Source: Candidatus Micrarchaeia archaeon (GTDB lineage Archaea; Micrarchaeota; Micrarchaeia; Anstonellales; J096). From it: DNA of 29,554 nucleotides. The stretch is taken from contig JBGQMY010000018.1 in assembly GCA_041500865.1 (NCBI GenBank), positions 1 through 29,554 on the forward strand. The letters are read 5' to 3'. The notes under the pieces were generated by a model, which was not told the origin of the DNA, did no database searches, and saw only the letters and a list, made by a program, of their open reading frames with translations. The position numbers and the translations under genes were made by a program. Every line of letters starts with the position of its first letter. The first letter of the stretch is position 1. This document shows positions 1 through 29,554 of the stretch, in pieces.

Positions 1-509
1 CCATGAGGCCGGAGTTCAAGGCCTATGCTGCGCAGATAATAAGGAACGCAAAGGCGCTTGGCCAGTCGCTTATGGACAATGGCATAAAAATCGTCACAAA
101 TGGGACGGACAACCACATGGTCCTCATCGATTTGACGCCTTTCGGCAAGGGCAAGGGCATCTTTGCGCAGGAGGCGATGGATGAAGCCGGCTTGACGGCA
201 AACAAGAACACGATTCCGGCCGACCCGTCATCCCCGTTTTATCCCAGCGGCATAAGGCTCGGAACCCCGGCCATAACGACAAGGGGCATGAAGGAGCCTG
301 AGATGAAGCTTATCGGCCAGTGGATTGCCGAAATAGCGAAAGACGCGTGCAAAGCCGAGCTTCCGGACGACAAGGAAGCAAGGAATGCGGCAATCAAGAA
401 GTTCAAGGCGGAAATAGGGACAAACCCGACGGTGCTTCGCGTCAGGAAAGAGGTCCTTGGGCTTTGCAGCAAGTTCCCGCTGTATCCAGGAATGGAAATA
501 CTAAGCTGA
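1..509 (+). CDS. glyA: Serine hydroxymethyltransferase, C-terminal part (5' end beyond window)
   Basis: Motifs GTDNHMVLIDL, ANKNTIP and SGIRLGTPAITTRG; frame open to the left edge; stop TGA at 507-509. Confidence 0.95.
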   Translation, partial: MRPEFKAYAAQIIRNAKALGQSLMDNGIKIVTNGTDNHMVLIDLTPFGKGKGIFAQEAMDEAGLTANKNTIPADPSSPFYPSGIRLGTPAITTRGMKEPEMKLIGQWIAEIAKDACKAELPDDKEARNAAIKKFKAEIGTNPTVLRVRKEVLGLCSKFPLYPGMEILS

Positions 510-1634
510 CTATTTCTCCATGGCAACGGCAGATTCCCTTGTGTCAAACATCCTGCCATTTATCCTTGTTTTTCTCCTTAGCCCGATGATTACCTTCGCC
601 TCGAATCCCTCTTCTTCGGCAATCGTTGCGCAAATCTCGTCAACCGGTATATATGTAGTGCCAACAACCGCGTCAGCCACGACGTATATGGCTTTTCCGC
701 CTGGCCTCAGCGCCCTGTGGAACTCCTTTATCGCCTTTATCGTGAAATCAAAATAGCTTCCTACGATGGGGATGAACGCGTATCTGTCTATGTACTCCCT
801 TCCTGTAAGCACCGCCTCCGCATTCTTGGTCACGAAGGACGGCATTGACCTGCCCCTGTCCCTTGAAGGCGCCCTGAAATCCAGGTTAAGCAGCGATATC
901 TCCAGGTTGTAGACCTTGGTGTAGTCTATGCTGTTGAGGTAAGGCGGTGACGTTATTATCTTGTCCGGGCTTGCCTCTATATTCAGCGCGCTGCCGGCTT
1001 TCACTTCCGGAACCGGGCCCTTTACCGGGCTGTTCCTTATGTCATCTATAAAGTGCCTGGCCTTCCTTTTGAAAAGCGCCAAAGCGTCGCCTGCCTTTTT
1101 GCTGTTGTCTATCTTCAAGACCCCGCCGTCCTTTATTATCAGAGACGCCATCGGCAATATCGAAATCAGCGCAAGCAGGGCCAGGTCCCTGGGCTTTCCA
1201 TCCAGCCGCTCTATGGCCTCCCTTATCCTGGCAATGTCGCCCAAATTGCGCCTGGGAAACGCCTTTTCGGGGCTGATGATTTCGGACTTCCATGCAATGC
1301 CGGCGTAGCCATCCGGATTAAGCCTGCCAAGCCAGTCCTCCAGCCCTTTTGCGTCTTCTGCCGAATAGTCCCTTGTCTTGGCCATGGACGCGAAAACGGC
1401 TATGGATGACGTATCGGTCCCTATGCTGCTTATTCCGCTTTCCTTGGCTTTCAGGAGGGCCGTGCCGACACCGCAGAACGGGTCGTAGGCCAGCTTCTCG
1501 TTTCCGTCAAGGAAACGTGAGACAAGGCCTGGGCTGAACGCCTCCTTGTAATAAAGCCAGTTGTACACCGGTATGTTCTTGCTGGGCTCAAACGTGAAAT
1601 CCGGGCCAAGCGAAAGGTCGGTTTCGATGCGCAT
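510..1634 (-). CDS. DNA amino-methyltransferase, probably N4-cytosine specific
   Basis: SAM-binding motif YDPFCGVGT precedes catalytic ITSPPY; N-terminal NWLYYKEAFS and C-terminal RALRPGG typical of this family. Confidence 0.88.
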   Translation of the reverse strand: MRIETDLSLGPDFTFEPSKNIPVYNWLYYKEAFSPGLVSRFLDGNEKLAYDPFCGVGTALLKAKESGISSIGTDTSSIAVFASMAKTRDYSAEDAKGLEDWLGRLNPDGYAGIAWKSEIISPEKAFPRRNLGDIARIREAIERLDGKPRDLALLALISILPMASLIIKDGGVLKIDNSKKAGDALALFKRKARHFIDDIRNSPVKGPVPEVKAGSALNIEASPDKIITSPPYLNSIDYTKVYNLEISLLNLDFRAPSRDRGRSMPSFVTKNAEAVLTGREYIDRYAFIPIVGSYFDFTIKAIKEFHRALRPGGKAIYVVADAVVGTTYIPVDEICATIAEEEGFEAKVIIGLRRKTRINGRMFDTRESAVAMEK

Positions 1635-1780
1635 TAGGGACGATATGAAGCAAAACCGTTAAAACCGTGCGCCTGGCATTGGCTTTGCCCGGCATTCCAG
1701 CCCTGAGGCGGGACAGCATTGAAAATAAATGTTTGCCGGATTGCGCATCCGGCCTTGCCGTGCAGCCTATACTTGCCGCA

Positions 1781-4700
1781 TCACGGTGTGACTGTGAAGT
1801 TCCATGTTGCGCTTGTTCCGAGGTTGCTGACATAGTCCGTGCAGTTGACATACCATGTGTAGCCGCCAGTGTAGTTGTAGGTGTATGTCACGTTCCACTT
1901 TACGTTGTTGGTTGCGCTTGCAGCCGTGGAGTTGTACAGCAGCCCGCTGGAGGCATTGTAGGTGTATATGTTGCACGCCATGGTGGATGCAACGGCGTCC
2001 ACTGCCTTGAATGACGTGAAGATGCTGACTGGCTTTGGCCCTCTCACATCGTCGCTCGCCGGCGTGTACAGCGTGATGACCGGCGCAACGGTGTCTATCG
2101 TCACGTTCCTGGTCTCGGTATAGCTGAATTTGCCGACAGTGTCGTATGCTGTCGCGTTCCAGTAGTATATGTCGTCCGCAAGGCCTGTCCAGTTGTTGTA
2201 GAACGAAGTTGCTGGGGTAGTCGCTGAAGCATACAGGCCTGTGGAATTGTAGACAAGCACTGTCAGGTTGGCGAAGTTGGCGTCGCTTGCCGATACATTG
2301 ACCTGTATGTAGGCGTTCTTCGTGTAGTTGGTCGTGTTTGTGGACGGAGTCACGAACTGGATTGCCGGGTTGGCCGTGTCTATCGTTATGCTCCTTGTTT
2401 CCGTCTTGTTCATGTTGTTTGCGTTGTCAAACACGGTTGCATTTATGCTGTAAACGCCGTCCGGAAGCTCTGTCCAGTTGATTGACAGGTTTGTTGCCGC
2501 CGTGGCCGACACGTTGTACAGCCCTGTTGCGTTGTAGAGGTAGATTGTTACATTCTTCAGGTTAGTGTCGATTGCCGTCACGTTCGCGAATATGTAGTTC
2601 AGCGCGGAGTACGACGTTGCGTTCGTTGTCGGAGCCGTAAACAGTATTACGGGACCGGTTGCGTCTATCGTGGCATTCCTTGTCTCTGTTGAGTTGATGT
2701 GCCCTGCGTTGTCATACGCCGTCGCGTTCCAGTAGTACAAACCATCGGCAAGCCCTGTGTAGTTGACAAACAGCTGGGTTAATGCCGTTGAGTTGGACCT
2801 GGCTATCCCGCCGGTTGCGTTGTACAGGGTAATGGTGGTGCTGTTGTAGCTGCTGTCGCTTGCCGATACGTTTATCACAAGATTGGACCTGGCAAGGTAC
2901 GTGCTGGAGTTGTCTGTCGGCGTTGTAAATAAGATTACAGGGTTTGCCGTGTCAATGTTTATGCTCCTTGTCTCGGTCTTGTTGAAGCTGTTGGCACTGT
3001 CGAATGCCGTCGCGTTTATGTAGTATTGGCCGTCAGGAAGCGCCGTCCAGTTGACGGACAGGTTTGTCGCCGCCGTGGCCGACACGTTGTACAGCCCTGT
3101 TGCGTTGTACAGGTAGATTGTGAGGTTCTTCAGGTTCGCGTCGCTTGCGGTCGCGTTCACGCTGATGTAGCTCAGCGCGGAGTACGACGTCGTGTTCATC
3201 GTTGGTTCCACCAGCAGTATCGCCGGATTGACAGTGTCTATCGTCACGTTCCTGGTTTCGGTATTGTTGATGTTGTTTGCGCTGTCATACGCTGTCGCAT
3301 TGAAATAATAAATGCCGTCTGCAAGGCCCGTGTAGTTGACAAACAGCTGGGTTAATGCCGTTGAGTTGGACCTGGCTATCCCGCCTGTTGAGTTGTACAG
3401 GAAGATTGAAAGGTTTGCGAAGTTCCCGTCGCTTGCCGATACGTTTATGGCAATGCTGGACCTGCTTATGTATATGCTGTCGTTGTCAGTAGGCGTCGTA
3501 AAGCTGATTGCCGGGTTGACCGTGTCAATCATTATGCTCCTCGTCTCTGTCTTGTTGAAGTTCCCTGCGTTGTCAAAAGCAGTCGCGTTTATGTAGTATG
3601 TGCCGTCCGGAAGCTCTGTCCAGTTGATGGACAGGTTCGTTGCCGCCGTGGCCGACACGTTGTACAGCCCTGTTGCGTTGTACAGGTAGATTGTGAGGTT
3701 CTTCAGGTTCGCGTCGCTTGCGGTCGCGTTCACGCTGATGTAGCTCAGCGCGGAGTACGACGTTGCATTTGTGGTCGGCGCCATGAACAGTATTGCCGGG
3801 TTGGTTGCGTCTATCGTGGCGTTCCTTGTCTCGGTTGAGTTCATGTGCCCGAACTTGTCGTATGCCGTCGCATTCCAGTAGTAAAGCCCGTCCGCCAGCA
3901 GCGTGAAATTGACGAATACGCTGGAGGATGCTGAATATGACTCGTTCTTGAACCCGCCGGTTGAGTTGTAAAGCCTCACTGTCGTGTTCTTGATGTTCGC
4001 GTCAGCCGCAGATACGTTGACTGCGATGTACGGCCTGCTGGAGAATAGGCTGGTGTTGTCTGACGGCGACGTGAACGTTATGGCCGGGTTGGTTGTGTCC
4101 ACCGTGAACTTTAACGTTGCGCTTGTGGCATTGTTCCCTGCGGAATCCACGCACCTGATGTACCAGCTGTTCACCCCGTCGCTGAAAGCGTAAACGTCAG
4201 AGAAGGTGATGCCGCTGTATGCGGTCACGTTCGCAACAGATGAGCCATTCGAGTATATGCCGCATGCAATGTCCTGGGACATGGCATCAGTCGTTACAAA
4301 CGACATGAATACGCTTGAAGACAGGAAGACGCTGTTGTTTGCGGGGTTGGATGTGCTAAGCGTCGGCGCAACCGTGTCCAAGGCGATGTTCCTTGTCTCG
4401 GTCTTGTTCATGTGCCCGAACTTGTCGTATGCCGTCGCGTTGATTGCGTACCTGCCGTTCTTTAGCCCGGTGAAATTGTAGAAAGACTTGTTGCCTGACA
4501 CGGTAACGGCCTTTATCAGGGCGCCGCTTGAGGCGTTGTAGAGCCTTATTGTTATGTTGTTCTGGTTCAGGTCCGCCGCGCTGACATTGACGGCTATAAA
4601 GGTGCGCGAGAGGTTTGACGATTCGCCCGGTGTTGGGTTGACAAACGATATGGCCGGGTTTGTCACGTCTATGACTACGCTCCTTGTTGCCGTCTTGTTG

Positions 4701-7039
4701 AAGTTGTTTGCATTGTCATATGCCGTTGCATTTATGTAGTATGTCCCGTCCGGAAGCGCGGTCCAGTTCACGAAGAGGTTCGCTGCTGTGCCGTTTGTGA
4801 CGTTGTACAGCCCTGTTGCGTTGTAAAGGAAGATTGTAACGTTCTTCAGGCTGGTGTCATTTACCGTAACGTTCACTGCAATGTACGACCTGTTGGAGTA
4901 GGTAGTGGTGTTTTGGGAAGGCGCCATGAACCTTATCGCCGGGTTTGTGGTGTCAATTGTCGCGTTCCTTGTCTCGGTGGAGTTGGAGTGTCCGGCCTTG
5001 TCGTACGCCGTTGCGTTGAAGTAGTAAACGCCGTTGGGAAGCTTGCTGAAGTTGAACGTTGCCATATAGCCGGATGATGTGGACCATGTCTGGTTCTTCA
5101 GGGCCCCGGATGCGTTGTAAAGCATGATTGTCACGTTCTTGAAGTTGGCGTCAGTGACAGATATGTTGACAATCACAACATTGGTAAGCGCGGATGAGTT
5201 GGTTGTCGGCGACATGGACACTATTGCGGGGTTCACGGTGTCTATCGTCACGTTGCGTGTTTCGGTCTTTGCGAGGTTGTTTGCGTTGTCAAACGCCGTC
5301 GCGTTTATGTAGTATGTCCCGTCCGGAAGCGCGGTCCAGTTGATGGACAGGTTTGTCGCTGTCGTGGTCGTCACGTTGTACAGCTCAGTGGAATTGTAGA
5401 GATATATTGTGAGGTTCTTGAGGTTCACGTCGCTTGCCGTCGCATTCGCTGCAATGTAGGTCCTGTCCGTATAAAGGCTTGAGTTGTATGTCGGGAAAAC
5501 AAAGCGCACAACGGGCTTGGTGGCGTCCACCGTCGCGTTCCTTGTTGCAGTCGAGTTTGAGTGGCCGGCCTTGTCGTATGTTGTTGCGTTGAAGTAGTAA
5601 ACGCCGTCGGGAAGTTTGCTTAAATTCAAGGTCACCATATAATTAGCGGAAGTTGACCATGTCTGGTTCTTCAGTACCCCTGTCGAGCTGTACAGCCTTA
5701 CCGTGACGTTCTTGAAGTTGGCGTCAGTAACAGACACGTTGACTGTTATCGTGCCGGTCAGCGAGGACGAGTTGGTTGTCGGCGACATGGACACTATTGC
5801 GGGGTTTGCGGTGTCTATCGTCACGTTGCGTGTTTCGGTCTTTGCGAGGTTGTTTGCGTTGTCAAATGCTGTCGCGTTTATGTAGTATGTCCCGTCCGGA
5901 AGCGCGGTCCAGTTGATGGACAGGTTTGTCGCTGTCGTGGTCGTCACGTTGTACAGCCCAGTGGAATTGTAAAGGTAAATGGTTACGTTCTTAAGGCGGG
6001 CATCGGCTGCCGTGGCCTTTGCAAAAATGTATGCCCTTGCCACGTACGTGCCTGATGTGTCTGTAGGCGCCACAAAGCTTATTGTCGGGTTTGTCCTGTC
6101 TATGGACGCATTCCTTGTCCCCGTGCTGTTGGAGTGGCCTGCAAGGTCGTATGCGGTCGCATTCCAGTAATAGACGCTTGTCCCAAGCGTGCTGCTGAAC
6201 GTAATCATATAATTAGCGGAAGTTGACCATGTCTGGTTTATCAGGACTTTCGCGGCATTGTAAAGCCGCACTGTCACGTTCTTGAAGTTCGGGTCAGAAA
6301 CAGATACGTTGACTGTTATCGAGTTGGCAATCGCGGACGAGTTGGTCGTGGGAGACATGAACACTATTGCAGGGTTTGCCGTGTCAACCGTGAAGTTCCT
6401 TGTCTCGGTCTTGTTCAGGTTTCCTGCCAGGTCAAATGCCGTCGCGTTGATGTAGTAAACGCCTTCGGCGAGCGACGTCCTGTTGTCAGACAGGCTTGTC
6501 ATGAAGGCCCCGGATACATTGTAATACAGCCCCGTGGAATTATAGTAATATATTGTGAGGTTCTTGAAGTTTGCATCGCTGGCCGTGACGTTTATCAGGG
6601 CGCTGTTCCTGCTCAGGTATGCGCCTGAGTTTTCCGTAGGCGACTTGAAGATTATTGTCGGGTTGGTTGTGTCCAATGTGACATTCCTTGTTTCCGTGGA
6701 ATTGCAGAGGGTTGCATTGGTTGAGTTGCATGCCGTTGCATTGAAGTAATAAAGCCCTTGCCCCAGGCTGCTGAAATTGTGGAAATAGTCTGTTGCGGCT
6801 GACGTCCCGAAGCTGGACAGCAGGCTGCCGCTGCCGTTATATAGGTATATCGTTATGTCGGATGCAAAGTTGGCAGAGACATTTACGTTGATGTAGTTCC
6901 TGCTGAGGTACGCGCTCGAGTTGTCCGCAGGAGACGCGAACTGAGCCCTTAAATCCGCTTCGACTGCGAACATCATCGGCGCTGCAAAAATAAGTATCCA
7001 CGCAATGGCGTAACGCATGTTAAGTTTAACGGCGTTCAT
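1781..7039 (-). CDS. Large secreted surface glycoprotein/adhesin with 18 tandem ~96-aa Ig-like domains
   Basis: GGAG Shine-Dalgarno upstream; hydrophobic signal (RYAIAWILIFAAPMMFA); 18 repeats of the pattern P.I.F..PT...YY.NATA.D..G..N.TETR....D; dense N-x-S/T sequons. Confidence 0.9.
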   Translation of the reverse strand: MNAVKLNMRYAIAWILIFAAPMMFAVEADLRAQFASPADNSSAYLSRNYINVNVSANFASDITIYLYNGSGSLLSSFGTSAATDYFHNFSSLGQGLYYFNATACNSTNATLCNSTETRNVTLDTTNPTIIFKSPTENSGAYLSRNSALINVTASDANFKNLTIYYYNSTGLYYNVSGAFMTSLSDNRTSLAEGVYYINATAFDLAGNLNKTETRNFTVDTANPAIVFMSPTTNSSAIANSITVNVSVSDPNFKNVTVRLYNAAKVLINQTWSTSANYMITFSSTLGTSVYYWNATAYDLAGHSNSTGTRNASIDRTNPTISFVAPTDTSGTYVARAYIFAKATAADARLKNVTIYLYNSTGLYNVTTTTATNLSINWTALPDGTYYINATAFDNANNLAKTETRNVTIDTANPAIVSMSPTTNSSSLTGTITVNVSVTDANFKNVTVRLYSSTGVLKNQTWSTSANYMVTLNLSKLPDGVYYFNATTYDKAGHSNSTATRNATVDATKPVVRFVFPTYNSSLYTDRTYIAANATASDVNLKNLTIYLYNSTELYNVTTTTATNLSINWTALPDGTYYINATAFDNANNLAKTETRNVTIDTVNPAIVSMSPTTNSSALTNVVIVNISVTDANFKNVTIMLYNASGALKNQTWSTSSGYMATFNFSKLPNGVYYFNATAYDKAGHSNSTETRNATIDTTNPAIRFMAPSQNTTTYSNRSYIAVNVTVNDTSLKNVTIFLYNATGLYNVTNGTAANLFVNWTALPDGTYYINATAYDNANNFNKTATRSVVIDVTNPAISFVNPTPGESSNLSRTFIAVNVSAADLNQNNITIRLYNASSGALIKAVTVSGNKSFYNFTGLKNGRYAINATAYDKFGHMNKTETRNIALDTVAPTLSTSNPANNSVFLSSSVFMSFVTTDAMSQDIACGIYSNGSSVANVTAYSGITFSDVYAFSDGVNSWYIRCVDSAGNNATSATLKFTVDTTNPAITFTSPSDNTSLFSSRPYIAVNVSAADANIKNTTVRLYNSTGGFKNESYSASSSVFVNFTLLADGLYYWNATAYDKFGHMNSTETRNATIDATNPAILFMAPTTNATSYSALSYISVNATASDANLKNLTIYLYNATGLYNVSATAATNLSINWTELPDGTYYINATAFDNAGNFNKTETRSIMIDTVNPAISFTTPTDNDSIYISRSSIAINVSASDGNFANLSIFLYNSTGGIARSNSTALTQLFVNYTGLADGIYYFNATAYDSANNINNTETRNVTIDTVNPAILLVEPTMNTTSYSALSYISVNATASDANLKNLTIYLYNATGLYNVSATAATNLSVNWTALPDGQYYINATAFDSANSFNKTETRSINIDTANPVILFTTPTDNSSTYLARSNLVINVSASDSSYNSTTITLYNATGGIARSNSTALTQLFVNYTGLADGLYYWNATAYDNAGHINSTETRNATIDATGPVILFTAPTTNATSYSALNYIFANVTAIDTNLKNVTIYLYNATGLYNVSATAATNLSINWTELPDGVYSINATVFDNANNMNKTETRSITIDTANPAIQFVTPSTNTTNYTKNAYIQVNVSASDANFANLTVLVYNSTGLYASATTPATSFYNNWTGLADDIYYWNATAYDTVGKFSYTETRNVTIDTVAPVITLYTPASDDVRGPKPVSIFTSFKAVDAVASTMACNIYTYNASSGLLYNSTAASATNNVKWNVTYTYNYTGGYTWYVNCTDYVSNLGTSATWNFTVTP
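2380..6420. repeat. Intragenic tandem repeats with ~287-nt domain period and 573-nt two-domain period
   Basis: 3069-3190 is identical to 3642-3763 (122 nt, offset 573); about 5240-5400 is near-identical to about 5813-5973 (offset 573); outer limits approximate. Confidence 0.9.
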
Positions 7040-7062
7040 GTTTCTCCTTTGTCCCTTGAGCC

Positions 7063-7192
7063 TTTTTAAACCTTATGACGTTATCGCAAGAATTAGCGTT
7101 TAAATATGTGACATAAACCTTGTTCTATCACATATCCCTTCACAGGAAGCGACTTTAATCCAATCTTTGCGGCATAATGCCCTATTATAAAA
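7063..7192. promoter_or_regulatory. Divergent promoter region (surface protein / truD) with TATA-like boxes and a palindrome
   Basis: TTTTTAAA near 7063-7070 and TATTATAAAA near 7183-7192; inverted repeat ATATGTGA (7104-7111) / TCACATAT (7128-7135). Confidence 0.5.
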
Positions 7193-7214
7193 ACTTTTCA
7201 GGGGACATACGGGT

Positions 7215-8405
7215 GTGGAACTTCCCAAAGAACTTGACGATTTCAATTTTGCACGCATGAGCAGGGGCCAGGCAAAGGGCGAAATTAAGCAAAGCCCAGA
7301 GGACTTCAGGGTAAACGAGATAGACGCAAAAGGCAGGGTTGTTGACGAAAACTACGTACCTGATGAAAGCGAAGGCGAGTTCTGCGTCTTTGTGCTAAGG
7401 AAAAGGGATTACGCCACTGACATGGCGATAAGGAGGCTTGCCAAATACCTGCGCATAACCCCAAAAAGGTTCGGATACGCCGGCATGAAGGACAGGAAGG
7501 CCATAACCGCGCAGCTTGTCTCCATATTTGCCCTGAAGCCTGAAAGGCTGGACGGAATACAGGCAGCTGACATTGAAATCCTCAACCCAAGGAAGGCCGC
7601 ACAGGGGCTGAGGCTCGGCGACCTTGCAGGAAACCGGTTCTCCATAAGGATAGCAAACAAGGAAGGGGATTTGGGCGCTATAGACAGGCAACTGAAAGGC
7701 TTTTTCCCGAATTATTTCGGGGAGCAAAGGTTCGGAAGCGTGCGGCTATGCAACCACAAAATCGGCTATTTCATACTAAAAGGCGATTACGAGTCTGCTG
7801 CGATGATGTACCTTACTGACGCCGGGAACGAGGCTGACCAGAGGATTGTGGAAGCGCGGAAAACCCTGGCAGAGACACGGGACTTTGCCCAGGCATTCAA
7901 CGACTTCCCTGTATACAGGGCGCATGAGAGGATGATTCTCAACCATTTGAAAGACCACCCCAACGACTACATAAACGCAATGAGGATGCTGCCAAAATTC
8001 ACAAGGATAATTTTCATCCACGCGCTGCAGTCATTCATGTTCAACATGGGGGTTTCGGAGCGGATAATGGAGGGCGCGCTGGAGCCTGAAGGCAGCGAAC
8101 ACAGGGCCGGGTTTGACGGTTTCGGCTTTTTGGACGAAGAAAAAAAGGGAGAAGGCCCTGCCGTTGCAAACATAATCGGCCACGACTCGGAGACAACTGA
8201 AAGGGAAAACGGGATATTGGAAAGGCTCAATATCTCAAAAGAGGAATTCAGGAACAGGAGCATGCCCGAAATGACGTGCAAAGGGGACAAACGTGCGATG
8301 CTCGCGCCTTACCTGGATTTCAGCGCGGAAGGCGAATGGGTGCATTTCAAACTCGGCGCAGGGTGCTATGCCACAAGCCTTTTAAGGGAGTTCCTGAAAG
8401 GGTGA
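7215..8405 (+). CDS. truD: tRNA pseudouridine(13) synthase TruD
   Basis: IKQSPEDFRVNE, GYAGMKDRKA (catalytic Asp), LGDLAGNRFSI, FPNYFGEQRFG, F.L..GCYATSLLRE. Confidence 0.96.
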   Translation: MELPKELDDFNFARMSRGQAKGEIKQSPEDFRVNEIDAKGRVVDENYVPDESEGEFCVFVLRKRDYATDMAIRRLAKYLRITPKRFGYAGMKDRKAITAQLVSIFALKPERLDGIQAADIEILNPRKAAQGLRLGDLAGNRFSIRIANKEGDLGAIDRQLKGFFPNYFGEQRFGSVRLCNHKIGYFILKGDYESAAMMYLTDAGNEADQRIVEARKTLAETRDFAQAFNDFPVYRAHERMILNHLKDHPNDYINAMRMLPKFTRIIFIHALQSFMFNMGVSERIMEGALEPEGSEHRAGFDGFGFLDEEKKGEGPAVANIIGHDSETTERENGILERLNISKEEFRNRSMPEMTCKGDKRAMLAPYLDFSAEGEWVHFKLGAGCYATSLLREFLKG

Positions 8406-8409
8406 AACA

Positions 8410-8754
8410 ATGGACTACAAACAGGCCATCGTCGTAAGGAAGGACATAGACATGGGCAAGGGAAAGACATGCGCCCAGGTTTCACACGCGTCCCTTGAGG
8501 CATACGTCAAATCCGGAAAGGAGATAAGGGAGCAGTGGCGCAGCGAGGGCGCGAAGAAAGTCGTTGTCAAATGCGACAGCCTGGAGCAGCTGCTTGACAT
8601 CCTTGAGCAGGCAAAAAGGGCAGGCCTGACATGCGTAAGCATAAGCGATGCTGGGCTGACGCAGATTGAGCCAGGGACCATAACCTGCATAGGCATAGGG
8701 CCGGACAATGAGTCCAAGATAGATATGATAATAGGGAAGCTCAAGCTACTTTAG
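8410..8754 (+). CDS. pth2: Peptidyl-tRNA hydrolase Pth2 (archaeal/eukaryotic type)
   Basis: KQAIVVRKDIDMGKGKTCAQVSHAS and DAGLTQIEPGTITCIGIGP. Confidence 0.97.
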   Translation: MDYKQAIVVRKDIDMGKGKTCAQVSHASLEAYVKSGKEIREQWRSEGAKKVVVKCDSLEQLLDILEQAKRAGLTCVSISDAGLTQIEPGTITCIGIGPDNESKIDMIIGKLKLL

Positions 8755-9025
8755 TCCCGCGTGTTGAAAAGCCCTTGTATTTTTCCTCTTTCTTCTCCTT
8801 CCAGGACAGCGAGTCCACGCGTATGCCCCATTCGTCGCGCTTGTTCTTCACCATTTCAAGAAACTCCGCAACCATCTCGCCGTTTCCGTTTATCACGATT
8901 TCAACGTCGCCGTCAGCCAGGTTTTTCGCGTATCCCTTGAGCCGCATGGAATCCGCAAGCGATTTGACGTATGAGCGGAAGTTGACGCCCTGCACCCGCC
9001 CCCTGGCGACTGCGGTTATCTCCAT
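8741..9025 (-). CDS. acyP: Acylphosphatase
   Basis: GRVQGVNFR and G.AKNL.DG.VE motifs; true start is ATG at 9025, and the longer ORF call is antisense to mscS. Confidence 0.92.
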   Translation of the reverse strand: MEITAVARGRVQGVNFRSYVKSLADSMRLKGYAKNLADGDVEIVINGNGEMVAEFLEMVKNKRDEWGIRVDSLSWKEKKEEKYKGFSTRGTKVA

Positions 9026-9070
9026 GCATGGCGAATGAGGGAAAAGGTTAAAAAATTCAGGTGCAGGAAT

Positions 9071-10087
9071 ATGGCTATGGACATAATGGCAACAATGGCG
9101 CCGTACATTGACTACGTGTATGTGCTTTCGATAATCGTGGAGTCTTACCTGGTGGGCCGGGTGGTGGCGCCCATCCTGATATGGATAGGGATGAAGTTCA
9201 CGGAAAAGACCAAGTCCAAGCTGGAAAAGATGCTGATAACGGAAACGAGGGGGCTGATAGAGTCTTTTTTCTTTATCGTGCTGATAGAGATTTCCATGCT
9301 GTACATGCCCGCCTATTTCGCGGTCTTCGACAAGACGCAGCTCGGCCTTGCAACGGACCTGGCGTTTATCGTGTTCTTCACGTACCTCGCATACAAGGTC
9401 ATACACGTCGTGTTCAAGTGGTACTACGAAGACGGGCAGAAGGAATACAGGCTGAAGGTGCCAACAGACCTTCTGCCGTTCTTCAAGAACGCAAGCCAGA
9501 TATTCGTGATATGCGTCGCGCTGATAATCTGCCTTTACAGGATAGGGATTGACATCACCGCGCTCGCGGCCCTGCCGCTCATAATCACGCTGGTGGCCGG
9601 GCTTGGCGCAATGGACATCATCTCAAACATGTTCTACGGGCTGGCGGTGCAGATGGAAAGGCAGATAAAGTATGGCGACTACCTGAGGCTTCCCTCCGGC
9701 GACATCGTAAGGCTCAGGAAGATAGGCCTGAAAACGACAAAGCTGGTTGACCTTTCCGGCAACACGATACTGATGTCGAACGCGGAGTTCGCCAAGTCGA
9801 AAATCACAAAGCTGGCCGAGGCCGGAAGCTATGCAACGGTATCCATCCCCTTTGAGATAGACGCGAAGTGCGACCTTGCGAGGCTGCAGGAGCACGTGAA
9901 AGGGGCGCTCGCATCCATGAAGGATGTTATCCATGACTTAGACAGCATGTCGGTTACAGCCTCAAAATACAAGCAGGGATGGGTAGAGGGCAGCGTAAAC
10001 GTACAGATATCGGACCTCACGCTCAACCCTAAGATAAACGACATTGTCGCAAGGGCCATAAAGGATTTCGCAGGCAGGAAGGCATAG
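9071..10087 (+). CDS. mscS: Small-conductance mechanosensitive channel family protein
   Basis: Several TM helices, GLGAMDIISNMFYGL (TM3), IKYGDYL, KIGLKTTKL..L.GNT...SNA; start probably 9071 or 9077. Confidence 0.9.
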   Translation: MAMDIMATMAPYIDYVYVLSIIVESYLVGRVVAPILIWIGMKFTEKTKSKLEKMLITETRGLIESFFFIVLIEISMLYMPAYFAVFDKTQLGLATDLAFIVFFTYLAYKVIHVVFKWYYEDGQKEYRLKVPTDLLPFFKNASQIFVICVALIICLYRIGIDITALAALPLIITLVAGLGAMDIISNMFYGLAVQMERQIKYGDYLRLPSGDIVRLRKIGLKTTKLVDLSGNTILMSNAEFAKSKITKLAEAGSYATVSIPFEIDAKCDLARLQEHVKGALASMKDVIHDLDSMSVTASKYKQGWVEGSVNVQISDLTLNPKINDIVARAIKDFAGRKA

Positions 10088-10089
10088 CC

Positions 10090-10497
10090 ATGCTCATTGT
10101 AAGCGCGTGCCTGGCAGGCGTGAAATGCAGGTTTAATGGAAAGGCAAGCCCATGCGCAAAGGTCATTTCCCTTGTTAGGAAGGGAAAGGCAATCCCTGTT
10201 TGCCCTGAACAGCTTGGGGGGCTTCCGACCCCGAGGCCGGCTGCGGAACAAAGGAAAGGAAGGGTCGTTGATGCCAGGGGAAAGGACTATACTGCCGCAT
10301 TTGCAAAAGGGGCGAAAGAGGGCCTGAAAATCGCGAAGATGGCGAAATGTAGGGTTGCCATCCTCAAGTCCAAGTCCCCGTCATGCGGGTGCGGGCTTGT
10401 CTATGACGGCACGTTTTCCAATAAACTCAAAAAAGGCAACGGGGTTTTCGCTGCGATGCTGAAAAGGAACGGCATTAAGGTGACTGACGAGAATTAG
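10090..10497 (+). CDS. DUF523 family protein (2-thiouracil desulfurase-like, Fe-S)
   Basis: VSACLAG..CRFNG, PVCPEQLGGLPTPR, LKSKSPSCG, G.GVFAA.L. Confidence 0.93.
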   Translation: MLIVSACLAGVKCRFNGKASPCAKVISLVRKGKAIPVCPEQLGGLPTPRPAAEQRKGRVVDARGKDYTAAFAKGAKEGLKIAKMAKCRVAILKSKSPSCGCGLVYDGTFSNKLKKGNGVFAAMLKRNGIKVTDEN

Positions 10498-10544
10498 TTT
10501 GGCAATAATAAACATATATAAACACTTATTATGCTTAATTAGCG

Positions 10545-11489
10545 ATGCAAAAGCTCAGGATTATCTATACGCCGGATGCCGGCAAGTTCAGGCTTCGCTT
10601 CCCGTCAACATACTTTGGCAAGTATAAGGGCGACACCGAAACAGCTGCCATGCGCCAGGCGTATGCTGGGTTGGGGGCGCACGTGGGCAGCCTGCCCGGA
10701 ACCGTTGGCGTAGTCACGTACCTTGACATGACAAAACAGTATGCGGACAATATGCGCAAAAAGATGGCGGAACACGGCATAAGGTCTCCGACCACGGCAT
10801 ACCTGCCTTTGGACATAATGAATGCAGTAATGAAACTGAGGAATGAGGATAGGGACAATCCGGTTACTGCCCAATATGTATACCGCCAAACCACATTGTT
10901 ATGCTGCCATGAAGCCGTGCTTTGTGAAAAAAGGGCGCCTGCGCATGTGCGTTATGGCATCTTGATTGGATCAACTATACCTAATATTAGCCAGATAGTG
11001 TACGGATACCAGCAGCTTGCGGACAAAATAAGACATGACATATTGAAGCAGACAATAAAGGAACTCAGCAAAATAGGGACCTGGAAAAAGCTTGAAAACG
11101 CCAGAAAGTATTTCTATGCGCGTTTCGCTGCCAACCGCGTTTCAAGGGAACTGCCGCTCTTTTTCCTTGTGCCAGGGACATTCCCTGCAGAGCTCGTTTC
11201 CGTGGGCCTTGACGACCGGCTTGATGAGCCGCAGCTGCCTGAGGGATTTGAATGTGCTCTTAGGCGCGGATGCAAGGGCGTCAAGGACGAGGCATACGTG
11301 GAAGAAATGCTCGCCAAACTGAAAGGCCCCATAAAGGACCTGTTCGGCAGGACGGAACGGTTCGATATCCTGAAAAAGCTGCTGGAGGCGCTGCCTGAGC
11401 CCAAGACGATAATAACCGACATCTACATCGTGGACGCAATCCCTCAATTGAGGAAGGCGGATTTTGAAAGCGTGGAATACAGTCCTTGA
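10545..11489 (+). CDS. Hypothetical protein, 314 aa, soluble
   Basis: Long ORF filling the gap on the same strand as its neighbours; TATATAAA about 30 nt upstream; no family recognised. Confidence 0.75.
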   Translation: MQKLRIIYTPDAGKFRLRFPSTYFGKYKGDTETAAMRQAYAGLGAHVGSLPGTVGVVTYLDMTKQYADNMRKKMAEHGIRSPTTAYLPLDIMNAVMKLRNEDRDNPVTAQYVYRQTTLLCCHEAVLCEKRAPAHVRYGILIGSTIPNISQIVYGYQQLADKIRHDILKQTIKELSKIGTWKKLENARKYFYARFAANRVSRELPLFFLVPGTFPAELVSVGLDDRLDEPQLPEGFECALRRGCKGVKDEAYVEEMLAKLKGPIKDLFGRTERFDILKKLLEALPEPKTIITDIYIVDAIPQLRKADFESVEYSP

Positions 11490-11551
11490 CGCGCCGGCCA
11501 ATAGGCAGGTTTTTAAGGGATTGGAGCCAACACCAAAACGGTGCTTTGAAA

Positions 11552-12250
11552 ATGTATGGTGCATCTCCTCAGGCTTATGACAAGGCAATGACGGTTTTCA
11601 GCCCGGACGGCAGGCTGTTCCAGGTTGAGTACGCAAAAGAGGCGGTCAAAAGGGGCGCGACCAGCGTCGGCGTCGTCACAAAGGACGGCATAGTCATGGC
11701 GGCCGTAAAGTCAATCTATTCCCCGCTTGTCGTGACGGATTCCATAAGGAAGATATTCGAGGTCGACAAGCACGTTTTCATAACGGCATCAGGGCTTATA
11801 GCCGACGCAAGGAAGCTCGTGGAGCTTGCAAGGGACCAGGCCATAAGGCACAGGGTCGTGTACAGCGAGCCCATAGCCACGGTCAACCTCGTCAAATACC
11901 TTGCCGACATAATGCAGTCCTACACCCAGTACGGCGGCGTAAGGCCGTTCGGCATCTCGCTCCTTGTCGGGGGGTTTGAGGGAAAGGCCCCGAACCTGTA
12001 TGAGATAGAGCCAAGCGGCGCGATGGTCGGCTATTCGGCCAACTCCATAGGCAGCCACAAGCAGGAGGCGGACGAGTACCTGAAGAAGCACTACGACAAG
12101 GCAATGAAGCTGGAGGACGCGACCAGGCTCGCGATAAAGTGCCTTGCCGAGAACGAGGAGGAGAACTTTGAGATAGAGGCCTATGCGCTGGAAACCAGCA
12201 AAGGCGAGTTCAAGCCAGTGCCTGACAAGATAGTGAAGAAGTACATGTGA
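11552..12250 (+). CDS. psmA: Proteasome subunit alpha
   Basis: YDKAMTVFSPDGRLFQVEYA and YTQYGGVRPFGISLL; true start ATG at 11552. Confidence 0.97.
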   Translation: MYGASPQAYDKAMTVFSPDGRLFQVEYAKEAVKRGATSVGVVTKDGIVMAAVKSIYSPLVVTDSIRKIFEVDKHVFITASGLIADARKLVELARDQAIRHRVVYSEPIATVNLVKYLADIMQSYTQYGGVRPFGISLLVGGFEGKAPNLYEIEPSGAMVGYSANSIGSHKQEADEYLKKHYDKAMKLEDATRLAIKCLAENEEENFEIEAYALETSKGEFKPVPDKIVKKYM

Positions 12251-12252
12251 TT

Positions 12253-12480
12253 TCAGTTCTTGACCAATCCCCAGCGTATCCCGTCCCAGACCCTTTCATG
12301 CACGTAATAGCCGACGCTAGTATAGACGTTGTTTATCAAAACGAACCCTATCGCGACGCTGGATTGCCCGGTGAAAAGGTACACTGCGATAAAATCCAAT
12401 GCCATGACCGCAATCCTGTAAGTAACCGTCTTCAGCAGCGACCTTTTCCAGCTGTCCCTCAGATGTTCCATGGCTTCCAT
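12253..12480 (-). CDS. DUF2061 family small membrane protein
   Basis: DSWKRSLLKTVTYR...YYVHERVWD.I.WG. Confidence 0.9.
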   Translation of the reverse strand: MEAMEHLRDSWKRSLLKTVTYRIAVMALDFIAVYLFTGQSSVAIGFVLINNVYTSVGYYVHERVWDGIRWGLVKN

Positions 12481-12496
12481 TGCAACCGCCCTGAAC

Positions 12497-13174
12497 CTAG
12501 GATATTACGGTTCCACTATGCGCCTTGCCCTCTATCGCGTTCCTGACGTCATTGAGGTTCCTGCCTGAAACGACGTCTATCCTGATATCGGAGCGCATTG
12601 CAAGCTTCGCGGCAACGCTGTCGAACACGAAATGCGTCCCTGCCTTCCTCATGTCGTTTTTCATCGCCAATGCCACAAAGTCCGCGATTTTCATGCTCTT
12701 GAATTTCTTGGCAGAGGGCTCCGAAGGGTCCCTGTCGTAAACGCCATTGACGTTGGTTATGTTGACGATGCGCCTTGAGCCTATGGACTCGGCAAGCAGC
12801 ACGGCAGTCGAGTCCGTCGTGAAGCCGGGGTAAAGGCCGCCCATGACGACGCACTTGTGCTTGCCCATTGCTGCGGACGCCAGCTCTATGCTTTCCGGGA
12901 CGTTAGGATAGGCGTCCTTGAGCGCCGCCAGCAGCAGCATCGCGTTCTGCCTTGTCTCCAATATCGCGACCTTGTCTGCCTGGAAGTCGTTGGCCCCAAG
13001 GCTCTTCAGGGCTGAAACGTATGTCCTTGCATAGCTGCCCCCTCCTACGGTGATTGCGCATTTGAGCCTGGATGCGTTGATGATGCCGGCAACCGCCTTT
13101 ACGAACCTTAAATCGGGCTTGCCGGGGTTGACCATGCTGCCCCCGACCGATATTGTGACCGTTTCATTTTGCAT
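12497..13174 (-). CDS. pyrH: UMP kinase (archaeal type)
   Basis: ISVGGS, VGGGSYAR, GGLYPGFTTD, TNVNGVYDRDP, AGTHFVFD. Confidence 0.94.
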   Translation of the reverse strand: MQNETVTISVGGSMVNPGKPDLRFVKAVAGIINASRLKCAITVGGGSYARTYVSALKSLGANDFQADKVAILETRQNAMLLLAALKDAYPNVPESIELASAAMGKHKCVVMGGLYPGFTTDSTAVLLAESIGSRRIVNITNVNGVYDRDPSEPSAKKFKSMKIADFVALAMKNDMRKAGTHFVFDSVAAKLAMRSDIRIDVVSGRNLNDVRNAIEGKAHSGTVIS

Positions 13175-13183
13175 ATGGACACC

Positions 13184-14281
13184 TCAATGCTTGGTTGAAG
13201 ACGTCGCGTTCTTCAGGCAGTTGGTTCCGTAACTGATGCCGTCATAGGACACCGTGAACTGCCTGCAGTTCCAAAGCGCGGTGACGTTCCTGGTGTAGCC
13301 GTTGAGCGCGGTGCTAACGTAAACAAGGGGATCCGCTATGCCTGTCACGTCCCCTCTCTTGTACCCTTCAACGATTGCCCACGAAGGCTTTGCGTATGAT
13401 GCGAGGATGTTGAACGCCTCGCCGGTCCCGCCTGCGCCGTAGCTTGGCGTCACAAGCACGTCCGTTTTCAGCGCGGAGGTGTACTTTGTGGCTACTGTCC
13501 CGATTGCGCCTTCCACCATGTCATTGCAGAAAAGCATGCTGAACCCCCTTGCGTCCCTCAGCATGAAGGCAATGGCGTTGTTGTCGGCATCCGAAAAAAG
13601 CATGTCGTTGAACGTGCCGGACGGCGGATTCATGATTTGGAAGTTCAATGACGCGTACGTCAGGTTGTCCCTGTCTTTCACAAGAACGGGCTCCGAGCCG
13701 GCTGCTGTGGCATAGGACGCTATGCTCTTGGACTCCGGAGTGTCAGGAAGCACCACGTATCCCGGCTTCGTTATGTTTATGACGTATTTTATCGTATCCG
13801 AAGTGGCATTGGAAACAAGCGGGAAAAACTCCACCTCTATGTCGTCAGCGCTGCTCAGCAGCGTGTATGCCGCCTCGTCCTTCTTGCTGCCGGAAACGGA
13901 TATTATCGCGGCGTCGAAGTTTCCCTTTGTTAAGAGCGTGAGCCTGTCGTTCTCGTTCCTGGTCCTGTCCTCTCTTCCGCCTATGGAGATGTTGTACATC
14001 CTTATGTAGAGCGTGTCGTTGTACGCCATCGAATATTCCCTTATCCTGCTGAGGTTGATTATCGGGGCAGAATTGTTCTGCTGGCTTTGGTTGCCAAGGC
14101 TGCTGTTCAGCCTCCCGGTTGCGTTGGACGGCGTGGTGCTGTTGCCCGTTATGATGACCTTGCCCCCGGTCCCGTTGTTTGCGGGCCCGGTGTTGTTGAC
14201 CGTCGTTGTCCCGCCGTTTATGCAGCCAAAGAGCGCTAGCATGATTACCAGTGTCGCCAATATCGGTATTAATGACCTCAT
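13184..14281 (-). CDS. Exported lipoprotein-like protein with degenerate ComEC/Rec2-type metallo-beta-lactamase fold
   Basis: Signal peptide ending LFGC; N/T/G-rich linker; DNNAIAFML...FSMLFCNDM...TDVLVTPSYG...KPSWAIV follows the ComEC-MBL pattern N.S.V....F.FLFTGD...DVLKV.HHG...P..AII. Confidence 0.65.
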   Translation of the reverse strand: MRSLIPILATLVIMLALFGCINGGTTTVNNTGPANNGTGGKVIITGNSTTPSNATGRLNSSLGNQSQQNNSAPIINLSRIREYSMAYNDTLYIRMYNISIGGREDRTRNENDRLTLLTKGNFDAAIISVSGSKKDEAAYTLLSSADDIEVEFFPLVSNATSDTIKYVINITKPGYVVLPDTPESKSIASYATAAGSEPVLVKDRDNLTYASLNFQIMNPPSGTFNDMLFSDADNNAIAFMLRDARGFSMLFCNDMVEGAIGTVATKYTSALKTDVLVTPSYGAGGTGEAFNILASYAKPSWAIVEGYKRGDVTGIADPLVYVSTALNGYTRNVTALWNCRQFTVSYDGISYGTNCLKNATSSTKH

Positions 14282-14304
14282 GGCTGGTTATTTGCCTGCA
14301 ATGA

Positions 14305-16029
14305 TTAAAAACGTATGGATGAGGGCCCGGCGCGGTTTAATATGACCAGAAAGAAAAGCACCAGCAGGACCAGCGTTATCGGCACTATGAACTTTGCGAC
14401 CGCGACTATGCTGTTCACCGTGGATATTATTTCTATGGATTGCCTTGAGCCAAGCACCTTTAGGCCCACTTCGGGGACCGAGAAAGCGGCGCTGAACGGC
14501 TCCGTCTTTGCCATGTGCACCTTGTCCAATATCTGGGATATTGCGGCCTCGTCCAATTCTATCTCGTTGACGATGCCGCTGACCGCATTCAGCTCGTGGC
14601 TGTCGGTCGTCATTATTATTGGGATTATGCCTTCCTTTGCGATGGCTGCCTCAAGCGCCTCCTTGGATTTCCGGCTTATGCCGTTGCCGTCCATCACCAT
14701 GTAGGCCATCTTTTTGTTTCCGGCCTTGAAAAGCATCGTATGTATGCCGTTTGACGCAAGGCCCTTTGCCTTTGGCTTTATGTACGACATGTGGCACTCC
14801 ATGTCCTGGCTTTGGAAATCCTTGGATGCAAGCGCATCGGCGCATTTCAGGTATTCCTTGGCCTCGTCGCTCAGCAGGTCAAAGTATGTTATCTTTTCAG
14901 CCGACGAGTTGTGCTCGTCAGCGACGATGACGTTCTTGTATCTCTTTTTCAGCTTCTCCATTATGAGGTAGCCGAGGCTGATGTCCGTGTCCTCGGTCGT
15001 CTCCGGCGCCCTTGTGAACGTGACCAGTATGGACTCGTTTACCACCAATCCGTGCATCCTCGCATATCCGTATGACGACTCTATGAATGCGCCCCTTGCC
15101 TTGAAATACTTCGCGCTTGAGTCGGAGGACTTGACCGCCTCTATTATCTTGGATATCTCGTTCCTGCTTGTGGGGTTGAGGTCGTGCGTTGCGGTTGAGT
15201 GCATCACTATCGCGTTCCCGCCAAGCGCCGACGATATGTTGCCTGGCGCGTCGCTGCCGCCCAGCTTGCCGAACGGCCCGAAATGGATGTACGGGACAAC
15301 GACTTTGTAGTCCTTGTCCGCCTTTATGCCCATGATGCCCAGCGGAAGGCTGGCATCGACGCCGACCTGGCTGAAAAGGTCCTCCAAATCGTCAGTCCCG
15401 AAATACCACTGGCCCGCGAAGCTGCTCAAAGCGTCAAAGCCTGAGACGCTGAAGTTCCTCCTGACCGGCGAAAGCAGTATGTAGGCAAGGACCAGGACGA
15501 CCACGACCGACACTGTGGACAGTATGGCATATTCCGTCAGCAGGCTTCCCAACGACACTGCGAAAAACGGGGCAACGAAGAACGCAAAAACAACGAACTG
15601 TATGATGCCTATCGTCAGGCCGCTCTTGAGCTTGCCCAATATCATGCCTATGCACAGCCAGATTATGAGGGAAAGGACGCCTGAAACCGCGAGAATGTCT
15701 GCCAATATGTTCTCCGACATCCCGAAAAGGTATACCGAAAGCGACAGCGAAACCGAATATATGAACTCAAAGACCAGCATGGACAGTAATATGGACCTCA
15801 GCTTGAGGCTCCACACGAATATCTTTATCAGGAACATGCTGATGATGCCGGAAATGAACAGCGACGTGTAGCTGAGCAGGAGGCTTTCCTGGAGCGGCCT
15901 GTTCCCGAAAACGGAGAGCGAGGCGCCCGCCAGCAAAGGAAGCGCGAAAAGCATCACGTAGACTATTCCCATGTTTGCCTTGAATGAGAGGTATTTGGTC
16001 AGGCCCGCGGCCTTGTCTATGTTGTCCAA
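14305..16029 (-). CDS. DUF2070 family archaeal membrane protein
   Basis: N-terminal TM bundle; PYIHFGPFG.LGGS, H...THDLNP, DEHNS, DGN, MTTDSH; C-terminal TM. Confidence 0.9.
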   Translation of the reverse strand: MDNIDKAAGLTKYLSFKANMGIVYVMLFALPLLAGASLSVFGNRPLQESLLLSYTSLFISGIISMFLIKIFVWSLKLRSILLSMLVFEFIYSVSLSLSVYLFGMSENILADILAVSGVLSLIIWLCIGMILGKLKSGLTIGIIQFVVFAFFVAPFFAVSLGSLLTEYAILSTVSVVVVLVLAYILLSPVRRNFSVSGFDALSSFAGQWYFGTDDLEDLFSQVGVDASLPLGIMGIKADKDYKVVVPYIHFGPFGKLGGSDAPGNISSALGGNAIVMHSTATHDLNPTSRNEISKIIEAVKSSDSSAKYFKARGAFIESSYGYARMHGLVVNESILVTFTRAPETTEDTDISLGYLIMEKLKKRYKNVIVADEHNSSAEKITYFDLLSDEAKEYLKCADALASKDFQSQDMECHMSYIKPKAKGLASNGIHTMLFKAGNKKMAYMVMDGNGISRKSKEALEAAIAKEGIIPIIMTTDSHELNAVSGIVNEIELDEAAISQILDKVHMAKTEPFSAAFSVPEVGLKVLGSRQSIEIISTVNSIVAVAKFIVPITLVLLVLFFLVILNRAGPSSIRF

Positions 16030-16033
16030 GGGA

Positions 16034-16243
16034 TCACTTTGCGTTGCCGGCCTTCGTTCCGTTGAACTTCATCGGGTTGGAGAGGCTTTCCTCTATCATT
16101 TCATTGAGCAGGTAGGTGTTGCCTATGTACTCCTCTGCCACCTTCCTGAACGTCGTCTTCCTTTGCGCGGCTATCTTCATCAGCTCAAGCGCCATGTAGC
16201 GTATCTCGGAACTGACAGGCTCTGCCTCTTCGGAATCGTCCAT
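16034..16243 (-). CDS. Small hypothetical protein (about 69 aa, helical)
   Basis: Fills the gap directly upstream of DUF2070 on the same strand; TTTTAAAA about 25 nt upstream of ATG 16243. Confidence 0.7.
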   Translation of the reverse strand: MDDSEEAEPVSSEIRYMALELMKIAAQRKTTFRKVAEEYIGNTYLLNEMIEESLSNPMKFNGTKAGNAK

Positions 16244-16316
16244 ATGCCCCGTATTGTTCCGCACCGTTTTAAAACCCTCTTGGCAGCGTTAAAAACGTTT
16301 CGCATTAAACCCCATT

Positions 16317-18089
16317 ATGCATCTTATCGGCTTGGCCAGGGAAGGGATTGCCAAGGCATTGTCCTCGGCTGCAGGCATTCCGTTTGAAGAGGCGCTCAAA
16401 GGCCTGTCTTATACTAAAAACAGGGCCTTTGGGGACCTTGAGTCCCGCATAGCGTTTGACGTCGCGAAACGAGACAAGGTCAATCCTGTCCAGGCTGCAT
16501 CTGCCCTTGTCTCAAAGCTTAAATCAATAAAATACGTCGAAAGGGCCGAGGCAAAAGGCCCCTATGTCAATTTCTTCCTTTCTTCCGATTATTATAAGGA
16601 GCTCGTGAAGTCCTTTTCAAAAGGCGTTCCTAAATCAGAGAGCAACGGCAAGAAGGCCCTTGTTGAGTTTCCGGGCGTGAATCCCAACAAGCCTTGGCAC
16701 ATCGGCCATCTGAGGAACGCTTTACTTGGCAACAGCATGGCCAATATCCTGGAGTCCAACGGATATAATGTTGAAAGGGCTGACTATATTGACGACCTTG
16801 GCTTGCAGGTCGCGCAGAGCCTCTGGTATTATACTAAGTTCAAGTCAAAGCCTTCCGGGAAGTTTGACCTTTTTGTCGGCATGCAGTATGTCGAGGCTGC
16901 AAAGGCGCTTGAGGACAAGGAAAAGGAAAAAGAGATAAGAGCCGTTTTGGAGAAGATGGAAAAAGGGAAAGATAACGACGCAGAGAAATTCGTTGAGAAT
17001 GTCATAAAATCACAGAGCCAGACGTCCTTTGACTACGGCATTTTCCACGACTACATGATGTTTGAAAGCTCAATTGTCACTGAGCTTTTGCCAGACGGAA
17101 TAAAGATGCTTGAGAAGAACGGCGCTCTCAGGAAGGAAACTTCCGGGAAGAACGCCGGTTGCTGGGTTTTGCCGCTTGAAGGCGACGAGTTCAAGGGACA
17201 ATTGGAAACCAACAAGGTGCTGATAAGGAGCGACGGCACTACAACTTACACTGGCAAGGACATTATCTTCCACTTATGGAAGTTCGGCATACTTGAAAGG
17301 AAAGTCAAGTTCAAGGAGCTCATGGAACAGCCGAACGGCGTGATATGCTACCGCTCTTCTTCGGAAGGAAAGGAGATGAAGTTCGGGAACGCGGACATTG
17401 TTGTCAACATAATAGGCATTGAGCAGGCCCATCCGCAGAACATAGTCAAATACGCGATAAGGAAGCTCGGCTACGATTCTGCTGCGTCCAATTACGTCCA
17501 TGTTGCCTATGGGGCTGTGAAACTGCCTGAAGGCCGGTTCTCAGGAAGGCGCGGGATATGGGTAGGCTATACGGCTGACGACTTGATGGAAGAAGGCATG
17601 GACAAGGCGCGCGAAAGGATGAAGGATGCGAAAGATGCTGACGTTAAAAAGATAGTCAATGCCGCGATAAAGTATGCGATGCTCAAGATAGGCGCGGCAA
17701 AGGAGGTTGTTTTCGACTGGGACAGGGCATTGTCCATGGAAGGGGATTCAGGGCCTTACATACTGTACTCTTATGTTAGGGCGAAGAAGATATTGGAGCA
17801 CGCGGAGAAGGATGCAAAGCCAGGGAATTATAATGAGGAGGAAAGGGCCTTGGTCCTGAAGCTTTCGCAGTTCGGGGAAGTGGCGGAATCCTGTGCGAAG
17901 AACTTCGACCCGAGCGGCATGGCGATGTACCTTTCAGAGGTTGCGGCGATGTTCCACAGCTGGTACGCAAAATGCAGGGTTGTCGGCACGCCGGAGGAGG
18001 GGGCAAGGCTCGCCCTCGTGAAATCCTTTGCCAATGTGGCCGAGAAAGGCCTGTGGATGCTCGGGATTGAGACGGTCGGGGAGATGTGA
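16317..18089 (+). CDS. argS: Arginine--tRNA ligase
   Basis: VEF..NPNKPWHIGHLRN, LIRSDGT..Y, FSGRRG, EGDSGPYILYSYVRA, terminal GEM. Confidence 0.97.
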   Translation: MHLIGLAREGIAKALSSAAGIPFEEALKGLSYTKNRAFGDLESRIAFDVAKRDKVNPVQAASALVSKLKSIKYVERAEAKGPYVNFFLSSDYYKELVKSFSKGVPKSESNGKKALVEFPGVNPNKPWHIGHLRNALLGNSMANILESNGYNVERADYIDDLGLQVAQSLWYYTKFKSKPSGKFDLFVGMQYVEAAKALEDKEKEKEIRAVLEKMEKGKDNDAEKFVENVIKSQSQTSFDYGIFHDYMMFESSIVTELLPDGIKMLEKNGALRKETSGKNAGCWVLPLEGDEFKGQLETNKVLIRSDGTTTYTGKDIIFHLWKFGILERKVKFKELMEQPNGVICYRSSSEGKEMKFGNADIVVNIIGIEQAHPQNIVKYAIRKLGYDSAASNYVHVAYGAVKLPEGRFSGRRGIWVGYTADDLMEEGMDKARERMKDAKDADVKKIVNAAIKYAMLKIGAAKEVVFDWDRALSMEGDSGPYILYSYVRAKKILEHAEKDAKPGNYNEEERALVLKLSQFGEVAESCAKNFDPSGMAMYLSEVAAMFHSWYAKCRVVGTPEEGARLALVKSFANVAEKGLWMLGIETVGEM

Positions 18090-18091
18090 GC

Positions 18092-18358
18092 ATGTCATTG
18101 GAGCTTGTCGGTTATATTGGGGGATTTTTGATTGCAGTGGCTTTGGCTCCACAGCTTATTAAGACATGGAAAACCAAATCCGCAAAAGATTTGTCTTTGT
18201 TGTGGACTATTGTATCGCTCATAGGACTAATCCTTTATGGCATATATGCTGCAGTAAACATGGTTTTGCCGCTGTTGATTTTTGCCACAATAGAATCGAT
18301 AATGATTATTGCGTTAATCATCCTCAAGATAAAATATGATAATAAGATGAAGAAATAA
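18092..18358 (+). CDS. SemiSWEET / PQ-loop transporter
   Basis: Three TM helices with APQLIKTWKTKSAKDLS motif; ATG at 18092 (GTG at 18086 also possible). Confidence 0.92.
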   Translation: MSLELVGYIGGFLIAVALAPQLIKTWKTKSAKDLSLLWTIVSLIGLILYGIYAAVNMVLPLLIFATIESIMIIALIILKIKYDNKMKK

Positions 18359-18367
18359 GGAGAGAGT

Positions 18368-19156
18368 ATGTCTTTACCAAATGAAGAAGAAAGTATCGAG
18401 GATGCAAAGAACCAGAATGATGATATTATTCATGAATCCAAAGAATCAAGAAAACCATATACAATAACTGCGATATTCGATCAAGATAATAAACCTCTGA
18501 AGATACCGATTTCGATAAAAGCCATCTGGACAGACAATCTGCTTCTTTATGTTAGCGAAAAAGTTTTCCAGTATCTAATTTTAGGAAGGAAAATGGTTAT
18601 ATATCTCTATCTTATGATTATGTTTGCAACCTTTATGTTCATTACAACACTAATATCCAAGATTTTGAACCTTCAGACGGCAGATTCATTGCTGAGTTGG
18701 ACTTATACAGTTCTATTATTACTCATTATGCCTCTTCTTATTTATTACTGGGATATCTATGTCGCTATACAGCTCCACAAGGCTATGAATGTTGCAATGC
18801 GCAACAAATCATATTCTAAATCAGAAGAGCATTATACAGACCAACGTAACTTTGAGTGGACCTCAACAAACTTGACTATTCTCAATGCAATAATCCGCAA
18901 TAATGAAAAAACGCAATATTCCTACGAGGATCTAGGTCGTATTGCTGGCGTTGACCGCCAAACTGCCAAGTCTTCAATAAAAAAGTTGCTTGATTCCAAA
19001 TTAATATATAAGGATAGTGGAGTATACTATTTCTCCGAAGTGGATTTCGAAATTTATATAAAAAAAGATAATAAAATAGAATTTGTAAACATAGATAAAT
19101 TTGAAAAAAAGAAGTTTCAGCATCTATTCGAAATAATGTGTTTTGAGGCATTTTAA
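18368..19156 (+). CDS. Hypothetical two-TM protein with C-terminal winged helix-turn-helix
   Basis: Hydrophobic segments MVIYLYLMIMFATFMFITTLI and LLSWTYTVLLLLIMPLLIYYW; ILNAI...SYEDLGRIAGVDRQTAKSSIKKLLDSKLIYKDSGVYY is a wHTH pattern. Confidence 0.72.
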   Translation: MSLPNEEESIEDAKNQNDDIIHESKESRKPYTITAIFDQDNKPLKIPISIKAIWTDNLLLYVSEKVFQYLILGRKMVIYLYLMIMFATFMFITTLISKILNLQTADSLLSWTYTVLLLLIMPLLIYYWDIYVAIQLHKAMNVAMRNKSYSKSEEHYTDQRNFEWTSTNLTILNAIIRNNEKTQYSYEDLGRIAGVDRQTAKSSIKKLLDSKLIYKDSGVYYFSEVDFEIYIKKDNKIEFVNIDKFEKKKFQHLFEIMCFEAF

Positions 19157-19160
19157 CTTG

Positions 19161-19249
19161 GTGTATTAACAATGATACACTACTGTACATAGAATCGTAT
19201 AACGTCAAACCCAGTTATATTATCACAGTGTCCTGTTTTCAGGATACTG
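19161..19249. promoter_or_regulatory. Two imperfect palindromes flanking a TATA-like box
   Basis: GTGTATTA-acaa-TGATACAC (19161-19180); TTATATTA (19215-19222); CAGTGTCCTG-tttt-CAGGATACTG (19226-19249). Confidence 0.5.
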
Positions 19250-19260
19250 GGGGTGGAAAT

Positions 19261-19428
19261 ATGGCAGATACGGGAATATCAGGTTTGGCAGGATGGACAG
19301 CACTGATTTTGTTTTTTGTTGTGCTCGGTCTAGTAAACTTCGCTAATCTAGGATGGGTTTTCTGGATTATTGGCGTTCTGTTACTGGCTGTGACATCCGT
19401 AGCCATCCTACGTCATGGATTCAATTGA
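19261..19428 (+). CDS. Small two-TM membrane protein (55 aa)
   Basis: GGGGTGG RBS-like element before ATG 19261; two hydrophobic helices. Confidence 0.7.
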   Translation: MADTGISGLAGWTALILFFVVLGLVNFANLGWVFWIIGVLLLAVTSVAILRHGFN

Positions 19429-19517
19429 CATGAACTCAATCCTTTTCTTTTTTTGATAGCAGGAATCAAATAGAATGATAATTCAACTGTTATTATAGAT
19501 TTTACGCCTAATAAAAC

Positions 19518-19910
19518 TCACGCAAAAGCCAAGTCCTCCTTCCTGAAGCCCATGGACTCTGCCTTTTCCAAGGATATCGTAAAGGATGCCTCGCACTGCT
19601 TCATCGCGCCAATCGGTATGAACAAAGGCTCACGGTTCCGGCGCTTCCACACGACATACGCCGTCATCTGCGCGACCTCTTCCCATTGCTTCAGAAGGAT
19701 AATCTGCTCCTTCTTCACTGAAAGGTTCATGCCCTCGTGCGCCTTGACCTCAAAGACGTACTGCCTGCCCCTCTTGAATGCCATGATATCCGGCGATTCG
19801 GAAGAAACGCCTGAGCCGGCCGCACGGATGGCGCAAAACCCCTGACGGACAAAATAGTCTAATACCTCTCTTTCAACCCGCGAGCCCTTCCTATACGTCT
19901 GCATATTCAC
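19518..19910 (-). CDS. hjc: Holliday junction resolvase Hjc
   Basis: YRKGSRVERE, IRAAGSG, PDIMA, FEVK; start GTG 19910 or ATG 19904. Confidence 0.94.
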   Translation of the reverse strand: MNMQTYRKGSRVEREVLDYFVRQGFCAIRAAGSGVSSESPDIMAFKRGRQYVFEVKAHEGMNLSVKKEQIILLKQWEEVAQMTAYVVWKRRNREPLFIPIGAMKQCEASFTISLEKAESMGFRKEDLAFA

Positions 19911-21208
19911 AGCCCCGGTATGCTGCCGCCGAACATCTTCTTCACCTTGTTGCGGAATCCCCTGTCCTTGGAAAACTTCTGGTATATCTCCTTTGACTTC
20001 ATGAACTGGTTGACAAGCGCGCGAACGTCCTTCTCGGAGGTGCCCGAGCCCTTGGCTATCCGCAAGGCCCGCGAGGAGCTTTTGCGCACAAGCTCGGGGT
20101 CCTTCCTCTCGGCGCGGGTCATGCTGCTGATTATCGACTCGAAGCGCTCCATCATCAAATCCATGTTCTCGGCCATGTCCTTTGACACGTTCATCTGGCC
20201 CATCATGTTGGTCATGAGCCCGCTTATCGGGCCTGCGCCCTTTGCAGCCTTCATCTGCGCGTAAAACGTGTCCAAATCAAACTCAGGCTCGCCTTCAATA
20301 GTAAGGTTCTTCTCAATCTCCTTCATCTGCTCCATCAGGCTTTGGAAGTCCGGCATGCCCAAAAGCTTGGAAACGAAGCGCTCGGAATTGTAGGCCTCAA
20401 AGCTGTCTACCTTTTCTCCAAGGCCTATGAACGCCAATTTTGTCTTTGTCTCGGCAACAGCGGAAAGGGCGCCGCCGGCCTTTCCCGAGCCGTCCAGCTT
20501 GGTCACAATGACGCCTGTTATGGGCACTGCCTCTGAAAACGCCCTGGCGTGCTTTCCCGCCACCTGGCCTATGTCGGCAGAGACGACAAGGAAGACCTCA
20601 TCCGGCTTAAAAACAGCATAAAGGCCCTTAAGCTCCTTGGCAAGGCCTTCGTCAAAGGCGTTCCTCCCGGCCGTGTCAACAATGGTAACGTCTGCTTTTG
20701 AGCCTTCCATGCATTTCTTGATGATTTCAACGCCCGGGCCGTCATGGGTGCAAAACGGGGCTTTTATCTTTTCCGAAAGCTGGCGAAGCTGCTCCTTTGC
20801 GGCAGGCCTGTCGTTGTCAACCGAAATGAGCAACGGCTTAAGCCCCTTTTTCATGTAATAATAGGCTATCTTTGCCGATGTGGTGGTCTTCCCGCTCCCG
20901 TAAAGGCCTATAAGCATGACCTTGTGCCTGTCAAGCCGCGGGGAATAGGACTCGCCGAGGACTGCCTTAAGCTCATCAAAGATTACCTTGACAACATGCT
21001 GCCTGACAGTTGCGCCCTCCAGCAGCTCCTTGGAAAGGGCCTTGTCCTTTATCCTTTTTGAAAGCTCAAAGACCAGTTTAACGTTTACGTCCGCAGTTAT
21101 CAGGGCTTTCTGTATCTCCTTGACAAGCTCGCTGACCGCTGCCTCGTCAACGACTGTCTTGCCCATGAACCGGCGTATTGCGTCCTGTATGGATTGCGCG
21201 AACGTCAT
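19907..21208 (-). CDS. srp54: Signal recognition particle protein SRP54
   Basis: ALITADVNV, GLYGSGKTTT, DTAGR, TKLDGSGKAGGALSA, M domain IISSMT..ER...RIAKGSG; true start ATG 21208. Confidence 0.96.
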   Translation of the reverse strand: MTFAQSIQDAIRRFMGKTVVDEAAVSELVKEIQKALITADVNVKLVFELSKRIKDKALSKELLEGATVRQHVVKVIFDELKAVLGESYSPRLDRHKVMLIGLYGSGKTTTSAKIAYYYMKKGLKPLLISVDNDRPAAKEQLRQLSEKIKAPFCTHDGPGVEIIKKCMEGSKADVTIVDTAGRNAFDEGLAKELKGLYAVFKPDEVFLVVSADIGQVAGKHARAFSEAVPITGVIVTKLDGSGKAGGALSAVAETKTKLAFIGLGEKVDSFEAYNSERFVSKLLGMPDFQSLMEQMKEIEKNLTIEGEPEFDLDTFYAQMKAAKGAGPISGLMTNMMGQMNVSKDMAENMDLMMERFESIISSMTRAERKDPELVRKSSSRALRIAKGSGTSEKDVRALVNQFMKSKEIYQKFSKDRGFRNKVKKMFGGSIPGL

Positions 21209-21216
21209 TGAATCAC

Positions 21217-21465
21217 TCAGAACATTATGCCCAGGAAATGGAGCACGATTATGGCAGCCAGGCCGAAGAGCCCGGTCAGCGCCACGATTATGAATGTGAC
21301 GATGTTGATGGGTATGCCAGCGCCAAGCAAATCCAAGACGAACATTGCAATAAGTCCCACAACGCTGTTGTAAATCACCCTTTTTATGTCGCGCGCCAAC
21401 GCGAATATCAGCCATGCCGCTATTATTGATAGAACGATGGCAATCGCCGTCTCTATGCCTGCCAT
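21217..21465 (-). CDS. BofA (pro-sigmaK processing inhibitor) family membrane protein
   Basis: K..IYNSVVGLI.MF...LLG..IPIN.VT......TGLFG pattern. Confidence 0.8.
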   Translation of the reverse strand: MAGIETAIAIVLSIIAAWLIFALARDIKRVIYNSVVGLIAMFVLDLLGAGIPINIVTFIIVALTGLFGLAAIIVLHFLGIMF

Positions 21466-21536
21466 GGCTTCATTTAACTGTTGAAGTTATTTAAAGTTGG
21501 CGGTGCCGCATTGGAAGGGCGCCATGACGGTAAAGC

Positions 21537-21570
21537 TGTTTAAAAACGTGCATGCTCTTGTTTTTAAACA
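21537..21570. promoter_or_regulatory. Perfect 11-bp inverted repeat in a divergent promoter
   Basis: TGTTTAAAAAC (21537-21547), 12-nt spacer, GTTTTTAAACA (21560-21570). Confidence 0.55.
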
Positions 21571-21593
21571 TTTAAACGGCAAATAGGTCATAG

Positions 21594-23102
21594 GTGTTCA
21601 AAATGGCAGCCCAAAAAAATATGTCAGACTATAATGCGGAGATAGTCAAGAGAAAGGCCGCAGAATACAGGAATCTGCGCGAGGCGAAAAGGGCAAAGCA
21701 GATAAAAGCAGTCCCGAAGCCCAAGGAAGCCAATATTGTGGCCCAGCCCCAAAAGGCTGAGGCGCCCATACAGCCGGTGCAGCAGGAGGCGCAAAAGCCG
21801 GCGACGATAAAGATAGACGGGGAGGCGGCCTCAAAGGACCTTGCGCAGATAATGGCGGACATCCTGGAAGCCAAGAACCGCCTTGTGAACGAGATAGGCG
21901 AGGACAAGGCCGCGGGAACCAACAAGGCATACGAAAACGTGGAAGCCGCATACACAAGCCTGAAGAGCTACATGGAAAAGGGCGAGGTAGGCGTACAGGG
22001 GCTTAGCGACCGGATATTCAGGTTCTCAAGCCAGCTGCAGGTTTACTTCGCAACAGCGACTGTGGAATACAAGTCATACAAGAACTCCCACAAAAGGAGC
22101 TGGATAGAGGGAGCCATGGACACGTGGGCCGTGCCGCTTGTCGTAGGCGCGACTGCGATTGCCCTCAGGAAGCCGATAACGAAAAAGGCGATGCCCATAC
22201 TCGAGAAAGGCATCGGAAAAGGCGCATATTCACGGTATGAGGAACTCAGAAAGCAGGAACTGGGGCCGGCTTGGCAAAAGCTCGTGAGAGCTGTTGCCGG
22301 AACCGCGGCAATCGGTGCAGGCGGCGTTGTGGGCGGGACTGTGGAATACACTATGGACTCCATGGGATACGGCGCAAAAAAGGGAGACGTCAAGAAATTC
22401 TTCGATATGCAGCGCAACAGCATAAAGGACATGGGGGACGCGCTGAACAACTTTAAACTGCAGAACAAGGACAACGACCCGGCAATAGCAGCCCAGATAA
22501 AGGCGGCAAGGACCATGCTTGACAATGCCGATATGGGAATGAAGACGGTTGAAAACAAAATCAGCAAGGGGCAGGAAGGCAATGCCCCGAACTTCGTGGT
22601 AGACGTTTTGAAATCATCGGCGGCAATAGCCGCGATAGGCATAGCCCTTCGTTTTACCAAGGGAAAAGCCAAGGGATGGGCTACAGGAGTGGTCCGGAAA
22701 GATAGGCTGAAGGAAGCGGACGAAAAAGTTGAAAAGATTGCGGCAGAGGCAAAGGCTGCGCTTAAAGGCGGTAATCTCGCCAAACAGAAAACAGCCAAGG
22801 AGAAGCTTCAGCAGGCCTTGGAAGAAAGGAACCAATTCGTGCCAGGAGCCAAGAAGACCGCCAAAGGAACAGAAACGCTTGATGAGCTTGTTGGCAAGCT
22901 GGACAGGGAATCAGGGGAAAAGGAAATCAGCGCGGCTATTGCAAGCTTAGATAAGGCAAGAAAAGGGGGAGACCTGGAAGAGATATCGGCTGCAAGAAGG
23001 GAGGCACAAAAAGTCTTGGGCAAGGATAAGACCGGCAGTGACGAGCTTCAGGACCTTCTTGACGCAACAAAGCCCAAGAGAGCCCGGAAGCAGTCTCCAT
23101 AG
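21594..23102 (+). CDS. Hypothetical Ala/Lys-rich helical protein with three Gly/Ala hydrophobic segments
   Basis: 502-aa ORF with host-like codon usage; no family recognised; start uncertain (21594, 21603 or 21621). Confidence 0.8.
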   Translation: MFKMAAQKNMSDYNAEIVKRKAAEYRNLREAKRAKQIKAVPKPKEANIVAQPQKAEAPIQPVQQEAQKPATIKIDGEAASKDLAQIMADILEAKNRLVNEIGEDKAAGTNKAYENVEAAYTSLKSYMEKGEVGVQGLSDRIFRFSSQLQVYFATATVEYKSYKNSHKRSWIEGAMDTWAVPLVVGATAIALRKPITKKAMPILEKGIGKGAYSRYEELRKQELGPAWQKLVRAVAGTAAIGAGGVVGGTVEYTMDSMGYGAKKGDVKKFFDMQRNSIKDMGDALNNFKLQNKDNDPAIAAQIKAARTMLDNADMGMKTVENKISKGQEGNAPNFVVDVLKSSAAIAAIGIALRFTKGKAKGWATGVVRKDRLKEADEKVEKIAAEAKAALKGGNLAKQKTAKEKLQQALEERNQFVPGAKKTAKGTETLDELVGKLDRESGEKEISAAIASLDKARKGGDLEEISAARREAQKVLGKDKTGSDELQDLLDATKPKRARKQSP

Positions 23103-23172
23103 GCCGCATTTCGGTGGATATTGGGCGTTGTCTGACAGCAACCATTAAAAGATATGCGGAAACAATGGAACC

Positions 23173-25893
23173 ATGCCGCAGCTGGACTTCAGGGCCATTG
23201 AGGAAAAAGTGCAGAAGGAATGGGACAAGGAGAAAGCTGACGTCTCAAACCCTGACAAAAGGGAAAAGAGGTTCATAACAGCGGCGTTCCCGTACCCAAA
23301 CAGCCCGCAGCACATAGGCCACGGAAGGACCTACACGATAACGGACGTGCACGCAAGATACCTGAAGATGAAGGGCTACAACGTGCTGTTCCCGATGGCA
23401 TTCCATGTCACAGGAACGCCAATCCTTGCCATGGCAGACAGGATAAAGGCGAAAGACAAGGAGATACTTGACATTTTCGAGAACATATACCACATCAGCA
23501 GGAAGGAGGCGGAAAAGCTGACAAAGCCGGAAGACCTTGTCATGCACTTCAGCAGGGAGATAGAGCAGGGCATGAGGGAAATGGGCCTGATGGTGGACTG
23601 GAGAAGGAAGTTCTACAGCTTCGACCCGCACTTCAACAGGTTCATAGAGTGGCAGTTCAGGAAACTGAAGGAGATGGGGCACATTGCCCAGGGAGACCAT
23701 TACGTCCCTTGGAGCGTAAAGCTGAGCAGCGCAGTCGGCTCGCATGACACGAAAGGGGACGTTGACCCGCAGATGGAGGAAGTGACAGCGATAAAGTTCA
23801 GGTTCAAGGACGGCTTCCTTGTCGTATCAACTTACAGGCCTGAAACCGTGTTCGGCGTAACCAACATATGGGTAAACCCGAAGATGCAGTACGTGAAGGC
23901 AAGGGACAGGAAATCCAAGGAAATTTATTACATGGGCGAAGAGGCGGCTGGCATAATCGCGAACCAGCTGGACATTGAGGTGATCGGGAAAGTCGATGCA
24001 AATGAAATGCTGGACGGAATGGCGAAGAACCCTGCCAATGGGGAAGACGTTCCGATATTCAAGGCGTCGTTCGTGAAGCCTGATGTTGGAACCGGCGTTG
24101 TCATGAGCGTGCCGGCCCATGCGCCGTTTGACTATGTCGCGCTAAGGGACATCGGAAAAGAAAACTTAAGCAAAAAGATAATCGAGACCGGCGCATACAA
24201 GGGAATTCCCGCAAAGGAGGCCGTGGAAAAGCTCGGCATAAAGAACCAGGACGACGAAAGGCTGGAAGAGGCGACAAAGGCGCTTTACAAGGAGGAGGCG
24301 CACAACGGGAGGATGTCGGTCTACAAGCCAGGCCTCCCGGTCTCAAAGGCAAAGGAGGACGTGAAAGGGCTCTTCGTCAAGGAGGGCAAGGCGTTCTTGC
24401 TCTGGATAATAGCCAACGCCCCGGTCTACACAAGGGAAGGCGACAAGGTCCTTGTAAAGAAGGTAAGCGGCCAGTGGTTCATCAATTACGGGGATGAAAA
24501 ATGGAAGGCGAAGGGAAGGGAGATGCTCAATGCCATGTCCGTGATACCCGAAGACGGAAGGAAGGAGATGCTGGCAACCATAGACTGGCTGGACAGGAAG
24601 GCGTGCACAAGGGCAAAGGGCCTTGGGACCAAATTCCCGTTTGACCAGGGCCAGATAATAGAGTCGCTCAGCGACTCAACGATATACATGGCGTTCTACA
24701 CGTTCGCGCACAAGATTAGGGAATTTGAACCGAACGAACTGGACGAAGGGTTCTTTGACTACCTGCTGCTTGGCAAAGGAAAGGCAAAAAACAAAAAGCA
24801 CGAAGAGATGAGGGAGGAGTTCCTTTACTGGTATCCGCTGGACTCAAGGCACACGGGCTGGGACCTTGTGAAGAACCATCTGCCGTTCTTTGTAATGAAC
24901 CATGCCGCAATCTTTGATAAAACAATGTGGCCAAGGCAGATAGTGCTGAACGGCTTTGTCCTTATGGACGGCAAGAAGATGAGCAAGAGCCTTGGCAACA
25001 TCCTGCCGCTCAGGGACGCGATAAGGAAATATGGGGCTGATGTCGTCAGGTTCTCGGTCGTCGCGGGGGCGGAGCTTGCCGAGGACACGGACTTCAGCGT
25101 CTCAATGGCAAGCGGGATAAGGGAAAGGATGGAATACATATTGGAAAAGCTGGATGAAAAGGAGGGCAAAGAGGAGCTGATAGACAGGTGGATGGAGGCG
25201 AAATTCAGCTCCAAGCTTGAATCGTTGGATTACAATTTCAGCAACTTTGAGTTCAGGAAGATAGCGCTTGACTTTTTTTATGATTTCCACAATGACATGA
25301 ATTGGTATATCGCAAGGAAGCAAGGAAAGCCAAAGCTAAGGAAAATAATATCAAGATGGGCGCAGGTGATGGCGCCGTTCATGCCGTTCGTCTCAGAATA
25401 CGTCTGGAGGGAGAGGCTCGGCAACAAGGCAAGCGTTTTCGCAAGCAGCATGCCGAAGCCCGAAAAACACGACAAGGACGTCATAAGGGCAGAGGGGATT
25501 GTGAGGCTGCTGAAGGAGGACATTGAAAGGCTGATGGGGATAGTCAAGGCAAAGCCAAAGAAGATATACATCTACCTGCCTGACAAATGGAAATTCAGTC
25601 TTTTTGATTACATGGCTGAAACAAGGAACTTCGACAGGATAATGGACGGGGCTCGGGAAAAATACAAGGACAAAATGGAATTCGTGGCAAAAACGGCAAA
25701 AGGCCTTGGCAACAGGCTGTATGCTATGGAAAAGCCAGTTCCGCTGGACGTGATGCGCAAACAAATAGAAGACGCGAAGCCGTTCCTGTCAAGGCAGTTC
25801 GGCTGCGAGATAATCATTGCTGGTGAAGAAGGCGCGAAGCACGAGAAGGCGAGGCTCTCTACCCCGATGAAGCCGTCAATAGTGCTTGAGTGA
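23173..25893 (+). CDS. leuS: Leucine--tRNA ligase (archaeal type)
   Basis: FPYPNSPQHIGHGRTY, TYRPET, GTGVVMSVPAHAPFD, IESLSDSTIY, GKKMSKSLGN. Confidence 0.97.
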   Translation: MPQLDFRAIEEKVQKEWDKEKADVSNPDKREKRFITAAFPYPNSPQHIGHGRTYTITDVHARYLKMKGYNVLFPMAFHVTGTPILAMADRIKAKDKEILDIFENIYHISRKEAEKLTKPEDLVMHFSREIEQGMREMGLMVDWRRKFYSFDPHFNRFIEWQFRKLKEMGHIAQGDHYVPWSVKLSSAVGSHDTKGDVDPQMEEVTAIKFRFKDGFLVVSTYRPETVFGVTNIWVNPKMQYVKARDRKSKEIYYMGEEAAGIIANQLDIEVIGKVDANEMLDGMAKNPANGEDVPIFKASFVKPDVGTGVVMSVPAHAPFDYVALRDIGKENLSKKIIETGAYKGIPAKEAVEKLGIKNQDDERLEEATKALYKEEAHNGRMSVYKPGLPVSKAKEDVKGLFVKEGKAFLLWIIANAPVYTREGDKVLVKKVSGQWFINYGDEKWKAKGREMLNAMSVIPEDGRKEMLATIDWLDRKACTRAKGLGTKFPFDQGQIIESLSDSTIYMAFYTFAHKIREFEPNELDEGFFDYLLLGKGKAKNKKHEEMREEFLYWYPLDSRHTGWDLVKNHLPFFVMNHAAIFDKTMWPRQIVLNGFVLMDGKKMSKSLGNILPLRDAIRKYGADVVRFSVVAGAELAEDTDFSVSMASGIRERMEYILEKLDEKEGKEELIDRWMEAKFSSKLESLDYNFSNFEFRKIALDFFYDFHNDMNWYIARKQGKPKLRKIISRWAQVMAPFMPFVSEYVWRERLGNKASVFASSMPKPEKHDKDVIRAEGIVRLLKEDIERLMGIVKAKPKKIYIYLPDKWKFSLFDYMAETRNFDRIMDGAREKYKDKMEFVAKTAKGLGNRLYAMEKPVPLDVMRKQIEDAKPFLSRQFGCEIIIAGEEGAKHEKARLSTPMKPSIVLE

Positions 25894-25913
25894 ATATATA
25901 GGAAGTGGTGCTG

Positions 25914-27239
25914 ATGCGGAAAACGAAGATTGTCGTTACGATAGGGCCTGCAGTTGAGGACAAAAAGCTCCTTCTCAGGATTTTTGAAAAGGCCGACGTT
26001 GCAAGGTTCAACTTCTCGCACGGCGATTACAAGGAGCACAAAAAACAGAAAAGGCTTGTTGATGGCGTCGCAGATGAATTGGGAAAAATAATACCGACCA
26101 TGGCCGACACGCAGGGCCCTGAGATGAGGACGACAAACAAGGAGCCTTTTGAAGTGAAGATAAACGGGCATTACGACCTCATGAAGGACATCGGCGTCAC
26201 CTATGGCAACCTTCCGAAGGACGTGAAGAAGGGCGACATGGTGGTCATAGCGGACGGCGACTTCAGGATGAGGGTGCTTGAAACCGGAAAGAACACGCTG
26301 AAGGTGCATGCGCTCACAGGGGGCGCCATAAACCCGAAAAGGAAGGTTTCGGTTCCGGGCGAGCTCATACACCTGCCGACGATATCGGAGGAAGACAGAA
26401 AGGACCTTGATTTCATAGCCAAGGAGAATTTTGACCTGATAGCGCAGTCATTCGTGAGGCACGCGAGGGAGGTGGACGAGCTCAGGAAATACGCGGCAGG
26501 CCTCGGATGGAAGAACCACATCATAGCGAAGATAGAGCACCCGAAGGCCGTTGAGGAGTTTGACGGGATAATAACGGCTGCGGACGGCGCCATGGTCGCA
26601 AGGGGCGACCTTGGCGTTGAAGTCAGCTTTGACAGGCTTCCGGGCATACAGAGGGCACTGATACGGAAGGCCAGGAAGAGCTCCAAGCCTGTCATTGTCG
26701 CAACCCACATGATGAAGTCCATGGTTTCCAGCCCGTTCCCGACAAGGGCCGAGGTCGTTGACGTGGCCAATGCCGTTTATCAAGGAACGGATGCCGTGAT
26801 GCTTTCAGAGGAAACGACGATAGGCAGTTTCCCGTACGAGGCGGTCGACGCGATGGACAGGATAGCCACGACAGCGGAGCTGGACGCCGAGGTCGAGAAA
26901 GTTGAGCCTGTTGACAACAAAGACGTGATGGCGCAGGAGGCGTTTGTAATCGCTGACAGGTTCGGATGCCCCATGGTGGCGCCTACGGAAAGCGGGACCA
27001 CGCCCCGCAAGATATCGAAATACAGGCCAAGGCTGAAGATATACGCGATAACGCCGCATAGGCACGTCGCCGCATACATGACGCTTTGCTACGGCGTCGT
27101 TCCTGTCATGTCAGAGAGGCACGAGCCGATATACAGGAACTTCGCCCAGATAAAGGAGATGCTGGGCATAAACAAGGCCGTGTTCGTGTTCGGCTACCCG
27201 ATGGGAAACAAGAGGACGAACTCCGTCATATACGCCTAG
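25914..27239 (+). CDS. pyk: Pyruvate kinase
   Basis: RKTKIVVTIGPA, ARFNFSHG, IIAKIE, MVARGDLGVE, PTRAEVVDVANAV, DAVMLS.ET; ATG at 25914. Confidence 0.97.
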   Translation: MRKTKIVVTIGPAVEDKKLLLRIFEKADVARFNFSHGDYKEHKKQKRLVDGVADELGKIIPTMADTQGPEMRTTNKEPFEVKINGHYDLMKDIGVTYGNLPKDVKKGDMVVIADGDFRMRVLETGKNTLKVHALTGGAINPKRKVSVPGELIHLPTISEEDRKDLDFIAKENFDLIAQSFVRHAREVDELRKYAAGLGWKNHIIAKIEHPKAVEEFDGIITAADGAMVARGDLGVEVSFDRLPGIQRALIRKARKSSKPVIVATHMMKSMVSSPFPTRAEVVDVANAVYQGTDAVMLSEETTIGSFPYEAVDAMDRIATTAELDAEVEKVEPVDNKDVMAQEAFVIADRFGCPMVAPTESGTTPRKISKYRPRLKIYAITPHRHVAAYMTLCYGVVPVMSERHEPIYRNFAQIKEMLGINKAVFVFGYPMGNKRTNSVIYA

Positions 27240-28741
27240 AGCTGCATGATTTCCCTTGCCTTTGAAAGCACGGGCCCCAGCATCGACATCGCCAGCTCCT
27301 TCTCGCCTGCGGTTATGCTGAGCCAGATGAACGGGAGCGCAACCAGGTAGGATATGCCGGTTATTATCCCAAACTCCAGGAAGCTCTTGAGGATGGACAT
27401 CTGTATGGGAAGGTCAAGCATCCCGCCCACGTAGAGCATCACCGGCACCATCAGCAGCGTCGGCAGCGCGATGAGCCTCAATATATCCATCGCTATCCTC
27501 CTGAGCGGCAGTATTTTGCTTATCAGTATTATCGTAAAGTCGCATGCGAAGTTGGAAATCGCAAGCGATATCGCAATGCCCAGCGCGCCCATGTGGAAGC
27601 CGAAAAAGAGCAGCAGGTTCAGCGCGATTGTGATCATCGAGGCGGAAAGCGTAGTCAGCGCCACTATCCTCGCCCTTCCCATGCTTATCATAATCTGCTT
27701 GATGGTCAGCGATATGGGGGTAAGGAAGAACCCCAGTATGAATATCCTGGCGAAAAGCGCCCATTCGGTATATCCGGGAGAAAGCACGGCTATGATGTTT
27801 TCAGGAAACATGAAAGCTGCAATGGTTATCGGGTAGAACAGCAGTATTGACCACTTTATTCCGGATTCCGCTATGGCGGCGTTGCTTTCCTTGAACTTTC
27901 CGGACCTCAAGACAGGGAAAATCGCGCTGCCGAGGTTGCCGGGTATTGCAACCTGCACGTACTTGCTAGGCCCCAATGCCGCATTGTATCCTGCTATCTG
28001 GTTCTTCATATTGAACGCGCCCAGCATGAAGTTGTCTATGGAGTTGAGCAGCGTTCCGCCAAGGCTGTCGACGTAGAACCAAAGCCCGTTGGGAAGGCCG
28101 CTTCTTAGGTGCTTTATGCCGGCATTGACGCAGCTGAAATCCAGCCCGGTCCTCCAGAATATGAAAATTCCGACCAGTATGTTGTATGCCGTAAGGGCCC
28201 ATAGGAACAGCATTACGTCGCCTCCGGAAAGCGTGCCGTGCAGGAACACCAATGCCGCCATGACTGCAAGCCTGAATATGGGGAATATTGACGTTATGAC
28301 GAGTTTTTCCTTAATCCACAATAAGTTGGTCAGGAAGCCCTGCGTGCCGCCGAATGCCGTGAACACCAGCGCGTATAGAACCAGCGTGACGGAATCGGCC
28401 ATGGTTATGGAAAACAGGTTGAGCGCAAGTATTATGATGAACACTATTGCGGCCGCGACTCCGGAAAGCAGCATGGACAGGAACATGAGCATGGCCCCTT
28501 CGCTCTTGCTCTTTGCGTATATCTCCGGAAGCTGGTAGTTGCAGCTGTACGTTATGACGCTGGACAGCGCAAGCCCGGCAATCGTTATCATCGAAAGCAG
28601 CAAGAAATATTCGGAAACCACGCCGGTCGGCGCATACTTGTACAGCAGGGTCATGTACAAGATTCCGAAGAACACGTAGAACGCAAAGGAGAAGAAGTTG
28701 GTTGTTATTGACTTTACGGTCAGTCTTGCGGCCTCTGTCAT
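27236..28741 (-). CDS. MOP-superfamily oligosaccharide flippase (Wzx/RfbX-like)
   Basis: About 12-14 TM helices; NSIDNFMLG...IAGYNAA motif; probable start ATG 28741 with TTTAAA at 28775-28780. Confidence 0.82.
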   Translation of the reverse strand: MTEAARLTVKSITTNFFSFAFYVFFGILYMTLLYKYAPTGVVSEYFLLLSMITIAGLALSSVITYSCNYQLPEIYAKSKSEGAMLMFLSMLLSGVAAAIVFIIILALNLFSITMADSVTLVLYALVFTAFGGTQGFLTNLLWIKEKLVITSIFPIFRLAVMAALVFLHGTLSGGDVMLFLWALTAYNILVGIFIFWRTGLDFSCVNAGIKHLRSGLPNGLWFYVDSLGGTLLNSIDNFMLGAFNMKNQIAGYNAALGPSKYVQVAIPGNLGSAIFPVLRSGKFKESNAAIAESGIKWSILLFYPITIAAFMFPENIIAVLSPGYTEWALFARIFILGFFLTPISLTIKQIMISMGRARIVALTTLSASMITIALNLLLFFGFHMGALGIAISLAISNFACDFTIILISKILPLRRIAMDILRLIALPTLLMVPVMLYVGGMLDLPIQMSILKSFLEFGIITGISYLVALPFIWLSITAGEKELAMSMLGPVLSKAREIMQL

Positions 28742-28892
28742 CCCATCATCCTGCTCCAATAAGCTTGGAAACGGTTTAAAAGGTGAATGTGAACCCATGT
28801 ACTCCGGCTGTGGGATAAAAGCAAGCAATAGATATGTCTTGGCAGCGAGGCCTAATTACATTCATAAATAACAATTCATTAAATCAAAATAT

Positions 28893-29040
28893 GGCCCGCA
28901 ACAAGGCTGAAAGTGCTGGTTGCGGGCTTGTCAGACTCGAGAGAGCTACCGCCGGGCAGGCGGGGAGTAACGCTTCTGGAGATGGAACCGTAGTCCTGTC
29001 ATTGAAGGAAGAAGCCCAGCTTTAGTGCTGGGTGTGTCAC
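28893..29040 (+). mobile_element. Non-autonomous IS200/IS605-type element or stand-alone TnpB omegaRNA scaffold (no tnpA or tnpB)
   Basis: Five successive stems. The 3' part TACCGCCGGGCAGGCGGGGAGTAACGCTTCTGGAGA...TTGAAGGAAGAAGCCCAGCTTTAGTGCTGGGTGTGTCAC follows the tnpB 3'/right-end pattern: GAAG, subterminal hairpin, terminal TCAC. Confidence 0.78.
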
Positions 29041-29046
29041 AAAACG

Positions 29047-29147
29047 TCCCGCCTGCCGGATTTGAACCAGCAACCCTCCGGTAACTGCCATACGCAGTGC
29101 GCCACTATTAACTACAGCCGGATGCTCTACCGTTGAGCTAAGGCGGG
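29047..29147 (-). tRNA. tRNA-Tyr(GTA) with 29-nt intron at 37/38 (intron 29083-29111)
   Basis: Minus strand folds as acceptor CCCGCCT/AGGCGGG + A73, D arm GCTC/GAGC, anticodon stem TCCGG/CCGGA with CT-GTA-G, T loop TTCAAAT; BHB formed by CUGU:GCAG with bulges AGU and UUA; CCA not encoded. Confidence 0.97.
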
Positions 29148-29210
29148 TTTTTAAGTAAGGGTTACTGCACCATATTTGTTTTTAAATTTTATGATAGAGA
29201 GGCATTCAAG

Positions 29211-29459
29211 GTGGAATCAATGACAATGGCGATCTCGGAAATGATGGGGATGGACGTATTTACGGACACTGGAAAATTCCTTGGAACTGCACAGGAGTTC
29301 ATAATAGACGTTGAGGAAGGCAAGGTTGTCAGGATACTTCTAGAGCCGCTTCCGGCTTCAAAGGAGAAAGTTTTGGAGACCATGAAGGAGAAGAGCGTGC
29401 TTTACAACAGCGTTAAGTCGGTAGGCGACGTTATAGTTGTTACTAAGGCGAAAGAGTAA
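29211..29459 (+). CDS. PRC-barrel domain protein (archaeal CdpB-like)
   Basis: ISEMMGMDVFTDTGKFLG...FIID...GKV...Y.SVKSVGDVIVV pattern; start GTG 29211 or a nearby ATG; TTTAAA at 29181-29186 lies between it and the divergent tRNA. Confidence 0.88.
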   Translation: MESMTMAISEMMGMDVFTDTGKFLGTAQEFIIDVEEGKVVRILLEPLPASKEKVLETMKEKSVLYNSVKSVGDVIVVTKAKE

Positions 29460-29493
29460 TCCTCTCTCCGCCTAAGCGGAGTGACTCTTTTTT
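29451..29493 (+). terminator. Hairpin plus T-tract after the PRC-barrel gene
   Basis: CTCCGC-ctaa-GCGGAG (29466-29481), extendable by AAAGAGT/ACTCTTT, followed by TTTTTT. Confidence 0.45.
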
Positions 29494-29554
29494 AGGAAGC
29501 GTTCTGCGATTTTTTTCGCATCCTTTTGTATTGTGCAGACGCCGGCATCCATTA
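29472..29554 (-). CDS. Possible C-terminus of a gene entering from beyond the right edge
   Basis: Open minus-strand frame ...MDAGVCTIQKDAKKIAERFLKKSHSA* converging on the PRC-barrel gene; too short to identify. Confidence 0.4.
   Translation of the reverse strand, partial: MDAGVCTIQKDAKKIAERFLKKSHSA

Follow-up and report, generated by a model that had tools for sequence, protein, structure and literature searches.

A short stretch of DNA near the end of a contig from Candidatus Micrarchaeia archaeon (assembly GCA_041500865.1, contig JBGQMY010000018.1) resembles the guide-RNA end of a tnpB transposon that has lost its tnpB. This raises the question from which parts the locus was built and which protein could use an RNA made from it. 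The window, i.e. the whole stretch of 29,554 nucleotides that was analysed, is contig C18 of a 1.04 Mb assembly that is 92% complete and contains housekeeping genes, Hjc and intron-containing tRNAs, which fits a small archaeon. On the minus strand of the window, 1781-7039 encodes a probable surface protein of 1752 aa that contains many bacterial Ig-like repeats. A first-pass annotation had described a protein-less omegaRNA right-end module of the IS200/IS605 type with an apparently intact structure at 28893-29040.

Extent, parentage and fold of the mini element

The element is longer than first described. It starts at 28780, 113 bp to the left of the earlier limit, and its left end and promoter had been missed (Table 1). 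The absence of a TnpB gene in cis was borne out: the element has no open reading frame for TnpB, the coverage of TnpB alignments upstream of the core is zero, and only a 44-aa remnant frame is left. At the orthologous site the element is missing in both sister species, G002 and G001, and at the empty site of G002 TTTAA directly precedes 63 nt that agree at every position with the 3′ flank of the mini element. The flippase-like gene (PF01943) and the tRNA-Tyr gene, between which the element sits, adjoin each other in G002. A similarity search of the contigs found the mini element as a single copy in its own assembly.

Table 1 Features of the mini element and its flanks (positions in the window)
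Feature	Position	Strand	Remarks
TTTAA target motif (TAM)	28775..28779	+	Just 5′ of the element, outside it
Whole non-autonomous IS200/IS605 (IS1341-derived) mini element	28780..29040	+	261 bp, without target duplication
Decayed left-end hairpin	28794..28814	+	Resembles its counterpart in the G002 tnpB element
tnpB promoter inherited from the parent	28840..28890	+	TATA-like TTCATAAA at 28861-28868; predicted activity
Former start codon; predicted start of transcription, at the first deletion junction with its AATATG microhomology	28891..28893	+	Putative; alignment with L016 on both sides
Hairpin A (= stem 1), tnpB ORF-internal piece, codons xYKAESAGC	28893..28928	+	Match inside the C2 tnpB
Second deletion junction, ~135 nt of zinc-finger-coding sequence lost	28929..28934	+	Spacing from hairpin A to core
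Small CTC/GAG stem (= stem 2), 5′ edge of the omegaRNA core	28936..28945	+	Sequence; second island of synonymous constraint begins here
Core stem (loop GGGCA), corresponding to ISDra2 stem 1	28945..28968	+	Compensatory changes in 15 minis
Pseudoknot 5′ strand GGCA, partner 29035-29038	28955..28958	+	186/192 cells paired
Variable central stem (= stem 4), weaker than in the parent type	28973..29011	+	Stem pairing and comparison with the parent type
Right end: GAAG, subterminal hairpin 29014-29033, pseudoknot 3′ strand 29035-29038, terminal TCAC	29011..29040	+	
Predicted guide (host flank), antisense into the tRNA-Tyr 3′ end	29041..29056	+	
Host tRNA-Tyr(GTA) with intron, neighbour outside the element	29046..29147	-	

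The pieces of the element could be assigned to different parts of tnpB transposons. The left end (28794-28830) is 78% identical to that of the G002 tnpB element, and the promoter region is 71% identical to the stretch before the G001 tnpB start codon, with 22 nt from the end of the TATA-like box to the ATG in both. A right-end origin holds for positions 28932-29040, which are 83% identical to the end of the full tnpB element in G002 and whose last part shares 92% identity across 25 nt with the right end of a multi-copy IS200 (seven copies). Stem 1, in the following called hairpin A, does not belong to the right end: it matches C2:45769-45734 inside a tnpB gene, at codons xYKAxSAGC.

All five stems named in the first-pass annotation are present. 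Hairpin A pairs at 10 of 10 positions, stem 2 at 3/3, stem 3 at 5/5 and stem 5 at 7/7, and stem 3 gains a GCT/AGT extension (28945-47 with 28966-68). In stem 4 the five outer pairs all form, together with seven of the eight inner ones (one A·C, two G·U). Folding of 28885-29060 yielded -76.8 kcal/mol (z -3.90), a stability reached by none of 200 shuffles. An inverted match of 28951-65 to the 3′ end of the tRNA distorts this fold; as the same core sequence is present at other loci, it was judged to be due to chance. The stems also covary. Compensatory changes were found in the core stem across 15 minis (e.g. CG 6, GC 6, UA 2) and the subterminal hairpin of the right end covaries, while stem 2 is missing from two minis (L058 and L093) and from the consensus fold. 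No Rfam family matches the feature at E values up to 10, where the adjacent tRNA-Tyr alone scores, and five related loci gave no match of note. Curated families of the relevant kind include sot, IS605-orfB and HEARO.

The two tetranucleotides proposed as guide and cleavage site, GAAG (29011-14) and TCAC (29037-40), are both there and presumably obey the pairing rule of IS608. The pseudoknot first proposed, between the GGGC loop and GCCC at 29014-17, could form on paper but is not supported, because its pairing equals that of shuffles (135 of 192 cells against a shuffle mean of 134.7, 48 cores) and GCCC already forms the 5′ arm of stem 5. Instead, the loop of the core stem pairs with TGTC at 29035-38 in 186 of 192 cells, which 0 of 2000 shuffles reach, although the 48 cores are related sequences and not independent. 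These were the cores parsable at the terminal hairpin out of 82; 34 were dropped. Compensatory changes occur at neighbouring pairs (C-G 30 and A-T 16 at one, A-T 29 and C-G 12 at the next). The structure can therefore be called intact for stems 1 and 3 and for this pseudoknot, less so for the left end and for stem 4, where drift is apparent.

Sequence comparison demonstrates the boundaries of the element, its empty site, the parentage of each piece and a covarying core with a pseudoknot. The element is gene-less, has two subterminal hairpins related to those of the IS605 type, and was inserted without duplication 3′ of a target motif, as PATEs are. Its core derives from a tnpB 3′ end, has the 3′ flank in the position of a guide, and forms a pseudoknot from the loop to the guide side, as in omegaRNAs. 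We thus consider it very probable that the mini element is a PATE carrying an omegaRNA. It may have been mobilised by TnpA in trans or have arisen by deletion in place.

Some observations concern the host site. An AT-rich box ahead of the flippase gene is interrupted by the insertion (28775-28781); the first bases of the element restore TTTTAAA on the minus strand, so that the host promoter may be spared. Several minis adjoin tRNA-like sequences (29041-29147 of the window; L036, L037, L044). A transcript reading through from the window's mini would cover the 3′ end of tRNA-Tyr in antisense. A second site with the TAM followed by the guide does not occur in the assembly (12 nt with up to two or 16 nt with up to three mismatches).

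Candidate helpers in trans and the state of the window's copy

A gene-less element would depend on proteins encoded elsewhere. The sole tnpB of the genome (C2:45472-46665) encodes 397 aa, is homologous to ISDra2 TnpB (E 2.7e-51), and has the D/E/D residues, all three RuvC motifs and both CxxC motifs intact. It lies in its own tnpB-only element, which was likewise inserted after TTTAA, so that a catalytically intact TnpB with the same flank is encoded on another contig. The RuvC-dead TnpB repressor or Cas12f-like partner that had been considered was not found; the 92% complete assembly yielded one TnpB-family match. Furthermore, a tnpA-only IS200 is present as contig-end fragments including a tnpA fragment. 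Its seven right ends are nearly identical to that of the mini, and all six left-end copies follow TTAA. Since the IS200 left end is common to the C2 tnpB element, IS200 is the likely mobiliser. Copies of IS200 stand at the ends of contigs C3, C4, C10, C11, C16, C25, C28, C30, C34 and C35; being near-identical, they appear to have spread recently, and they break the assembly.

Could the RNA serve a domesticated partner, i.e. a RuvC-dead TnpB or a Cas12f-like protein, or could the element encode the 44-aa peptide? The guide runs antisense into tRNA-Tyr, and the open frame at 28891-29025 fuses hairpin A to the tail of tnpB, as such readings would have it. Nevertheless, the single TnpB-family match retains D/E/D and both CxxC motifs and the element is absent from both sister species, and we regard a domesticated partner or a peptide as scarcely credible. 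The peptide itself was rejected, its start and frame being kept in only 3 of the 18 minis described below.

A weightier alternative separates the copy from its family: the minis as a group would be functional, but the one in the window would be a decaying, immobile relic with an irrelevant RNA. Intact left ends of the genome fold as DNA at -7.9 and -8.2 kcal/mol; the left end of the mini reaches -2.0 kcal/mol, and relative to intact ends its hairpin is shifted by about 4 nt towards the TAM. Transitions weaken stem 4, the right-end hairpin is 2 nt shorter than that of IS200, and one change affects a near-invariant A (28965). In addition, the mini is single-copy and the closest parent-type TnpB lies outside the assembly. 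On the other hand, the hairpin A of the window surpasses those of the other 17 minis in stability (-22.8 kcal/mol, 10-bp stem), the core stem, the pseudoknot and the TATA spacing are intact, and the genome holds an intact TnpB with the same TAM. A mere relic therefore seems rather unlikely to us, and judging from the sequence the mini copy in the window is probably still active.

Hairpin A in tnpB genes and in gene-less elements

Selection on hairpin A was examined inside intact reading frames. For this, 29 tnpB genes selected by protein similarity alone were compared (29 of 30 loci usable). Excess synonymous identity amounts to 0.456 at hairpin A and up to 0.636 in the omegaRNA core, against a background of 0.082 ± 0.054 (maximum 0.225) in 172 other intervals. 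Synonymous constraint thus forms two islands only, and these are exactly the two pieces that the minis keep. Compared with synonymous recodings, the region of hairpin A folds with a mean z of -1.68 and lies below zero in 26 of 29 genes; the core stem reaches -1.77. The third positions of the Lys and Ala codons face each other as G·U in 18 genes, G-C in 6 and A-U in 5, without any mismatch, and codon use is restricted (TAC 28/28, GCA 12/12, Ala as GCT or GCC 29/29); these counts overstate the significance, because related tnpB genes are not independent. Covariation of the lower stem is modest. It is split over two registers, one with 14 double-change cells (reached by 0/500 shuffles) and the other with 9 (28/500), and some rows keep the pairing through amino-acid changes.

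Hairpin A consists of a lower stem, an AA/G internal loop, an upper stem of 3 bp and a 7-nt loop. The AA/G loop over a G·U pair may resemble an adenosine platform; by eye it does not fit a kink-turn.

TnpBs on viral contigs served as a second set (62 after dereplication, 74 of 80 loci usable, 4/62 unparsed). Their pooled z is about -0.5, and the split by motif type was made after this pooled result had been seen. The 19 genes of the KAxxAG type show a hairpin z of -1.89, with 18/19 paired and GCT/GCC in 18 against 11 expected, whereas the other 39 genes, mostly of the WYG type like ISDra2, have a z of -0.07 and no hairpin signal. Hairpin A thus appears to track the KAxxAG type of TnpB and not the ISDra2 type. 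Its pairing with the core of the same element is no better than with permuted partners (121 elements); such a lack of lineage-specific pairing is expected of a free-standing module. Taken together, these sequence patterns make it highly likely that hairpin A is a selected RNA structure, both in full genes and in minis.

Including the window's element, 18 minis with hairpin A beside the core were collected from six genomes (two orders) and ten metagenome loci by pattern scans and DNA searches, most of them via a pattern that itself requires hairpin A. As a consequence, the identity of 0.95 among their hairpins is inflated by the way they were found. The backward pattern used as a control gave 0 hits in 401 genomes, and a pattern scan of viral contigs found no minis. 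The distance from hairpin A to the core is 34 nt in the mini element, compared with 166-169 nt in full genes. The minis differ in left-end type and linker length. In 13 of 18 the TAC codon is changed to AAC, which closes the stem, and 4 of 18 have an in-frame stop. Twelve minis have a TATA-like box whose end lies 24-32 nt ahead of the core motif, in two the interval is 41 nt, and four have no match; this spacing would place hairpin A at about the start of the transcript. In full genes the TATA spacing is only partly informative, with no match in 13 of 27.

Several loci deserve mention in their own right. L038, L040, L042, L043 and L045 combine a near-identical promoter and hairpin A with two different cores, which suggests core exchange. 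The G340 family additionally keeps about 45 codons upstream of hairpin A: its loci L084, L313 and L314 represent a young mini made of promoter, these codons, hairpin A and core, with 97% identity to a full element. This mini appears to represent an already mobile intermediate on the way to a minimal element. L064 (G064:C1, about 51760) has kept hairpin A and a TATA-like box next to a core too diverged to parse; in its genome only an N-terminal TnpB fragment was found, and L064 is possibly a relic or an exapted RNA.

In a tree built from 92 cores over 112 columns, with rough support, the mini cores are scattered among those of full elements and require nine changes, at least six of them forced by strong branches. 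The 18 labelled rows were 17 minis plus L084, L064 being left out. An origin of the minis in a single clade was rejected (p-AU 1.8e-61). The scattering could reflect a repeated origin by separate deletions or, as an alternative, an exchange of cores between elements.

Hairpin A is not obligatory for a mini, and about half of the ORF-less elements are without it. A survey of 150 genomes of the order gave 107 loci among the matches listed (104 model matches or their neighbours and two to three added by hand), of which 73 were parsed and 34 were not. Among the gene-deleted elements, four to five carry hairpin A beside the core (four of these belong to the training set of the model) and five lack it. 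Two partial genes have hairpin A at the normal distance, and among the matches listed it is present in all 56 full genes in which the region is visible. In the multi-copy family G028 (L008, L017, L025, L029, L032, L316), which has no gene either, the core and the ATACTC breakpoint are the same, but a different multi-hairpin 5′ part stands in place of hairpin A; L316 has no Rfam match.

The strand that carries hairpin A is the one on which TnpA acts, and the junction between the start codon and the codons preceding the hairpin falls in a microhomology. The hairpin might thus act as single-stranded DNA, as an additional TnpA site or a deletion hot spot, and the existence of minis without it would agree with this. 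However, G·U is the commonest pair at the varying position (18/29), the hairpin follows the protein type of TnpB, and the tnpA-only IS200 spreads without tnpB. Moreover, the 18 minis keep hairpin A whole and never half, at the predicted transcript start. We give a function as DNA a very small chance.

A candidate role for hairpin A and related systems

The overall explanation that we consider reasonably probable is that a tnpB-only element was turned into a PATE-like mini whose omegaRNA is loaded in trans. An IS1341-type tnpB-only element would have lost its gene by two internal deletions. The retained tnpB promoter would then fire a leaderless RNA that starts with hairpin A, followed by a short linker, the omegaRNA core and the guide in the flank. 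TnpB made elsewhere would bind this RNA and trim its 5′ end, as the accessible text of PMC10278001 describes for other TnpBs. The loaded TnpB would be guided to TTTAA plus the flank, i.e. to the empty allele after excision, and repair of the cut would restore the mini. That cleavage of the empty allele favours retention of the element follows the model of Meers et al. (10.1101/2023.03.14.532601), as outlined there.

The role that we rank first for hairpin A is that of a module in the pre-omegaRNA which the protein reads and which would help TnpB to find, load or trim its RNA. In a full gene it would label the mRNA ~140 nt 5′ of the core, and a mini that has retained it would capture TnpB in trans. 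A role in TnpB loading or processing is, on comparative grounds, a serious candidate though somewhat short of probable. Still more tentatively, we propose that the guide-RNA precursor of the large KAxxAG class is bipartite: the hairpin in the coding sequence ~140 nt upstream would be a specific TnpB loading or processing signal coupling the protein to its own mRNA, and minis would repeatedly have rebuilt a compact RNA of signal and scaffold to hijack TnpB in trans. Several findings count against the overall explanation given above: the multi-copy G028 family spreads without hairpin A, in ISDra2 the 5′ part is dispensable, and the C2 TnpB, whose omegaRNA is longer, shares no more than 44% identity with the nearest parent-type TnpB, which makes cross-loading putative. 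According to the part of PMC10278001 available, the KAxxAG-type orthologs 1, 5 and 6 cut DNA in vitro with scaffolds of 106-137 nt that do not include the hairpin A region.

That hairpin A is not needed for cleavage in vitro would also suit a hairpin that makes no contact with TnpB but stabilises the 5′ end, or binds a host factor, against 5′ exonuclease decay. In most minis hairpin A stands at the predicted transcript start, where its basal stem is lengthened, and it does not pair with the core. For such protection, however, any stable hairpin would do, yet a weak AA/G loop and a 3-bp upper stem are kept; their conservation across archaeal and viral genes suggests specific recognition. A stabiliser is therefore improbable in our view.

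Even less probable is negative control of tnpB mRNA, by autoregulation or delayed processing, with the mini as a decoy that dampens TnpB. The mRNA of AmaTnpB is reported to have a cis-inhibitory stretch near RuvC-II (PMC10278001), and the 3′ arm of hairpin A can pair weakly with the core (-7.6 kcal/mol, against -18.5 for the hairpin). This pairing is again no better with an element's own core than with permuted ones, and a selfish mini would gain little from inhibiting its helper. The AmaTnpB stretch (nt 826-875) ends, by eye, about ten codons before YKAxxAG. An identity of hairpin A with that inhibitory region was rejected, as the positions differ.

If hairpin A does take part in loading or processing, it bears on how TnpB picks and loads its omegaRNA. 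A 2026 review (PMC13639567) states, in the part available, that neither an RNA-free TnpB structure nor a loading transition is known. The natural deletion derivatives amount to a minimisation experiment in which both constrained islands were kept. They provide a candidate signal of 36 nt and predict its carriers, namely KAxxAG TnpBs and not the structure-solved ISDra2 WYG type. Codon optimisation of tnpB or trimming of guides removes hairpin A, which may matter for editing tools; if the precursor is indeed bipartite, adding hairpin A to engineered guides would raise RNP assembly.

Protein-less omegaRNA PATEs and standalone omegaRNAs are already known from published work. To these the present analysis adds a Micrarchaeota mini family, the rejection of a single origin and the restriction to KAxxAG; it also found no pairing of hairpin A with the core and counted the minis that lack it. 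Searches of the open full-text literature turned up neither a conserved hairpin at the YKAxxAG codons nor its retention, though figures, supplements and subscription papers may hold one; likewise, the accessible parts of PMC10734277, PMC12558985 and 10.64898/2026.09.24.754181 mention no hairpin inside tnpB. Hairpin A thus points to an undescribed RNA signal inside many tnpB genes.

Among characterised systems, SisTnpB1 of Sulfolobus islandicus (PMC10640517) belongs to an archaeal IS200/IS605 element with TTTAA as TAM and left-end flank, as in the mini. In contrast to the mini, that element contains its gene; an internal hairpin is not mentioned in the text available. AmaTnpB trims its own mRNA to the omegaRNA (PMC10278001, as described in the accessible text), and an upstream mRNA feature affects its activity, as hairpin A might. 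Its inhibitory stretch directly follows RuvC-II and is proposed there to pair with the omegaRNA, whereas hairpin A has no co-varying pairing with the core. The ISDra2 omegaRNA (PMC10097598, in the part available) shares with the mini a core of ~110 nt at the right end, a terminal hairpin and a guide in the flank. Positions -5 to -3 of ISDra2 pair with the loop of stem 1, the same pseudoknot geometry as in the mini, and the region upstream of -116 is reported there to be dispensable. ISDra2 TnpB is of the YKAAWYG type, and the hairpin signal was not found in the 39 non-AG genes.

Further parallels are elements without a gene. The PATE-like omegaRNA elements of Geobacillus stearothermophilus (10.1101/2023.03.14.532601) and the PATEs of Haloquadratum walsbyi (PMC3119063), as far as described in the accessible text, resemble the mini in several ways: they lack an ORF, have a subterminal hairpin at each end, insert behind a short target motif without target duplication, and carry an omegaRNA that depends on TnpB in trans. 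The mini differs in having a tnpB promoter fused to hairpin A ahead of the core, a piece that the accessible text on those elements does not mention. The standalone mobilised omegaRNAs of the OMEGA systems (PMC10691335, available part) are, like the mini, guide loci without an effector, which is encoded elsewhere in the genome; the RNA of the mini differs from them in being stitched together from two separate parts of the lost gene.
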